Below, one piece after another: positions 1 through 64,000 of a DNA stretch of 64,000 nt (position 1 is the stretch's first letter; every line of letters begins with the position of its first letter). The stretch is from positions 614 to 64,613 of the forward strand of contig BQJN01000005.1 of NCBI GenBank assembly GCA_021604725.1, read 5' to 3'. The stretch comes from Lysobacteraceae bacterium (GTDB lineage: Bacteria; Pseudomonadota; Gammaproteobacteria; Xanthomonadales; BQJN01). The translations under genes were made by a program, and so were the position numbers. The notes beneath the pieces are model-generated. The model saw only the letters and a list, made by a program, of their open reading frames with translations. It ran no database searches and had not been told where the DNA came from.

Positions 1-303
1 TCCTGCTATTCGGGCGGTTTTGTTGAGCCGCTGGCCGACGACAACACGGTTATCATTACCGCCGCTCGGGCCGATCGCACCTCCTTCGGTTGTACCGACG
101 ATGCCGAGCTTTCGTACTTTGGCGAGGCCTTTGTCGATCAGGCACTAGGTTCAACCCGGTCGCTGCGGGCTGCCTGGGAGATGGCCCGCACCACCGTGAC
201 TGAACGAGAGCTCAGCGAAGGCTACGAACCGTCCGAACCACAGCTGCATATTGGTGCCGCCATCGCCGATTATTTGTCTGAGCACACAGCTATCGAGCCG
301 TAA
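1..303 (+). CDS. C13-family (legumain/caspase-like clan CD) peptidase, C-terminal part (5'-truncated by window)
   Basis: Frame 1 is open from base 1 to TAA 301-303: SCYSGGFVEPLADDNTVIITAARADRTSFGC...YFGEAF...EPSEPQLHIG, the typical bacterial C13 signature. Not in the ORF track. Confidence 0.8.
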   Translation, partial: SCYSGGFVEPLADDNTVIITAARADRTSFGCTDDAELSYFGEAFVDQALGSTRSLRAAWEMARTTVTERELSEGYEPSEPQLHIGAAIADYLSEHTAIEP

Positions 304-310
304 GCAGATG

Positions 311-781
311 TCACTGGTATTTGCTGGCGGTGATGAAGGCACCAAAGGCCTCACACCAGACGATCGCGGTTGTGTACTGTGCAACATCAATGCTCTGCGG
401 TACCGGCACCTGGAAGTTTGAGAAGGTGCGGACCGGACCCACCTTGACCATGCGCTCTTTCAGGCGATGGAAGTCGTCAGCATCCTCGACCCAATCGGGC
501 GACAAATACAGCTGGAAATCCGGCCCCGGCGTTAACTCGCCTATGAACGCGATGTCAGCGTCGTTGACCAGCAAAGTCCCTTCGCCCTTGTGCAGAAAAT
601 CGCTGCCGCGAAGGTCGGGTCGGACTTCAGCACTAAACCGCGCCTGGCCCATGCTTGTGCGCAATTGCTCGGCGCTCGCCGATGCCGGTGCGGTAAGTAT
701 CGGCAAAAAATAGACACCCAACGCAAATCCAAGCGCTAGTGCCAGGCCATGCGTAAACAGCATCAGAATGAATTTTTTCAT
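311..781 (-). CDS. DM13 domain-containing membrane-anchored protein
   Basis: N-terminal TM helix; GPDFQLYLS and IVWCEAFGAFIT motifs of DM13. Confidence 0.8.
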   Translation of the reverse strand: MKKFILMLFTHGLALALGFALGVYFLPILTAPASASAEQLRTSMGQARFSAEVRPDLRGSDFLHKGEGTLLVNDADIAFIGELTPGPDFQLYLSPDWVEDADDFHRLKERMVKVGPVRTFSNFQVPVPQSIDVAQYTTAIVWCEAFGAFITASKYQ

Positions 782-935
782 GATCTCAAGTCCCCAGTGT
801 GCATCGTTTCAACCAAAGGGACCGAACCATGAAACATTTGATCGCATTACTGCTGTTGATCAGCACTACACATGGGCCGGGCGAACCTGGTACCACCGGT
901 CAATTCCCTGCACGCTGGTTCGTGCGTTAAAGCCG

Positions 936-2279
936 CTACAAGATGTAGCGACTCAAGTCTTCATCCTTGGACAACTCTTCGAGGTGCTCATCGACGTATT
1001 CGGCATCGATGGTGGCCGTTTGGCCCGAGCGATCGGGCGCGTCGAAGGAGATGCTGTCGAGCAATCGTTCCAGCACCGTATGCAGTCGACGCGCACCAAT
1101 GTTCTCGGTGCGCTCATTGACCTCAAACGCCACCTCGGCCAGCCGCTTGACGCCTTCGGTAGTGAATTCCAGGTTGACCCCTTCGGTCGCCATCAAGGCA
1201 GTATATTGCTCGGTCAATGAGCAATTGGGTTCGGTGAGAATGCGTTCAAAGTCATCAGCCGTCAGCGCGCGTAGCTCAACGCGAATCGGAAACCGGCCTT
1301 GTAGCTCTGGAATCAGGTCGGACGGCTTGGTCATTTGAAATGCGCCGGAGGCCACGAACAGCATATGGTCGGTCTTGACCATGCCATAGCGCGTGGTCAC
1401 CGTGGACCCTTCCACCAATGGCAACAGGTCGCGTTGTACACCCTCGCGCGAAACATCAGCACCACCGTAGTCTGATCGACGCGCAACCTTATCGATTTCA
1501 TCGATAAATACGATGCCGTTTTGCTCGGCATTGTGCAGCGCCGCCTGCTTGATCTCTTCGTCGTTGACCAGGCGCGCCGCTTCGCTTTCTATCAGTTGCG
1601 GACGCGCGTTGGAGATCCGCAGTTTCTGCTTTTGAGTTTTGTTGTTGGACAGGTTCTTGAACATGCCCTGCAGCTGACTGGTCATTTCTTCCATGCCTGG
1701 TGGCGCCATGATTTCCACGCCGACCTGCGATTGAACTTCGATCTCAATTTCTCGGTCATCCAGCTCGCCGGCGCGGAGTTTTTGCCGTAAGCGGTTGCGC
1801 GTCGCTGAATCGGCACTGTCCTGTGCTGGCGCTTCCTCAAAAGGGCTGGACTTTGGCTGCGGCAACAAGGCGTCCAATATGCGGTCTTCGGCAGCATCTT
1901 CGGCTCGGCTTCGCACTTTAACCATGGCCTGCTCGCGGGTCATCTTGACGCAGACATCGACCAGGTCGCGGATAATCGATTCGACATCTTTGCCGACGTA
2001 ACCAACCTCGGTGAACTTGGTCGCCTCGACTTTAACGAAGGGTGCGTTGGCCAGTTGCGCCAGGCGTCTGGCGATTTCGGTTTTACCGACACCCGTCGGG
2101 CCGATCATCAGGATGTTTTTGGGCGTAATTTCGTTGCGTAGCTCGGTATCGACCTGCATGCGCCTCCAGCGGTTGCGCAAGGCGATGGCGACGGCACGTT
2201 TGGCGTCAGCCTGGCCGATAATGTGGTTGTCGAGCTCCTGCACAATTTCGCGCGGAGTCATCTGTGACATGTCTGCCAT
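936..2279 (-). CDS. hslU: ATP-dependent protease ATPase subunit HslU
   Basis: MTPREIV...[19 protein letters not shown] pore loop, GVQRDLLP, C-terminal DLSRYIL. Confidence 0.98.
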
Positions 2280-2309
2280 TGTTGGAAATCCCGTTGCGGT
2301 GGCGCTGAC

Positions 2310-2840
2310 TTACAGCTCTTCCACAGTCAGTTGATCGTTGGTGTAAATGCAAATTCGCGCCGCGATATGCAGCGCCTTCTCGGCCACTTCTCGTGCCGAA
2401 AGGTCAGTGTTGTCCAGCAGCGCCATGGCGGCCGACTGGGCGAACGGCCCACCGGACCCAATCGCGATCAATCCTTGCTCCGGGTCGATGACGTCGCCAT
2501 TGCCAGAGATAATCAGTGATGTTTCCCTGTCCGCCACTGCCAGCAAGGCCTCCAATCGCGCAAAACTGCGTTGCGTCCGCCAGTCCTTGGCCAGCTCTAC
2601 CGCGGCTCGCACCAAATGACCCTGGTGTTTTTCCAGTTTGCCTTCGAACAGCTCAAACAAAGTGAATGCATCGGCCGTAGCGCCGGCGAACCCGGCCAGC
2701 ACCTGATCGCGATACAAGCGCCGGACCTTGCGCGCGTTGGCCTTCATCACCGTGTTGCCCAGTGACACTTGTCCATCTCCGGCGATGACCACTTGGTCGC
2801 CACGTCGGACAGAGACGATGGTTGTTCCGCGATATTCCAT
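2310..2840 (-). CDS. hslV: ATP-dependent protease peptidase subunit HslV
   Basis: TTIVSVRR...[23 protein letters not shown]; adjacent to hslU. Confidence 0.98.
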
Positions 2841-2873
2841 GAGTTTTCAGGGCCTTGTTGCTCAGGCTAAAGG

Positions 2874-2902
2874 AAGTGGGGTCGGATCGCTTCGACCGCA
2901 AG
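2874..2902 (-). promoter_or_regulatory. Putative sigma32 (RpoH) promoter of hslVU
   Basis: Minus strand reads CTTGCG-N15-CCCCACTT vs consensus CTTGAA-N13-17-CCCCATNT, ~35 bp before a known heat-shock operon. Confidence 0.6.
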
Positions 2903-3041
2903 TTTGAAGCGAGCAATGACTATGGCCTACTCGCAATTCTGGCGTTGTTGAACCCGTCGCATGATAGCCTTGTTCAAGCGCTGAACACCCGGTAACAGTC
3001 GGTTGCCACAATACCTGTCGCCAAATGGTAAACACCCTCAA

Positions 3042-4298
3042 ATGAAACCAATCATCTCTGAAGACCGACTTCGATTCCTGATCGCACAAGTGCGTCAACG
3101 ACTTTGGGTCAAGCCGCTGGTGGTTTGCCTGCTGTCGATCGCCGCGGCGTTTGTAGCGAAACTGGCTGATGGCACCACATTGGCCCAGTTCGTGCCGGCG
3201 ATTGCCGAAGAGTCGATTGAAACGCTGCTGTCGATCATGGCGGCTAGCATGTTGGGGATCGCTGTGTTTGCCGTTGGGTCCATGGTTTCGGCTTATGCCT
3301 CTGCCGCCAGCACGGCAACCCCAAGATCATTCAGTCTGGTCGTAGCTGACGATGTTTCGCAAAACGCACTATCGACCTTTGTCGGCGCGTTCATATTCAG
3401 CATTGTCTCCATCACAGCGCTGAAGAACGACTACTTTCAAGCTGCTGGGCTGTTCATTCTGTTTACGCTGACCGCCTGCATTTTCGGTCTGGTAATCATC
3501 ATGTTCTTGCGTTGGGTCGATCGCATTGCTCGACTTGGGCGACTGGGATCGACCATTGATGCGGTGGAAGAGGCGACAGCATCTGCCTTGAGACGTCGCC
3601 GCAACTCGCCAACACTGTGCGGCATTCCGTCAGGCCATACCGTGACTGACGATGCGGTGGCCATTTATGCGGACGCTGTGGGCTACATTCAGCACGTCGA
3701 CATAGCAGCCTTGCAGGCCTGGGCCAGTGACCAACAGTGCCGTCTGGTTGTTGAAGCGCTGCCAGGCACCTTCGCCAGCCCAGACCGGCCGCTGGCCCTG
3801 GTCGTTGATGGCAGCAGTGATCTGGACGCCAGCGGCGCCATCAGCGCTTTCGAGGTCGGTAGTGATCGATTATTCGATGATGACCCCAGACTGGGGTTGG
3901 TGGTGCTGTCGGAGATTGCCGCGCGCGCGCTGTCGCCAGCGGTCAATGACCCGGGAACGGCAATTGATATTATCGGCACCCTGGTCCGGCTGTTTTCGCA
4001 TTGGGCCGAAGATCCGGAAACACCCGAGAATGCACCGAATTATGATCGAGTAGAGGTACCCGCGATGCGCGCTCGAGACATGTTTGATGATGCCTTCACC
4101 GCCATCGCGCGAGACGGGGCTGCCTGCGTGGAAGTGGGGGTCAGGCTACAGAAGGCATTAACGGCGCTTGCGGCGATGGGCAATGCCGATATGCGGGAGG
4201 CGGCAAGCTACCACGCCGAGATGGCGATCAAACGCGCAGAGCAGGCCATCGCGCTTGCAGAAGATCTGCAGGCGGTTCGCGACGCGCGGTCATTGTGA
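3042..4298 (+). CDS. DUF2254-family membrane protein
   Basis: Four N-terminal TM segments, TPR motif, GYIQHVD, PG.F, RALSPAVNDPGTA signature; ATG 3042 chosen. Confidence 0.85.
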   Translation: MKPIISEDRLRFLIAQVRQRLWVKPLVVCLLSIAAAFVAKLADGTTLAQFVPAIAEESIETLLSIMAASMLGIAVFAVGSMVSAYASAASTATPRSFSLVVADDVSQNALSTFVGAFIFSIVSITALKNDYFQAAGLFILFTLTACIFGLVIIMFLRWVDRIARLGRLGSTIDAVEEATASALRRRRNSPTLCGIPSGHTVTDDAVAIYADAVGYIQHVDIAALQAWASDQQCRLVVEALPGTFASPDRPLALVVDGSSDLDASGAISAFEVGSDRLFDDDPRLGLVVLSEIAARALSPAVNDPGTAIDIIGTLVRLFSHWAEDPETPENAPNYDRVEVPAMRARDMFDDAFTAIARDGAACVEVGVRLQKALTALAAMGNADMREAASYHAEMAIKRAEQAIALAEDLQAVRDARSL

Positions 4299-4312
4299 AT
4301 CGGCCCGTTCTT

Positions 4313-4513
4313 GGGTCTTATCCCATTTCGTTCCGTTCGAAATGGAAATCGGCCGCGGCGATACGGAGGTTGCCACTATGCGCTCGGTCTTCTGGACTTC
4401 GCTCCGCTTCGCCAACCAGGCCAGGATAGCGAATTTCGATTGGACGGTTTGCCGAAGGCAAGAAGCCCGATCGCGATTCGCGGCCATCCGTGGGTCGGCT
4501 AGTCCCTCTAGCC
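4313..4513. repeat. Hairpin-rich intergenic element (REP/MITE-like remnant with ANGGA loops)
   Basis: Hairpins at 4323-4345, 4357-4374, 4449-4461, ~4482-4495 and 4497-4513; most loops read ACGGA/AGGGA on one strand. Confidence 0.5.
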
Positions 4514-4588
4514 TCCTTTGACAGCTGTGCCTGCCCTGCATGACCAAGATCACTTGTGTTTGCGCCGGAAATACCGCACTTTGACGTT

Positions 4589-5461
4589 GTGTCACTACTG
4601 ATCATCATTCTTGCTGTTTTTGCCAGCCATCGCGCTGCCGAATTGCCGCGGATGCGGCAACCTGGCTGGTTGCGCACACTAACCGGCTGGCTCTACGTGC
4701 AGCGCCAACGCTGGCCTCTGGCTGCCGGCATCGGTGCCTTGCTGGTGCTGTACGCACTGCCTCTCGGTGCAGTTTTTCTGCTACTAAATTTCCTTTCCAC
4801 CTTCTGGTACGGGTGGGCTGAGTTTTTGGTGTCCGTTGCCATTTTGATTTACTGCTGGGGCCCTCGCGATCTTGATCGAGATGTCGCCCATTGCCTCAAA
4901 GTCAATGAAGGTGATTTGGCAGAAGGCGCGCGCCTGCGCCTGATCGCTGGACATCCGGGGGCCGGCGAACAGCCGACCTCGCTGGTCGTGCTCGGTGCCG
5001 CATTGGAGCGTTGGTTTGGACCGATCCTGTGGTTCCTCGCCTTGGGGCCAATGGGTGCATTGCTCTATCGCATGACTCAGCAACTGGCCAATCGAGAAGA
5101 GCTGGGCGCGCGATTGTCGACCGATCAGGCGGAAACGGTTCAGTATTTGTTGTTCTTGCTCAACTTTCCGGTTGCCTGGGCCATGACCCTATCATTGGCA
5201 GTGATCGGCCATTTCGATTCGGTGCTGGGCGCCGGCAGGCGGCATGTCGCCGAACACGGTACCGGATGGCTAAGCTGCCGCCTGGATGTGCTGTATGTCA
5301 CTGCTCGTCCGTCGCTGTTGGCTTCGCTTGAGACGGCCGGGAAAGACAGCGATCTGGAGTCGGCCGATGCGGTATCTATGGCCTTGGCCATGGCCTGGCG
5401 AATCCTGTTTCTGTGGCTGACCCTACTTGCGGTCTTCGTTTTGGCCGGCTGGCTGGCCTAG
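4589..5461 (+). CDS. ampE: AmpE/CobD-CbiB-family inner membrane protein
   Basis: Multi-TM; YCWGPRDLDRDV and RWFGPILWFLALGPMGALLYR motifs; start uncertain (GTG 4589 or 4556). Confidence 0.65.
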   Translation: MSLLIIILAVFASHRAAELPRMRQPGWLRTLTGWLYVQRQRWPLAAGIGALLVLYALPLGAVFLLLNFLSTFWYGWAEFLVSVAILIYCWGPRDLDRDVAHCLKVNEGDLAEGARLRLIAGHPGAGEQPTSLVVLGAALERWFGPILWFLALGPMGALLYRMTQQLANREELGARLSTDQAETVQYLLFLLNFPVAWAMTLSLAVIGHFDSVLGAGRRHVAEHGTGWLSCRLDVLYVTARPSLLASLETAGKDSDLESADAVSMALAMAWRILFLWLTLLAVFVLAGWLA

Positions 5462-5513
5462 GGCTTGACGGCTATGGAGGCCATTGCAACGCCACAGCCT
5501 GGCACGAACCGCT

Positions 5514-6416
5514 TCAAGCTTCTATGAACGCTTCTACGCTTTCTTTGAGGGCACCAAGATCATAGCCACCTTCCAATAGCGCAATCGGACCCGGAATGCT
5601 GAGCTCTGAACAGACTGCATGCAACTGGGCCGATAGCCAGCCATAGTCGTCTGTTTCAAGCCGTGTCATTGACAACGGGTCGCTGCGATGGGCATCAAAT
5701 CCAGCCGACACCAGCAACAGTTGTGGCCGAAAACCGAGCAAGGTAGGCAAAATCTCGCGCTCGAATCGTTGTCTGTACAGCGCTGAATCAGTGCCGGCTG
5801 TCAGCGCGATATTGGTGATGTTGCCAACGCCGCGTTCGCTGGGATGACCAGTACCCGGGTACAGCGGCATTTGATGGCTGGAAATAAACGCCACGCGTTT
5901 GTCGTTGGCGAAGACGTCTTGGGTGCCATTGCCGTGATGCACGTCGAAATCGAAGATGGCAACACGCTCAAGACCATGGTGGTCGGTAGCGTGTCTAGCG
6001 GCGATAGCAATGCTGTTGAGCAAGCAAAAGCCCATCGCCGTCTTTGGCGTTGCGTGGTGCCCAGGCGGACGAACGGCACAAAAAACACTGCTAGCCTCGC
6101 CAGCAAGCACCGCATCAACTGCCGCTACCGCAGCACCGGCAGCGCGGCGTGTGGCGGTCCAGCTCTGCTCTCCAGCGTAGGTATCGTAATCGAGCTGTCG
6201 CGGGCACAGCGCAGTCGCTTCCAGTGTGTCCAGATAGGCGCGTGAATGGACGCGAGCACAGGCTTGCATGTCCACCCTCGGTGCCTGAATCAGCCGATGC
6301 CCACGTTGCTGTAGCCGCTGCAAAACCGGCGCCAGAACGGCCAGGCGGTCCGGCGACTCCGGCTGTCCCGGCCCGGCATCGTGTTTCTCACAATCGGCGT
6401 GACTGATCAGCAGCAT
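5514..6416 (-). CDS. Histone deacetylase-family (class II) amidohydrolase
   Basis: RPPGHHA, MGFC, DFDVHHGNGTQ, SAGFDAH, LEGGY; ATG at 6416. Confidence 0.93.
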   Translation of the reverse strand: MLLISHADCEKHDAGPGQPESPDRLAVLAPVLQRLQQRGHRLIQAPRVDMQACARVHSRAYLDTLEATALCPRQLDYDTYAGEQSWTATRRAAGAAVAAVDAVLAGEASSVFCAVRPPGHHATPKTAMGFCLLNSIAIAARHATDHHGLERVAIFDFDVHHGNGTQDVFANDKRVAFISSHQMPLYPGTGHPSERGVGNITNIALTAGTDSALYRQRFEREILPTLLGFRPQLLLVSAGFDAHRSDPLSMTRLETDDYGWLSAQLHAVCSELSIPGPIALLEGGYDLGALKESVEAFIEA

Positions 6417-6426
6417 ATTGCCAGCA

Positions 6427-6978
6427 CTATCGGCTACGTTGATGGTCCCACAGCACTTCGCTGCCGCCATCCGTGCGCGCAATCACTCGAGCAGCCACGA
6501 ATAGCAAGTCGGACAAACGATTCAGGTAGCGGGCAGTGATTGCGCGAGCCTGTTGCTCACGGACCAAGGGTACGACCAGACGCTCGGCGCGACGGCAAAT
6601 GGTTCTGGCCAGGTGGCAATGAGCGGCCGCCAGGCTGCCTCCGGGAAGGATGAAATCCTTGAGCATCGGCAAGTCGGCATTCATCGCATCGAGCTGTTGT
6701 TCGAGTCGATCAATATAGCGGTCATGCACCAACTCCATTCCCGGCATGCAAAGTTCGCCGCCCAAGTCGAACAAATCATGCTGAATATCAGTCAGCACCT
6801 CTGCCACATTTTTCGGGATAGGACAGGCCAATACCAGCCCGACCGCACTGTTGAGCTCATCGACCGTACCAAACGCCTCGACCCGCGCCGAATCCTTGTC
6901 GGTACGTGAGCCATCGCCCAGGCCGGTGGTTCCGTCGTCACCGGTACGTGTATAAATCTTTGAAAGTCGGTTTCCCAT
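6427..6978 (-). CDS. PduO-type cob(I)alamin adenosyltransferase
   Basis: IYTRTGDDGTTGL, FGTVDELNS, FILPGG, CRRAER, YLNRLSDLLF. Confidence 0.95.
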   Translation of the reverse strand: MGNRLSKIYTRTGDDGTTGLGDGSRTDKDSARVEAFGTVDELNSAVGLVLACPIPKNVAEVLTDIQHDLFDLGGELCMPGMELVHDRYIDRLEQQLDAMNADLPMLKDFILPGGSLAAAHCHLARTICRRAERLVVPLVREQQARAITARYLNRLSDLLFVAARVIARTDGGSEVLWDHQRSR

Positions 6979-7023
6979 GTGCGCAGTATAGGTCAGTTGT
7001 GCTTGAAGTCGGGCCGATTTGGT

Positions 7024-7797
7024 TCAGCCATGAATCAAAACGCTGCAACATGTGACCGCGCCCTCCGCCTTGGCCAGTTCGTCCGCTGCGACCGTCACGA
7101 TGTTGCCGCCAATGTCTGCAATTCGCTGGTTGCTGGCAGGATGCTCTTTGGCTCGAAGCAGCACCCCATCCAGTTCGACGGTATTGGCACCGAAGGGCTC
7201 TTGCGGATCAACTTCAATATGCTGACCGGGCATTGAGCTGGACTCATACCAATCAGGGTTGCCGACAAAGACGCCGGGTGCAATTCTGGTCACCGCTGTC
7301 TTCAAATGCAGACAGTCGCGTAGAGCCACCCCTTTGACCTTGTAGCCAAACGGACCGGTCAATTCGGCCAGTTGTTCGATGGCGGCATGGTTGCTGCGTG
7401 ATGACAGGCCTACATAGATCGTTTTGTCATCGACCACGACGTCGCCGCCATCGATACAAGCCGCCGGCTGGTCGATGTGCTTGAGCGTCCGAAATTGTTG
7501 CAGAGCAGTGGCCATACTCGCGGTTTCGGGCTGGCGACTGACCGCGCCGGGCCGGGTGATGATCGCCACTTCTGGCAACACGATCGCAGTATCCTCAACA
7601 AAAACAGCATCGGGACAGTCGTCCAATTGCGGCAGCTTAAGAACCTGGCAACCGTTGTTAGTCAACGCGGTGACGTAATCAGCGTGTTGTCGGCGTGCAC
7701 GCGCAAGGTCAATCGGCTGGCGATTGAGGTGAGTCAACTGGCAGTCAGCAATGGACTGGCTTATAGGTCGCACCAGGGCAATAATGGGCATGGTCAT
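7024..7797 (-). CDS. Dimethylarginine dimethylaminohydrolase (amidinotransferase family)
   Basis: PDAVFVEDTA, SRQPE, IDGGDV, LHLKT, KAEGAVTCCS. Confidence 0.9.
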   Translation of the reverse strand: MTMPIIALVRPISQSIADCQLTHLNRQPIDLARARRQHADYVTALTNNGCQVLKLPQLDDCPDAVFVEDTAIVLPEVAIITRPGAVSRQPETASMATALQQFRTLKHIDQPAACIDGGDVVVDDKTIYVGLSSRSNHAAIEQLAELTGPFGYKVKGVALRDCLHLKTAVTRIAPGVFVGNPDWYESSSMPGQHIEVDPQEPFGANTVELDGVLLRAKEHPASNQRIADIGGNIVTVAADELAKAEGAVTCCSVLIHG

Positions 7798-7919
7798 CGC
7801 GCTATCTTGGCTGGAGATCGTCCATGATTATCCATCCGTGGCTGATTGGCCACCGTTTCAAATAAACACTCGTAGCTGATCGAACATGGCCGGTGACCAA
7901 GCAATCTGGACTTGTTTGT

Positions 7920-7941
7920 GCAAATAAGAATCATTATCATT
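7920..7941 (+). promoter_or_regulatory. Fur box
   Basis: GCAAATAAGAATCATTATC (7920-7938) matches 15/19 of GATAATGATAATCATTATC, ~35 bp upstream of a ferric-iron binding protein gene. Confidence 0.85.
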
Positions 7942-7973
7942 AACATCTTCCTACCTTATTGAATCTGTGATCG

Positions 7974-8957
7974 ATGAAACTAATCTCCGCATTGGCATTG
8001 TTGAGTTTGACCCTACCGACGGCTGTTCTGGCAGCCGATGAACTGGTCGTATACTCCGAACGCAAGGATCACCTGATCCGACCGCTGCTCGAGCAGTACA
8101 GCGCACAAACTGGGGTTGAGGTCCGTTTTCTGACCGACAGCGCCGGAGTATTGATTGAGCGGATAGCCGCTGAAGGCACCAATACACCCGCAGACCTGTT
8201 TCTGACTGTCGATGCTGGCAGCTTGTGGCAAGCCACCGAGCGCGGGCTGTTAGTCTCGGCAAGCGGCCCCAATCTACAGGCCAATATTCCAGACCACCTA
8301 GCCGACCCGGAAGGTCGCTGGTATGGACTGTCGATGCGTGCCCGAACCGTTGTCTATTCCACTGAGCGCGTCGACCGCAATGAGTTGGGCAGCTATGCCG
8401 ACCTTGCTGATGCCAAATGGCAAGGCCGCTTGTGTCTGAGGACGTCAAAGAAAGTCTACAACCAGTCGCTGGTTGCGATGTTGATAAACGCCAACGGCGA
8501 ACAAGCCACCGAACAAATGGTGCGTGGCTGGGTCGCCAATCTGGCTGCGCCACCGTTTTCCAACGACACCTCGTTGATTGAGGCGATTGCCGCCGGACAG
8601 TGTGACGTCGGTATTGTCAACACCTACTACCTTGGTCGGCTATTGAAAGATGACCCGACGACTCCGGTGACAGTCCATTGGCCGCCGGCAACGCACATCA
8701 ACATCTCCGGCGGTGGCGTTGTCGCCAACAGCGATCAAAAGGAGCAGGCTACAGCGCTCCTCGATTGGCTAGCCTCGGATCAGGCACAAGCATTGTTCGC
8801 CGGACTAAACCTCGAATATCCCGCCGACCCGAATGCTGATCTGGACCCATTGGTGGAAGCGTGGGGTACTTTTGACGCTGATCAGGCGAACTTGAGTCAC
8901 GCCGGTCGATTGCAGGCCGAAGCAGTTCGATTAATGGACCGTGCAGGCTATAGATAG
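7974..8957 (+). CDS. fbpA: Fe3+ ABC transporter periplasmic binding protein (FbpA/FutA family)
   Basis: Signal peptide; TPADLFLTVDAG, KVYNQSL, VNTYY tyrosine ligands, NLEYP. Confidence 0.92.
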   Translation: MKLISALALLSLTLPTAVLAADELVVYSERKDHLIRPLLEQYSAQTGVEVRFLTDSAGVLIERIAAEGTNTPADLFLTVDAGSLWQATERGLLVSASGPNLQANIPDHLADPEGRWYGLSMRARTVVYSTERVDRNELGSYADLADAKWQGRLCLRTSKKVYNQSLVAMLINANGEQATEQMVRGWVANLAAPPFSNDTSLIEAIAAGQCDVGIVNTYYLGRLLKDDPTTPVTVHWPPATHINISGGGVVANSDQKEQATALLDWLASDQAQALFAGLNLEYPADPNADLDPLVEAWGTFDADQANLSHAGRLQAEAVRLMDRAGYR

Positions 8958-8978
8958 CAGCATTTCTGGAGCGGTCTG

Positions 8979-10547
8979 TTGCTAAGACCGCTCAATGCAA
9001 GCTTGTGGCTGGTGGTGGCCGTGGTGCTGGCACCGGCGCTTTGGCTGTCCGCCTCATGGCTGCAGCCGCAGTGGGATGTGCTGGCTCATCTGGCCGAATA
9101 CCGCCTGCCGAATGTCGCGTCGAATACGTTTTGGCTGGCGCTAAACGTGGCCGTTTTTACCGGCATTGTCGGCGTTGCCGCGGCCTGGCTAACCACGGCC
9201 TGTGAATTTCCCGGGCGCGCATTGTTTGAGAAACTGCTGGTCATGCCGCTGGCCATACCCGGCTATGTCATGGCGTTTGTCTTTCTTGGCATGCTGGAGT
9301 ACTCAGGGCCGCTGCAGACAGCACTGCGAGACTGGTTCGATACGCGCGCCAACTTCTTCCCGTGGATGAACCACCCGATCACCGTCAGTGCCGTTTTCTC
9401 TCTGGTGTTGTATCCCTATGTCTATCTGTTGGCCAGAAGTGGTCTGCAACGCAGCGGGCGCCGCTGCATGGAAGTGGCTCGCAGCCTGGGCATGTCGCCC
9501 GGCAAAGCATTGATCAGGGTTGTTTTGCCGCTGTTGCGCCCGGCCATATTTGCTGGTGTTGCGCTGGCGGTTTTGGAATCAGTAGCCGATTTCGGAACCG
9601 TGGCTACATTCAACTACGACACGCTGGCCGTTGAGGTCTATCGCACCTGGTTTTCAATGTTCAATCTGGCGGCGGCAGCACAACTGGCCAGCGGTTTGCT
9701 ATTGGTGATCGTGCTGTTATTGCTGCTGGAGCGAAACGCACGAGGTGCGCGGCGCTTTACCACCGATCAGGTGAGCGCTCACAGATTGCAGCTGTCGGCT
9801 GGCAAAAGCGCGCTTGCGATCGCCAGCTTGAGCACACTGTTGCTGTTGGCGCTGGTGATTCCACTGATTCAACTGTCGATCTGGACCACGCAACACTGGC
9901 AGCGCTTGTTTGATCAGCGCTTTGTTGAATTGATTGGCAACACCTTGAGTCTGGCCACCATGGCTGCGGTATTGGTGGTCGCGGTCAGCTTGTTGCTGGT
10001 CTGCAACCGGCGAGCCAACGTGGCTGGTCTCGAGTTGGCCGGCAGTGGTTATGCGCTTCCCGGCACGGTACTGGCCACCGGCGTTATGCTGGTATTGACC
10101 TACACCGATGGCCTGCTGGCCGAGTTCTCCGGTGCCACCCTCGGACTGGCCTCCAGCGTCCCGGCCCTGCTACTGGCCTATATGATTCGCTTTTTGCGCG
10201 TTGCGCTATCACCTTTGGATGCAGCGGCTCGAACCTTGGCGCCATCCGTGCTCGAATCTGCGCAGCTGCTTGAGCGCAGTCGCTGGCGCCGTTTTCGGCA
10301 AGTGCAGTGGCCGACCCTGTCGCCCGCGGTATTGGTCGCCGCGGCCATGGTCGCGGTTGAAGTGATCAAGGAGATGCCGGCCACCCTGATGCTGCGACCC
10401 TTTGGCTGGGACACGCTGGCCACGCACGTCTATGAATTGACCAGCGAAGGCCAATGGCAGTGGGCCGCCGGCCCAGGTCTACTGGTGGTCCTGTGTGGCG
10501 CTATTCCGGTATGGCTGCTGGTGCGAAAGGAGCGCGGTGCGGTATAG
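8979..10547 (+). CDS. fbpB: Fe3+ ABC transporter permease (FbpB family)
   Basis: Duplicated permease, EFPGR, LYPYVYL, EVARSLG, KEMPATL. Confidence 0.9.
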   Translation: MLRPLNASLWLVVAVVLAPALWLSASWLQPQWDVLAHLAEYRLPNVASNTFWLALNVAVFTGIVGVAAAWLTTACEFPGRALFEKLLVMPLAIPGYVMAFVFLGMLEYSGPLQTALRDWFDTRANFFPWMNHPITVSAVFSLVLYPYVYLLARSGLQRSGRRCMEVARSLGMSPGKALIRVVLPLLRPAIFAGVALAVLESVADFGTVATFNYDTLAVEVYRTWFSMFNLAAAAQLASGLLLVIVLLLLLERNARGARRFTTDQVSAHRLQLSAGKSALAIASLSTLLLLALVIPLIQLSIWTTQHWQRLFDQRFVELIGNTLSLATMAAVLVVAVSLLLVCNRRANVAGLELAGSGYALPGTVLATGVMLVLTYTDGLLAEFSGATLGLASSVPALLLAYMIRFLRVALSPLDAAARTLAPSVLESAQLLERSRWRRFRQVQWPTLSPAVLVAAAMVAVEVIKEMPATLMLRPFGWDTLATHVYELTSEGQWQWAAGPGLLVVLCGAIPVWLLVRKERGAV

Positions 10548-10597
10548 TCTCGGCCCCGCTTCAAAGCAGTCTCAAATTGATCTAACGGAAACAGCCC

Positions 10598-11680
10598 ATG
10601 GCCCAACGTACAGCCCTGTATCAAGTTCATGTCGACGCCGGCGCAAAAATGGTCGATTTTGGCGGATGGGACATGCCGCTAAACTATGGCTCGCAAATCG
10701 ACGAGCACCATATTGTGCGCAAAGATGCTGGTCAGTTTGACGTCTCGCATATGACCGTGGTCGATCTGCACGGTGCGCAAACACTGGACTACTTGCGTCA
10801 TCTGCTGGCCAACAACATTGACAAGCTAGCCAGCGTCGGCAAGGCAATGTACAGCTGCATGCTCAATGAGCAGGGCGGGGTGGTCGATGATCTAATCGTC
10901 TATTACCTCGGCGATACCGATTGCCGCGTCGTGGTCAACGCTTCGACACGAGAAAAGGACCTGAAGTGGATGGGCACCCAAGCCGCCGGTTTCGATGTCG
11001 AGCTAACCGAGCGCGCAGACCTGGCCATGATCGCAGTGCAGGGACCGAATTCACGAGAAAAGTTCGCCGCAACACTAAGCGCCAGTGAGCGCGACCAGGC
11101 AATGGCCTTGGGCAAGTTCAGTGCTGCGGCCATCGGCGATTTGTTTGTAGCGCGGACCGGATACACTGGCGAAGACGGCTTCGAGATCATGGTACCGGGC
11201 GATGCTGCGGCCAAGCTTTGGCGCAAACTCAACGAACAAGGCGTGGCCAACTGCGGACTCGGCGCGCGCGATACCTTGCGGCTTGAAGCGGGTATGAACC
11301 TGTACGGTCAAGACATGGATGAGGCCACCTCGCCTCTGATTTCTGGCCTGACCTGGACCATCGCCTGGGATCCGGACGATCGACACTTTGTCGGCCGTGA
11401 TGTGCTGGAAAAGCAGAGGTCTGACGGTGTGGACAGTAAATTGGTTGGCCTGGTGCTGGAAGACCGCGGAGTCCTGCGACATGGTCAGAAAGTGATCACC
11501 GCCGATGGCGACGGTATAGTCACCAGCGGCAGCTTCTCGCCAACGTTGGGCAAGGCGATTGGCCTTGCCAGGGTTCCGAAAGGAGCGGCCGAATCGGCAC
11601 ACGTCGACATCCGCGGTCGACAGTTGGCGGTACGCTTCGTTCGGCCGCCGTTCGTGCGCGATGGCGAGGCGAAAATTTGA
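10598..11680 (+). CDS. gcvT: Glycine cleavage system aminomethyltransferase
   Basis: MVDFGGWDMP, FDVSHM, RTGYTGEDGFE, GLGARDTLRLEAG. Confidence 0.97.
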   Translation: MAQRTALYQVHVDAGAKMVDFGGWDMPLNYGSQIDEHHIVRKDAGQFDVSHMTVVDLHGAQTLDYLRHLLANNIDKLASVGKAMYSCMLNEQGGVVDDLIVYYLGDTDCRVVVNASTREKDLKWMGTQAAGFDVELTERADLAMIAVQGPNSREKFAATLSASERDQAMALGKFSAAAIGDLFVARTGYTGEDGFEIMVPGDAAAKLWRKLNEQGVANCGLGARDTLRLEAGMNLYGQDMDEATSPLISGLTWTIAWDPDDRHFVGRDVLEKQRSDGVDSKLVGLVLEDRGVLRHGQKVITADGDGIVTSGSFSPTLGKAIGLARVPKGAAESAHVDIRGRQLAVRFVRPPFVRDGEAKI

Positions 11681-11766
11681 TTCTCGGCAGGAAGGCTACA
11701 TAGCGCCTGGGTTGGTGCTAGAATCGCCGCGTAATTTGTTCAAATTAGTGTCAGGTAGGACAAGCC

Positions 11767-12156
11767 ATGAGTGAAATCCCCAGCGAACTGCGTTTTGCAG
11801 AAAGTCATGAATGGGCCCGTTTAAACGACGATGGCACGATAACCATCGGCATTTCCGATCACGCGCAGAGCCAACTGGGCGATCTGGTGTACGTGGAACT
11901 GCCGGAAGTCGGCGATGAGGCCACGGCTGGAGATGCCATTGCGGTGGTTGAATCTGTCAAAGCCGCATCCGACGTGTACAGCCCCATTAGCGGCGAAATC
12001 GTTGCCGTCAACGACGACCTGGCCGACGCGCCGGAGCGAGTTAACGAATCGCCGTATGACGATGGCTGGCTGTACTCCGTCCAACCCGCCAGTGAAGGCG
12101 AGTACGATGCCATGATGGATTCGGATGCATACGCCGAATCGTTGGACGACGAATAA
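11767..12156 (+). CDS. gcvH: Glycine cleavage system H protein
   Basis: HEW, lipoyl site [22 protein letters not shown]. Confidence 0.97.
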
Positions 12157-12240
12157 CGCGCCACCTTGACACACGCGCGCCCCACGGCGCGCTCGATACC
12201 GGCCCTTGAAACCCAAGGGCCTCAAAGCTTCGGACCTGCC

Positions 12241-13599
12241 ATGCCTTTCATTCCCCACACTGAAAATGACGTTCGCGAGATGCTCAAGACCATTGGTGTC
12301 GAGCGCATCAATGATCTGTTTGACGAGATTCCACAGTCGTTACGTGTGGGCAGCCTTGACGGCATTCCGGAGGGAATGACCGAGATGCAGGTGACCCGCC
12401 ACATGCAGGCGCTGGCCGCCACTGATGGCACGCCACTGAATTTTGCCGGTTCCGGTGCTTATGAACACCACATTCCGGCGGCTGTATGGGAAATCACCAC
12501 GCGCGGCGAGTTCTACAGTGCCTATACGCCCTATCAGGCAGAAGCCAGTCAGGGAACGTTGCAGGTCATCTACGAATTCCAGACCATGATGGCCAAGCTA
12601 CTGGGCATGGAAGTATCCAACGCTTCCCTGTATGACGGTGCCACCAGCATGGCCGAAGCGATTTTGATGGCAGTGAGGGCCAACCGCAAAGACAAGACGC
12701 AACGCATTTTGGTACCCCGCTCAATTCATCCGACCTACCGCAAGGTGGTGCAGACCATCGTTTCAAGTCAGGGACTGACCCTGGAAGAAATCGACTACGA
12801 TGGCGAAACCGGTACCATCAATCCGGACAGCGTCAAGGCGTGGAAGGACAAGGGATACGCGGCCTTGGTGATCCCACAGCCGAACTTCTTCGGCAACCTT
12901 GAACCAGTAGATGCCCTGACCAATGCTGCACACGAAGCAGGCGCCCTGGCCATTGCCGTGGTCAATCCACTGGCGATGTCGATACTCAAGCCTCCTGGCC
13001 AATGGGGCGACAACGGCGTCGATATTGCCTGCGGCGAAGGCCAACCTTTGGGGGTTCCACTGTCCTCTGGTGGCCCATACTACGGATTGTTGTGCTGCAA
13101 GCAGGCGATCGTACGACAGATGCCCGGTCGCCTGGTCGGTCGCACCACGGATATGGATGGCAAGCCCGGGTTCGCTTTGACCTTGCAAGCCCGCGAGCAG
13201 CACATTAGACGCGGCAAGGCGACCTCGAATATTTGTACCAACCAGGGCTTGGCGGTGACAGCTTCGACCATCCATATGGCGTTGCTGGGTCCGGAGGGCC
13301 TGGAACGTGTGGCGCGCGCCTCGGTGGTCAACACTGCCAGGTTGATGGACCTTGTCGCGGGCATAGATGGCGTTACTGTGCTGTTTCGCAGTCCGCGGTT
13401 TCACGAATTCGTTGTTCAACTGCCGATACCGGCAGACAGCGTCATCGAGAAGATGGCCGCGGAGAAAATCGTCGCCGGCTATGGCATCGGTCATCACTAT
13501 CCGGAGCTGGGCAACGCCATGGCGGTATGCGCCACCGAAACGAAGACCGAAGACGACCTGGCGATGTACGTGGCTGCACTACAACGCGCCATCCAGTGA
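12241..13599 (+). CDS. gcvPA: Glycine dehydrogenase subunit 1 (split P protein)
   Basis: MPFIPHT start, [37 protein letters not shown]; ~450 aa. Confidence 0.93.
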
Positions 13600-13613
13600 C
13601 TGCGGTGCGCGCC

Positions 13614-14063
13614 ATGTCAGCCCGCTGTCGGTGGCTAGTCGCCGCCGTTGCGATGCTGGCCTTGAGCGCGTGTCAGGCCGAGCCCACTGTGACTGTCGCC
13701 GGCCATACCTTTGTAGTTGAAATTGCTGACGACCCGAAAAGCCAACAGTTAGGCTTGATGTTTCGCGACGAGATGGCTGATGACCATGGCATGGTCTTTA
13801 TCTTCAAGCGCTCGCAACCGCGTTCATTCTGGATGAAGAACACCCGCATTCCCCTCGACATCCTGTATTTCGACGAACATCGACGGCTGGTCAGCATGCA
13901 AACCGATGTTCGACCGTGCCGCACTCAGCAGTGCCCAGGCTACCCCAGCCGCAAACCCGCCAAATATGTGCTCGAGATCAACGGGGGTCTGGCCGAACAG
14001 CTGGGCATCACTACCGGTGCCAAGATGACCTTCTCGTGGGAGGAAGGCGATAGCGAAAACTAA
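13614..14063 (+). CDS. DUF192-family lipoprotein
   Basis: Lipobox LSAC; VEIAD...GLMFR, FWMKNTRIPLDI, YVLEINGG; ATG 13614. Confidence 0.9.
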   Translation: MSARCRWLVAAVAMLALSACQAEPTVTVAGHTFVVEIADDPKSQQLGLMFRDEMADDHGMVFIFKRSQPRSFWMKNTRIPLDILYFDEHRRLVSMQTDVRPCRTQQCPGYPSRKPAKYVLEINGGLAEQLGITTGAKMTFSWEEGDSEN

Positions 14064-14108
14064 CCAAGCTCGCCGCGATGCATGGACGTATTGCCCTTGC
14101 GGTGGGTC

Positions 14109-14678
14109 TTAAGCGAAGGAAGGGTGGCGAAAACAGCTGGTGACGTGGTCGTTAACCATACCGGTCGCTTGCATAAAGGCATAACAGATGGTGCTTCCTA
14201 CGAATCTGAACCCGCGTTTTTTCAAGGCTTTGCTCATCTGGTCGGATACGGCGGTCGATGCCGGCACCTCAGAGAGAGCCTTCCACTGATTGATTACCGG
14301 CTTGTGGTCGACAAACGACCAAAGCCATCGGCCAAACTGTTCGCCCGACGCATTCATCGATTGAATCACCTTGGCATTGTTTATGGTGGAACTGACTTTC
14401 AGTTTGTTGCGGACAATGCCGGCGTCAGCCATCAGGCGTTGATAGTCGTGATCAGAAAACGCAGCCACCGTCGCGATGTCAAAACCGGCGAAAGCTTGCC
14501 GATAGTTTTCGCGCTTGCGCAAGATGGTCAGCCAACTCAGGCCCGCCTGTGCCGCCTCCAGGGTCAACATTTCAAACAATGTTTGATCATCGTAGACCGG
14601 GATACCCCATTCCTGGTCATGATAGGCCACATACTGCGCATCATCACCACACCAACTGCATCGCGTCACGCCTGTCAT
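14109..14678 (-). CDS. tag: DNA-3-methyladenine glycosylase I
   Basis: RCSW, YHDQEWG, QAGLSW, GIVRNKLK, FMQATGMVNDHVTSC. Confidence 0.96.
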   Translation of the reverse strand: MTGVTRCSWCGDDAQYVAYHDQEWGIPVYDDQTLFEMLTLEAAQAGLSWLTILRKRENYRQAFAGFDIATVAAFSDHDYQRLMADAGIVRNKLKVSSTINNAKVIQSMNASGEQFGRWLWSFVDHKPVINQWKALSEVPASTAVSDQMSKALKKRGFRFVGSTICYAFMQATGMVNDHVTSCFRHPSFA

Positions 14679-14821
14679 GCAACCACCCAATAGCCCTTGC
14701 CGAAGTTGCCAGATTGTAAGCAAATCGGTAAGTCATTGCGCTTGGAGTTTTCGTCTCGTTTGCTCCCCTTGCCATGCCAATGGCAGAATGGTGGCAATGA
14801 TTGGCATTTAGGCTATAGGAC

Positions 14822-15331
14822 TTGATTGACCCCGATGGATACAGACCTAACGTTGGCATAATCGTCGCCGGAAAACACGGCAAAGTATTTTGGGCACGCC
14901 GAGTGAACCGAGATGGCTGGCAGTTTCCGCAGGGTGGAATGCGCTCGGATGAAACGCCGTTGGAAGCGATGTATCGCGAACTACGTGAAGAGGTCGGTCT
15001 TAAGCCGGAGCATATTGATGTGCTCGCGGAGACCCCTGGGTGGCTGAAGTATCGCCTGCCGAGGCGGTATCAACGCTCCGAGCAAAAGCCCTTGTGCATC
15101 GGCCAAAAACAAGTCTGGTTTTTGGTCAAACTTGTAACCGATGAATCCAAGGTTCGTCTCGACCTGACCGAAAAGCCGGAATTTGATCGGTGGCGTTGGG
15201 TCGACTTCTGGTATCCGGTCAATCACGTGGTGCATTTCAAGCGCGGAGTGTACCGTCACGCACTACGTATACTCGAACCATTCGCGGCTGACCTTGGCCG
15301 CAGCAATAGCAAAGCTGTCGTAAACCAATAG
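14822..15331 (+). CDS. rppH: RNA pyrophosphohydrolase (Nudix)
   Basis: [20 protein letters not shown]...[17 protein letters not shown]; TTG start. Confidence 0.96.
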
Positions 15332-15379
15332 CCTTGCGAGGACCTTCGGCGATTGGTCTTTTTGTGTTTGTGACTTGCT

Positions 15380-15397
15380 ACTTACTTACTAGTAAGT
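15380..15397. promoter_or_regulatory. TetR operator 1 (autoregulatory)
   Basis: Palindrome ACTTACT-TACT-AGTAAGT, 12 bp before the TetR start; near-identical copy at 16047. Confidence 0.8.
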
Positions 15398-15409
15398 TAG
15401 GATAGCACC

Positions 15410-16021
15410 ATGAACGAACGAACAGACACCCGAGGCAAGATCGTTTCCCGCGCAACCGAACTATTGAAAGAGCGCGGTTACAACGGCTTTTCGTACAACG
15501 ATATTTCCGGTCCGTTGGGTGTTCGCAACGCAGCAATCCATTATCACTTCGGTAGCAAGGCAGAACTTTGCACTGAACTGGTTGAGCAGTATCGCGAGCT
15601 GCTGCGCAGCCAGACCAGCCAGTTTATGGCCAGCGGCGGTAGCGCGACTGAGCAGATCGAGGGCTACTTCCGTTTCTGCATGCACGAGTGTCCAGACTGC
15701 AGCTCATTGTGCCCACTGGGTGCATTGGCTGTCGATTTCGAGCGCGCACCTGACGCCGTGAAAGAGCGTGCGAAGCTGCTGATTGAAGAGACGCACGCCT
15801 GGTTGACTCGTGTATTTGAGGTCGGCAAAGCGCAAGGTGAAATGAGCTTTCAGACCGAGCCGAGCCTGATGGCTCACATGCTGATGTCCACTGTACAGGG
15901 CTCGCGAACCTTGCAACGCATCTCCGGACACACTCGCCTTGAAGCAGTGATTGAAGGCTGGCGAGCGCAGATTTTTGGAACCACGGCCGCTGACAACAGC
16001 GCCGATACAGCGGCAGCTTGA
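15410..16021 (+). CDS. TetR/AcrR-family regulator (NemR/YxaF-like)
   Basis: GYNGFSYNDIS...IHYHFGSKAEL HTH; CP.C..CP Cys cluster. Confidence 0.92.
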   Translation: MNERTDTRGKIVSRATELLKERGYNGFSYNDISGPLGVRNAAIHYHFGSKAELCTELVEQYRELLRSQTSQFMASGGSATEQIEGYFRFCMHECPDCSSLCPLGALAVDFERAPDAVKERAKLLIEETHAWLTRVFEVGKAQGEMSFQTEPSLMAHMLMSTVQGSRTLQRISGHTRLEAVIEGWRAQIFGTTAADNSADTAAA

Positions 16022-16046
16022 TAGTTGCCCTTTTTTTGACCGTTTA

Positions 16047-16064
16047 ACTTACTAACTAGTAAGT
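16047..16064. promoter_or_regulatory. TetR operator 2
   Basis: ACTTACT-AACT-AGTAAGT directly before the next CDS. Confidence 0.8.
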
Positions 16065-16079
16065 AACTTGGAGAGCACC

Positions 16080-16568
16080 ATGGCTATGCCGCAACCGCTT
16101 CGAACACATTCTGAACCCTCAGTTCAGCCCACATCAACAGCTTCTGCACCGAGGCGAGCTCCAGCAGCCATCGTGCAGCTGCCAACAAAGGCAGTACCGC
16201 GACGCAAGTCACCCTGGTCCTATGCTGCGTTGGCACTGGCCGGTTTGGGCATCAGCGCGATCTACGCTTCGATGGCACCAAATGCGTTGGCCTTGCTAGA
16301 GCCGACCGTGGCCTTGGGTGGCCTGTTACTACTGGCTGCTGGCGCATTTTTCGGCAAGCCAGCCATCGCCGCTACACATCTGGCCGCAGGCTCCGTGCTT
16401 GTTTTGCTTACGGTGACCGCGATCGGCGGCAGCGCACTAGCAGTCGCCGCTTTGCTCCCCGCAATGGGCCATTGGTGGTATCAAGGCAGTGAGCAGGAAA
16501 GAAACGTGGTTGTGATTTTCGCTGGCGCGGTGCTTGGTCTATTGTTGGCCATAGCCATTGCAGCGTAA
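16080..16568 (+). CDS. Hypothetical membrane protein (Pro/Ser-rich N-terminus, ~4-5 TM)
   Basis: GGAG SD before ATG 16080; hydrophobic segments; no family recognised. Confidence 0.65.
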   Translation: MAMPQPLRTHSEPSVQPTSTASAPRRAPAAIVQLPTKAVPRRKSPWSYAALALAGLGISAIYASMAPNALALLEPTVALGGLLLLAAGAFFGKPAIAATHLAAGSVLVLLTVTAIGGSALAVAALLPAMGHWWYQGSEQERNVVVIFAGAVLGLLLAIAIAA

Positions 16569-16580
16569 CCCGGTTAAAGA

Positions 16581-16607
16581 TACCCGGCTGAAGCTCTCAG
16601 CCGGGTA
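16581..16607. terminator. Hairpin between convergent genes
   Basis: TACCCGGCTGA-AGCTC-TCAGCCGGGTA, 11-bp stem. Confidence 0.55.
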
Positions 16608-16618
16608 GGTAGGTCAAT

Positions 16619-18460
16619 TCATCGACCGCCTAACTGGCACATACAGTGGGCGTACATGGTGTTGATCTTGTGATCAGCGAAAAGCACTCGCAGCTCATCG
16701 ATCACATCACGGGCCCCTGGCCACAGACTTAATCCGCCCAGATGCTGGTCGAGGCCAACACCGGCCAGCACCGATGCGGTCATGTCGAGCAAGAACCGTT
16801 CGAAAGAAGTCACTTCTCGCTCAATCCAGCGCAACTCATACTGCTCAATGTCCGCCAACTCCGCCGCCTTATTGACAGCATCGGCCATCGTTCCAAGCTC
16901 ATCGATCAAACCACGATCATAGGCCTGTTGGCCGCTCCAGACACGGCCGCGCGCGACTTCGTCAACCGCCTCAACGCTCATCTGCCGCGACTCGGCAACG
17001 CGAGTCAGGAACTGTTCGTAGCCGTTGTCGATCACCTGCTGAATGATTTTGCCTGCTTCTTCAGGGAGCTTGCGGTCAGCGCGAAAGGCCCCGGCCAGCG
17101 GCGTGGTGCCGATACCATCGGTGTGCACACCAATCTTTTCCAGCGTATCGGGGAAGGTCAGCATCAAGCCAAATATTCCAATCGATCCGGTGATCGTCGC
17201 TGGATTAGCGTAGATGGCATCGGCAGACATCGAGATCCAGTAGCCACCGGATGCCGCCACATCACCCATGGATACCACCACGGGTTTGCCTGCCGATCGG
17301 GTCAGTTCTACCTGGTGACGGATTTGTTCCGACGGAAACACTGCGCCGCCCGGACTGTTGACTCGGAGTACGACGGCTTTGACCTTGTCGTCGCGCCGAG
17401 CGCGTTCCAGCAACCGTGCGGTGCTTTCACCGCCGACCACACCGGCCGGCTGATCGCCGTAGACGATGGCGCCCTGAGCGACAACCACCGCAATGCGGTT
17501 GCTGCTGTACTCACCGGGCCCGACCGCGCTGAGGTAGGTGTCGATGTCTATCTGTCTGAACGTTTCGCTTTTCGGTTCCGAAGCAACACCCATGTCCATC
17601 AGCGCTTTGCGCATCTGATCGCGTGTCATCAATTGATCGACCAAACCGGCATTTACCGCCAGCTTGGCCAGGTCACCACCGGCGTCGGCCAATTCCTGAT
17701 CAAAGCGCTCAGCCAACATTTGCACACGGCCTTTTGGCAACTCTCGATGCGCTTCAACGTGGTCGGTAAAGGTGCTCCACAGGTCACCCAGCCAATAGAG
17801 ATTGGCCTCGCGTGACTGTTCCGACATTGAATCGCGGATGTAGGGTTCGGCCGCAGATTTATACTCACCGACCCTAAACAGGTGCACGTCGACCCCCAGC
17901 ATGTCGAGTCCGGACTTGTAGTAGTTGCGATAACGGTCGTAGCCTTCCAGGAATACCACGCCTTCAGGGTGCATCCAGACCTCATCGGCTATTGATGCCA
18001 GATAATATTGATGCTGGCCCATGCCATCGCTCATCGCGATAACAGGCTTGCCGCTGCCCTTGAACGCCTCAATGCTGGCTCCGATCTCCAGCAAACTGGC
18101 CAGGCCAACGCTCCAGATCGTATCCGGGTGCAGTACCAGATGACTGATGCGGTCGTCTTCACGGGCGCGATCGATGGCGCGAATAACGTCACGCAACCGC
18201 GTTTCCGGCAACTCCCGGTCCAGCGCTCGATCCAGAGCAATATCCACCGGCTCGCGGGAATACTCGTCGACGATAATGCCGTTGGGTGCCAGAACCAGTG
18301 CCGTCTTTTCCTTCACGACAATGGACTGATCAGACATCATGGCCGCGAAGATGATCGCTACGATGAATAAAAACAGAAGGTTCAACACCACGCGACGGGT
18401 GCCGTCGATGATGGTCCACAGGCCTTCAAACAAGCGGACAACGACATTTGAGGTACTCAT
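16619..18460 (-). CDS. sppA: Signal peptide peptidase SppA (protease IV, long form)
   Basis: VGEYKSAAEP, RVNSPGG, SMGDVAASGGYW, TGSIG, GRVWSG. Confidence 0.96.
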   Translation of the reverse strand: MSTSNVVVRLFEGLWTIIDGTRRVVLNLLFLFIVAIIFAAMMSDQSIVVKEKTALVLAPNGIIVDEYSREPVDIALDRALDRELPETRLRDVIRAIDRAREDDRISHLVLHPDTIWSVGLASLLEIGASIEAFKGSGKPVIAMSDGMGQHQYYLASIADEVWMHPEGVVFLEGYDRYRNYYKSGLDMLGVDVHLFRVGEYKSAAEPYIRDSMSEQSREANLYWLGDLWSTFTDHVEAHRELPKGRVQMLAERFDQELADAGGDLAKLAVNAGLVDQLMTRDQMRKALMDMGVASEPKSETFRQIDIDTYLSAVGPGEYSSNRIAVVVAQGAIVYGDQPAGVVGGESTARLLERARRDDKVKAVVLRVNSPGGAVFPSEQIRHQVELTRSAGKPVVVSMGDVAASGGYWISMSADAIYANPATITGSIGIFGLMLTFPDTLEKIGVHTDGIGTTPLAGAFRADRKLPEEAGKIIQQVIDNGYEQFLTRVAESRQMSVEAVDEVARGRVWSGQQAYDRGLIDELGTMADAVNKAAELADIEQYELRWIEREVTSFERFLLDMTASVLAGVGLDQHLGGLSLWPGARDVIDELRVLFADHKINTMYAHCMCQLGGR

Positions 18461-18622
18461 CCGTAAAAGTCTATCCCGGCTGGCCGATGACAACAATCGG
18501 GAAGAAGTAACGAATTGCAGCGCCTATATTGAAAGCGCAGATCGCTTCTACCAGGCAATCACGCTACCCTGCAGTCATTGCAGTCGCCCGAATTTCTCCT
18601 ACAGCGGAACTAGATCTGAGCC

Positions 18623-19405
18623 ATGACACAACGAATCATCGAATTGAATGAAGGTTTCTGGAACATTCGCGGGTCGTTCAAGATCGGCGGTTTGATTGAC
18701 GTCGGCACTCAGGCCTCCCTGGTCCGTCTGCAATCGGGGCATTTCGTGTTGCTCGACACCTGCGCCCTGGACCGCAAGACCATTGACAAAATCAATGCGC
18801 TGACCGACAACGGCCGACTGCTACAGGCGATCATTAACCTGCATCCATTCCATACCTTGCACGTGAACGATGCGCACAAGCTGTTTCCAAACGCAAAGCT
18901 ATATGGAACGGCGCGCCATCATCAGAAACTGGACGGTCTGCCCTGGGAGAGTCAGCTAACCGAATCGAGCGAACTGCATCAGATGTTTGCCGATGACCTG
19001 GATTTTTCGGTGCCCTCAGGTGTTGAGTTCATCTCGGACAACGAGAACGTGCATTTCGCCTCGGTCCTGGCCTGGCATCCAAATTCTCGAACCATTCACG
19101 TCGACGACACCTTGATGTATATCCGATTCCCATTGCCGCTTCGCATCATTGGCCATCGTGACACGGTGCGGTTCCACCCAACGCTCAGCAAAGTCCTGTT
19201 ACCACAAACAGGCGCGGCGGAGTCCTTTGCCGAGTGGGCAACTGGCTTGGCTACACAATGGGCCGATGCGGAGAACCTGTGTGCCGCCCACGTCACCTCT
19301 TTGCTCGGTAGCAATAACCGCGGCGCGCCGATCGCTGAACGAATTCTGTCCGCGTTGGACGGTGTCCGATCAACACTTGCCAGCCACGAAAACGGTCTGA
19401 GCTGA
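18623..19405 (+). CDS. Metallo-beta-lactamase-fold hypothetical protein (DUF4336-like)
   Basis: LLDT, NLHPFHTLH, HVDD, CAAH metal-ligand-like motifs. Confidence 0.55.
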   Translation: MTQRIIELNEGFWNIRGSFKIGGLIDVGTQASLVRLQSGHFVLLDTCALDRKTIDKINALTDNGRLLQAIINLHPFHTLHVNDAHKLFPNAKLYGTARHHQKLDGLPWESQLTESSELHQMFADDLDFSVPSGVEFISDNENVHFASVLAWHPNSRTIHVDDTLMYIRFPLPLRIIGHRDTVRFHPTLSKVLLPQTGAAESFAEWATGLATQWADAENLCAAHVTSLLGSNNRGAPIAERILSALDGVRSTLASHENGLS

Positions 19406-19544
19406 ACCTTGAACCAACAAACCGACGCGGCGAATGCGGCCCCGCATGGTCGAATTTGCGGGAAATGGGCGGCTTTTGCAGCTAAACTACGTAAAACTGA
19501 TCGTGTGATAAGCACATTATGCGGCCTCACGAGCCGCCCGAGAT

Positions 19545-20168
19545 ATGTCGTCGCCAACTAACACCACAGCACTGATCCTCATCATCGTCGCGATGTGCGT
19601 CGCTGCGCCCAGTGCCAGCGGTCAGATTTATAAATTTGTTGATGAGAACGGCATCATCAACTACACCGGCACCAAGCCGAATCGAGATGACTATGTGGTG
19701 GTGGCCTGTCAGCTCTGCCGCAAGAGCAGGGCAGCCGATTATCGACGCGTACCGCTGGACACCGAGCGTTTTGCCGCCGAGGTCAATCAAGCCGCACGAA
19801 CTCATAATCTGGATGCGGCTCTGCTCAGGGCGGTGATCCACGTTGAGTCATGGTTTGACCCTGCGGCTGTGTCTCGAGTTGGCGCGCAAGGCTTGATGCA
19901 GTTAATGCCGGACACGGGCAAGCAGTACGGCATACGAAATCCTTTTGATGCCGCCGAGAACATTGCGGTCGGAAGCCAACACCTTAAAGAATTGATCGAC
20001 CAGTACGGCGGCGATGAACGCCTGGCCCTGGCTGCTTACAACGCCGGAGCCGGTGCGGTTCGAAAGTACAAGGGTGTGCCGCCTTATCGCGAGACCCGAG
20101 ACTACATCGACCGGGTATCCATATTGCGCGACCGCTACGCTTCCGCCCGAGGCCAGGGCGCGCCGTGA
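19545..20168 (+). CDS. Lytic transglycosylase (SLT domain) with N-terminal DUF4124
   Basis: Signal peptide, IYKFVDENG, VES catalytic Glu, GAQGLMQLMP, AAYNAG. Confidence 0.92.
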   Translation: MSSPTNTTALILIIVAMCVAAPSASGQIYKFVDENGIINYTGTKPNRDDYVVVACQLCRKSRAADYRRVPLDTERFAAEVNQAARTHNLDAALLRAVIHVESWFDPAAVSRVGAQGLMQLMPDTGKQYGIRNPFDAAENIAVGSQHLKELIDQYGGDERLALAAYNAGAGAVRKYKGVPPYRETRDYIDRVSILRDRYASARGQGAP

Positions 20169-21073
20169 ACCGGCGACTACCCAGCCTGTCTTTGCTTCGA
20201 GCTTTCGAACGCGCTGCCCATCATTCGTCGGTCAAACTTGCTGCCAATGATTTGTACGTCACACCTGGGGCAGTTTCTCAAAAGATCAAACAACTGGAAC
20301 AAGAGCTTGGCATTCCGCTATTTCGACGCGAAGGCCGCTCGATCCGACTGACCGCCGCAGGCAAGGGATATTACCGTGACGTGGCCAGAGCCTTTGCTCG
20401 CCTTGAGACCGGGACGCAACGGCTGCAGGATCAGTTTGGCGCCCAGGTGTTGCGGCTGCATCTGCTGCCATTTTTTGCCTCGGCGATCCTGATCCCGCGC
20501 TTGCCGGCGTTTCAGGCCGCGCACCCTGACATCGAAGTACGTATCGAATCCTCGTTCGGGCTCACCGGCGAGCACCCCGAAGGCGCTGACCTGTCGGTTA
20601 TTCTCGGCAACGGCGACTGGCCGGGTCTTAAGTCCAACCGTTTGCTCGACATTCACCTACAGCCGGTCGCCTGCCCTGAAATTGCCGCCACCATTCGACC
20701 TGATCACCCCGAAGATATAAACCAACACACCATTGTTCGGTTCACCTCGAGACTGGATGCCTGGGAGCAATGGACCCGCCAAAGTGCACTGGATTTCGCT
20801 CCGCAGGGGCAATTCGGAGTCGACAGCATGTTCTCAGCGCTAACAGCTGCTGAACAGGGCTTGGGTGTGGCCATGGCGGTGCGCCCGGTGACCGATGAGA
20901 AGATCCAGCAATCCAGTTTGCAGTATGTGCTCAATCACTCCGTACCGGCTATTGACTCCTACTATCTTGTCTACCGCGCGTCCGATGCGGTGCGTCCGGG
21001 CGTGGCTATTTTCAGGGATTGGTTGATGGAGCAGTTCGTGGCGGAAAACCTAACTTTGCCGAGTGGCGAATAA
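20165..21073 (+). CDS. LysR-family regulator, GcvA/AmpR-like
   Basis: RRLPSLSLLRAFERAAHHSSVKLAA...VTPGAVSQ; PRLPAFQAAHPDI; FRDWL. Overlaps the upstream stop (GTGA). Confidence 0.9.
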   Translation: MNRRLPSLSLLRAFERAAHHSSVKLAANDLYVTPGAVSQKIKQLEQELGIPLFRREGRSIRLTAAGKGYYRDVARAFARLETGTQRLQDQFGAQVLRLHLLPFFASAILIPRLPAFQAAHPDIEVRIESSFGLTGEHPEGADLSVILGNGDWPGLKSNRLLDIHLQPVACPEIAATIRPDHPEDINQHTIVRFTSRLDAWEQWTRQSALDFAPQGQFGVDSMFSALTAAEQGLGVAMAVRPVTDEKIQQSSLQYVLNHSVPAIDSYYLVYRASDAVRPGVAIFRDWLMEQFVAENLTLPSGE

Positions 21074-21137
21074 TAGATATTGCCTGAGCACCGTTCGTCG
21101 CTCTAAAATAACCGCTCATCGCGTAAAGACTGTAACA

Positions 21138-21201
21138 ATTAGTTAAACTAAACTGTCGCGCGAATTTATCGATTGTGCCCGTTGCGGCTTATCCGTAATC
21201 T
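21138..21201 (+). promoter_or_regulatory. LysR (GcvA-type) box plus sigma70 promoter
   Basis: ATTAG-N5-CTAAA at 21138-21152; -35 TTGTGC 21173-78, 17-bp spacer, -10 TAATCT 21196-21201. Confidence 0.65.
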
Positions 21202-21207
21202 AGTACT

Positions 21208-21396
21208 CATCTTGAAGTTACGGTTCTTTTCCGGCTTGCTTCACTGATAAGCGGTTTCCGACTTTGCCCCTCATCGTTGGTCCTCCCTCCCGCTTCGAAG
21301 CAAGAGATGCGTTGTCCCCCCGACGCGGACTGAACTATTCAAGATGCCAATCAAGCGCGCCTGGCATCCCCTCTTTAGCCAGGCGCGCTTTTTTTT
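21208..21396 (+). ncRNA. Candidate ~190-nt small RNA with C-rich loops
   Basis: Promoter upstream; 5' CATCTTGAA pairs with TTCAAGATG (21338-46); nested stems; strong intrinsic terminator; no credible ORF. Confidence 0.6.
21353..21396 (+). terminator. Rho-independent terminator
   Basis: AAGCGCGCCTGGC / GCCAGGCGCGCTT 13-bp stem ending in a T8 run. Confidence 0.85.
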
Positions 21397-21448
21397 GTGC
21401 TCAACAAAGCCCTGGCGAACACTGCACAGTCGGCTAACCCCGGTCGAT

Positions 21449-22270
21449 TTATTGTCGCCACTGCACAGTATTGCTCGGGGCGTCCTCGAAATTGCTGCGA
21501 AATGGATTGATATCGATGCCTCCGCGACGACTGAATCGGGCATAGACCGTTAACTGGTCCGGATCGCACTGCCGCATTACATCATCAAAAATTTGTTCGA
21601 CGCATTGTTCATGGAAACCGGCGTGCTGACGGTAGGAAACCAGATAACGCAACAAGTCGGGTAGATCGATCACCACGCCGCTGTATCGCAACAAGACACT
21701 GGCCCAATCCGGTTGACCGGTCACTGGACAAACACTGCGAAAAGCATCGGTCCAAACACTGCATACCGAATCATCCTTGCTCGGGCTGCAATGCAGCAGA
21801 GATTTGTCAATGTGATAGATCTCGCAAGGCACATCCAGATCATCAAGACACTGTCCGGGCCAACGCCGACGCGCCCAGGCTTGATCCCTGTCGACCATGC
21901 TCACCTGAACCGGCGCACCTGCGGTAGCTGAAAGGTCGCGCTGCATATTGGCCAGCAACACCTCATCGCTGCATCGCAAGGTGTTGAAGCTGCCGAGGTA
22001 CAACTTCATCGATTTGGATTCGATCAGGCAGGCTGAGCTCGACGGCACGCGAATTTCGGCACAAGCCACCCTGGGCTGACCATTGAGGTTTAGCCAGGAC
22101 AGTTCCCAGGCATTCCAGATATCTACGCCCTTGTTGCTTTCCTGTTGCGACAACACGAGACGTGCATCAGCTCGCGGGATGCCGTGCAGCACCTCCGGTG
22201 CGTAGGTCGTCGGGTAGTCCACTTGACGACCCAGGGGATTGTTGGCAGTGGCTAGGGATTGATCAGTCAT
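21449..22270 (-). CDS. queF: NADPH-dependent 7-cyano-7-deazaguanine reductase (bimodular)
   Basis: DIWNAWELSWL, IESKSMKLYL, SVCPVTGQPDW, FHEQCVE, RRGGIDINPFR. Confidence 0.96.
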   Translation of the reverse strand: MTDQSLATANNPLGRQVDYPTTYAPEVLHGIPRADARLVLSQQESNKGVDIWNAWELSWLNLNGQPRVACAEIRVPSSSACLIESKSMKLYLGSFNTLRCSDEVLLANMQRDLSATAGAPVQVSMVDRDQAWARRRWPGQCLDDLDVPCEIYHIDKSLLHCSPSKDDSVCSVWTDAFRSVCPVTGQPDWASVLLRYSGVVIDLPDLLRYLVSYRQHAGFHEQCVEQIFDDVMRQCDPDQLTVYARFSRRGGIDINPFRSNFEDAPSNTVQWRQ

Positions 22271-22315
22271 TTATCGTATGGTTGGTGGCACGCCACATTT
22301 ACGGAGCGCGGAACA

Positions 22316-23443
22316 ATGAGAACTATCCTAAAGTGGCTGTTGTTGGCATCAGTTGTCTTGCTTGCTGTGGGATTATTCCTGCCATCACAGGTGCGTGTCG
22401 AGCGCAGCATCATAATCGATGCGCCCACCAACGTCGTTTTCGACATGGTAAACGGCTTTACTCGATTCCATGAGTGGTCACCGTGGCACGCCATGGACCC
22501 GCAGACCCAATACCAGCTAGAAGGCCCGACCTCGGGCGTAGGTGCAACATTGATCTGGTCCAGCGAAGTGACTGGCAGCGGCAGGCAAACCGTGGTCGAG
22601 GTGGAGGCCAACCGTGTTGTCGAGGTATCCCTGCTTTTTGATGGTGAAGCGCCGGCAACGGCGACCTATTTGCTGGTGCCACGAGATTCCGGCACCGAAT
22701 TGACCTGGGTCTTTGAAACCACCTTCGGCTACGACCTGTTTGCCCGCTACTTTGGTTTGCTGTTTGACCGCTTGATTGGTGCCGATTACGAGAATGGCCT
22801 GGCCAATCTGAAGGTACTGTTGGAGCGAGAGGTGCCCGATCTGCCCCCGGACGAGCAGCCGGCCGGGGTGGACAAACCAAGTGATGGTTCATCGCCAGCC
22901 CCAGCGGCGGACAGCGGCGCAGTTCCAGCTGATGCTCACCACACAGGCGTTGTTTCCGACATCGACATGGAGGTGACCGAAGTCGAACCGATCAGCATCG
23001 CCATGGCCAGTGGTATCGCCACCGTGAACTCCGAGGATGTGGCGGTGGAGCTGAGCCGTGCCTATCAAAAAATCGCCACCCATTTACTTTCACAAGGGCT
23101 GAAAATGGGCTCGCCACCGGTGAGTATTACGCGCGGCTGGATCCGTTCCGGTGAGTACTCCTTTGACGCGGGTGTGCCGGTCAATCCGGATCGAATGAAG
23201 CCCTCTTCCGAGGTCAAGCTGGGCAGCACACCTGGTGGCCGGGTTTTGAAAGCCACTCATGTCGGTTCCTATGAATCACTGTCGGAGACCTACCAGGCCA
23301 TGTTCAATTACATGTCTGACCAAGGCCTTATTGCCGGCGAGTTCGCCTGGGAAGCCTATGTCGACGACCCGGCCAGTACGCCGGTCGATCAGCTACAAAC
23401 CATCATCTACTATCAACTTGCACAGGAAGCGGCTGCACCATGA
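22316..23443 (+). CDS. SRPBCC domain + GyrI-like small-molecule-binding domain protein
   Basis: N-terminal anchor, VERSIIIDAP..WSPW..GADYENGLANLK; low-complexity linker; C-terminal HVGSYESL..WEAYVDDP. Confidence 0.85.
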   Translation: MRTILKWLLLASVVLLAVGLFLPSQVRVERSIIIDAPTNVVFDMVNGFTRFHEWSPWHAMDPQTQYQLEGPTSGVGATLIWSSEVTGSGRQTVVEVEANRVVEVSLLFDGEAPATATYLLVPRDSGTELTWVFETTFGYDLFARYFGLLFDRLIGADYENGLANLKVLLEREVPDLPPDEQPAGVDKPSDGSSPAPAADSGAVPADAHHTGVVSDIDMEVTEVEPISIAMASGIATVNSEDVAVELSRAYQKIATHLLSQGLKMGSPPVSITRGWIRSGEYSFDAGVPVNPDRMKPSSEVKLGSTPGGRVLKATHVGSYESLSETYQAMFNYMSDQGLIAGEFAWEAYVDDPASTPVDQLQTIIYYQLAQEAAAP

Positions 23444-24402
23444 TGACAACGCTTCGCATCGGCCTGCTCACCCTGGTCGCAATATTGACCGGTTGTCAGC
23501 CCTCTTCACCCGAACCTCCCGTGCCCGTGTTCGGCACACTGGAACGCGATCGCGTCGAGTTGCGAGCTCACCATGCCGAACGCATCGTTTCGATCGAGGC
23601 CAAAGAAGGGCAGCAAGTGATCAAGGACCAGGTGATTTTGCGCCAGGACGACCGTTCGTTACGGGCGCAATGGGCGGTGCTCAACGCGCAGAAGCAGGCC
23701 GCTCAGGCACGCCTGCAGTTGTTGATCAATGGACCCCGCGAGCAGGAGTTGGCTCGCGCCGAAGCGCAACTGGATGCCGCGGCAAGCGCCAGCGAGGAGG
23801 CCAAACGACAGTTGGACCGCGTCAAAGCTCTGGCGGACAAAAATCTGGGTTCCGAATCCAACGAAGACTTGCTGAAGAATCGTTACGACCAATCGGTGGC
23901 GGCCTTGCGCAGTGCTGAGCAGACCGTATCGGAATTGCGCGAAGGCAGTCGTCAGGAGCAGATCGAGGAGGCGGCAGCGCAAGTGGCGCAGATCGATGCC
24001 AGCATTGCTGAGCTGTCCGTGGCCCTGGACAAACTGATCGTTCGCGCACCAAGCGATGGTTTGCTGGAGCGTCTACCCAGCAAACTGGGCAGTGACACTC
24101 TGCCTGGTGCGGTGGTGGCGATCATGCTCACTGGCGAGCAACCTTACGCACGCATTCACGTGCCCGAGCCGCGTATGGCGCAATTCTCGGTCGGTCAAAA
24201 CGTATCGGTACGGGCTGATGGCTTTGAGCAAACCTTCAATGGACGCGTTCGTTACCTCAGCGCGGAAGCTGACTTCACACCTTGGTTGGCCTTGAACAAG
24301 GATGATCGAGAACGACTGAGTTTTGTTGCCGAGATCGATCTTGTCGATGCATCAGCCAAAAGCCTGCCAACCGGTATTCCGCTACAGGTCACCAACCCTT
24401 GA
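23440..24402 (+). CDS. HlyD-family membrane fusion lipoprotein (YbhG-like)
   Basis: Lipobox LTGC, coiled coil, EGSRQEQI, AEADFTP. Confidence 0.88.
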   Translation: MMTTLRIGLLTLVAILTGCQPSSPEPPVPVFGTLERDRVELRAHHAERIVSIEAKEGQQVIKDQVILRQDDRSLRAQWAVLNAQKQAAQARLQLLINGPREQELARAEAQLDAAASASEEAKRQLDRVKALADKNLGSESNEDLLKNRYDQSVAALRSAEQTVSELREGSRQEQIEEAAAQVAQIDASIAELSVALDKLIVRAPSDGLLERLPSKLGSDTLPGAVVAIMLTGEQPYARIHVPEPRMAQFSVGQNVSVRADGFEQTFNGRVRYLSAEADFTPWLALNKDDRERLSFVAEIDLVDASAKSLPTGIPLQVTNP

Positions 24403-25316
24403 GCACTAGCGCCGTCAGCGCCTCCGGACTGTACCGCAACTTCGGCGACCTGGTGGCCGTTGATAACGTCAGTCTGGATATTGAACAGGGCACGATTTTC
24501 GGTTTCGTTGGCCCCAACGGATCTGGCAAGTCAACGACCATTCGCATGCTTTGTGGGCTGCTGACACCCAGCGCCGGAACAGCAACGGTACTGGGTCATT
24601 CCTTGCCAAAAGAAGCAGAACATCTGCGTCGCCGAGTGGGCTATATGACGCAGGCCTTTTCCCTGTATCGAGATCTCTCGGTCGAAGAAAACCTGGACTT
24701 CGTCGGCCAGATCTACTCGATGCCTCGCAACAAGCGCAAGGATCGCCGTGACCACTGGATGGGACGACTCGACCTTGAACGTTACCGACACCATCTGGCC
24801 GGTCGCTTGAGCGGGGGCCAGCGGCAATGGCTTGCCCTGGCCGCCTGTTTGTTACATCGCCCTGAAGTGCTGATACTTGATGAGCCGACCAGCCAGGTTG
24901 ATCCAAAGACGCGCCGAGATTTCTGGAGGATTCTGTTTGAGCTGGCCGACGATGGCGTCACCATCTTGGTGTCTACACATTTCATGGACGAAGCCGAGCG
25001 CTGCCATCGCCTGGGCATTTTGGATCACGGTCGGCTGGTAACCGAAGGGCGACCCCAAGCCTTGATGCAAGACTTGCCGGTGGATGTCTTTCGGGTTTCC
25101 GGACCCGGTCTGCGCGATATTGAAGCTCTTCTTCTGCAGAACACAGCTGTGCGTTCAGTGGTGCAGATCGGCGACGCCCTTCGTGTACTGACCGACCAGG
25201 GAACTGATCCGTCAACCATTGCAACGCTCGCCGACAAAGGTACCCATGTAGAGCGTGTCGATGCCAACCTTGAAGATGTCTTTGTAGTCGCCACAGCCGA
25301 TGAGGTCACCGCGTGA
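24399..25316 (+). CDS. ABC exporter ATP-binding protein
   Basis: GPNGSGKST, LSGGQ, LILDEPT, STHFMDEAE. Confidence 0.93.
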   Translation: MSTSAVSASGLYRNFGDLVAVDNVSLDIEQGTIFGFVGPNGSGKSTTIRMLCGLLTPSAGTATVLGHSLPKEAEHLRRRVGYMTQAFSLYRDLSVEENLDFVGQIYSMPRNKRKDRRDHWMGRLDLERYRHHLAGRLSGGQRQWLALAACLLHRPEVLILDEPTSQVDPKTRRDFWRILFELADDGVTILVSTHFMDEAERCHRLGILDHGRLVTEGRPQALMQDLPVDVFRVSGPGLRDIEALLLQNTAVRSVVQIGDALRVLTDQGTDPSTIATLADKGTHVERVDANLEDVFVVATADEVTA

Positions 25317-26398
25317 TCCGCTCATTGGCTCGCATATGGGCCATCATGCGCAAAGAGCTGCGCCAGTTGGCTCGCGACCGCCTCACCTTTGGCATGGTGG
25401 TGGGAATCCCGGCGCTGCAGCTGTTGATGTTTGGCTATGCCATAAACATGGATGTACGCGACCTGTCGGCTGGTGTCGTCGACCATGCCAGGACCTCCAT
25501 CTCACGGCAAATCGTTGCCGACATTGACCATTCACAGGTGGTCAATATCATCGCCCAATACAGCAGCGTCGCACAGTTGGAGCGAGCCATAGGCAGCGAT
25601 TTGATCGATGTCGGCATTGTCGTTCCGGGTGACCTGGAAGTGCGCCTGGCTGATCGGTCGCGCCCGGCGATTCAGCTATTGCTGGACGACAGCGACCCGG
25701 TCATCGGCAATTCGGCCAATGCCTTGACCGCGTACAGTGTCGGCCCTGATGATGCCGCGCCAGTGATTCAGTCGATGGGGTTATACAACCCTGAGCGCAA
25801 GTCCGCCATCAACATCGTACCGGGCCTGATTGGCGTCATTCTTACCTTGACCATGGTGCTGTTTACTGCGGTGGCGGTGGTTCGAGAGCGGGAACGCGGC
25901 AATCTGGAAATGCTGATCACCACACCAGTGCAATCCTGGGAGTTGATGGTCGGCAAAGTGATTCCTTACATTGGTATCGGCCTGATACAAACGACTTTGG
26001 TCCTGGCGCTGGGCATGTGGCTTTTCGATATGCCGATTCGCGGGTCATTGCTTGATGTCTATTTGACCGCACTGGCATTTATCGGCGCCAGCCTTACGCT
26101 GGGCCTGGTCATTTCAACAGCCGCCGAGAATCAGTTTCAGGCCATGCAGATGACGATATTCATTCTTTTGCCTTCCATTTTGTTGTCCGGATTCATGTTC
26201 CCATTCGCTGGTATGCCCCGGCTAGCGCAATGGATCGCAGAGCTATTGCCAATGACTCACTTTGTGCGACTGATTCGTGGCATCGTGGTGCGTGGTAGCC
26301 CTTTGGCCGATGGCATCCACGAACTTTATGCTCTACTGGCTTTCTCGGCAGTGATGCTGACCATCGCTGCGTTGCGTTTTAAAAAGTCTTTGGACTAA
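25313..26398 (+). CDS. ABC-2 type permease (YbhR/S-like)
   Basis: KELRQLARD, RERERGNLE, ILLSGFMFP. Confidence 0.9.
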   Translation: MIRSLARIWAIMRKELRQLARDRLTFGMVVGIPALQLLMFGYAINMDVRDLSAGVVDHARTSISRQIVADIDHSQVVNIIAQYSSVAQLERAIGSDLIDVGIVVPGDLEVRLADRSRPAIQLLLDDSDPVIGNSANALTAYSVGPDDAAPVIQSMGLYNPERKSAINIVPGLIGVILTLTMVLFTAVAVVRERERGNLEMLITTPVQSWELMVGKVIPYIGIGLIQTTLVLALGMWLFDMPIRGSLLDVYLTALAFIGASLTLGLVISTAAENQFQAMQMTIFILLPSILLSGFMFPFAGMPRLAQWIAELLPMTHFVRLIRGIVVRGSPLADGIHELYALLAFSAVMLTIAALRFKKSLD

Positions 26399-26448
26399 AG
26401 AGGCTCGTTTTTTTGAGGCCCTGACCGACAACAGGGTATGCTGCCGTC

Positions 26449-28257
26449 ATGTCAGATCACGCCAATTCTCTGAGCTTGCTTCGCGATATCTTCGGATACG
26501 ATGCGTTTCGCGGCGAACAGCAACGCATTATCGACACCGTGGTATCAGGCCAGCACGCCCTGGTGGTCATGCCAACCGGTGGAGGCAAGTCGCTTTGCTA
26601 CCAGCTTCCGGCGTTGCTACGCGACGGCGTCGGATTGGTGATCTCGCCGTTGATCGCGTTGATGCAAGATCAGGTCGCCCAATTGCAGCAGGTTGGAGTA
26701 CGTGCCATGTGCCTGCACTCCGGCTTGAGTCGCGAGGAACGTGATCGGGTGTTTTGGACCCTTTCGGCGGGCGAGCTGGATTTGCTCTATTGCGCTCCCG
26801 AACGCCTGTTGGGGGGCGATTTCATCTCGCAAATCGATGCCGACAAACTGGCCTTGATCGCCATCGATGAGGCGCACTGCGTGTCGCGTTGGGGTCACGA
26901 CTTTCGACCAGAGTATTTGCGGTTGGGTGTATTAGCCGAGCACTTTCCCAATGTGCCTCGACTGGCATTGACGGCAACCGCCGACAGTGCCACACGTGAT
27001 GAAATCGCTCTGCAACTGAAGATGGAGCAGGCCGAACGATTCGTCGCCAGTTTTGACCGCCCGAATATCACCTACCGCGTGCATGAAAAGACCCAGGCGC
27101 GGCAACAACTGACGCAACTGCTGAAGACCGAGCATGCCGGCGACAGTGGCATTGTTTACCGTCTGTCGCGCGCTGATGTCGACAAAACAGCGATGTGGCT
27201 GGCTACCGCAGGCTTCGCCGCATTGCCCTACCATGCCGGCATGAGTGCCGGGGACCGAGCCCGCAATCAGGCCAGGTTCAGTAGCGAAGACGGTATTGTT
27301 ATGGTCGCGACCATTGCCTTCGGCATGGGCATAGACAAACCCGACGTTCGATTTGTCGCCCACGTTGATCTGCCGGACAGCATCGAATCGTACTATCAGG
27401 AAACCGGACGAGCCGGGCGTGATGGCCTGCCCGCAACCGCCTGGATGGCCTACGGGCTCGGTGATGTGGTCAGGCGGCGGTCGATGCTGGAGCAATCTGC
27501 CACCGATGATCAACGCAAAACCATAGAGCGCCGCAAGCTCGACTCGATGCTTGGTTTTTGCGAGCTGACCGGCTGTCGCCGCCAGGCGCTGTTGGCCTAC
27601 TTCGGACAAACACTGGATGAGCCGTGTGGCAATTGCGACAACTGCCTGAACCCGCCGCAAACCTGGGACGCGACGGAAGCTTCACAAAAACTGCTATCGA
27701 CTATTTATCGCACCGGCCAGCGCTTTGGTGCCAATTACGTGTTTGATGTTTTGGTCGGCAGCAGCAATGAGCGCATTATTTCACTGGGCCATGACCGCTT
27801 GCCGGTGCATGGCATCGGCGAAGATCTAAGCAAGTCGCAATGGCGTACCTTATTGCGACAGCTGGTGGCGCGCGATTTTGTTGCGGTTGATCATCATGGC
27901 GGCTTGCGGCTAACCGACGCCTGCCGCCCGTTGTTGCGTGGCGACTGTCAGTTTCAGGTCCGAAAGCTGCGCAAACCATCGAAAGCGACCAGCAAGAGCA
28001 AGGCAACCACTTTGGTGTCGCCAGAAAATCAGGCGCTGTTCGAGGTGCTGCGAGATACGCGGGCGATGCTCGCCAACGAGCAAGGCGTTCCGGCGTACGT
28101 TGTATTCGCTGATTCGACCCTGGCGGCGATGGCCGAACACCAACCTACCGACCATGACGCCTTTGCTGACTTATCAGGCGTCGGACAGGTCAAACTGGAG
28201 CGCTATGCAGACACCTTTATTGAGGTCATTGCAGATTTTGCTCGCGAACGATTGTAA
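26449..28257 (+). CDS. recQ: DNA helicase RecQ
   Basis: PTGGGKSLCYQ, DEAHC, QETGRAGRDG, RQC Zn site CRR..CGNCDNC, HRDC. Confidence 0.97.
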   Translation: MSDHANSLSLLRDIFGYDAFRGEQQRIIDTVVSGQHALVVMPTGGGKSLCYQLPALLRDGVGLVISPLIALMQDQVAQLQQVGVRAMCLHSGLSREERDRVFWTLSAGELDLLYCAPERLLGGDFISQIDADKLALIAIDEAHCVSRWGHDFRPEYLRLGVLAEHFPNVPRLALTATADSATRDEIALQLKMEQAERFVASFDRPNITYRVHEKTQARQQLTQLLKTEHAGDSGIVYRLSRADVDKTAMWLATAGFAALPYHAGMSAGDRARNQARFSSEDGIVMVATIAFGMGIDKPDVRFVAHVDLPDSIESYYQETGRAGRDGLPATAWMAYGLGDVVRRRSMLEQSATDDQRKTIERRKLDSMLGFCELTGCRRQALLAYFGQTLDEPCGNCDNCLNPPQTWDATEASQKLLSTIYRTGQRFGANYVFDVLVGSSNERIISLGHDRLPVHGIGEDLSKSQWRTLLRQLVARDFVAVDHHGGLRLTDACRPLLRGDCQFQVRKLRKPSKATSKSKATTLVSPENQALFEVLRDTRAMLANEQGVPAYVVFADSTLAAMAEHQPTDHDAFADLSGVGQVKLERYADTFIEVIADFARERL

Positions 28258-28293
28258 GCTTGCGATCCTGAAAGCACCGACCTGATCAACGCC

Positions 28294-28887
28294 ATGCAAG
28301 TTTCGATACTTAAGAACAAACTGATTGTCGCCGAAAATGTCTTTGACCAGAATGCGTACGGCATTGTCGCCGGTGAAATAGACAAGCTGCGCCCAAAGAT
28401 CGAGCCCACCTACCACGGCACCGATGTCATCTTGTATCGCGCTGTGCTCGACAACCTGTTTCCAGATCGAAAGATGAGTTTTATCCTGCAGGCCTTGCCG
28501 GAAATACTGTACGGATCTGCCGTATTGGAACAGGTTGAGCAGCTACATGACCTGTCTTATACCTTGATGAACAAGCATCACAAGTTCACCACCACATTGA
28601 CTGAAATGCGCGGCGACACCGACTATCGGACCCACACCGATACTGGCGACGGTGAAAACTGGACCGGCATTTTCATGTCATGGATCTGGTACTTCAACCC
28701 ACACCCTGAGAAGTTCTCGGGTGGCGACCTGGAGGTTCCGGAGTTGGACCTGGTAATTGAACCACAGGATAACCGCCTGGTTTTGCTGCCCGCGTATCTC
28801 AAGCACCGCATCGGCCGGCCGGTTTTCAGCAACCCCGAAGAAAAGTACTACCGGACAACGATCAATGGATTCCTGACCCTCCGATAA
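28294..28887 (+). CDS. 2OG-Fe(II) oxygenase superfamily protein
   Basis: HTD (HxD), FSGGDL, distal H in LKHRI, 2OG-binding R in YRTTIN. Confidence 0.8.
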   Translation: MQVSILKNKLIVAENVFDQNAYGIVAGEIDKLRPKIEPTYHGTDVILYRAVLDNLFPDRKMSFILQALPEILYGSAVLEQVEQLHDLSYTLMNKHHKFTTTLTEMRGDTDYRTHTDTGDGENWTGIFMSWIWYFNPHPEKFSGGDLEVPELDLVIEPQDNRLVLLPAYLKHRIGRPVFSNPEEKYYRTTINGFLTLR

Positions 28888-28944
28888 GCTTCGGATCCAG
28901 CGCAAAACTATTTGCTGCACGGACGCATGCCTTTTCTGCGTGTG

Positions 28945-29253
28945 GAGGCTATCGCGAAACTACAGCCTCGCGCGATACAGGGATGTATCGCCATTTCGGT
29001 GGGTTTTAACCCTTTGAAATGTAAGGGTTTCGAAAACCACGCTTTCGGAATCCGTGGTGTTGCTAGTCTAGAGGTCGTCCACGATTAGCCATCCGTGGCT
29101 AACGCGGACACGGGTTTCAAGGAGCGCGGTCATTGAAACCCTTCATTTTCAACAAGTTGGAAAATGCTGGCACTTCCGTGTGCCAGGGCGAGCGCGTCAA
29201 AAGACCTATCCGTGGACGCGCTCTAGTCCAGGACGGACTATTGCAACACCCTC
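28945..29253 (+). mobile_element. MITE-like repeat family A, copy 1 (interrupted by a family B element)
   Basis: Imperfect terminal IR GAGGCTATCGCGA / TTGCAACACCCTC; after removing the 160-bp insert it is 149 bp and colinear with 54913-55061. Confidence 0.75.
29069..29225 (-). mobile_element. MITE-like repeat family B, 157 bp, nested in family A
   Basis: Terminal IR TAGAGGTCGTCCACG / CGTGGACGCGCTCTA; GTC on both sides (29066-68, 29226-28); reverse complement matches units at 44661-44974. Confidence 0.8.
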
Positions 29254-29272
29254 TGGGGTTTTTTGCCTTTTC

Positions 29273-29286
29273 TTGATTTCGATCAA
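29273..29286. promoter_or_regulatory. FNR/Anr box
   Basis: Perfect TTGAT-TTCG-ATCAA upstream of ccoN. Confidence 0.9.
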
Positions 29287-29469
29287 GCATTCACTAGGGA
29301 CTAGCCCTCAGTCTTAGCGCTCGCCACCGCGCCGCTTCGTTTCAATATCGATTTGTTTCACCCCTTGGCAGGTGATACAACTACTGCCCATGCCGGCTTG
29401 GCCTGGGCAGGGGGGACCTTCTCCAAAGGCGCGCTGGTTGCACAAACCATAAGCGAGTTATTGAGCCGA

Positions 29470-30888
29470 ATGAACACAATGTACAACGATCGAGTGGTCA
29501 GACAGTTCGTCTATGTGACCATTCTATGGGGCGTCGTGGGTATGGCGATTGGCGTGTTCATCGCCGCACAGCTAGCCTGGCCCGCGCTGAACTTCGACCT
29601 GCCATGGTTGACCTATTCTCGCCTAAGACCGCTGCATACCAACGCGGTAATTTTCGGCTTTGGCGGCAGTGGGCTTTTCGCCACGTCCTACTACATCGTG
29701 CAGCGAACCTGTCATGTCCGGCTATTCAGTGGCAAGCTGGCGGCTTTTACGTTTTGGGGTTGGACGGCGATCATTATCTCGGCAGCCATTACCCTGCCCA
29801 TGGGTATTACTCAGAGCAAGGAGTACGCGGAACTTGAGTGGCCGATCGACCTGCTGATTACTGTCGTTTGGGTCGCCTACGGCATCGTTTTTTTCGGCAC
29901 CATTGTCAAACGCAAAGTCCAGCACATTTATGTTGCCAACTGGTTCTTTGCCGCCTATATCATCACCATCGCGGTGTTGCATATCGTCAATAACCTGGCG
30001 ATTCCGGTTTCGCTAACCAAATCCTATGTCATCTATTCAGGTACCGTCGACGCGATGGTGCAGTGGTGGTATGGCCATAACGCAGTCGGGTTTTTCCTGA
30101 CCGCGGGCTTCCTCGGCATGATGTATTACTTCGTACCGCGCCAGGCTAATCGACCGGTTTATAGTTACCGACTGTCTATCGTCCACTTCTGGGCTCTGAT
30201 CGCCATTTACATGTGGGCAGGCCCTCACCATCTGCACTACACAGCGCTGCCGGATTGGGCGCAATCGTTGGGCATGGTATTTAGTCTGATTCTGTTGGCG
30301 CCGTCCTGGGGTGGCATGATCAACGGCATGATGACCCTGTCCGGGGCCTGGCATAAGTTGCGCACTGATCCTGTGCTCAAGTTCATGATCGTTTCCTTGT
30401 CTTTCTATGGCATGTCGACCTTTGAAGGCCCAATGATGTCGATCAAGACGGTCAATGCGCTATCTCATTACACCGACTGGACTATTGGCCACGTCCACTC
30501 CGGTGCATTGGGTTGGGTCGCCTTCATTACCATCGGTTGCGTGTACTCACTGATTCCGCGGCTTTGGAACGTCAAGGCCATGTACAGCACACGTCTGATT
30601 GACCTGCATTTTTGGGTGTCGACCATCGGTGTGGTGCTGTATATCGCTTCAATGTGGATCGCCGGCGTCATGCAGGGCCTGATGTGGCGCGACACACAAG
30701 ACGATGGAACGCTGACTTATACGTTTATCGAGAGTATCGCTGCAACACAGCCGTATTACATGATCCGCGTGCTAGGTGGATTGCTGTTCCTGGCCGGCAT
30801 GGCGATCATGGTCTACAACGTGGTGCGAACGTTGTCCGGTACCGAGGCCAGTGATACCGCAGTGCTTGAGCCAGCCAAGGGTACGTAA
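29470..30888 (+). CDS. ccoN: cbb3-type cytochrome c oxidase subunit I
   Basis: [38 protein letters not shown]; ATG 29470 preferred. Confidence 0.98.
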
Positions 30889-30892
30889 ATCC

Positions 30893-31504
30893 ATGATTAA
30901 GCATACAAAACTGGAAAAGAACATCGGCCTGATGGGTGTCTTGATTGCCGTGGCGATCAGCTTTGGCGGCCTGGCAGAGATCGTCCCTCTACTGCTGGAT
31001 GCGTCAGTCACCGAGCCAGCGCCAGGGGTCAAACCCTATCCCGCCCTGCAACTGGCCGGTCGCGATATTTATGTTCGAGAAGGCTGCTACGGCTGTCATT
31101 CGCAGATGATTCGACCGCTGCGTGCTGAAACAGAACGCTATGGCCATTATTCCATTGCCGGTGAGTTTGTTTATGACCACCCGTTCCAATGGGGCTCGAA
31201 GCGTACCGGACCTGACTTGGCCCGTGTCGGTGGTCGTTACAGCGATGAATGGCATCGGGTGCATATGATCGACCCCCGCAGTGTCGTTCCTGAGTCGAAC
31301 ATGCCTGGTTATCCCTGGCTGGAAAGCAACGTTGTAGACCCCGACCAGGTCGTTGCGTCGATGCGAGCGTTACAGGTTCTAGGCCACCCCTATACCGATG
31401 AGGAAATAGAAGGGGCGCGCGACGCGGTGGTAGGCAAGACTGAGCTTGACGCCATGGTCGCCTACCTGCAGGGCTTGGGCACTGCGCTGAAAGAGCGAGG
31501 TTAG
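30893..31504 (+). CDS. ccoO: cbb3-type oxidase subunit II
   Basis: [24 protein letters not shown]; ATG 30893. Confidence 0.97.
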
Positions 31505-31508
31505 ATTG

Positions 31509-31670
31509 ATGGATTGGGGTGCAGTCAGTGGCGTCATTACCGCCATACTTCTGATCGCTTTTATCGGCATCGTCATTTGGGCATGGTCCAGTAAGCGCAA
31601 AGAACAGTTCGAGGCCATGGCACGTATGCCGCTGGAGGCCGATTCCGCTGCCGAGGAGAAGCAATCATGA
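31509..31670 (+). CDS. ccoQ: cbb3-type oxidase subunit 3 (CcoQ), 53 aa
   Basis: MDWGAVSGVITAILLIAFIGIVIWAWSSKRKEQFEAMARMPLEAD...; between ccoO and ccoP; below the ORF-track cutoff. Confidence 0.92.
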   Translation: MDWGAVSGVITAILLIAFIGIVIWAWSSKRKEQFEAMARMPLEADSAAEEKQS

Positions 31671-32554
31671 GCGTCGCCGTTAGCCTGTTTATCACTGCCA
31701 TGGTGGTGTTAATGATTGTCGGCTCTGTTTGGATGTTGCTGGCCACCAGTCGCGAACAACCTGGTCAGCCCACCGGCAACACACCCAAGGACCATACTTG
31801 GGATGGCGATCTGCAAGAGTTGAACAACCCTCTACCCCGGTGGTGGTTATGGCTGTTTATTCTGACCATCGTGTTCAGCATTGCCTACCTGATTGCCTAC
31901 CCCGGGTTTGGCAGCTACAAGGGCATGCTGGGTTGGACTCAGCAGTCGCAGTACCAACAACAGGTGGACGCCGCCAATGAAAAGCTTGAGGCACTGTACG
32001 GTCAGTTCGAAGGACGGTCGGTGGCTGAATTGAGTACAGACAGCGAGGCCCTGCGGGTAGGCGGCAGCTTGTTCGCGCAGCACTGTGCAGCTTGCCACGG
32101 CTCAGACGCCAAAGGCGCCAGGGGTTTTCCCAACCTGACCGACAACGAGTGGCAATGGGGCGGTTCGGACGATCAGATCCTGGCATCGATAATCAACGGT
32201 CGACAAGCCGCAATGCCGCCCTGGGGCACCGTTTTGGGCGACCGTGGTGTGACCGAGGCAGTGATTTACGTGCAGCAATTGTCCGGTGGCAAGGTAGATG
32301 CAGGGCTGGCAGCGGCAGGCAAGAAACACTACGACATGTTGTGTATTAGCTGTCATGGCGCAGACGGTACCGGCAACGCTGTGCTGGGCGCGCCCGATTT
32401 GACCAATACGATCTGGTTGTATGGCGGCGACTTTGATTCGCTGACCGAATCTTTGGTTTTGGGTCGCAACGGTGCGATGCCTGCCTATGGCGAGTTGATT
32501 GGCGAGGACAAGGCGCGGATACTGGCCGCTTACGTCCGTTCGCTAAGCCACTAA
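31667..32554 (+). CDS. ccoP: cbb3-type oxidase subunit III (diheme)
   Basis: HTWDGDLQELNNPLPRWW, CAACH and CISCH heme motifs. Confidence 0.97.
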   Translation: MSVAVSLFITAMVVLMIVGSVWMLLATSREQPGQPTGNTPKDHTWDGDLQELNNPLPRWWLWLFILTIVFSIAYLIAYPGFGSYKGMLGWTQQSQYQQQVDAANEKLEALYGQFEGRSVAELSTDSEALRVGGSLFAQHCAACHGSDAKGARGFPNLTDNEWQWGGSDDQILASIINGRQAAMPPWGTVLGDRGVTEAVIYVQQLSGGKVDAGLAAAGKKHYDMLCISCHGADGTGNAVLGAPDLTNTIWLYGGDFDSLTESLVLGRNGAMPAYGELIGEDKARILAAYVRSLSH

Positions 32555-32555
32555 C

Positions 32556-32831
32556 ATGATCGAACCGGTCATAGACCATCCGCCACGGCCGCTGGCTCAA
32601 CGCCTGGGAGCCATCATCTGGCCATCGTTTTTTTCCGCGTGTGTCGGCACCATGGTCTTGTTTGCCTTGGTAGATCCGGTTGAGCTGGCGCAAATCAGCT
32701 GGCCGCAGATGGACATATCTCCAGTGATGGGCTACAGCATTGGATTCTTCGGTTTGTGGGCAATGAGTGCATCAGCCTGTACGTTTTGCTGGTTGTTGTT
32801 GCGGCCGCCGTCGCGATTTAATTCATCGTAA
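32556..32831 (+). CDS. Small 2-TM membrane protein in cco cluster
   Basis: IIWPSFFSA..FALVDP..YSIGFFGLW; operonic with ccoP. Confidence 0.75.
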   Translation: MIEPVIDHPPRPLAQRLGAIIWPSFFSACVGTMVLFALVDPVELAQISWPQMDISPVMGYSIGFFGLWAMSASACTFCWLLLRPPSRFNSS

Positions 32832-32964
32832 TCAATGACTATCAGCGGTCCAGGTACGGCCACGCCATGTCGGTGACGTTTCGTGGTCAGTGTTCTGCAT
32901 CCATTCAGCAAACAGGGGCCAGTGGATACACTGCCACCCATATTTATTTGACGGTCATGGCAAA

Positions 32965-34335
32965 GTGAGTGAAGAGAAAGGCCAATCGCTGTACAAGGCG
33001 CACGCCAAAATCTACCCCCGTGAGACCAAAGGTCGCTTCCAGTTTCTGCGAAAGCTTGCAGTGTTCGTTTTGCTGGGCTTGTTTTATGTTTCGCCGTGGC
33101 TGCAATGGGCCGGCCGACAGGCTGTCTTGTTCGACCTTCCGGCGCGCAGGTTTCATGTCTTCGGACTGACCTTCTGGCCACAGGATTTTATCCTGTTGGC
33201 GTTGCTGCTGATAATCGCCGCAGTATCGCTGTTTTTCTTCACTGCCCTGGCGGGTAGGCTTTTTTGCGGCTATGCGTGTCCGCAAACGGTATGGACTGAA
33301 GTGTTCATCTGGATCGAACAACGCATTGAAGGCAATCGCAACAAGCGAATTCGCCTCGACAAATCACCATGGAGCTGGAACAAGCTATGGCGCAAAGCGC
33401 TGAAACACTCAATTTGGGTGCTGCTGGCCTTGTGGACAGGCTTCACGTTTGTTGGCTTTTTTTCGCCTATTCGCGAACTGGCGATGCGGATATTTGAGCT
33501 ATCGCTAGGTGGCTGGGAGTGGTTCTGGTGGTTGTTTTACTCCTTTGCCACATGGGGTAATGCCGGCTTCCTGCGTGAACAGGTCTGTCTGTACATGTGT
33601 CCGTACGCAAGATTCCAAAGCGCCATGTTCGATCGAGATACCTTGGTTATCACCTACGATGCGCAACGTGGCGAAAAGCGCGGGGCACGCAAACGCGGCG
33701 CTGATCCGACGGCGATCGGCTTGGGCGATTGCATCGATTGTCAGCAATGCGTTCAAGTATGCCCAACCGGCATCGATATTCGAGACGGACTGCAATACGA
33801 GTGCATCGCTTGCGCCGCTTGTGTCGATATCTGTGACGACGTTATGGACAAGATGCAATACCCCAAAGGGCTGATTCGCTACACCACCGAGAACGCCATG
33901 AACAACAAGTCGGTGCGTGTTCTGCGTCCTCGAACATTGATTTACTCCGTGTTGTGGTTGGCCCTGTTGACCACCTTTGCCTGGGCGGTAACCAACCGAA
34001 CCATGTTGTCCTTCGATGTACTTCGCGATCGCAACGCGCTTTATCGCCAGGTCGACCAGCGGGTGGAGAATATCTATCAGCTTAAAATCACCAACAAGTC
34101 AGAGCTGCCGGTGCCATTGACGATTCGACTGGACGGACTGGATGGGGCAAGCGTTCAGACTCGTCCTGAATCGGTCGTTGCCATCAATGGTGAGGTCACC
34201 ACGGTAGTAACCTCGGTCAGTATGAGTCTGCAGTCGGCGCCGCGTGGCGGGGTACCGATGCAAGTGGTGTTGGAAACCGACACTGGCGAAACGGTGGTGC
34301 ATGAATCTCGCTTTTTCGGTCCAATAGAGCGGTGA
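32965..34335 (+). CDS. ccoG: Cytochrome c oxidase accessory Fe-S protein / Cu reductase
   Basis: GRLFCGYACPQT, CPYARFQ, two 4Fe-4S motifs; GTG 32965. Confidence 0.95.
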   Translation: MSEEKGQSLYKAHAKIYPRETKGRFQFLRKLAVFVLLGLFYVSPWLQWAGRQAVLFDLPARRFHVFGLTFWPQDFILLALLLIIAAVSLFFFTALAGRLFCGYACPQTVWTEVFIWIEQRIEGNRNKRIRLDKSPWSWNKLWRKALKHSIWVLLALWTGFTFVGFFSPIRELAMRIFELSLGGWEWFWWLFYSFATWGNAGFLREQVCLYMCPYARFQSAMFDRDTLVITYDAQRGEKRGARKRGADPTAIGLGDCIDCQQCVQVCPTGIDIRDGLQYECIACAACVDICDDVMDKMQYPKGLIRYTTENAMNNKSVRVLRPRTLIYSVLWLALLTTFAWAVTNRTMLSFDVLRDRNALYRQVDQRVENIYQLKITNKSELPVPLTIRLDGLDGASVQTRPESVVAINGEVTTVVTSVSMSLQSAPRGGVPMQVVLETDTGETVVHESRFFGPIER

Positions 34336-34814
34336 GCGAGTCCAACAAAATGCCGTTATGGGTGATCGCACCAGTGATTGCCGTTTTCTTTGCTGGCTTT
34401 GCGACCTTGTGGATCGCGGTGGTCAATGCACCAACAGAGTTGGACGATCCTTACCAACAGCGTGGCGATGTCAGCAACGCTCGATTCGAAGCTGACATCA
34501 AGGCTGCTGAATTGGGTATTTCCGGTCTCCTTCAATTTGGCACGAGCTCTTGCGTGCTAAACCTCGAATCGGCGCCGTCTACCGCAGCCATTGTTGTTGA
34601 AGCCAGACACGCAACACGTAGCGAACTTGACTGGTCTGTACAACTGCAAGCATCAGGTGACGGACAGTGGCTCGGACAATGCGGCAACTATCAGGCCGGT
34701 CGCTATTATTTGCGGGTTGAGCCTGAGCAGCCGCTTTGGCGCCTGCTTGGCGTTTGGGACGGCGCTTCGCAGGTTGGTCTGGCGCCGAGGTCGCTGCATT
34801 CTGAATCGCCTTAG
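34332..34814 (+). CDS. ccoH: FixH/CcoH protein
   Basis: Single N-terminal TM, HAT..D, WRL motif; position between ccoG and ccoI. Confidence 0.8.
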   Translation: MSESNKMPLWVIAPVIAVFFAGFATLWIAVVNAPTELDDPYQQRGDVSNARFEADIKAAELGISGLLQFGTSSCVLNLESAPSTAAIVVEARHATRSELDWSVQLQASGDGQWLGQCGNYQAGRYYLRVEPEQPLWRLLGVWDGASQVGLAPRSLHSESP

Positions 34815-34819
34815 ACCCG

Positions 34820-37225
34820 ATGCAGACTGAACGCTGCTTTCACTGTGCCGAGCCTAACCCGGTTCAGGCCCCCTCGATGCAGATCAATGGCGAACTTCAG
34901 TTCTTCTGTTGCCATGGCTGCATGGCCGTGGCCAGCTTTATCGATGCCAGCGGGTTACAGTCTTTCTACGATTTGCGAACCGATTCACCCCATCGCGCGG
35001 GGTTTGCCGATGCCGCGAAGTTTGATCTGTCAGCATTTGATCGACCATCATTTCAAAAAGTCTTCGTCGATGCCGACAGCGAAACTGGCGTTTCTACGGC
35101 CCGGTTAACGATTGATGGCGTCAACTGTGGCGCCTGCTCCTGGCTGATCCGAAAATCCTTGTTGGCGATTTCAGGTGTAGAACAGGTCGACGTCAACCCG
35201 GCGACGGGCTGGGCTACTGTGGAGTTCAAGCACTCTGAGGTCCTGCTAAGCCACATCGTCGATCAGATTGCCAGACTCGGCTACCAGCCATCGCCGGCCA
35301 ACGATGACGAACAGACCAGCCGATGGCTCAAGTTGCGACGCAATAGCCTGGCGCGCCTGGCGGTAGCCGGCTTTGGCATGATGCAAGTGATGACCTATGC
35401 GGTTGCCATGTACGCCGGCGCGTTTACTGGGATCGATCAGGACACTCGCTACTTCCTGCGCCTGGTCAGTCTGTTGGTGACCACGCCAGTGGTTTTCTAT
35501 AGCGCCGCTCCTTTTTTTGCGCAGGCTACAAGTGCGCTTCGACATCGTGCCATGTCGATGGACGTGCCGGTAGCGTTGGCCATTGCACTGGCCTACCTGA
35601 CCAGTGTGGTAAACACTTTTAGCCGAAGCGGTGAGGTGTACTTCGATTCGATCGTCATGTTTGTATTTTTGTTGTCGATGGCGCGCTTTTTGGTGGGTGG
35701 TATTAACCAGCGTTCGCGTACCGATGGGCTGTCCATCGACAGTTTGACCCCAAGCCTGGCGCGGCGCTTCGAATCCGACAGCGTAGTGGCTGTTGGCGTC
35801 GATGAGCTACAGGTGGACGATCGGGTGCTCGTGGGCAGCGGTGAATTGGTGCCTGTCGATGGTGTTCTGGCCGAGGGCTCAGGTAAAGCGCAATTGCAGC
35901 AGGCCTGGCTCAGCGGTGAGTCGCGGGTGGTTACGGTCGGTCCGTCGGAACCTGTTCTGGCCGGTTCAAGAAATGTTGGTGGTCCGCTAGACCTTGTCGT
36001 AACCGCGGTCGGAGAGCAGCGATCAGTCAGCCAGATTAGATCGCTTTATCAGCGTGCTTTGGGTAAACGTCCGCCCTCGATCAAGCAGGCCGATCGCCTG
36101 GCCAGCTGGTTTGTTGCCATCGTGTTGATCCTGGCGGTCGCGGGTGGTTTGGCCTGGACCGTGGCGGCCGATTACCAGAAGGGAGTGGAAATTGCGCTTG
36201 CGGTGTTAATCGTCAGCTGCCCATGCGCGCTGTCATTGGCCACGCCAGCGGTTTTGGCCGCCGCATCAGGCGGCTTGATTCGCCATGGCATCCTGTTGGC
36301 GGACGGTGCTGCAATTGAAAACTTGAAGCGTGTCGACAAGATCGTGTTCGACAAGACTGGCTCTCTAACACGTGGCCAGCTTTCGCTAAAGGCGATTCAT
36401 ACCGCTCCTGACGGGTGTTCCGGCTGGTTGAAGACCGTGGTCGCCAGCCTGGAACAACGATCAAACCATCCTATCGCTACCGCTCTTCGCGGCTTGGCCG
36501 AACCTGTTGCGGTAGATCAATGGCAGGACTATCCAGGCGACGGCTTAAGTGGGGTCATCGCCGGTCATCGCTATTGGCTTGGGCGTCATAAATTTGTCTC
36601 TACTCAAGCCCCAGAAACCGACCTCAGCTGGGCGCCGCGAGGCGACGATGCGGTGTGGATTGGCGATGATCAAGGCGTACTAGGATGCATCGAGTTGACC
36701 GATGCACCGCGGGCAGGGTGTCGCCAGGTTGTCGATTACTTTGCATCTAAAGGTAGCGAAATTTGCTTACTTAGTGGCGATAGTGAAGCCATCGTCGATG
36801 ATTTCGCAGATTTGATTGGAATCGATGAACACTATGCCAGGCAGTCGCCACAAGACAAACTGGAGAAAATTTCCAGCTGGCAAAATACCCAACGCCTGCT
36901 GTTTGTCGGTGACGGCGTAAACGATGCTCCGGCAATGGCTCAGGCCGATGTCAGTGTGGCCCTCGGCAGTGGCTCGGCAATGGCCAAGTCCGGTGCCGAT
37001 ATTGTGCTTTTAAGTGACCGCCTGGACGATCTGCTTGTTCTGGACCGGGCTGCTCAACGGGCCAGGGCGCTGATACGTCAAAATCTTTGGTGGGCCGGTG
37101 GCTACAACCTGGTGATCATTCCTGTCACTTTGGCTGGTATGGTGCCTCCATGGTTAGCCGCTGTTGGCATGTCTGTCAGCTCGCTTGCCGTCGTGCTAAG
37201 TAGTTTGCGAGGCCGAAGAATCTGA
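34820..37225 (+). CDS. ccoI: Cu-transporting P1B-type ATPase
   Basis: CFHC..CCHGC, CGAC, CPCAL, DKTGSLT, GDGVND. Confidence 0.93.
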   Translation: MQTERCFHCAEPNPVQAPSMQINGELQFFCCHGCMAVASFIDASGLQSFYDLRTDSPHRAGFADAAKFDLSAFDRPSFQKVFVDADSETGVSTARLTIDGVNCGACSWLIRKSLLAISGVEQVDVNPATGWATVEFKHSEVLLSHIVDQIARLGYQPSPANDDEQTSRWLKLRRNSLARLAVAGFGMMQVMTYAVAMYAGAFTGIDQDTRYFLRLVSLLVTTPVVFYSAAPFFAQATSALRHRAMSMDVPVALAIALAYLTSVVNTFSRSGEVYFDSIVMFVFLLSMARFLVGGINQRSRTDGLSIDSLTPSLARRFESDSVVAVGVDELQVDDRVLVGSGELVPVDGVLAEGSGKAQLQQAWLSGESRVVTVGPSEPVLAGSRNVGGPLDLVVTAVGEQRSVSQIRSLYQRALGKRPPSIKQADRLASWFVAIVLILAVAGGLAWTVAADYQKGVEIALAVLIVSCPCALSLATPAVLAAASGGLIRHGILLADGAAIENLKRVDKIVFDKTGSLTRGQLSLKAIHTAPDGCSGWLKTVVASLEQRSNHPIATALRGLAEPVAVDQWQDYPGDGLSGVIAGHRYWLGRHKFVSTQAPETDLSWAPRGDDAVWIGDDQGVLGCIELTDAPRAGCRQVVDYFASKGSEICLLSGDSEAIVDDFADLIGIDEHYARQSPQDKLEKISSWQNTQRLLFVGDGVNDAPAMAQADVSVALGSGSAMAKSGADIVLLSDRLDDLLVLDRAAQRARALIRQNLWWAGGYNLVIIPVTLAGMVPPWLAAVGMSVSSLAVVLSSLRGRRI

Positions 37226-37226
37226 T

Positions 37227-37373
37227 ATGCAAAGCATTTACTTGCTAATACCTTTGAGTGTGATCCTTGTGGTTGTTGCCGTAGCGGCTTTTTTCTGGGC
37301 GGTTCGCTCCGGCCAATTCGATGATCTTGACTCGCCCGCTCTGGATATTCTGGACAAGGACGACGATGATTGA
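37227..37373 (+). CDS. ccoS: cbb3 oxidase assembly protein CcoS, 48 aa
   Basis: MQSIYLLIPLSVILVVVAVAAFFWAVRSGQFDDLDSPA...; not in ORF track. Confidence 0.93.
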   Translation: MQSIYLLIPLSVILVVVAVAAFFWAVRSGQFDDLDSPALDILDKDDDD

Positions 37374-38049
37374 TAATGGGTGGTTGGCACCCTTTTTGGT
37401 TGGCTTTTTCGGTAGCACCCATTGTTTGACCATGTGTGGAGGGATCGCCGCTGGTTTGGGATCGGCCACATCGAGCAAGCGATCACGATTGCCCTATCTG
37501 CTGCTGTTTCAATTTGGCCGTGTCGCCAGCTACGCGGTTGCCGGTTTCCTCATTGGCGCCTTTGCCTGGTCGGTTGCGGCGATCAGCGCAATGCCTGCCT
37601 GGCTGCCGCGGCTGTTGGTCGGTGTTTTCATGATTCTGTGCGGTGTCTGGTTGGCTGTTCGCAGAGGACCGATGCAATGGCTGGGTCATTGGGGCGCGAG
37701 CCTGTGGGCTCGGCTAGGTCCACTGGCGCAGAAACTATTGCCCGCTGACCGGTGGTGGAAGGCATCTGTTCTCGGCGTCCTTTGGGGCTGGCTTCCTTGT
37801 GGCCTGGTCTATTCGATGCTGACTGGGGCAGCAGGCAAGGTCAACCCCATTGACGGCGCGGTTTGGATGGCCATGTTTGGCTTGGGGACAATGCCAGCGA
37901 TGACGGCTATGGCCTGGGGTGGCAGCTGGCTCGAGTCCCTCAGAGGCTCCGCGGCGTTACGTTGGATAGCCGCTGCTGCCGTAGTTGCTATGGGCGTTTG
38001 GACTATCGTGTATTCGGGCGTGCTTCCAAGTCCCGGTCACCATCATTGA
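37366..38049 (+). CDS. Sulfite exporter TauE/SafE / DsbD_2-family membrane protein
   Basis: GSTHCLTMCGG, GRVASY, WGWLPCGLVY, FGLGTMP; His-rich tail. Confidence 0.9.
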   Translation: MIDNGWLAPFLVGFFGSTHCLTMCGGIAAGLGSATSSKRSRLPYLLLFQFGRVASYAVAGFLIGAFAWSVAAISAMPAWLPRLLVGVFMILCGVWLAVRRGPMQWLGHWGASLWARLGPLAQKLLPADRWWKASVLGVLWGWLPCGLVYSMLTGAAGKVNPIDGAVWMAMFGLGTMPAMTAMAWGGSWLESLRGSAALRWIAAAAVVAMGVWTIVYSGVLPSPGHHH

Positions 38050-38088
38050 GTCGCTCTTTTCAATCTACCCTAAATCGCCATCATTGCC

Positions 38089-38097
38089 TGTGGATAA
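38089..38097 (-). promoter_or_regulatory. DnaA box in dnaA promoter region
   Basis: TGTGGATAA (reverse complement of TTATCCACA) ~100 bp before dnaA. Confidence 0.8.
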
Positions 38098-38199
38098 CTA
38101 GCTGAATCGTAGGTAGACTGGACCGCTTCGCTCTGTTCTTTGCTCCGCCTCGTCAGGCCGAGCAAGTGCGGGCATGACTTTGCGGTGATTTGATCGACG

Positions 38200-39501
38200 A
38201 TGAACCCAGAATCCTGGAACAATGTGCTGGATCGTCTGGCGGCGGAAATTGGCGAGCAGGATCTCAATACCTGGATTCGCCCCTTGCAGCCGAAGCGAGC
38301 CGGTTCAGCGGTAGTCTTGCTGGCACCGAACGGGTTTGTCCTCGATAGGGTGCAAAGTGACTATTTTGATCGCCTGCGCGAACTGAGTCTGCACTTCGAT
38401 CCAAGTTCAGAATCGGTTCGGCTCGAGGTCGGTGATTCGGCCAGCTTCGATTCCAGTCCCGCAGCGGCCGCGAAAACCGAACCGAGCTACCTGGACGCGC
38501 GATACACTTTCGACAATTTCGTCGCCGGTTCTTCCAACCAACTGGGCCGAGCCGCAGCCATGCAAGTGGCGGCCAACCCCGGTGGGGCATATAACCCGCT
38601 GCTTTTATATGGCGGAACGGGCCTGGGCAAGACGCACCTTTTGCATGCTATCGGCAATGAAGTGGTGCGCGCTCGACCGACGGCCCGTGTTGTCTATCTA
38701 CATAGTGAGCAGTTTGTCAGCGACATGATCCGCTGTTTGCGCCACAACACCATCGAACAATTCAAGAATCGCTATCGCAGCGTCGATACCTTGTTGATTG
38801 ATGACATTCAGTTCTTTGCCGGCAAAGAACGTACGCAAGAAGAATTTTTCCATACCTTCAATACATTACTCGGTCTCAAACAACAGATCGTTCTCACCTG
38901 CGATCGCTATCCGAAAGAAGTAGAAGGCATAGAAGCGCGCTTGAAGTCGCGGTTTGGCTGGGGTCTTAATGTCCCAATCGAGCCACCTGATTTTGAGACT
39001 CGCGTCAATATTTTGCTGTCCAAGGCTCAGGAAAAGGGTGTTGAGTTGGCTGAAGATGTTGCTTATTTCATCGCCAAGCCACTGCGGTCCAATGTGCGTG
39101 AACTAGAGGGTGCACTGCACTCTTTGGCGGCAAATGCCAATTTTCGACAGCGTGAGATCACGATCGATTTCGCCAGAGAAACGCTGCGCGATCTACTGAC
39201 CGTGCACAAGCGCCTGGTTACCGTGACCAATATTCAAAAGACAGTAGCCGATTACTACAAACTGCGAATTAGTGACCTGTTGTCGAAAAAAAGGAATCGT
39301 TCAATTGCGCGGCCACGTCAAATGGCGATGGCGCTAGCCAAAGAGTTGACCGACCATAGTCTGCCGGAAATTGGTGAGCACTTCGGCGGTCGTGATCACA
39401 CCACGGTGTTGCACGCGTGCCGAAAAATTAAGGAATTGGTGGAGACTGACGCCCGAATTCGCGATGATCGGAAAAAATTGATGCGGTCATTGACGGCGTA
39501 G
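38200..39501 (+). CDS. dnaA: Chromosomal replication initiator
   Basis: [40 protein letters not shown]. Confidence 0.99.
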
Positions 39502-39730
39502 AAATGGCGTGGATGAAACGTGTATGGTTGACCTCAATGCCTGTGGATAAACTGTCGACAACTGTCAGAGACCTAGTTATCCACATTTGGTCAACAGGAA
39601 TCGATGCACATTACGCACATCGAAAATGACTTTAAGTTTATGTTTTTATTGAGAAAAAATTAGATTTCCCGATATTAACAGGCCTTACTACTACTAGTTT
39701 TATTAAATATAGATCAGGAATAATAGGACA
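39502..39730. other. Probable oriC (dnaA-dnaN intergenic)
   Basis: Perfect DnaA boxes 39542-50 and 39577-85, degenerate boxes 39553-61 and 39611-19, AT-rich tract 39625-39715 with GGCC + TAC trios. Confidence 0.85.
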
Positions 39731-40831
39731 ATGAAATTCAGCATCCAGAGAGAGGTTTTGCTGCGTCCGTTGAGCCAAGTCGTTGGTGTCGTCGAACGTA
39801 GGCAGACATTGCCGGTATTGGCAAACTTGTTAGTTGTCGCCCGTGAAGGTGAGCTACGCCTGACTGGGACTGATCTGGAAGTTGAGTTGGTTGCCTCAAC
39901 AGAGCTGGAAATCGAACAGGAAGGTGAGGTCACAATACCTGCTCGAAAATGGCTCGACATCTGTAGAGCGCTGCCCGATGGCACAACCATCAACATGAGT
40001 TTGGCTGAAAGCAAAATGACATTGCGAGGGGGTAGCAGTCGATTTACCTTGTCGACTTTGCCAGCATCGGAATTTCCCACCATTGATGATGTTGAAACCA
40101 ATGATCAGGTTCAGATTGAACCAAAGAGTCTAAAGCAGGCGATTGAACATACAGCGTTCGCTATGGCGCAACAGGACGTTCGCTATTATCTCAATGGTAT
40201 GTTGCTCGAGCTAAGGGCTGATGGGGTGCGGTGTGTTGCCACCGATGGCCACCGCTTGGCTATCAGTGAAGTAGAGGCTTCAATTGAAATCGATGATATG
40301 CGTCAAATCATTGTGCCAAGGAAGGGTATTGTTGAGCTGCAACGCCTGCTCGATTCGGGCGACGAATTTGTCACTGTACGCATCGGTCGCAATCATGTTC
40401 GAGTGATACTGGGTAGCAGTGTATTTACATCCAAACTAATTGACGGCCGCTTTCCTGACTATGAATCAGTGATACCTATTGGGGCGGATCTCAACGTTGA
40501 TGTCGATCGTGTTGGTTTGTTGGAGGCACTGAATCGGGCCGCCATTTTATCCAATGAAAAGTACCGTGGCGTAAAGTTTGAGTTGAAGCCAGGTAGTTTG
40601 CGTATCGTCGCTCACAACCCCGAGCAGGAAGAGGCGGTCGAAGACTTGCAGGTTGAACACTCGGTCAGTGATTTAGCGGTAGGCTTTAACGTGGGCTACG
40701 TGCAGGACGCTCTGGGGTCTTTAGACGGTGATGAGGTGAGACTACGCTTCAAGGACTCGAACTCCAGTTGCCTAATCAGTGAAGTTGAACACACCAAGAC
40801 ACGACACGTGGTCATGCCGCTAAGGCTATAG
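39731..40831 (+). CDS. dnaN: DNA polymerase III beta clamp
   Basis: RQTLPVL, TDLE, ATDGHRL, GRFPDY, VMPLRL. Confidence 0.99.
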   Translation: MKFSIQREVLLRPLSQVVGVVERRQTLPVLANLLVVAREGELRLTGTDLEVELVASTELEIEQEGEVTIPARKWLDICRALPDGTTINMSLAESKMTLRGGSSRFTLSTLPASEFPTIDDVETNDQVQIEPKSLKQAIEHTAFAMAQQDVRYYLNGMLLELRADGVRCVATDGHRLAISEVEASIEIDDMRQIIVPRKGIVELQRLLDSGDEFVTVRIGRNHVRVILGSSVFTSKLIDGRFPDYESVIPIGADLNVDVDRVGLLEALNRAAILSNEKYRGVKFELKPGSLRIVAHNPEQEEAVEDLQVEHSVSDLAVGFNVGYVQDALGSLDGDEVRLRFKDSNSSCLISEVEHTKTRHVVMPLRL

Positions 40832-40921
40832 ATTCGGTATTTGGGCGTGCGACTGGCGAACGCCCAATGGTCAGGAACAACGTTGCCGTGGTCGTCTATT
40901 TGAGTTTCGCGGTCGTCAATA

Positions 40922-41992
40922 ATGTTCGTTAGTCGTCTGGACATCGTCGGTCTTCGCAATCTTGACGTAACTGAACTGCCGTTATCGCCCGGCCTGAATC
41001 TATTTCAGGGTGCCAACGGCGCTGGCAAGACAACAGTCGTAGAAGCATTGTTCATGCTTGGCCATGGACGTAGCTTTCGCGCCAGAAACCACACCGACCT
41101 GGTGGCCTACAATCGGAAACAGGCGACCATTTTCTGTCAACTGCAAGCCGACCACCGTACGCATCAACTGGGTTTGCAGAGGGATGCGTCTGGCACCGTA
41201 GTAAAGATTGACGGCGAATCAGCTTCGCTGGCAGATGCTGGCCGTCTATTGCCTCTGCGTCTATTTGAGCCCAATAGTCACGAACTTATTGATGGAGCGG
41301 CGGGTGGTCGTCGCCAGTTTCTGGACTGGGGCGTGTTCCACGTGGAACATTCGTTTCTGGCGGGTTGGCGCAGGTATCAGGCGGCGGTTCGGCACAGAAA
41401 TGCGCAGCTTAGGAAGGGCGCTTCGGATAGGGAGCTATCTGCATTCGAACCCGAATTAGCGCGGTTGGCATCACAGATAACGGAACAAAGGCGCAACTAC
41501 ATTGAACAGTTGGTGCCAGTTTTCGCATCGGTAGTTGAGGGGCTAACGTCCAAGCTGGATGTGAACCTCAAGTTTTATCAAGGTTGGGGCGAGGGTCAGT
41601 CATTGGCGGATCGTCTGGCTCAGGGACGTGTTGAAGATAGAAATCGCGGCCACATGATATCTGGCGCACATCGTGCCGACCTTAAGGTAATCGATGAACA
41701 TGGTACCGTCGTGCGCCGCTATTCGCGGGGACAAACCAAAGTAGTCGCTCTGGCCCTGGTGTTGGCGCAACTTCAGTTGCACACCACATTGACTGGAAAG
41801 AAGGCAGTGCTGTGCCTCGATGACGTTGCGGCCGAATTGGACGGTCTGCACCAGCAACGTTTGTTTTCCTGGTTAGACAATGAAAGACCGCAAGTTTTCG
41901 CAACCAGTGTCAACCGCCCAGAGCAACTAGACGCGTGGACTGGTGAGGTCGCAGTGTTCCACGTGGAACACGGAAAAATTCGCGCTGCGTGA
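40922..41992 (+). CDS. recF: DNA replication/repair protein RecF
   Basis: GANGAGKT, GRSFR, RRQFLDW, SRGQ, LDDVAAELD. Confidence 0.97.
   Translation: MFVSRLDIVGLRNLDVTELPLSPGLNLFQGANGAGKTTVVEALFMLGHGRSFRARNHTDLVAYNRKQATIFCQLQADHRTHQLGLQRDASGTVVKIDGESASLADAGRLLPLRLFEPNSHELIDGAAGGRRQFLDWGVFHVEHSFLAGWRRYQAAVRHRNAQLRKGASDRELSAFEPELARLASQITEQRRNYIEQLVPVFASVVEGLTSKLDVNLKFYQGWGEGQSLADRLAQGRVEDRNRGHMISGAHRADLKVIDEHGTVVRRYSRGQTKVVALALVLAQLQLHTTLTGKKAVLCLDDVAAELDGLHQQRLFSWLDNERPQVFATSVNRPEQLDAWTGEVAVFHVEHGKIRAA
41334..41349. other. parS centromere site 1
   Basis: Perfect palindrome TGTTCCACGTGGAACA inside recF. Confidence 0.92.
41955..41970. other. parS centromere site 2
   Basis: Perfect palindrome TGTTCCACGTGGAACA at the recF 3' end. 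Confidence 0.92.
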
Positions 41993-42014
41993 TACAATAC
42001 TCAATTGCTATTAA

Positions 42015-44483
<2,469 letters not shown>

Positions 44484-44488
44484 CAACA

Positions 44489-44501
44489 TAAGTTATTGAT
44501 T
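44489..44501. promoter_or_regulatory. IHF-binding consensus
   Basis: TAAGTTATTGATT fits YAANNNNTTGATW. Confidence 0.6.
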
Positions 44502-44507
44502 TTAAAC

Positions 44508-44533
44508 AAAAAGGCCGGTTCACCGGCCTTTTT
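44508..44533. terminator. Bidirectional intrinsic terminator
   Basis: AAAAAGGCCGGT-TC-ACCGGCCTTTTT after gyrB. Confidence 0.88.
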
Positions 44534-44555
44534 CTTGGGCCTAGGCGCTAAATTG

Positions 44556-44974
44556 GCCAGCCATTTTCAAGCCATTGAGAATGAAGGGTTTCAATGACCG
44601 CGTTACTTGAAGGCCGTGTCCACGTTCACCATGCATGGCTAATCGTGGACGACCACTAAATAGAGCGCGTCAACAGTTTACTTTTTTGGGCCAGCTCTAC
44701 CGGTCCACGGATGGGCCGGCATTTTCAAGTTATTGGAAATGAAGACCTTTCATAACCACGCTTCTGAAAGTTCGTGTCCGCGTTGGCCACGGATGGCTAA
44801 TCGTGGAGGACCATTAAATAGAGCGCGTCCACAGTTTACTTTTTTGGGCCAGCTCTACCGGTCCACGGATGGGCCGGCATTTTCAAGTTATTGGAAATGA
44901 AGAACTTTCATAACCACGCTTCTGAAAGTTCGTGTCCGCGTTGGCCATGGATGGCCAATCGTGGACGACCTTCA
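44556..44974 (+). repeat. Tandem array of family B elements (158-bp period, ~2.6 copies)
   Basis: CATTTTCAAG recurs at 44562, 44720, 44878; full units 44661-44816 and 44819-44974 are nearly identical and separated by AA; first unit partial and diverged. Confidence 0.92.
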
Positions 44975-45520
44975 AATAGGGTAACGCGCCAGCAATGTTT
45001 CGGCCGCAGAAGCCAGATCGCGATGTAGCGTCACGCCGTCAACGTCGGTGAGAAACCCGAGCGATGTTGAACCGCGGCCAGTTTTCACCAGGATGGCTCT
45101 CAACCCGCACTGACTGGCACTGACAATGTCTTCCTGACCATCACCGATGATCGTCACGGTGTCTCGCTCCACGCGGTAGCGTTCTATCAGATCCTCAAAC
45201 AGGTCCGCTTTACTTTGAATCTCAGTCTTGGAGCGGCGAGCGACTTTAGGTGCAAAAACCACCGCGTCAATTTTACCCCCGGCCTCTTGCACGGCACCCA
45301 ACATGGCCTCATCGATCGCATGAAGTGTTTCTACGTTTAGCGCCTTGCGACCCAGGCCACCTTGATTGGTGGCGATCACCACGGCAAACCCCCCTTGTGA
45401 CAGTTTGGCGATCGCTTCGACGCTACCAGGGATCGGCTTCCAATCCTTGATCGCGCGCAAGCCGCCATCTACGACCTCGTTGACGACGCCGTCACGCCCC
45501 AGTATAACCAGGCCCCTCAT
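44972..45520 (-). CDS. GmhB-like HAD-IIIA protein with degenerate active site
   Basis: ILGRDGVVN, WKPIPGSVEAIA, ATNQGG, IGD, VKTGRG; downstream of glyQS as is usual for gmhB. Confidence 0.8.
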   Translation of the reverse strand: MRGLVILGRDGVVNEVVDGGLRAIKDWKPIPGSVEAIAKLSQGGFAVVIATNQGGLGRKALNVETLHAIDEAMLGAVQEAGGKIDAVVFAPKVARRSKTEIQSKADLFEDLIERYRVERDTVTIIGDGQEDIVSASQCGLRAILVKTGRGSTSLGFLTDVDGVTLHRDLASAAETLLARYPI

Positions 45521-47598
45521 CGTGCAATCTGGCCGACGTCAGCCACTTTCAGGAACAAGTTCTGCAGCCTTTGCAGTAGCGCCATTCGGTTGGCGCGGAC
45601 CGCAACATCATCGGCCATCACCAGAACTTGATCAAAAAAGATATCAACGGGTTCGCCCAGACCGGCCAGGGCCGATAGCGCCGCCTCGTAATTGCGCTGA
45701 TCAGCAAGAGCATCGGCTGAACTGGACACGGCCTCGAGGGCTTCGGCCAGCGCTTTCTCCGCATCCTCCGTGAGCAGATCTTCTGACAAATTGCCCACAT
45801 CTGCATCGAACTTGCGCAAAATGTTGGTAATTCGCTTGTTTGCGGCGCACAAATTATCAGCCGCCGGGAGCCGCAAGAAAGCGGCGACCGCTTCACTGCG
45901 TGCCACAAAATCGTTGAGCTCCGAGGGTCGAACAGCTAACACCGAGTTGAAAACCTCTGAATCGATACCTCGCTCGGACAGGTAGCCACGAAGACGTTCA
46001 AATATAAAGTCGCCAACTTCGCTGACAATAGCCGCATGATCGATGCCATTTATCGAAATGTTGCCAACAGCCTTGCTCAATGCCTGGTCCAAATCAAAGC
46101 GGTCACCCCCTTCGATCGCCGTCCGAATAAGCCCTAATGCGGCGCGGCGCAGGGCGTATGGATCGCGAGTTCCGGACGGCTTCATGCCCACCGCGAAAAT
46201 ACCGCACAGCGAATCGAGTCGCTCAGCCACCGCCAAACAGCGACCAACACCACTGGTGGCAATTGCGTCGCCGGCGAATGAGGGCAAGTACTGCTCGCGC
46301 AGCGCCAATGCGATTTGCTCGTCTATGCCTTCGGCAGTGGCATAGTAAGCGCCCATGATGCCTTGCAGCTCTGGGAATTCACCGACCATCTGGGTCAACA
46401 AATCACACTTGCCCAACTCAGCCGCGCGGATTGCCTTGTCGGCATCGGCGCCAAAATCGTTGGCAAGTTCTGCGCACAATCTAGAGACACGCTGACTCTT
46501 GTCCTTGAGCGTACCCAACTTTTTCTGATAGACCATACTGGCCAGGGCCGGCAGGTGGTCGGATAGCGGCGTTTTAAGATCAACGTCAAAGAAAAACTTG
46601 GCATCGGCCAAGCGCGGACGAATAACCCGCTCGTAGCCGCGCCTAATCTCATTGGCATCTTTGCTTTCAATATTGGCAACCCCAATAAAATCTGCACGCA
46701 ATGCACCCTCGGCATCGCGTAACGCAAAGAATCGCTGATGAACCTCCATCGAAGAAATCAAGGCTTCCTCGGGCACTTCCAGAAAGGCTTGATCAAAGCT
46801 GCCACTAATCGCTACCGGCCACTCAACCAGACAAGCCACTTCGGTTAGCAACTCATCACTCAATTGAGCAGTCGCTCCCATGTCGTCGGCAATTACTGCA
46901 ATCTGGGATTCAATCTTTTCGCGTCGCTTGGTAGTAGATGCGATGACAAAGGCTTGTTCCAGGGCGGATTCATAAGCGTCGGCCGACTCTATTTGAATCG
47001 GCTCCGGATGGTGAAAGCGATGACCCTGCGAGCTCGCGCCAAACGGCCGACCGAACAATTCGCCGGAGATCGCTTGATCACCATGCATGGCGATGACCCA
47101 ATGCACAGGCCGAACAAATCGATGCTCGTAGTTTCCCCAACGCATGAGCTTGGGAACGGGCAGTTTGGCGGTCACCTCGCTGATCATGGCAGGCAACAAT
47201 GAAGCCAGGCTTTGACCAACAATGCTCTGTACGAAGCCGAGCCGCTGCCCCTTGTCCGTCTCAACCCGCTGCAGCTGCGAAACGTCACTGGCTCCGACCG
47301 ATCGAGCAAAGCCGATCGCCGCAGGTTTTGGCTTGCCATCTGCATCGAACGCGGCGGCTACTGGCGGACCGAGCTTTTGTTCCTTACGGTCGGCCTGACG
47401 CTCAGCTACATTGCTTATTCGAACGGCCAGGCGACGCGGCGTTTCAAAAGACTCTACGCTTGCGTCATCATCAACCAGGTCAGCGCTGCGCAAGGCAGCG
47501 AACAGGCCATCGGTCAATGCACGCGACAGCGAAAGCAAGGCCTTGGGCGGCAACTCTTCAGTGCCAATTTCGACCAATAAAGACGCCCGATCGCTCAT
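45517..47598 (-). CDS. glyS: Glycine-tRNA ligase beta subunit
   Basis: [39 protein letters not shown]. Confidence 0.98.
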
Positions 47599-48476
47599 GC
47601 TGCGTCCTCCTCGATGCCGACATAATGGACGGCCACGGCTCTGGCCATTTCTCTCACTCGCAGGATGTACCGTTGCCGCTCGGTCACAGATATGGCGTTT
47701 CGGGCATCCAGCAAGTTGAATGCATGCGAGGCTTTCAGAACATACTCATAGGCAGGCAAGGCCAGCTTCTTTTCCAGCAAGCTATGACACTGCGCTTCGA
47801 ATTGGTCAAAGTGGCCAAATAGCATCTGCGTATCGGCAAGCTCGTAGTTGAACGTCGACATCTCGACTTCATTGCGATGGAAAACGTCGCCGTAGCTGAT
47901 TCTTTCGTCGCCGTGGGTGGCCCACACCAGGTCATACACGTTATCGACATCCATCAAATACATGGCGATGCGCTCCAGACCGTAGGTGATTTCACCGGTA
48001 ACCGGTTTGCAATCAAGGCCGCCGGCCTGCTGGAAGTAAGTAAACTGCGTGACCTCCATGCCGTTGAGCCAAACTTCCCAACCCAGGCCCCAGGCACCCA
48101 AGGTTGGCGACTCCCAGTTATCTTCGACAAATCGAATGTCATGGACCAGCGGGTCGATACCCAGACTTTTCAGTGAATCCAGATACAGTTCCTGGATATT
48201 CTCTGGTGAAGGTTTCAGCACCACCTGAAACTGATAGTAGTGCTGCAGACGGTTCGGGTTTTCGCCGTAGCGGCCATCACCCGGTCGCCGACAGGGCTGC
48301 ACATAGGCGCTGCGCCAGCTGTCAGGCCCGAGAGCTCGCAGAAACGTGGCCGGGTGAAAGGTGCCGGCACCTACTTCAAGGTCTATGGGCTGCACAATGG
48401 CGCAACCTTGATTGGCCCAGTAGCGCTGAAGGGTCAGGATCAAATCCTGAAACGTATTTATCTGTGTCGCTTCCAT
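47595..48476 (-). CDS. glyQ: Glycine-tRNA ligase alpha subunit
   Basis: [34 protein letters not shown]. Confidence 0.98.
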
Positions 48477-48679
48477 CGAAAATTCTTGAACTTGCAAGGC
48501 GGCCGGATAGTTTACCTAGCAGGGGGCTGAAATACACGGCAAGTCGCCGATTGAAGCGGTCAATTGTCAACAAATGGCTGCAAACAGGGCTCGGTATCCA
48601 CCAAGATGGCTAGCAATTGGCGATTAATTGGTCTGGAAAACGCTACAATCGATGTCATGTCGACCATGAGCCCCAAGCA

Positions 48680-50515
48680 ATGAGCACCAAGGCCAAACAA
48701 CGCGACCCTGTTTCCAATGCTGTGCGGTCAGCCGCTGGCGCCGTTCGCTTCAACGGTCGTCTGAATCTTGCAGACACGCTCAAAGGCCTCGTTCAGGATG
48801 GTTTAATCACGGAAAAAGAAGGCCTGGCCGTTCGCGCTCAGGTATCTGGCGAGAACCGTGTTGATATCCATCCAATGGTGCTGATCGCCAATCAAAAGCT
48901 GACCAACCATCAGAGCAACAAACCGCTGACACTGGAAATCCTGACTCAGTGGTTAAGCACGCGTTCTGGTCTGCCCTATTTAAAAATCGACGTGATGAAG
49001 ATTGATGTGGCGCGCGTCACTGACGTCATTTCGCACGCCTATGCCTCTCGCTATCGAATTTTGCCGATCAGCGTCAGCTCAGAACAGGTCCAGTTTGCGA
49101 CCAGTGAGCCGTTTGCCACCGATTGGATCGACGACCTGAAACATATCCTCAGGCGCGATATTGACCTCTGCGTTGCCAGCCCAGTCGACATCAATCGCTA
49201 TTTGATGGAGTTCTACGGCGTCAATCGTTCGGTGAAAAAAGCCAGCGATGCGAAAATGACGGCTGAGGGCGATGCTGTCATCAATTTTGAGCAGCTGTTG
49301 AACCTGGGAGAGGCCGGCAAGCTAGGTGCTGACGATCACCACATCGTGCATATCGTGGACTGGTTGTTGCAGTTTGCCTTTGAGCAGCGCGCATCGGATA
49401 TCCACCTTGAACCGCGGCGCGAAATGTCCAATATCCGTTTTCGCATCGATGGCCACTTGCACACGGTGTACAAAATACCGACGCCAGTGATGGCTGCGGT
49501 GACTAGCCGCATCAAGATCCTGGGGCGCATGGATGTGGCAGAAAAGCGTCGACCTCAGGATGGTCGCATCAAGACACGCACGCCAATTGGTCAGGAAGTA
49601 GAGCTGCGCCTGTCAACCATGCCTACCGCGTTTGGTGAAAAGTGCGTGATGCGCATTTTCGATCCGGAAGTGGTGGCCAAGGACTTTGGCTACCTCGGTT
49701 TCAGTCAACGCGAAACCGAAATTTGGCGCCACATGATCGAACGCCCGCACGGTATCGTTTTGGTCACTGGCCCCACCGGATCGGGCAAGACCACCACGCT
49801 TTACTCAACGCTGAAGTATCTGGCTCGACCGGATCTGAACTTGTGCACCATTGAAGATCCGATCGAAATGGTCTCCGGCGACTTCAACCAAATGCAAGTC
49901 CACCACGCCATCGGCCTCGATTTCGCCGCCGGTGTGCGCACGCTGATGAGACAGGACCCGGACATCATCATGGTTGGAGAGATTCGCGACCTGGAGACGG
50001 CGCAAATGGCGATTCAAGCGTCACTCACCGGTCATCTGGTGCTGTCGACCTTGCACACCAATGACGCGCCCTCGGCCCTGGTTCGGTTATTGAACATCGG
50101 TGTTCCGCACTATTTGCTGCAAGGCACGCTGGCCGGCATCACCGCGCAACGACTGGTTAGAACACTGTGTCCGCACTGCCGCAAACCGACCGATACCGAT
50201 ACCGATGAATGGGAGTCGCTGGTCCATCCATGGACGGCAAAGCCTCCAAAGCAGGTGATGAAGGGCGTTGGCTGCGTGGAGTGTCGCAAGACCGGCTTCC
50301 TGGGTCGAACCGGCATCTACGAGATGCTGCCATTTGATCAAAAAATGCGCGACGCTGTACGCGCCGACTCCGGCATCAGCGAGCTACAGAAAGTTGCCCG
50401 GGAAGAGGGCATGCGACCACTGCGCCTGGGTGCCGCTGAATTGGTGGGCAAAGGAAAAAGTACCATTGCCGAGGTGTCCAAGGTGTTGCCGCCGGAGTAC
50501 AGCACTTCGACATGA
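48680..50515 (+). CDS. GspE/PulE/PilB-family ATPase, stand-alone
   Basis: ASDIHLEP, PQDGR, GPTGSGKTTT, EDPIE, RQDPD, LHTND, CPHC/CVEC Zn site. Confidence 0.93.
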   Translation: MSTKAKQRDPVSNAVRSAAGAVRFNGRLNLADTLKGLVQDGLITEKEGLAVRAQVSGENRVDIHPMVLIANQKLTNHQSNKPLTLEILTQWLSTRSGLPYLKIDVMKIDVARVTDVISHAYASRYRILPISVSSEQVQFATSEPFATDWIDDLKHILRRDIDLCVASPVDINRYLMEFYGVNRSVKKASDAKMTAEGDAVINFEQLLNLGEAGKLGADDHHIVHIVDWLLQFAFEQRASDIHLEPRREMSNIRFRIDGHLHTVYKIPTPVMAAVTSRIKILGRMDVAEKRRPQDGRIKTRTPIGQEVELRLSTMPTAFGEKCVMRIFDPEVVAKDFGYLGFSQRETEIWRHMIERPHGIVLVTGPTGSGKTTTLYSTLKYLARPDLNLCTIEDPIEMVSGDFNQMQVHHAIGLDFAAGVRTLMRQDPDIIMVGEIRDLETAQMAIQASLTGHLVLSTLHTNDAPSALVRLLNIGVPHYLLQGTLAGITAQRLVRTLCPHCRKPTDTDTDEWESLVHPWTAKPPKQVMKGVGCVECRKTGFLGRTGIYEMLPFDQKMRDAVRADSGISELQKVAREEGMRPLRLGAAELVGKGKSTIAEVSKVLPPEYSTST

Positions 50516-51234
50516 CACAGGTTCTATTAATCCAAACCGGCAACACCTTGCCGAGCATTGCCGAGAAGGAAGAGGATTTTGACCTTTGGTTCAAACGCAG
50601 CATGGCACCCGCTGTGCTCGACGTTCGACAAGTCCACAATCAACAGGCTTTGCCCGATCCGGGCCAGGTTACCGCAGCGGTCGTTACCGGTTCTCCGGCG
50701 ATGGTCAGCCATCGACATCCATGGTCTGAACAAACAGCGGCATGGATACGAGAATTCGTGCCCTTGGGTCGACCATTGCTGGGGGTCTGTTATGGGCACC
50801 AACTCATAGCCCACGCACTGGGCGGCATGGTTGGACCCAACCCGCATGGTCGCGGCATTGGTACCGTTGGCGTCACGTTTGAATCAACGGCAAGCGGTGA
50901 TGCGCTGTTCGGCGGCTTGGTTGGTGCTACCGTGAATGCACAAATCAGTCACGTTGAAGCTGTTCTAGAGCGGCCACCAGGCGCTGTGGCAATTGGTCGA
51001 TGCGATCATGATCCCAATCACGTGTTGCAGTTTGGGCCGTGTACATGGGGCGTACAGTTTCACCCAGAGTTTACAGAATCGATCACTCGTGGCTACGTAC
51101 AAGGACGGATCCAGGCACTGCAAGCTGAAGGTATCGATACTGACGCCGTTATGGCTAGTATCGTAGACACGCCGGTCGCAGCGGCGTTATTGAGCAAATT
51201 TATTGAGATTGTGGGAATCAGAAATGCCGCATAG
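50512..51234 (+). CDS. Class I glutamine amidotransferase (GMP-synthase-like)
   Basis: VTGSP, GVCYGHQ, VQFHPE catalytic triad. Confidence 0.9.
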   Translation: MTQVLLIQTGNTLPSIAEKEEDFDLWFKRSMAPAVLDVRQVHNQQALPDPGQVTAAVVTGSPAMVSHRHPWSEQTAAWIREFVPLGRPLLGVCYGHQLIAHALGGMVGPNPHGRGIGTVGVTFESTASGDALFGGLVGATVNAQISHVEAVLERPPGAVAIGRCDHDPNHVLQFGPCTWGVQFHPEFTESITRGYVQGRIQALQAEGIDTDAVMASIVDTPVAAALLSKFIEIVGIRNAA

Positions 51235-52840
51235 TCAGTTGTTAACAAGCCTGGTTCTGGCATTTTTCCTGAACCAAACCGCTCTGGCAGAGACCGTCGT
51301 CGAGATCCATCCCAGCGATTTGCAGCAGGTAAGGCAAATGCTGCAGGCAAACCCGCTGACAACGACAACGGACCGCGGCAACATTGTACTGATGCGGCTT
51401 GATGATTCGCAGCGTCAGCTGCTGCAACAAAGCGCTATCAATTTTCGTGTAAATACCGATGAAACCCTGGCCTTCAATGCCGACCTGGCCGTTCGTGGCG
51501 TTGGTACCATTCCCGGCTATGCCTGCTATCGAACGGTAGAACAAACATACGCTGATCTGGCCGATCTGGCTGCTGCCAATCCGACGCTGGCGAGCTGGCA
51601 TGACATTGGCGATAGTTGGGAAAAAGCTCAAGGCCTGGGTGGTCATGACGTTATGGCGCTGACCATTTCCGCCAACAGTGGCACATTGGGTGGAAAAGCG
51701 CCGCTGGTCATCATCGCGGCGATGCATGCACGGGAATTGGTTACGGCGGAGACTGCAACTCGTTTCGCCGAACACCTGATCAACAACTATGGATCAGATC
51801 CGGATATCACCTGGATCCTGGACCACCGCATCATTCACATCGTTCCACAGCTCAATCCCGATGGTCGGTTGGACGTCGAACAAGGCGATCTGTGGCGGCG
51901 CAAGAACGCCGATGTCGACTGGTGTCCGACCGATGACTTTGGTGTGGATCTGAATCGAAACTCTAGTTTTGCCTTTGGTGGCGGTGGGTCATCGGGATTC
52001 TCTTGCGATCCAACGTTTCGCGGACCCTCGGCGGCTTCGGAACCCGAAATTGCTGCCATCGAAGCGGCAATGGTCAATTGGTTTGAAGACCAAAGAGGCA
52101 CGTCAATTAACGACCCGGCGCCGGCCGATACCGAAGGCGTATTCATTTCCTTGCATTCATATGGACAACTGGTTCTGTTTGCCTGGGAATTCGACGATAT
52201 GCCTGCTCCGAACAAGACAGAGATGGAAACCCTGGCCCGGAAATTCGGTTACTACAACGACTATCAGGCCTGCCAGGATTGCCTGTACTCGGCAGCTGGC
52301 ACGACGCCTGATCAGGCCTATGGTGAATATGGTGTTGCTGCGTACACATTCGAATTGGGAACCAGCTTTCATCAAAGTTGCAACGCGTTCGAAAACACCA
52401 TCTATCCCGACAACCTGGAGGCCCTGGTGTATGCAGCGAAGGCCGCGCGACGTCCCTATCAGGAACCACAAGGCCCAGAGGCTTATAGTGTTGCCATTGA
52501 AAAGCCACTCGGTGAAGCGATGGCTACATTGACTGCGGTAGTTGACGACACCCGTTTCGACAGCAATGGCTGGGGCAACGAACCCGTGCAGACGATCGCC
52601 AGTGTGGTCTACAGTATCGATGTTGCGCCCTGGATGGCTGCCGGTACTGCGATGCAGCCGGTTGATGGCACTTTCGACAATTCTGTTGAAGCCGTGACAG
52701 CGAGTATAGACACCAGTGCGTTGGCCTATGGTGACCATCTGGTCTACGTCGCCGCCACTGACAGCAATGGCAATACCGGTGTGCCGACGGCCGTGTTCCT
52801 GCATGTCGATGATGTGTTTTTCTTGGGCAACTTCGACTAA
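51224..52840 (+). CDS. Secreted M14-family zinc carboxypeptidase
   Basis: Signal peptide; HARE, NPDG, WRRKN, GVDLNRN, LHSYG, FELG; Ig-like C-terminal domain. Confidence 0.9.
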   Translation: MPHSQLLTSLVLAFFLNQTALAETVVEIHPSDLQQVRQMLQANPLTTTTDRGNIVLMRLDDSQRQLLQQSAINFRVNTDETLAFNADLAVRGVGTIPGYACYRTVEQTYADLADLAAANPTLASWHDIGDSWEKAQGLGGHDVMALTISANSGTLGGKAPLVIIAAMHARELVTAETATRFAEHLINNYGSDPDITWILDHRIIHIVPQLNPDGRLDVEQGDLWRRKNADVDWCPTDDFGVDLNRNSSFAFGGGGSSGFSCDPTFRGPSAASEPEIAAIEAAMVNWFEDQRGTSINDPAPADTEGVFISLHSYGQLVLFAWEFDDMPAPNKTEMETLARKFGYYNDYQACQDCLYSAAGTTPDQAYGEYGVAAYTFELGTSFHQSCNAFENTIYPDNLEALVYAAKAARRPYQEPQGPEAYSVAIEKPLGEAMATLTAVVDDTRFDSNGWGNEPVQTIASVVYSIDVAPWMAAGTAMQPVDGTFDNSVEAVTASIDTSALAYGDHLVYVAATDSNGNTGVPTAVFLHVDDVFFLGNFD

Positions 52841-52935
52841 GAGCAACTCGAAATCGGCAGTGGCGTGGCTGGCTTCGCCTATCGCTGTCCATATTTGACT
52901 AGTATGCTGCGGTGGTGAACGTAGACTTCATCACC

Positions 52936-54348
52936 ATGGAACAAGCCACTAACAGCAGCAACTTTGCCGCGCTCGATCCCGAGGTGTTGGAGCAGGCGCG
53001 CGTGTCGCGCGATCGTCGTTTCGATGGTCGATTCTACGTCGCTGTACTCACCACGGGCATTTATTGCAGGCCGATTTGTCCGGCGCGCATGCCGCGCCGG
53101 GAAAACGTGCGCCTATTCGCATCAGCCGCCGGCGCAGCCGCTGCCGGCTACCGGCCCTGCCGTCGTTGTCGGCCGGAGTATGCGCCGGGTACCGATGCGC
53201 CGTCGACCGAGTTGGTTGGACGGGCGATGGCGCGCATTGAATCGGGTTGGTTAGACCATGAATCGCCATCCGAGCTGGCGGGCCATTTCGGCATCAGTCG
53301 CCGTCACCTCGACCGACTATTCCAGGAGGTGGTCGGCGCGACTCCAAACGATGTCGCACGAACCAGGCGTTTGCATGCGGCTCGCCGATTATTGGATGTC
53401 GACGGCTTGACCTTGAGTGAAATCGCTCTCGCCGCCGGCTTCCCGTCCTACCGCACCTTTGACCGAGAACTACGCCAGGTCTATGGGCTATCGCCCGGTC
53501 AACTTCGCAAGGACCCACGACCGCAAGCCAGGTCTGCGGTGAACAAGCTGCAGATTCGTCTGACCCAGCCCTATGATTGGGTTCACTGGCTCGGCTTTAT
53601 GCGTAGTCGATCGATCGAAGGCATCGAGCAGGTCGATGGCGACAGTTACCAACGGACCACTGAACAGGGATTTCTAAAGATCAACCGCATCAACATGACC
53701 GTCGTTAGCGTCGAATTTACCAATCATGAAGGTGCGTTGGCCGAAGATTACCAACAGGTGAAAAAGCTGTTGGACGCTGACGCGCCAGTTGCAACTATCG
53801 AAGCGCGACTGGTAGACGCTGGACTGGGTATAGTTGCCAGGCAACCCGGCCTTCGAGTCCCTGGTTGTTGGGACCGGTTTGAGTTGGCCGTTCGCGCCAT
53901 TGTTGGCCAACAGGTGTCCGTGGCTGGTGCTCGCACCGTACTCGGAAGAATCGTTCGTCGTTTTGGCACCGAGCGCAGCGACGGCAAGTACAACTTCCCG
54001 TCACCAGAGCAGCTGGCCCAAGCCGAAACCATCGACCTCAACATGCCGCGTTCACGCGCCAATAGCTTGATTGCACTGAGTCGCCAGGTCGCTGAAGGTG
54101 ACCTGGATCTGAGCGGAGACATCGAAGCTGTCAAGCAACAGTTACTGGACCTGCCTGGTATCGGTCCGTGGACGGTCGGTTACATCGCCATGCGCGCCTT
54201 GGGTGATCCGGATGCCATGCCCCACAACGATCTGGCGCTGGTCAATGCCTGGAAAACCTTAAGCGATCAACCGCTAATGGAAGCGGCGAAGCAATGGCAG
54301 CCCTGGCGTGCCTATGCCGCAATGCACCTTTGGAGTCATCAATCATGA
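52936..54348 (+). CDS. Ada Zn-binding/AraC - AlkA DNA glycosylase fusion
   Basis: TTGIYCRPIC, RPCRRC, AraC HTH, GQQVSV, HhH LPGIGPWT, WQPWRAYA. Confidence 0.93.
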   Translation: MEQATNSSNFAALDPEVLEQARVSRDRRFDGRFYVAVLTTGIYCRPICPARMPRRENVRLFASAAGAAAAGYRPCRRCRPEYAPGTDAPSTELVGRAMARIESGWLDHESPSELAGHFGISRRHLDRLFQEVVGATPNDVARTRRLHAARRLLDVDGLTLSEIALAAGFPSYRTFDRELRQVYGLSPGQLRKDPRPQARSAVNKLQIRLTQPYDWVHWLGFMRSRSIEGIEQVDGDSYQRTTEQGFLKINRINMTVVSVEFTNHEGALAEDYQQVKKLLDADAPVATIEARLVDAGLGIVARQPGLRVPGCWDRFELAVRAIVGQQVSVAGARTVLGRIVRRFGTERSDGKYNFPSPEQLAQAETIDLNMPRSRANSLIALSRQVAEGDLDLSGDIEAVKQQLLDLPGIGPWTVGYIAMRALGDPDAMPHNDLALVNAWKTLSDQPLMEAAKQWQPWRAYAAMHLWSHQS

Positions 54349-54866
54349 ATTATTGTTATCACCTATCACCGCTGGGCCCGTTGCTGTTGGTCGGCGATGC
54401 TTCGGGGTTGTGGAAAATTGGCTTTCCCGAAGGCAAGGGAAAAGTCGAGCCGAGCGCGGATTGGGTTGAGTCAACATCAGGCCTGGAAACGGCACGGCAA
54501 CAACTTGACGAATACTTCGCTGGCGATCGACAGGTCTTTGACTTGAAACTAAAGCCACAAGGTACGAATTTTCAGTTGCAAGTATTGGCTGCGCTGCAGA
54601 CCATCCCGTTTGGCAACACAGCCAGTTACGCCGAAGTGGCCGAAAAAATCGGCCGCCCCAAAGCGGTCCGAGCGGTCGGTGCCGCCAATGGCCGAAATCC
54701 GTTACCCATTGTCATCCCCTGTCATCGCGTGATCGGTGCCAATGGTTCACTCACCGGTTTCGGCGGCGGTATGGCGGCCAAGTCTTATCTGTTAAGTTTG
54801 GAAGGCGCGCTGCCAGCAACGACGAACCGAGATCTATTTGAGCAAGCCAACAATACAGACAGCTGA
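54345..54866 (+). CDS. ogt: Methylated-DNA--protein-cysteine methyltransferase
   Basis: GTNFQ, RAVGAANGRNP, IPCHRV. Confidence 0.95.
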   Translation: MNYCYHLSPLGPLLLVGDASGLWKIGFPEGKGKVEPSADWVESTSGLETARQQLDEYFAGDRQVFDLKLKPQGTNFQLQVLAALQTIPFGNTASYAEVAEKIGRPKAVRAVGAANGRNPLPIVIPCHRVIGANGSLTGFGGGMAAKSYLLSLEGALPATTNRDLFEQANNTDS

Positions 54867-54912
54867 AAGTGGATTGGTCATTGCCATGCAGGTCGAGTCT
54901 TTTGCCGCCTGT

Positions 54913-55061
54913 GAGGCTGTTGCGAAACTGCAGCCGTCTCGATACACGGACGTATCGCAGATTTCGATGGGCCCTAAGCCATTGAAATGTAAGGAACCCG
55001 ATAACCACGCTTCTCGGGTTCCGTGGTGTTGCTAGACCAGGACCGACGATTGCAACACCTT
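54913..55061 (+). mobile_element. MITE-like repeat family A, copy 2 (uninterrupted, ~149 bp)
   Basis: GAGGCTGTTGCGAA...TTGCAACACCT; colinear with 28945-29253. Confidence 0.75.
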
Positions 55062-55199
55062 GCTATGCAGAACAAGCGGCCAAATCGAGGTTTCGATGAA
55101 AACCATGGTCCCTCAATTGATGCCTGCTCGCCGGCAATTCGATTCCGCCTTCCGTGGCAGAATCCTCATCGCGTTGGACGGTCGAGTCAACTACCCACC

Positions 55200-57812
55200 T
55201 TAGCGAGTCGTTGTTCCAAACCCATCAGCGAATAGTTGATCAATTGCACCGGCCAACTGCACCGCATAAGCACCCCGGCCGCGCGTGAACAGTGCCAAGG
55301 TGGTGGCACCGCGATCGATCGCCATATCCCAGATCATCACCGACGGCAGTCCAGCAGTGAACTTTTGCCAGACCGGTTCGGTTGCTGAAACATCATTTGT
55401 GAAGTACAGGCCCCAATCGGTGCCAGCGAAGACTTGGCCCGGCATGTTCGGGTTAACCATCACCGAGTTGGCGGGAATATCGGGAAGATTGCCTGATTTG
55501 TTGCGCCAGGTGAAAGTGGTGCAAAACGCATCGTCACACTCGACCTCGTAGATGTGGCCTGGTGTGGTCGGTGTATTTGCATCGAAGCCACCGACGGCCG
55601 CATAGAAAACATCGGTTCGTGTGCCGTGGGAAACGACATCCATGATCGGTCGGTTTGGTAGGTCAAGGTTGCCATCGGTCAGGTCGACCCAAGTGGCAGA
55701 ATTCGCGACGCCTTGACCCATACCGAAGCCGACCTGAACGTTGCCGTCGTTGGTTCCTGCAATCGCAATGCTCGGGTCCGGGATAGCGTGACTGAGCTGG
55801 TTGATGTAAGAGCGGTCCGCCAAAACGCCTTTGCTTAGATCCGGGCTGTTTGGATACCAGGATGAGCCATTCAAGCCACCAGTGATAGTCTCGAATACTC
55901 GGTTGGTAGCTGCCAACATCTGATCGCAGGTGGCGTTCGGGCAATCGTGCTTATGGATCTCAAAAGCGAACAGGAATGGCAACACGCTATCGCTTTCCCA
56001 CGGCCAATTTGATCCATTGTAGGGGCCGAAGGGGCCGTTGGTGCTGACCGCCATGTTGCCGCGCTGCGATTCTACATACCAACGGTTGCCTTGCTTGGGC
56101 TCGATTCGCGCATAGATGCCGTCACCGCCAAATACGTGGGTCCAGCCCACCGCCGAACGCTCGCCTTGGAAGGTGGCCACTGATGAGCCATTGTCCTGGG
56201 CACCGCCTGCAGCTGCGCCATCATGTCGGAAGGCGAACTCCTGACTGATGTCACCAGAGTAGAACTCGATGGTAGATAGCGACTCGGTCAATTGGGTGAA
56301 CTCGACTTGCGTTGCAGAAGGGGCGTCGGCGTTGTCCGAGTAGTAAATTCCGCCATCGCTACCAATCAAGATTCGGGATGGATCGCCATCAACGTAAGCT
56401 CGAGAATGGTGGTCAACGTGGACGAAATCCCCAGTGCCCGGTCCGCCAGCATAGCCGCAGGTGACATTGGTGAAGGTATCGCCGCCATTGTCAGAGCGAA
56501 AAAGATCAACCGTCGACATGTAAACCGTGTCCGAATCGAGCGGGTCGACCGACAGGCCCTGGTCGTACCAATTCTGCCCCCAATCACCGAAGCAACCCAA
56601 CAGATCGCTTGCCGTGGCGCGTTGTTGCCAGGTAACGCCGCCATCGGTTGTGCGCCAAACACCTAGCAAACCGCGCGTGCTCGGTGAGGCCACTTCGGCG
56701 TAGATAACGTCGTTGTCGGACGGCGCCATGGCGATATCTATCCGGCCCAGCGGGTTGTTTGGAAAGCCAACGCCGCCGCCGGTGCCACCTGGCCAACCGT
56801 TATCCGACCGACTTGATAGCGAGAAATCCATTGGGCAGCCACTGACTGGCAATGTGCCATAGTAGATGCCGTTGGCACCGCTCTCAGTTAGATCGGGTTG
56901 CACCGTTGTGTTGTGGCCGCGAGTACCAATCGCGACAACAAGCTCAGTATGCGTCGTGCGATCGATGGCCAGCAAACCAGTGGTGTCTTGACGTTGATCA
57001 CTAAATCCATTGGTGTAGCAGGGGCCATCCCAGTTCTGGCCGGCATCGTATGAAAGGTACAAGCCTGTCTTGGTGCCGACGATCACATTGTCTGAGTCAC
57101 GCGGGTCAACCACCACCTTGCCGATGGCTTGATACTGTGGGAAATTGCCGGCCGGTTGGTCGTAGACGGCATTGAACACATCCTCGCCCAGAATCTCCCA
57201 GCTGGCACCGCCGTTTGTGGTCTTGAGCAGGCCAGCACTACCGAACGAGAAGCTGCCGTAACGCAGGTCGCCGGTGCCGGCATAAAGAATATTCGGATCA
57301 GCCGGGTCCATGGTCATGTCGCCGATGGCGATGCTGTTTAGGGATGGGTCGTCGGTGGTTGGAAACCAGGTCGTATTGCTGTCGCAACAGTTCGTCGTTT
57401 TCCAAACGCCGCCACCATCGCTGCCGAAATAGGCAACTGAATCATCGCTTGGATCGCTGATGATCACATTGACGCGGCCGCCATAGTTGCTTGACCCACT
57501 CTCCAGCGGCTTCGGACCCAATGACACGAAACGGTCATCAGGCAGGATGCCGTCAAAGCCCAAGCCTTTTGCGGCACGCTCAACAACACCGGCAGGCAAG
57601 CCCCGCTCGATGGCTTGATCCTGCAGACGAGCCGCTGCAATCCAGCGTCCGTCGAACTGAAATGTTGGGTAGGTCAAGCGAACGGCCCAGTCATCACCAT
57701 CGGCTGGCGATTTTCCAGGCTTGCGTGGCGTCTCGGCTTCCGGCCACATTGCGATAGTGCCGGCCAGGACCAAAACGGCGGCACATAGCCGCCAGTAAAT
57801 TGAACTACCCAT
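55200..57812 (-). CDS. Secreted BNR/Asp-box beta-propeller protein (VPS10/GH74-like)
   Basis: Signal/anchor; GGRV, GGVWKT, repeated KTTNGG.SW, SYDAG..W, RTTDGG.TW, RSDNGG.TF, HVDHH. Confidence 0.85.
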   Translation of the reverse strand: MGSSIYWRLCAAVLVLAGTIAMWPEAETPRKPGKSPADGDDWAVRLTYPTFQFDGRWIAAARLQDQAIERGLPAGVVERAAKGLGFDGILPDDRFVSLGPKPLESGSSNYGGRVNVIISDPSDDSVAYFGSDGGGVWKTTNCCDSNTTWFPTTDDPSLNSIAIGDMTMDPADPNILYAGTGDLRYGSFSFGSAGLLKTTNGGASWEILGEDVFNAVYDQPAGNFPQYQAIGKVVVDPRDSDNVIVGTKTGLYLSYDAGQNWDGPCYTNGFSDQRQDTTGLLAIDRTTHTELVVAIGTRGHNTTVQPDLTESGANGIYYGTLPVSGCPMDFSLSSRSDNGWPGGTGGGVGFPNNPLGRIDIAMAPSDNDVIYAEVASPSTRGLLGVWRTTDGGVTWQQRATASDLLGCFGDWGQNWYDQGLSVDPLDSDTVYMSTVDLFRSDNGGDTFTNVTCGYAGGPGTGDFVHVDHHSRAYVDGDPSRILIGSDGGIYYSDNADAPSATQVEFTQLTESLSTIEFYSGDISQEFAFRHDGAAAGGAQDNGSSVATFQGERSAVGWTHVFGGDGIYARIEPKQGNRWYVESQRGNMAVSTNGPFGPYNGSNWPWESDSVLPFLFAFEIHKHDCPNATCDQMLAATNRVFETITGGLNGSSWYPNSPDLSKGVLADRSYINQLSHAIPDPSIAIAGTNDGNVQVGFGMGQGVANSATWVDLTDGNLDLPNRPIMDVVSHGTRTDVFYAAVGGFDANTPTTPGHIYEVECDDAFCTTFTWRNKSGNLPDIPANSVMVNPNMPGQVFAGTDWGLYFTNDVSATEPVWQKFTAGLPSVMIWDMAIDRGATTLALFTRGRGAYAVQLAGAIDQLFADGFGTTTR

Positions 57813-57985
57813 TCGATTCTCCCACGGAGTTAGTGTTTTTCGATCAGCGCAGCAGTGTGCCACGAATGGTGTGATGAAATGGTGAAAAAGTATTCAAGCT
57901 AACAAGACTGCTTCTGCCGTCCGCTCGCAGCACCGGAATGTCTGCTACGATGCGCGATCGATTACCATCAACAAAGAGGGATGTC

Positions 57986-59407
57986 ATGACATTCAAAGGC
58001 ATGGGTATTGTTGTTGCGCTGCTGGCTAGCTGGGGAGTCAATGCCGCTACCGAACAAGTAAGAGAACTTAACGGCACACTTTATGAAAAGCAGCGGGGCC
58101 AATGGATTCAAGTCGAATCCAGTGGTGATCGCTACGCTGTTGATTCTCGCGTCATCACCGTGAAATTTAAGCAAACGGCCGCTCGCAGCTCGCAATCTCA
58201 GCTGCATACCGCGATGAGAGGCTTCCCGATTCGCGAAGCGATTACCGGGTTCATCGATGTCGAACTGGCTCCGGATGACGATCCATTGGCTGCAGTTGAG
58301 CGTTACCTTGCCAGTGGTCTGGTTGAAGTGGCTGAGCCAAACACTTTTGGTGTGTACCATGCACTACCCGATGATCCCGACTACGGAACACAGTGGTACC
58401 TGCCTCAAGTGCGCGCCGAGGTACCTTGGGATTTTGCCACCGGTGATCCGAGTGTGGTGGTCGCGGTGCTCGATTCGGGCACCGAGTTCACGCACGAGGA
58501 CCTGGGGCTCGGTGCCGATGCGTACCAAAACGTGTGGCTTAACCCAGGCGAAGATGCCTGGAGTGATCCGGATGATCCCACCACAGGCAATGGTATCGAC
58601 GATGACGGCAATGGTTATGTCGACGACTGGAAAGGCTATGACTTTGACAGTGACAACAACGATGGTAGCGGCTCGTTTTTCCACGGTACCGCGGTGGCCG
58701 GCGTGGTGTCGGCAAAGTCCAACAATGGGATAGGTATCGCCAGTGTTGCTGGTGGCTGGAATGGCCCGGGAGCCAAAGTGATGATTGGTGGCGTTGGTGA
58801 ATCTGGGCCGAATGGCTCGGTTCTCGATGACGCCATTCTTTATGCGGCCGAGAACGGTGCCAACATTGTGCAGATGAGCTTGGGGGTTGGCACCAGCGCT
58901 GCCATTGATGCGGCCTTGCAAATGGCCTACGACACTTACGGTGTTTTGATTGTCTGCTCCTCCGGAAACAACGGCGACGATCAGGTTGGATATCCATCCT
59001 CTGATGAGCACGTGATTTCAGTTGGAGCAACCAGCCAATCGGATGCTCGAGCGAGCTTTTCTGAGCATGGACCCGGGGTTGAACTATCAGGTCCCGGCAC
59101 CTCGATTTTCACCTTGGACCTGTTCAATAGCTACGGTTCAACCAGTGGCACATCATTCTCCGCGCCTCTGGTTTCCTCTGTGGCAGCGCTGCTTTGGTCG
59201 TACGAACCGAGCTTGACCAATGTCGAGCTTCGGCAGTTGTTGCGAGACACCGCAGCCAGAACCGGGGGTTACGACTATAACTGGAACAAGGCGATGCCCG
59301 GTCACTCTTATGAACTGGGCTACGGCCGTGTTGATGCCTACCGAGCACTGTTTGCGCTGCTGCCCGACGTACTACAGGACAACGGGTTCGAGATACCAGG
59401 CAACTAA
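57986..59407 (+). CDS. Secreted S8 subtilisin-like serine peptidase
   Basis: Signal peptide; triad VLDSG, HGTAVAG, GTSFSAP; NGIDDDGNGYVDD insert. Confidence 0.93.
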   Translation: MTFKGMGIVVALLASWGVNAATEQVRELNGTLYEKQRGQWIQVESSGDRYAVDSRVITVKFKQTAARSSQSQLHTAMRGFPIREAITGFIDVELAPDDDPLAAVERYLASGLVEVAEPNTFGVYHALPDDPDYGTQWYLPQVRAEVPWDFATGDPSVVVAVLDSGTEFTHEDLGLGADAYQNVWLNPGEDAWSDPDDPTTGNGIDDDGNGYVDDWKGYDFDSDNNDGSGSFFHGTAVAGVVSAKSNNGIGIASVAGGWNGPGAKVMIGGVGESGPNGSVLDDAILYAAENGANIVQMSLGVGTSAAIDAALQMAYDTYGVLIVCSSGNNGDDQVGYPSSDEHVISVGATSQSDARASFSEHGPGVELSGPGTSIFTLDLFNSYGSTSGTSFSAPLVSSVAALLWSYEPSLTNVELRQLLRDTAARTGGYDYNWNKAMPGHSYELGYGRVDAYRALFALLPDVLQDNGFEIPGN

Positions 59408-59421
59408 TCAAGTTCGGGTTT

Positions 59422-59444
59422 GGCGCCTGCGTTGAACAGGCGCC
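59422..59444. terminator. Hairpin between convergent genes
   Basis: GGCGCCTG-CGTTGAA-CAGGCGCC. Confidence 0.5.
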
Positions 59445-59463
59445 CGGCTCAGACACTGTTCGG

Positions 59464-60153
59464 TCAAACCAGATACCAGTACACCACCAGGAAATGGCAA
59501 ATCGTGCCGCCCAGGACGAAAAGATGGAACAGGGCGTGGTTATAAGGCAGGGCCTTGATGCTGTAGAGGATGGCACCGAAGGTGTAGGAGATGCCTCCGC
59601 CGAAAAGAAGATACAGCCCGGGCGTGGACAGGTTTTGCACCAACGGTTCAATGGCGAACACGATCAACCAGCCCATAAACACATACATGGCGGTGGACAG
59701 CCGATCGAAATGTCCGGTGTAGAACAGTCTCAACACCACACCAACGGTGGCCATGGCCCAGGAAATACCGAAGATCCACCAACCAGTCGCACCTTTGAGC
59801 GCCAATAAGGAAAACGGCGTGTAGGTGCCAGCAATCAATAGATATATCGTGGCGTGATCAACAATGCGCAGACGCGTCCTTTTGGTGGCGTCACGTTGGC
59901 TGTGGTAGGCGGTGGAAGCAGCATACAAGGCGACCATGCTCAGGCCAAAGACGCCGGCACTAATCAGCACTGTGATATCGCCCGAGGGCCAGGCTTTTAT
60001 CAACAGCAGCACCAAGCCGAGCAAACTCAAACCCAGGCCCAAGGCGTGCGAGGCAATATTCAACCGCTCCTCAACCGCCGGGTAAAAATGGGCAGCAGCG
60101 CGGACGCGATCGCTTGGATCACGGTTCAAGGCGGGGTTACTCGAGCTTGTCAT
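59464..60153 (-). CDS. Hemolysin III / PAQR-family membrane protein (TrhA-like)
   Basis: EERLNIASH, STAYH, DHATIYLLIAGTYTP, HALFHLFV. Confidence 0.93.
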   Translation of the reverse strand: MTSSSNPALNRDPSDRVRAAAHFYPAVEERLNIASHALGLGLSLLGLVLLLIKAWPSGDITVLISAGVFGLSMVALYAASTAYHSQRDATKRTRLRIVDHATIYLLIAGTYTPFSLLALKGATGWWIFGISWAMATVGVVLRLFYTGHFDRLSTAMYVFMGWLIVFAIEPLVQNLSTPGLYLLFGGGISYTFGAILYSIKALPYNHALFHLFVLGGTICHFLVVYWYLV

Positions 60154-60568
60154 CGTCCTTTATTACCGGATCTTCACAGGGCGCTTCGGCTTCGAGATTG
60201 ACCTTTTCATCGGTGATGCGGGCCAGCATGAACGTGACGACCTGGGTGGTATACACCGGTTCCTTTTCGGCATTCGTTTCCGACGGCATGAACTTCCACT
60301 TCTTTACCGCTCTTTCAGCGGCCTTGCCGAACTTGGCAGGCGTTGGGTGCTCAACCAGAATCCGGGTCTCGTCGACCGAACCGTCGCTGTCAATGACAAA
60401 CCCGATCCGAGCGCAACCCTGGATACCGCGCTTGGCAGCCAGCCTGGGATACTCGGGTGCAACCCTTTTGGCGTGCACCCAATGGCTTCTCAATTGCGTA
60501 CCATGGAGTGCCAGCAAGTCATCACTATTGCCTGCACCAAGTGAAAGCGCGATCAATAATTCGATCAT
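60137..60568 (-). CDS. TonB C-terminal domain protein
   Basis: PEYPRLAAKRGIQG, FVIDSDGSV, AVKKWKF. Confidence 0.85.
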   Translation of the reverse strand: MIELLIALSLGAGNSDDLLALHGTQLRSHWVHAKRVAPEYPRLAAKRGIQGCARIGFVIDSDGSVDETRILVEHPTPAKFGKAAERAVKKWKFMPSETNAEKEPVYTTQVVTFMLARITDEKVNLEAEAPCEDPVIKDDDKLE

Positions 60569-60593
60569 TTCGTTTCCTTGTATAAGCGGAACG

Positions 60594-62633
60594 TTAAAGC
60601 TGCAGCGCCAATAGCGTTCCTTGCCGAATCGCCCGTTTGGCATCCAATTCGGCGGCTACATCGACGCCACCGATCAAGTGGGTTTCAACGTCAGACCCTT
60701 CAATCGCCGCAAAGTCATCCGCCAGCTGACGGGCTGGCAATTGGCCCGCGCAGACGATGACGTGATCGGCCTCGATCAACTGAGGCTCACCGTCGACTTC
60801 GATGTGCAAGCCAGCGTCATCAATCTTTGTGTATTGCGCGCCGCTGACCATATCGACCTGACCCTGGCGCAAGGCCAGACGGTGAATCCAGCCAGTGGTT
60901 TTTCCCAGACCGCCGCCAGGCTTGGATTTCTTGCGCTGCAGCAAGGTTAGCCTGCGAGCAGGTTTTGCTGGCGCAGCTTCTGTCAGGCCCCCTCGGTCAT
61001 CACCGTCCAGGTCAATGCCCCACTGCTTGGCGAACTGTTCGATTGTTGGCGGTTGAACGTCGTTTCGTTCGTGCAGCAAGAACTCGGCGACATCAAAGCC
61101 AATGCCGCCGGCACCGATAATGGCCACGCGCTCGCCAACTTTGGCCTTGCCACGCAAAACGTCGATGTAACTCAACACCTTGGCGTGCTCGATCCCCGGC
61201 AAGGTTAGCTGCCTTGGATTGACCCCTGTGGCGAAAACAACACCGTCAAACCCGCCCGCGACCAGTGAGCCGGCGTCGACCTCCGTTGATAGCTCAAGAT
61301 TAACGCCGGTCTGCTGCAGTCGACTGCGGTAGTAGCGCAGCGTCTCGTAGAATTCTTCTTTGCCGGGGATCTGCTTGGCCATGTTGAATTGACCACCGAT
61401 CTCGTTGGCACGATCAAACAGAGTGACTTGATGACCACGTTCCGCTGCGGTGACCGCGCAGGCCAGTCCAGCAGGACCTGCTCCCACCACGGCAATGTTG
61501 CGAGGCGTTTTGGTGGGTTGTTGTACGAGTTCCGTTTCATGGCAGGCAAACGGGTTGACCAGGCAGGTGGCCCGTTTTGCCTTGAAGGTGTGATCGAGAC
61601 AGGCCTGGTTGCAAGCGATGCAGGTGTTGATGTCCTGGCTGCGCCCGGCTTTGGCCTTGGCGACAAAGTCTGCATCTGCGAGGAAGGGCCGGGCCATGGA
61701 CACCATGTCGGCGTGGCCGTCGGCCAGCACTTTCTCGGCTACCTCGGGCGTGTTGATACGGTTGGTGGTGACCAGCGGAATGGAGACTTCCTTCTTCATT
61801 CGCGCCGTGACCCAGGTGAAGCCGGCTCTGGGGACCATGGTCGCAATGGTTGGAATTCTCGCCTCGTGCCAGCCAATGCCGGTATTGATAATGCTGGCAC
61901 CATCGGCTTCAACCCACTTGGCCAGTTTCACCACCTCATCCCAGCTGGAACCGCCTTCAACCAGGTCAAGCATGGACAGCCGAAAGATGATGATGAAGTC
62001 ATCGCCGACCGCGGCCCGTGTGCGTTGCACGATCTGCCTGGCCAGTCGGCATCTGTTGGCGTAGTCGCCGCCCCATTCATCGGTTCGCTTGTTGGTGCGA
62101 GCGGCGATGAACTGATTGATGAAATAGCCTTCGGAGCCCATGATCTCGACGCCGTCGTAGCCGGCGTCTTGTGCCAAACGTGCGCAACGGACAAAGCCCT
62201 TGATCTGTCGCTCCACACCGCCGCTACTAAGTTCGCTGGGCGTAAACGGTGAGATCGGGGATTTCAGTTTGCTGGGGGCGACCGCAAACGGGTGGTAGGC
62301 ATAGCGACCGGCATGCAGAATCTGCATGCAAATCTTGCCGCCTTCGTCGTGCACCGCGTCTGTGACCAAACGATGCCGCTTGACTTGCCAGCGGCCGACC
62401 AGGTTTGAGGCAAACGGGGCCAGCTCACCGCGCAAGGTCGGAGCGATGCCACCGGTGACGATAAGGCCAACGCCACCACGCGCTCGAGCGCCGAGAAAGG
62501 CCGCCAGCTTGGGGTAGTTGCTGGCGCGATCTTCCAGCCCCGTATGCATCGAGCCCATCAGAACCCGATTGGCAATTTCGGTGTGCGGCAGCTTTAGTGG
62601 TGCCAGCAGCTTGGGATACGTCTGTTCAGTCAT
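60594..62633 (-). CDS. fadH: NADPH-dependent 2,4-dienoyl-CoA reductase
   Basis: MGSMHTGLE, GIGWHEARIPTI, CIACNQAC, GAGPAG, GKTTGWIH. Confidence 0.97.
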   Translation of the reverse strand: MTEQTYPKLLAPLKLPHTEIANRVLMGSMHTGLEDRASNYPKLAAFLGARARGGVGLIVTGGIAPTLRGELAPFASNLVGRWQVKRHRLVTDAVHDEGGKICMQILHAGRYAYHPFAVAPSKLKSPISPFTPSELSSGGVERQIKGFVRCARLAQDAGYDGVEIMGSEGYFINQFIAARTNKRTDEWGGDYANRCRLARQIVQRTRAAVGDDFIIIFRLSMLDLVEGGSSWDEVVKLAKWVEADGASIINTGIGWHEARIPTIATMVPRAGFTWVTARMKKEVSIPLVTTNRINTPEVAEKVLADGHADMVSMARPFLADADFVAKAKAGRSQDINTCIACNQACLDHTFKAKRATCLVNPFACHETELVQQPTKTPRNIAVVGAGPAGLACAVTAAERGHQVTLFDRANEIGGQFNMAKQIPGKEEFYETLRYYRSRLQQTGVNLELSTEVDAGSLVAGGFDGVVFATGVNPRQLTLPGIEHAKVLSYIDVLRGKAKVGERVAIIGAGGIGFDVAEFLLHERNDVQPPTIEQFAKQWGIDLDGDDRGGLTEAAPAKPARRLTLLQRKKSKPGGGLGKTTGWIHRLALRQGQVDMVSGAQYTKIDDAGLHIEVDGEPQLIEADHVIVCAGQLPARQLADDFAAIEGSDVETHLIGGVDVAAELDAKRAIRQGTLLALQL

Positions 62634-62696
62634 GTACCATTACCCTTCCATACGGTGGCGTATTGTTGCGCAAACACGGTAACGGAAGCAAACGAA

Positions 62697-63590
62697 ATGA
62701 AAATTGGAATCGCTCTCGGTGGTGGCGGTGCACGCGGCTACGCCCATATTGGCGTATTGAGAGAGCTGGCTGATGCCGGCATCTATCCGGACGTCGTTGC
62801 CGGAACGAGTATCGGAGCGATGGTCGGAGCGGCTTATGCTGCCGACCGGCTCGATCGATTCGAGCAGGCCTGGAACGAGGTGTCGGTGAAGGATCTGCCG
62901 GGACTGCTCACACCGCGTTGGCCACGCGATGGCCTGTTCAGCGCTAACCGCGGGATGACCTTGCTTGATGAGGTATTGGGCGTGAAGCGCTTCGATCAAC
63001 TGCGGCGTCCGCTGGCCACGGTGGCGGTCGATCTGATGTCAGGCCAACGGGTGGTGCATACCGAAGGCGACATCATTCCGGCGGTACGAGCCAGCATCGC
63101 GATTCCGGTGGTATTCAGCCCAGTGGCAAATGACGATCAGATACTGGTCGACGGCGGCGTGTTGGAACCATTGCCGATCACCGCCTGCCGTCAGTTGGGG
63201 GCTGATTTTGTCATTGGCGTGAGTCTGTTTTCCGATTTCAGGCGGCCACCGCGACCGTCATACGAACTGGAAGATTCTTTGAAGAGCTATGCCAATTCTC
63301 CCCTTCTAGACTGGTTGGGTAGATTCAAAGGTCGGTCGCATACCCGCCTGGGCATGCTCGAAACCCTGTCAGCGACATTGTCATTGTTTCAACGTGAGCT
63401 GACGCGATTGCAGCTCGAAGTCACGCCAGGCGATTATGTGTTTGGACCACCAGTATCACATATTGGCGTGCTGGATTTTCACAAGGCCAAGCCGTTGGGC
63501 GACGCTGCGCGGGCTCATGTTCGAGCGCAATTTTCACAACTGCAGAAGAGGCTGTTGCAGACTAAAGCAGCGCGCGATTCAGGGACGTAG
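62697..63590 (+). CDS. Patatin-like phospholipase (RssA-like)
   Basis: GGGGARG, GTSIG, DGG. Confidence 0.92.
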   Translation: MKIGIALGGGGARGYAHIGVLRELADAGIYPDVVAGTSIGAMVGAAYAADRLDRFEQAWNEVSVKDLPGLLTPRWPRDGLFSANRGMTLLDEVLGVKRFDQLRRPLATVAVDLMSGQRVVHTEGDIIPAVRASIAIPVVFSPVANDDQILVDGGVLEPLPITACRQLGADFVIGVSLFSDFRRPPRPSYELEDSLKSYANSPLLDWLGRFKGRSHTRLGMLETLSATLSLFQRELTRLQLEVTPGDYVFGPPVSHIGVLDFHKAKPLGDAARAHVRAQFSQLQKRLLQTKAARDSGT

Positions 63591-63676
63591 CTGAGGTGCG
63601 CTGGCGGGCGCGGCGCACAGTAACGGCCGACTTCTGGCACTGGCGTGTTCATGACCAGCGAGGTCATTCTAATGGT

Positions 63677-64000
63677 GTGTTCAAGACCCTTTTCTTCGTA
63701 GTACTGCTGGTATTGCTGATTTGCTCGGCAGGCCAACACACAAGTGTTCACTTGCCCGTGTTCGACTTGCCAATGGTCGGGCTCGGTTGGGTGGAGGAGC
63801 TGCTGTCGCTGGTCGTCAGTGCCGCATTGATCGCGGCTGCAATCATGGTTGTTGTTTGTGCCGGCATGATGCTTGGAGGCCTGGTGCTGCTGGCCCTGGT
63901 TCTTGTTGGTGGCACCATGGCGTTCGTGTTCTTGCCGATCCTATTGCCACTGGTCTTGGTGATTGCATTGCTGAGCGCATTGCGACCCAGGTATCAGTCG
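63677..64000 (+). CDS. Hydrophobic hypothetical membrane protein (3'-truncated by window)
   Basis: GTG 63677 opens 108 codons to the window end: MFKTLFFVVLLVLLIC...FLPILLPLVLVIALL. Confidence 0.55.
   Translation, partial: MFKTLFFVVLLVLLICSAGQHTSVHLPVFDLPMVGLGWVEELLSLVVSAALIAAAIMVVVCAGMMLGGLVLLALVLVGGTMAFVFLPILLPLVLVIALLSALRPRYQS

Follow-up and report, generated by a model that had tools for sequence, protein, structure and literature searches.

What does the DNA between a LysR-type regulator gene and the convergent queF gene encode in a 64,000-nucleotide stretch of a Lysobacteraceae genome (the whole stretch is referred to here as the window)? The first-pass annotation had read positions 21138-21396 as an unannotated sRNA of ~190 nt that carries C-rich anti-Shine-Dalgarno loops, is activated by a gcvA-like LysR gene just upstream, and may be an analogue of GcvB. 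The analyses described below establish that 21208-21396 is a stand-alone, unannotated plus-strand sRNA gene that is absent from Rfam; it represents a family that is new to the RNA catalogues and of an already known kind.

Promoter, fold and terminator of the sRNA gene

The predicted transcript (21208..21396, plus strand, as are all of its features; ~189 nt) begins with a closed 5' domain and runs through a single-stranded linker into an intrinsic terminator. Its promoter consists of the -35 hexamer TTGTGC (21173-21178), contained in a conserved box TCGATTGTGC (21169..21178), and of the -10 hexamer TAATCT (21196..21201), which follows after a 17-nt spacer. Further upstream lies a putative LysR-type transcriptional regulator (LTTR) site, ATTAGTTAAACTAAA (21138..21152), an imperfect dyad ATTAG-N5-CTAAA of the T-N11-A type that is centred at about -63. 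In the minimum-free-energy (MFE) fold the closing helix is formed by CATCTTGAA (21208-21216) with TTCAAGATG (21338-21346), and the inner helices by CTTGCTTC/GAAGCAAG and AAGCGG/CCGCTT. The same fold leaves four C-rich tracts, with C runs of 3 to 6, mostly unpaired in the RNA of the source genome: CCCCTC (tract 1, 21267..21272, 5 of 6 nt unpaired); TCCTCCCTCCC (tract 2, 21281..21291, 9 of 11 nt unpaired), the most anti-Shine-Dalgarno-like of the four; TCCCCCC (tract 3, 21315..21321, 6 of 7 nt unpaired), which forms the loop of a GCGTTG/CGACGC hairpin; and a mostly unpaired tract within the terminator loop (tract 4, 21367..21376). The terminator itself (21353..21396) is a G+C-rich hairpin with a 13-bp stem (21353-21365 with 21378-21390) and a 12-nt loop, ATCCCCTCTTTA, followed directly by T8 (21389-21396), as expected of intrinsic terminators. 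The dyad, the -35/-10 pair with its 17-bp spacing, the helices, the C-rich tracts and the T8 run thus all lie where the first-pass annotation had placed them, and the helices that it had predicted were reproduced by folding.

The MFE of 21208-21396 on the plus strand is -72.5 kcal/mol, compared with -47.6 ± 4.1 for dinucleotide shuffles (z = -6.11), and none of 200 shuffles folded as well; the minus strand stands out less from its shuffles (z = -4.1) and has no T-run after the hairpin. A simple terminator scan passed over the hairpin because its 12-nt loop exceeds the limit of 8, and the -35/-10 pair, being below the 9-of-12 threshold of that scan, was missed as well.

Nowhere in the 64-kb window did an Rfam 15 family match at its gathering score. 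Between 20900 and 21600, relaxing the threshold to E ≤ 10 produced five chance hits to unrelated families (12.5-17.6 bits, E = 1.4-3.4), with neither GcvB nor sX13 matching the locus, and four homologous sRNA loci (see below) likewise had no Rfam match at gathering. A literature search, conducted other than by organism name, found no paper describing the sRNA. The claim that the sRNA had gone unannotated is upheld.

Distribution, covariation and presence in RNA libraries

The source assembly (4.68 Mb in 210 contigs, 89.6% complete) is the sole member of its family, f1, among the genomes compared. A BLASTN search with the sRNA against 60 genomes of the order matched only the source genome itself, and homologues were instead reached through the LysR gene and the terminator. 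Among 300 genomes of the order, orthologues of the LysR protein (48-61% identity) were restricted to the sister family f9, where 14 of the 15 genomes carry one; matches in the ten other families sampled were at most 38% identical. Further searches with the protein gave one orthologue among 80 loci in genome contigs and two among 23 in metagenomes, one of which (L114) carries the sRNA. A complete unit of dyad, promoter, body and terminator lies directly 3' of the LysR orthologue in the f9 genomes G131, G083, G066 and G099 and on the metagenome contig L114; in a further f9 genome, G115, the unit is cut by the contig end. The sRNA bodies in these units are variable (114-184 nt), and their terminator loops are runs of C and U.

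A covariance model of the terminator hairpin (model R1) scores 57 bits at the window terminator and finds one strong copy (38.9-72.4 bits) in 13 of the 15 f9 genomes, so that the sRNA is present in 14 of 15 when the cut G115 copy is counted. The remaining genome, G123 (70% complete), has no strong match and also lacks the LysR orthologue. Outside f1 and f9, the model gave weak matches only: 30-33 bits in 2 of the 135 remaining genomes from the order, and 27.5-31.6 bits in 5 of 150 genomes from other families of the class. A degenerate pattern for the stem, run on 400 genomes of the order, was of no use because, in genomes of high GC content, the controls matched as often as the pattern itself. 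As far as searched, the family thus appears to be confined to f1 and its sister family f9. Both families consist of uncultured marine Xanthomonadales/Lysobacterales.

The terminator stem covaries. In six independently gathered sequences 96.2% of stem positions are paired and 7 of the 13 pairs show compensatory changes; in 15 sequences (14 distinct) the values are 98.4% and 10 of 13, with none of 500 shuffles reaching the observed values and slid controls only 25-50% paired. Fitting to the model, which biases towards the structure, applies to the 15-sequence alignment and not to the six-sequence one. Conservation in relatives, which the first-pass annotation had left to be established, is confirmed for both the promoter and the terminator. 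The body of the sRNA in genus g9 also contains conserved hairpins, with compensatory changes in 8 of 37 predicted pairs. For the window's sRNA the helices of the body are thermodynamic predictions, since no close relative of the source genome was among the genomes compared.

The C-rich tracts differ in their conservation. A C/U tract of 10-20 nt occupies the terminator loop in every homologue, and tracts 1-3 are particular to the source genome. The relatives have one long C/U loop; the window's sRNA has a shorter loop tract, UCCCCUCUUU, plus the three extra tracts in its body, an apparent redistribution of C-rich surface. The four C-rich loops described by the first-pass annotation are thus all mostly unpaired in the predicted fold, and only the one in the terminator loop is a property of the family; the effector part of a C-rich sRNA can be seen to shift within this family. 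GGA motifs were also counted. CsrA/RsmA-sequestering RNAs carry several unpaired GGA motifs; the window's sRNA has a single GGA, which is paired, and no enrichment of the motif. Members from genera g9 and g18 contain 3-5 copies, mostly as A-N-GGA, with only one (L172) exceeding its shuffles (P = 0.008).

The locus is also represented in RNA libraries. Five metatranscriptome runs from four studies had 12-18% of the words sampled from 20900-21700 in common with that interval, and the contigs of four of these runs, one per study, were aligned to it; the remaining run, X2, came from the same sample as X1. Three of them each contain one short contig over the sRNA with 0-1 mismatches, spanning 21208-21361 (X1, 157 nt), 21202-21352 (X3) and 21211-21362 (X4), and all three begin at most 6 nt away from the predicted +1; the flanking genes, including LysR, are uncovered. 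Such contigs give neither the strand nor the true ends of an RNA, a hairpin can break assembly, and DNA carry-over is possible; an abundant small transcript would nevertheless be expected to leave just this pattern across the three studies, which accords with the transcript proposed by the first-pass annotation. The fourth run covers a piece of queF only. Stretches of 20900-21700 that no contig covers, like the contig ends at 21352-21362, carry no evidential weight, and the absence of contig cover over the LysR gene is a weak hint only. Conservation, covariation and metatranscriptome evidence support an undescribed sRNA family in bacteria for which metagenomes are the only source.

The upstream dyad and the neighbouring LysR-type regulator

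All 15 available promoters of the family align without gaps when anchored on the -35 box, and the dyad, the -35 box, the 17-nt spacer and a TAnnnT -10 element are in register in every one. The box takes the form TCGTTTGT, TCTCTTGA or TCGCTTGT, lies 20-21 bp on from the dyad and holds the -35 hexamer; the dyad consensus, aTGAr-N5-yTCAt, obeys the T-N11-A rule. The dyad of the window agrees at 9 of 10 specified positions with ATTAG-N5-CTAAT, the GcvA repeat that was obtained by phylogenetic footprinting of gcvA-gcvB regions and is centred at -65 from the E. coli gcvB start (PMC5002191). The 4.68-Mb assembly contains a single instance of ATTAG-N5-CTAA[AT]. At about -63 from the predicted start at 21208, the window dyad occupies the classical LTTR recognition position and is a putative site for such a regulator, in keeping with the LysR-type dyad described at first pass.

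The gene upstream of the sRNA (20165..21073, plus strand) encodes a GcvA-family LysR-type regulator of 302 aa with the Pfam domains HTH_1 and LysR_substrate; it starts at a GTG that overlaps the stop codon of the preceding gene, for an SLT lytic transglycosylase. Downstream of the sRNA lies queF (21449-22270), in convergent orientation. The glycine-cleavage genes gcvT (10598-11680) and gcvPA (12166-13599) are located 7.5-10.5 kb upstream, close to the 8-10 kb given previously. Against the NCBIfam GcvA model NF008352 the LysR protein scores 252.7-254.8 bits, under the curated cut-off of 288, and a second gene of the source genome, located on contig C163, exceeds that cut-off with 392.2 bits. 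Judged by these scores, the sRNA-adjacent LysR is a paralogue of GcvA, so that the description of the neighbour as gcvA-like holds at the level of the family and not at that of the orthologue. In the f9 genera g9, g18 and g45 the LysR orthologue follows a gene of the sodium:dicarboxylate/amino-acid symporter family.

Does this regulator control the sRNA? The two genes are adjacent and in tandem in 6 of the 15 RNA-bearing genomes (f1 and four f9 genera), and the gene downstream of the pair varies, being queF in the window, a GSDH-family gene at L005 and others elsewhere. In the other 9 genomes, which belong to g9, g18 and g45, the sRNA lies away from the LysR orthologue, mostly behind an M23 peptidase gene. 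Adjacency is thus not universal, and the expectation that homologues would be found downstream of orthologous LysR genes was borne out in part. The LysR orthologue and the sRNA do share the same narrow, family-level distribution, which gives weak support because it amounts to a single evolutionary event. At six f9 loci the promoter of the LysR/symporter operon contained no dyad of the sRNA type.

A further point concerns the match between regulator and site. Relative to the f9 consensus, the half-sites of the window show a mirror-image change (TGA/TCA to TTA/TAA), and the helix-turn-helix stretch of the LysR protein reads TPGAVSQKIKQLE in the window and TPSAVSHKIKQLE in f9, differing at two positions. 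These paired changes in helix and dyad hint that the LysR protein and the dyad are matched to one another, an observation that is only suggestive and stems from a single lineage. The covariation is also inconsistent, since the f9 genome G019 pairs the ATTAG left half-site of the window, which G091 has too, with a LysR helix of the f9 type. On balance, we place the proposal that the adjacent LysR activates the sRNA at a little over even odds.

Pairing, known C-rich sRNAs and alternative readings

Targets were sought in the source genome (G000) among 3541 genes predicted with a custom gene caller whose start calling used a Shine-Dalgarno bonus. Predicted duplexes were no more stable at start regions than within genes. 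Perfect matches of 7-8 nt to the complement of the tracts clustered at -22..+3 of genes, yet the control, in which the complement was read backwards, behaved in the same way (8-mers, 30 versus 39; 9-mers, 10 versus 9), and the enrichment at start sites therefore reflects Shine-Dalgarno-like composition only. The target prediction that had been called for gave no specific signal; 15 genes with seeds of at least 9 nt at -25..+6 are unranked candidates. The source genome contains both hfq and csrA, and the start regions of these genes showed no notable pairing with the sRNA; nor did the start region of the symporter gene that precedes the LysR orthologue in f9 contain a G-rich site. An extended G-rich complement of the 17-nt loop of the g9 RNA was found in none of five f9 genomes. 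Tracts 2 and 4 (UCCUCCC and UCCCCUC) match the AbcR seeds CUCCUCCC and UUCCCCUC (PMC8844928) at 7 of 8 positions. By analogy, short-seed pairing with many ribosome-binding sites is the most likely mode of action.

The AbcR1/AbcR2 RNAs of alphaproteobacteria and their regulator LsrB/VtlR are the closest analogue of the arrangement described here, unrelated by descent. AbcR1 is activated by the product of the adjoining LTTR gene, LsrB/VtlR, with a T-N11-A site upstream of a sigma-70 promoter, and the seeds of AbcR1/2 are unpaired, were validated genetically and block ribosome-binding sites (PMC8844928). The window's sRNA likewise has an LTTR gene in tandem, a T-N11-A box (in 15 of 15 family promoters) and a sigma-70-type promoter. 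Unlike AbcR, it lies in a gammaproteobacterium of the Xanthomonadales, has no AbcR match in Rfam (20900-21600, E ≤ 10), adjoins a GcvA-family regulator and keeps its conserved C-tract in the terminator loop. At 20 loci that carry more distant relatives of the LysR gene, some of them from alphaproteobacteria, Rfam found no RNA family, so the locus has no tie to those of AbcR. The pair would thus be a second, independent combination of a LysR-type regulator with an anti-Shine-Dalgarno sRNA, after LsrB/VtlR-AbcR1, and would depart from the AbcR design in having a GcvA paralogue as its regulator and a GcvA-type box. As such it should be useful both for annotation and for studies of how regulator-sRNA modules evolve.

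Taken as a whole, the reading that we consider somewhat better than evens is that of a new family of trans-acting C-rich sRNAs that is under GcvA-type LysR control and pairs with ribosome-binding sites; the sRNA probably silences messages under the control of the neighbouring LysR. In mechanistic terms, a sigma-70-type promoter would drive the sRNA when a LysR-type activator binds the GcvA-type T-N11-A dyad ~63 bp upstream of the start, the most likely activator being the GcvA-paralogous LysR encoded just upstream. Transcription would end at the intrinsic terminator, which would display a large loop of pure C and U. The C-rich tracts would mimic the anti-Shine-Dalgarno end of 16S rRNA and pair with G-rich ribosome-binding regions, and translation of several mRNAs would be blocked, as with AbcR1/2, sX13 and RepG.

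Other readings of the locus can be weighed against this one. As no terminator separates the hairpin from the end of the LysR gene (stop at 21073), read-through could occur and the region might be a mere 3' UTR with the terminator of the LysR mRNA. This is highly improbable, given that the -35/-10 pair and the dyad are held at fixed spacing at all 15 loci, 9 of them with no LysR gene upstream, and that the RNA-library contigs start at 21202-21211 and stop short of the LysR gene. The sRNA could also be genuine and answer to a different regulator, either the product of the C163 gene or a protein outside the LysR family that recognizes the dyad. The 392.2-bit score of the C163 gene on the GcvA model is in favour of this, as are the agreement of the window dyad with the GcvA consensus ATTAG-N5-CTAAT (9 of 10 positions), the separation of sRNA and LysR orthologue in 9 of 15 genomes, and the lack, at six f9 loci, of such a box in the promoter of the LysR/symporter operon. 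However, the region upstream of the C163 gene contains neither ATTAG nor CTAAT, the dyad found in f9 (ATGAr-N5-yTCAT) deviates from the GcvA consensus, the sRNA shares its narrow distribution with the LysR orthologue, and the tandem arrangement recurs in five genera of two families despite differing downstream neighbours. Control by another regulator is, on this evidence, rather unlikely, and activation by the adjacent LysR remains the preferred reading.

With regard to function, the sRNA might be a working equivalent of GcvB that responds to glycine and represses amino-acid transporters. A GcvA-family LTTR adjoins it, the GcvA-type inverted repeat sits at about -63 compared with -65 at E. coli gcvB, the f9 LysR orthologue follows the gene of a sodium:dicarboxylate/amino-acid symporter family, and GcvB (RF00022) is undetectable in the source genome, where its best match, on contig C6, reaches 18.4 bits and the gathering score is 42. 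GcvB acts through its seed region R1, which is G/U-rich and single-stranded and targets C/A-rich sites. In contrast, the unpaired tracts of the window's sRNA are C/U-rich and include no G/U-rich stretch, the RNA has no match to the GcvB model at the locus, which rejects its identification as GcvB itself, and it is placed in tandem to a GcvA paralogue that scores under the GcvA cut-off, not divergently from a gcvA orthologue. The first-pass annotation had already remarked on these differences in sequence and layout, correctly. Moreover, the symporter start region offers no G-rich site and nothing ties the sRNA to glycine or to amino-acid transport, so the term 'GcvB analogue' can be kept for the promoter architecture only; as a description of function it is improbable. 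Alternatively, the C/U loops could be not mRNA seeds but a decoy that captures a protein with affinity for single-stranded, C-rich RNA. Rho, which prefers C-rich, G-poor RNA, would be the obvious candidate. The one RNA feature conserved across the whole family is the pure C/U loop (a tract of 10-20 nt) on its covarying stem, and this loop has no identifiable pairing partner: specific targets were not found in the source genome, nor an extended G-rich complement in those of five relatives. Against this, short-seed pairing needs no long complement, and each of the characterized C-rich-loop sRNAs (sX13, AbcR, RepG) base-pairs via short seeds; we regard a decoy as an improbable explanation. Its fuller form, a decoy under regulator control that titrates a C-rich-binding factor (perhaps Rho) and so tunes termination or translation globally and not through specific mRNAs, would be a long shot.

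The favoured reading, pairing through short C-rich seeds, has precedents in which the terminator loop itself takes part. The C/U-rich loop of the terminator hairpin of RepG from Helicobacter pylori binds the target, a long homopolymeric G-repeat in one leader (PMC8295292); unlike RepG, the g9 loop has no long G-rich complement in the five f9 genomes. A precedent within the same order is sX13 (RF02232), a 115-nt, constitutive RNA that is always found downstream of polA and whose C-rich loops, including that of the terminator, pair independently of Hfq with G-rich sites near start codons (PMC3771888). Both sX13, with its apical 4C/5C motifs, and the window's sRNA consist of stable hairpins with C-rich apical loops, a similarity of design and not homology, and the window's sRNA differs in lying between a LysR gene and queF and not behind polA. 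Its identification as sX13 was rejected on the lack of any match to the model at the locus (20900-21600, E ≤ 10; threshold, 50 bits). In the source genome as a whole the best sX13 match reaches 18.1 bits, on contig C14, and none is found at E ≤ 1e-5, the level at which the model matches 17 of 18 genomes of family f2. Three g9 genomes contain a sub-threshold sX13-like match (45.5-47.2 bits) at a locus other than that of the new sRNA, so in these genomes an sX13-like RNA and the new sRNA appear to coexist.

Glycine-related genes in the window and its genome

The gene that lies above the NCBI GcvA cut-off (392.2 bits) is located outside the window, at positions 1186-2079 of contig C163 in the same genome (G000), and no ATTAG or CTAAT motif was found in the 1.2 kb upstream of it. 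The genome contains no detectable GcvB. Within the window, gcvT and gcvPA occupy positions 10598-13599; neither a glycine riboswitch nor any other Rfam family was found at its gathering score across the 64 kb.

Neighborhood of the LysR gene and upstream dyads

In four loci of the sister family f9 (L004, L007, L009 and L013), a gene of the sodium:dicarboxylate symporter family, assigned by Pfam runs on L004 and L007, is followed on the same strand, after a gap of only a few bases, by the LysR orthologue. The arrangement in the window differs: there the LysR gene shares bases with the stop codon of an SLT transglycosylase gene. In a further locus (L017, on contig C48 of genome G099), the match to the LysR orthologue is split into two segments in different frames (residues 4-181 and 169-289), the result of a frameshift or of faulty assembly; the downstream RNA is intact. 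Three loci of the f9 genus g9 (L175-L177) carry, in addition to the main dyad, a second one of the same type, ATGAAGCCAATTCAT or ATGAGCAATATTCAT, which is located approximately 90 bp farther upstream of the sRNA promoter.

GGA motifs in the RNA homologues

CsrA/RsmA proteins bind GGA, in the form A-N-GGA, in hairpin loops. The RNA homologues of genera g9, g18 and g45 (L172-L180) each contain three to five GGA motifs, predominantly of the A-N-GGA form, and in g9 their positions are conserved and frequently fall within hairpin loops. L172 is the sole homologue with a GGA count above that of shuffled sequences (5 vs 1.6, P 0.008). The RNA of the window has a single, base-paired GGA; csrA was found in its genome.

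Weak matches to sX13 and to the new RNA at other loci

Three g9 genomes contain matches to the sX13 model (G039:C14:75042-75158, G075:C120:10189-10305 and G107:C156:1791-1907) that score 45.5-47.2 bits, below the gathering score of 50 bits, at loci distinct from that of the new RNA. These sub-threshold matches suggest that sX13 relatives may range more widely than the families in which the model reaches its cut-off.

The covariance model of the terminator hairpin of the new RNA (R1) also gave weak matches in three other gammaproteobacterial families: L194 (1089-1133, minus strand), L195 (794-868, plus strand) and L196 (1501-1549, minus strand). No relative of the window's LysR was found at these loci, and none of them matched Rfam. 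Each match is a terminator hairpin with a C-rich loop, and L194 and L196, which resemble each other, carry additional CCUCC-type tracts 5' of the hairpin.

What the first reader, a model, noticed from the sequence alone, without database searches (positions are those of the whole stretch)
51224..59407. Three unrelated secreted enzymes end in the same 9-residue motif: candidate C-terminal sorting or surface-attachment signal
Seen: the M14 carboxypeptidase ends DVFFLGNFD*, the BNR propeller DQLFADGFG-TTTR*, the S8 protease DVLQDNGFE-IPGN*. All fit D-x-hydrophobic-(F)-x-[DNG]-[GN]-F-[DEG], have N-terminal signal sequences and have no C-terminal TM helix. I did not see the tail on cytoplasmic proteins in the window. 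From recollection, DxIFxDGFE-type tails are frequent on extracellular proteins of some Xanthomonadales and I know of no characterised machinery that reads them (unverified). Inference: a non-TM sorting tag comparable in role to T9SS CTDs or PEP-CTERM, with unknown receptor.
Basis: partly seen in the sequence, partly recalled or inferred. Interest (0 to 1): 0.75.

Follow-up and report, generated by a model that had tools for sequence, protein, structure and literature searches.

The report
Short DGFE tail on exported proteins
Three unrelated exported enzymes here, and about seventy more in the same genome, end in the same nine-residue peptide, an uncatalogued tag that sits where known protein-sorting signals sit and whose reader is still unknown.

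Summary
The M14 carboxypeptidase, the BNR/sortilin-like propeller and the S8 protease end in D-x-h-[F/Q]-x-x-[GN]-F-[DEG]. Genome-wide, 73 of 3762 called proteins carry the motif within 20 residues of the stop, against 0 in reversed-sequence controls. They are enriched for signal peptides. The tail recurs at 10-78 exact copies per genome in most families of the same order, with controls of 0-2. It has lineage variants and a ~20-residue version in Acidobacteriota-like genomes. No Pfam or NCBIfam model and no paper matched it. In homologues the tail occupies the place of T9SS CTDs, and the tail proteins hit families that NCBIfam names rhombosortase- or myxosortase-dependent. It is predicted flexible. 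Best reading: a post-Sec sorting or retention tag. One new lead is that its distribution tracks a second type II secretion system whose GspC carries a PDZ domain. Among genomes with at least 5 tail matches, 80 of 81 have this GspC. One family and other phyla break the rule, and the modelled PDZ contact misses the tail. This scan reported the same tag before in three other genomes.

The parts
51203..52840 (+). M14 zinc carboxypeptidase gene. The likely true start is the ATG at 51224. Layout: catalytic domain, then a C-terminal Ig-like domain, then the tail.
   Evidence: ORF and translation. PF00246 E 7.3e-45. In the AF2 model the Ig-like strands at 419-528 have pLDDT 93-97.
52811..52837 (+). 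DGFE-type tail DVFFLGNFD, ending directly at the stop codon
   Evidence: PSSM 16.1 bits. The last model block, 531-538, has pLDDT 57, so it is predicted flexible. Conserved in the 66% and 58% identical homologues P0002 and P0003.
55200..57863 (-). BNR/sortilin-like beta-propeller gene. The likely start is the ATG at 57812.
   Evidence: Sub-threshold Sortilin-Vps10 and F510_1955 glycosylhydrolase hits. The paralogue at C8:28750 also ends in a tail.
55215..55241 (-). Tail DQLFADGFG, followed by four residues (TTTR, 55203-55214) and the stop
   Evidence: PSSM 22.2 bits.
57938..59407 (+). S8 subtilase gene. The likely start is the ATG at 57986.
   Evidence: PF00082 E 4.3e-43.
59366..59392 (+). Tail DVLQDNGFE (Q in place of the first F), followed by IPGN (59393-59404) and the stop
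   Evidence: PSSM 21.4 bits. Homologues end in short, tandem or extended forms of the tail, or in T9SS-type CTDs, after the same catalytic-domain end.

Best explanation
The nine residues are a portable, flexible terminal peptide tag. The consensus here is D-x-[ILV]-F-x-[DNS]-[GNS]-F-[EDG], and elsewhere h-F-x-D-G-F-E. It is carried by Sec-exported proteins destined for the cell surface or the medium, mostly degradative enzymes. It most likely works as a post-Sec address or retention label: an exposed short linear motif that an envelope component binds, either to pass the folded protein to an outer-membrane export route or to hold it at the cell surface afterwards.

Shown:
- The tag exists and is under selection across many protein families and many genomes.
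- It is enriched on signal-peptide proteins.
- It is predicted unstructured.
- It can be duplicated in tandem or placed at the mature N-terminus.
- It replaces known C-terminal sorting domains in homologues.

Inferred:
- It is read by a protein.
- The route is type II secretion. The best current candidate is the extra T2SS whose GspC has a PDZ domain, which co-occurs with the tag in this order.

For: (1) Scale and position. 73 of 3762 proteins carry the motif C-terminally, against 0 in the reversed control. The exact-terminal DNA pattern matches 20 times against 1 control here. It matches 10-78 times against 0-2 controls in most genomes of families f3, f4, f9, f10 and f11 among 151 genomes of the order.

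(2) Export. Signal-peptide enrichment holds by two heuristics.

(3) Unrelated carriers. The 73 proteins hit 91 Pfam families, including beta-helix in 7, S8 in 4, M12B-like peptidases and propellers.

(4) Position equivalence. 10 of 73 match choice-of-anchor Q, 5 match the myxosortase-dependent M36 model, 4 match the rhombosortase-dependent M36 model and 2 match choice-of-anchor I. Of 120 listed S8 homologues, 22 carry PF18962 or PF13860 T9SS-type CTDs after the same catalytic-domain end where others carry the tail. M14 homologues end in the short tail, the extended tail, no tail or other short tails according to lineage.

(5) Behaviour of a linear motif. 11 of 120 S8 homologues have two tandem copies. 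Copies sit directly after signal peptides in at least 5 proteins of this genome. There are lineage variants: F-x-D-R-F-E in genus g7, with 21-83 matches against 0-2 controls, and a form without the first D in family f8.

(6) Flexibility. The M14 tail block has pLDDT 57, next to an Ig-like domain at 93-97.

(7) Route.
- GspD is over its cut-off in 148 of 151 genomes.
- The GspC HR domain PF11356 is over its cut-off in only 104 of 151.
- Of 81 genomes with at least 5 exact tails, 80 have GspC. Of 47 genomes without GspC, 35 have no tail match.
- In family f12 the 5 tail-positive genomes are exactly the 5 GspC-positive ones. Within genus g40, G094 has both and G078 has neither.
- A complex model of the GspC PDZ region with M14 residues 415-538 scored 0.62, with the best of 3 controls at 0.00. 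That mark was reached by 58 of 80 solved complexes and 2 of 110 mismatched pairs. These counts hold only roughly here, because my own alignments were used. The runs agree in at least 62% of contacts and the partner pLDDT is at least 75.
- In V. cholerae the EpsC PDZ is needed only for VesB, whose Ig-fold carries the PDZ-dependent signal and whose C-terminus carries GlyGly-CTERM (PMC12369372, abstract and passages read).
Against: - No localisation or processing data exist for any tail protein.
- No reader has been found.
- The confident interface covers M14 residues 416-527, the Ig-like domain. It does not include the tail at 529-538.
- Seven tail-positive genomes of family f8 have no PF11356 hit. 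Their only T2SS has a GspC-like protein with a coiled coil in place of a PDZ.
- Three Multivoradales MAGs and one Thermoanaerobaculia MAG hold 34-69 F-x-D-G-F-E matches but no PF11356 hit.
- Two f2 genomes have a divergent GspC and no tails.
- Related genomes are not independent, and C25 peptidases split f12 in the same way. The co-occurrence may therefore reflect clade history.
- The extended tail resembles the first strand of a MAM-type jelly-roll, which allows a structural origin.
- The signal-peptide calls are home-made heuristics on home-made gene calls.
Confidence: 0.5

Rival explanations
1. Structural remnant or cap. The tail is the first beta-strand of a MAM/LamG-type jelly-roll accessory domain that has been lost, or a short edge-protecting strand. 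It is kept for folding or stability of the preceding domain and is not read by any machine.
For: In M14 homologues from Arenicellales and Promineifilaceae the same position continues 'h-F-x-D-D-F-E-S-x-x-G-W' into a full 173-residue domain. That domain gives a sub-threshold Pfam MAM hit, E 1.2e-4, whose profile start falls on the motif. A low-confidence model (mean pLDDT 60) has MAM domains as top structural matches: 2v5y and 8yt7 at Z 9.7, rmsd 3.0-3.3, 132-133 residues aligned. In this genome an internal hit precedes an InhA-like MAM domain. Two small proteins start with the extended form.
Against: The tail follows unrelated folds: propeller, S8 catalytic domain, beta-helix and Ig-like. It is predicted unpacked. 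It is duplicated in tandem at the very end. It keeps its key residues in dozens of unrelated families in over 100 genomes. A useless remnant would decay. Three of the four MAM-like domains found in this genome are themselves followed by a tail.
Confidence: 0.15
2. Reader-free retention. The acidic and aromatic tail sticks to the cell's own surface polymers, such as LPS or exopolysaccharide through divalent cations, or to other tails. This keeps enzymes on the cell or in vesicles without a dedicated protein receptor.
For: Three acidic and two aromatic positions are conserved. Tandem copies suggest avidity. A tail-rich genus uses a G-to-R variant. For Wenzhouxiangella AB-CW3 the authors found no proteolytic activity in the medium and assumed proteases anchored at the outer membrane (PMC7691419, passages read). 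A Wenzhouxiangellaceae S8 homologue carries the tail.
Against: Nine residues are few for polymer binding. The link of the AB-CW3 observation to tail proteins is my inference, and its supplements could not be seen. The folded enzymes would still need an export route.
Confidence: 0.15
3. End protection or quality control. An acidic, Gly-Phe-Glu/Asp end shields exported proteins of a protease-rich secretome from carboxypeptidases or tail-specific proteases, or conversely marks them for turnover.
For: The carriers include many peptidases, among them an M14 carboxypeptidase. The last motif residue is nearly always D, E or G.
Against: This does not explain the conserved D, h-F and G-F positions upstream. 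It does not explain the copies at mature N-termini. It does not explain the 47 of 73 tails that are followed by 1-18 further residues.
Confidence: 0.07
4. Chance or compositional artefact, or an artefact of wrong gene ends.
For: None beyond the shortness of the motif.
Against: Reversed-sequence and backwards-pattern controls are near zero. The C-terminus is fixed by the stop codon, not by gene calling.
Confidence: 0.01

Closest known systems
Tripartite C-terminal sorting domains (PEP-CTERM/exosortase, GlyGly-CTERM/rhombosortase, MYXO-CTERM, IPTL-CTERM, LPXTG/sortase)
   Same: A lineage-restricted C-terminal tag on many unrelated signal-peptide proteins, many cargoes to one presumed reader. The tail proteins hit choice-of-anchor Q and I and the myxosortase- and rhombosortase-dependent M36 models. 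This genome also holds IPTL-CTERM-like tails on other proteins.
   Different: There is no transmembrane helix and no basic cluster. The protein ends at or a few residues after the motif. The tag also works in print at the mature N-terminus and in tandem. No sortase-like enzyme is linked to it.
T9SS C-terminal domain (PF18962 Por_Secre_tail, PF13860 FlgD_ig type)
   Same: It occupies the identical place in homologues. 22 of 120 S8 homologues carry such a CTD where this S8 carries the tail. It is not a membrane anchor itself.
   Different: The CTD is a folded beta-sandwich of about 70-100 residues, read by the T9SS and removed by PorU. The tail is 9 residues and flexible. C25 (PorU-family) peptidases are not found in 12 of 13 genomes of the most tail-rich genus.
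VesB of Vibrio cholerae: a T2SS cargo selected by the EpsC (GspC) PDZ domain
   Same: The layout is enzyme, Ig-like domain, C-terminal tag. The T2SS has a PDZ-bearing GspC. The PDZ is needed for a subset of cargo only (PMC12369372). Here the GspC PDZ region is modelled on the Ig-like domain of the M14 protein, and the PDZ-type GspC co-occurs with the tag.
   Different: VesB's tag is GlyGly-CTERM, a helix cut by rhombosortase. The PDZ-dependent information lies in the Ig-fold, not in the tag. Many tail proteins here have no Ig-like domain before the tail. Tails also exist in genomes without a detectable PDZ-type GspC.
N-terminal strand of MAM/LamG-type jelly-roll domains (PF00629, PF20773)
   Same: The sequence pattern is h-F-x-D-D/G-F-E-S-G-x-x-x-W. 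The extended tail equals the start of such a domain in homologues.
   Different: The tail stands alone with no domain behind it, and it is predicted unpacked.

Membership tests
Tripartite C-terminal sorting domains (PEP-CTERM, GlyGly-CTERM, IPTL-CTERM, MYXO-CTERM, LPXTG) | Signature motif followed by a hydrophobic transmembrane helix and a cluster of basic residues at the extreme C-terminus | tested here: not met
   The three window proteins and 37 of the 73 genome-wide carriers end 0-1 residues after the motif, so there is no room for a helix. A separate set of proteins in this genome does have such tails.
Tripartite C-terminal sorting domains | Match to the curated NCBIfam/TIGRFAM model of the signal | tested here: not met
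   No CTERM model matched among the hits to the three proteins at E<=0.1, nor to the 45-residue C-terminal stretches at E<=10.
T9SS C-terminal domain | Folded CTD of about 70-100 residues matching PF18962, TIGR04183 or PF13860 | tested here: not met
   No such hit in the three proteins. These families are not among the 25 most frequent Pfam families of the 73. The tail is 9 residues.
T9SS C-terminal domain | Presence of the T9SS machinery (PorU-type C25 sortase and others) wherever cargo occurs | tested here: not met
   PF01364 was found in 73 of 151 genomes but in only 1 of 13 genomes of tail-rich genus g27 and in 0 of 6 genomes of families f5 and f6. Other T9SS parts were not searched.
Type I secretion C-terminal signals | No N-terminal signal peptide; an uncleaved C-terminal signal of about 50 residues, often after RTX repeats | tested here: not met
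   Signal-peptide-like N-termini occur in 45 of 73 carriers by a strict heuristic and in 29 of 32 by a lax one.
Outer-membrane beta-barrel C-terminal beta-signal | Terminal aromatic residue as the last residue of a beta-barrel protein | tested here: not met
   The last motif residue is E, D or G. The carriers are soluble enzyme folds.
T2SS cargo selected by a GspC PDZ domain (VesB/PelI type) | A PDZ-bearing GspC is present in the genome | tested here: met
   A gspC-gspD-gspE-gspF cluster lies on contig C17. The C-terminal 101 residues match solved PulC, OutC and EpsC PDZ domains at E 9e-19 to 5e-14.
T2SS cargo selected by a GspC PDZ domain (VesB/PelI type) | The PDZ binds the cargo, and the tail is the element read | tested here: inconclusive
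   The complex model passes, with score 0.62 and best of 3 controls 0.00. The mark was reached by 58 of 80 solved and 2 of 110 mismatched pairs. The counts are rough because my own alignments were used. Its confident contacts are in the Ig-like domain (416-527), not in the tail (529-538). Co-occurrence is strong but has exceptions.
MAM/LamG-type jelly-roll domain | A complete beta-sandwich domain of about 160-190 residues | tested here: not met
   Only the first 9-20 residues are present, and the gene ends there.

The most novel reading that the evidence does not exclude
The DGFE tail is a linear, transferable cargo signal for one of two co-resident type II secretion systems, the one with a PDZ-bearing GspC. 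It tells the cell which folded periplasmic proteins leave by which system. This would be the first general linear signal for type II secretion.
Probability: 0.15. Interest if true: 0.9.

Novelty: new variant of a known kind. Interest (0 to 1): 0.72.

Why it matters
C-terminal sorting tags have repeatedly led to new envelope machinery, such as sortases, exosortases, rhombosortase and the T9SS. This tag is short and has no membrane anchor. It marks about 2% of this proteome and dozens of proteins per genome across a whole order, with a longer form in other phyla. Yet it has no model in Pfam or NCBIfam, and I found no paper that prints it. How type II secretion picks its cargo is an old open question. 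A recent paper on V. cholerae states that no universal linear signal is known (PMC12369372, Discussion passage). A tag whose distribution follows one T2SS subtype makes that question testable with simple reporter fusions. In practice, the tag would improve localisation prediction and annotation for many environmental proteolytic bacteria. It could also serve as a small export or display handle.

Tried and rejected
(1) C25 (PorU-family) peptidase as an obligatory reader. It co-occurs in f12 (5 of 5) but was not found in 12 of 13 g27 genomes nor in any of the 6 f5 and f6 genomes. The cross-tab was weaker than for GspC.

(2) A jelly-roll paralogue that lacks the first strand (C18:27828-28583) as a strand-complementation receptor. 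Homologues were found in only 10 of 151 genomes with this single query.

(3) Gene neighbourhood. Within three genes either side of the 73 tail genes the only recurrent families were an ~800-900 aa kinase-like protein (8), response-regulator-like proteins (6) and ECF-sigma-like proteins (4). No envelope machine appeared. These names are by eye, not by a family search.

(4) The PDZ reading the tail directly. See the interface and the exceptions.

(5) The window itself holds no secretion cluster next to the three genes.

(6) A structure model of the full MAM-like domain gave pLDDT below 50 for residues 1-64, so the conformation of the motif inside a whole domain could not be read.

(7) A profile-profile comparison of extended tails with the MAM-like domain start was not run, so the likeness rests.

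(8) Paper searches. Motif strings gave only unrelated hits or none. A search on Xanthomonadales, C-terminal motif and sorting signal and one on Wenzhouxiangella secretion gave nothing on this tag. The AB-CW3 paper holds none of 'C-terminal', 'motif', 'sorting' or 'CTERM'.


Full report
**1. What is in the window.**
Three genes within 8.2 kb encode an M14 carboxypeptidase, a BNR/sortilin-like propeller and an S8 subtilase. Their coordinates are 51203-52840 (+), 55200-57863 (-) and 57938-59407 (+).

| Protein | C-terminal end | Motif coordinates |
|---|---|---|
| M14 | DVFFLGNFD-stop | 52811-52837 |
| Propeller | DQLFADGFG-TTTR-stop | 55215-55241 |
| S8 | DVLQDNGFE-IPGN-stop | 59366-59392 |

All three ends were verified. 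Each protein has a signal-peptide-like N-terminus from an internal start and no C-terminal hydrophobic segment. No other protein of the window carries the motif. The neighbourhood holds no secretion cluster.

**2. It is not chance.**
I laid the whole genome (4.68 Mb, 210 contigs) and called genes with a codon-bias model. This gave 3762 genes covering 87% of the DNA.
- A PSSM built from these hits finds, at 14 bits or more, 73 C-terminal hits (within 20 residues of the end), 10 within the first 60 residues and 29 internal hits.
- Reversed sequences give 10 hits in total and none C-terminal.
- 26 tails end at the stop, 11 have one more residue and 25 have two to five more.
- The conserved positions are D0, a hydrophobic residue at 2, F3, [DSN]5, [GNS]6, F7 and [EDG]8.
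- The DNA pattern for an exactly terminal tail matches 20 times, against once for the backwards control.

**3. The carriers are exported and unrelated to each other.**
A lax signal-peptide heuristic marks 29 of 32 regex-tail proteins, against 1815 of 3762 overall. A strict one marks 45 of 73, against 967 of 3762 (odds ratio 4.8, p 7e-11). Many of the 28 misses have visibly signal-like N-termini or lie at contig ends. A few look cytoplasmic, for example C102:6070 and C186:432, and are probably false hits. The 73 proteins match 91 Pfam families. These include right-handed beta-helix in 7, S8 in 4, FG-GAP, M12B-like peptidases and several propellers.

**4. The tail stands where sorting signals stand.**
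- In NCBIfam, 10 of the 73 match choice-of-anchor Q, 5 match the myxosortase-dependent M36 peptidase model, 4 match the rhombosortase-dependent M36 model and 2 match choice-of-anchor I.
- For the S8 protein, 120 listed homologues share the end of the catalytic domain and then diverge. My classifier short tails and 29 extended tails. It misses some extended ones, for example P0123 and P0124.
- 11 of the S8 homologues have two tandem copies. One of these is from Marinicella litoralis.
- 22 carry a T9SS-type CTD (15 with PF18962, 7 with PF13860).
- A further group ends in another short motif (W-P-x-x-V-S-I-x-D-L...).
- For the M14 protein, the chain after the same last strand of the Ig-like domain differs by lineage:

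| Lineage | What follows the Ig-like domain |
|---|---|
| Gammaproteobacteria and Lysobacterales MAGs (L103, L125, L132) | Short tail |
| Multivoradales and Thermoanaerobaculia MAGs (L083-L085, L092, L108) | h-F-x-D-G-F-E-S-G-D-x-S-x-W-S-x-x-x-P-stop |
| Myxococcota and a Deinococcales MAG (6 loci) | Nothing; the chain stops |
| Chloroflexota | Other short tails |

So the tail type follows the lineage and not the protein family.

**5. Distribution.**
Among 151 genomes sampled from the same order, the exact-terminal pattern matches 10-78 times per genome in most of families f3, f4, f9, f10 and f11, with controls of 0-2. It matches in 5 of 17 f12 genomes. It is essentially absent from f2, where genus g13 is 0 of 8. 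Two apparent gaps are variants.
- Genus g7 uses F-x-D-R-F-E. It has 21-83 matches against 0-2 controls, and 7 of 10 sampled loci are C-terminal with 1-6 trailing residues.
- Part of family f8 has h-F-x-D-G-F-E tails without the first Asp. 22 of 30 sampled loci lie within 6 residues of the stop.

Named homologues (Wenzhouxiangellaceae, Marinicella, a Lysobacterales MAG) point to Lysobacterales (Xanthomonadales), which is my inference.

**6. It is not catalogued.**
No Pfam or NCBIfam model covers the tail, either in whole proteins or in 45-residue C-terminal stretches at E up to 10. Full-text searches for motif strings found nothing relevant. Topic searches did not either. The Wenzhouxiangella AB-CW3 genome and proteome paper does not mention it. 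This scan itself reported the same tag earlier in three other genomes. Those notes agree with what I found independently, and they too name no reader.

**7. Anatomy.**
An AlphaFold2 model of the M14 protein (30-row alignment, mean pLDDT 84) gives the C-terminal Ig-like domain pLDDT 93-97 and the last eight residues 57. The tail is not packed on the domain. The motif also occurs immediately after signal peptides (C75:12364, C70:18707, C70:17261, C7:47044, C48:19965) and inside large secreted proteins. This is the behaviour of an exposed short linear motif that does not need a free carboxylate.

**8. A likeness that was not in the earlier notes.**
In some M14 homologues (Arenicellales, Promineifilaceae and an Anaerolineaceae MAG) the same position continues 'I-F-F-D-D-F-E-S-N-x-G-W...' into a complete 173-residue domain ending '...A-A-V-D-D-V-x-I'.
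- That domain gives a sub-threshold MAM hit, E 1.2e-4 at 22.4 bits against a cut-off of 26.4. The start of the profile falls on the motif.
- A low-confidence model has MAM domains as best structural matches, at Z 9.7, just above the usual background of 7-8.
- In this genome an internal copy precedes an InhA-like MAM domain.
- Two small secreted proteins begin with a short copy plus an extended copy.

The tag therefore looks like the first strand or strands of a MAM/LamG-type jelly-roll used on its own. Whether that is descent or convergence I cannot tell.

**9.
Gene neighbourhood gave only regulators. C25 peptidases and a first-strand-less jelly-roll paralogue fail as general readers. The best lead is type II secretion.
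- GspD is over its cut-off in 148 of 151 genomes.
- The GspC HR domain (PF11356) is over its cut-off in only 104 of 151. The PDZ part of this genome's GspC has the same family-level distribution.
- This genome has gspC(HR+PDZ)-gspD-gspE-gspF on contig C17 and a second, longer secretin on C60. The PDZ assignment is confirmed against solved PulC, OutC and EpsC PDZ domains.
- Of 81 genomes with at least 5 exact tails, 80 have GspC. Of 47 genomes without GspC, 35 have no tail match at all.
- In f12 the five tail-positive genomes are the five GspC-positive ones. In genus g40 one genome has both and the other has neither.
- With a wider definition of the motif, 95 of 105 positive genomes have GspC.
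- Xanthomonas XpsC is described as having a single helix in place of the PDZ (PMC11981180, passages read). This fits the tail-free families.

**10. Limits of that lead.**
- Seven f8 genomes have real tails but no PF11356 hit. Their single T2SS has a GspC-like protein with a coiled coil and no PDZ.
- Four Multivoradales and Thermoanaerobaculia MAGs with 34-69 motif matches have no PF11356 hit.
- Two f2 genomes have a divergent GspC without tails.
- The one complex job passed. Chain 1 was the GspC PDZ region and chain 2 was M14 residues 415-538. The score was 0.62 and the best of 3 controls was 0.00. The mark was reached by 58 of 80 solved complexes and 2 of 110 mismatched pairs. These counts are rough because my own alignments were used. 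The runs agree in at least 62% of contacts and the partner pLDDT is at least 75.
- Its confident contacts are the last strand and sheet of the Ig-like domain (416-527) against PDZ residues 17-30 and 66-77. They do not include the tail (529-538).
- This matches published work. In V. cholerae the EpsC PDZ is needed only for VesB, and the PDZ-dependent information lies in the VesB Ig-fold. VesB's own C-terminal tag, GlyGly-CTERM, serves surface association (PMC12369372, abstract and passages read).

The model supports the M14 protein being a cargo of the PDZ-type T2SS. It does not show that the PDZ reads the tail.

**11. Verdict.**
The tail is a real, widespread, uncatalogued terminal tag of exported proteins.

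| Claim | Probability |
|---|---|
| It is a functional tag of some kind | about 0.85 |
| It acts as an address or retention label | about 0.5 |
| It is tied to the PDZ-type T2SS | about 0.3 |
| The PDZ binds it directly | about 0.1 |

It works like a C-terminal sorting signal but is not a member of any described class: the defining features of the tripartite signals and of the T9SS CTD were tested and not met.

Noticed in passing
G000 contigs outside the window, e.g. C80:8532-16151, C118:5006-6406, C37:4865-5986, C8:34051-35589, C4:55794-57320, C70:19468-21576: A second set of exported proteins ends in [IV]-P-[TAS]-L-x-x-W, then a hydrophobic helix and a basic cluster. This looks like IPTL-CTERM. 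So the genome runs a helix-type sorting signal beside the DGFE tail. The name is recalled, and no family search was run on these proteins.
   Followed up: partly
G000, next to 8 of the 73 tail genes, e.g. C119:2672-5646, C65:17109-20478, C55:12789-15934, C49:8487-11440: Pairs of an ~800-900 aa protein and a ~200 aa protein recur within three genes of tail genes. By eye they look like Ser/Thr kinase and ECF-sigma pairs, which suggests dedicated regulation of some tail proteins.
   Followed up: no
Homologues P0050-P0119 and P0187-P0214; loci L086-L162: Other short, apparently uncatalogued C-terminal endings follow the same domain ends in other phyla. Examples are [FY]-[FL]-P-[LIV]-[IV]-x-x and G-E-F-D-F-x-L-x-P-G-[SNQ] in Chloroflexota M14 proteins, and W-P-x-x-V-S-I-x-D-L-x-P in S8 proteins.
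   Followed up: no
Genomes G006, G037, G055, G097 (genus g7); loci L232-L243: One genus replaces the Gly of the tail by Arg (F-x-D-R-F-E), with 21-83 copies per genome against 0-2 controls. This is a clean lineage-wide switch that could be used to look for a co-varying reader.
   Followed up: partly
G000 C70:17261-19465 (L071, L072): Two adjacent small secreted proteins start with a short copy and then an extended copy of the tag, and end in a jelly-roll-like last strand. They have no Pfam hit. They lie between a 1153-aa S8 protease and a propeller with a helix-type tail.
   Followed up: partly
G000: seven PF01364 matches, five listed: C35:954-1967, C35:13006-14151, C18:43431-44576, C16:3346-4365, C8:10850-11866: Seven C25 (gingipain/PorU-family) peptidase matches occur in a gammaproteobacterium. 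One has an internal copy of the motif. Within families f12 and f8 their presence follows the tail, but not in f10, f5 or f6.
   Followed up: partly
window 38200-44483: By eye, the genes here look like dnaA, dnaN, recF and gyrB, so the window probably spans the replication origin region. No family search was run.
   Followed up: no
window 48617-50515: A lone 632-aa GspE/PilB-like ATPase gene lies two genes upstream of the M14 gene, with no other pilus or secretion genes around it. It was not analysed.
   Followed up: no
G000 C18:23534-28583 (L163, L167): A Cys-rich jelly-roll paralogue lacks the first strand of the tag. It sits beside four or five genes that look like sulfotransferases by eye.
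   Followed up: partly
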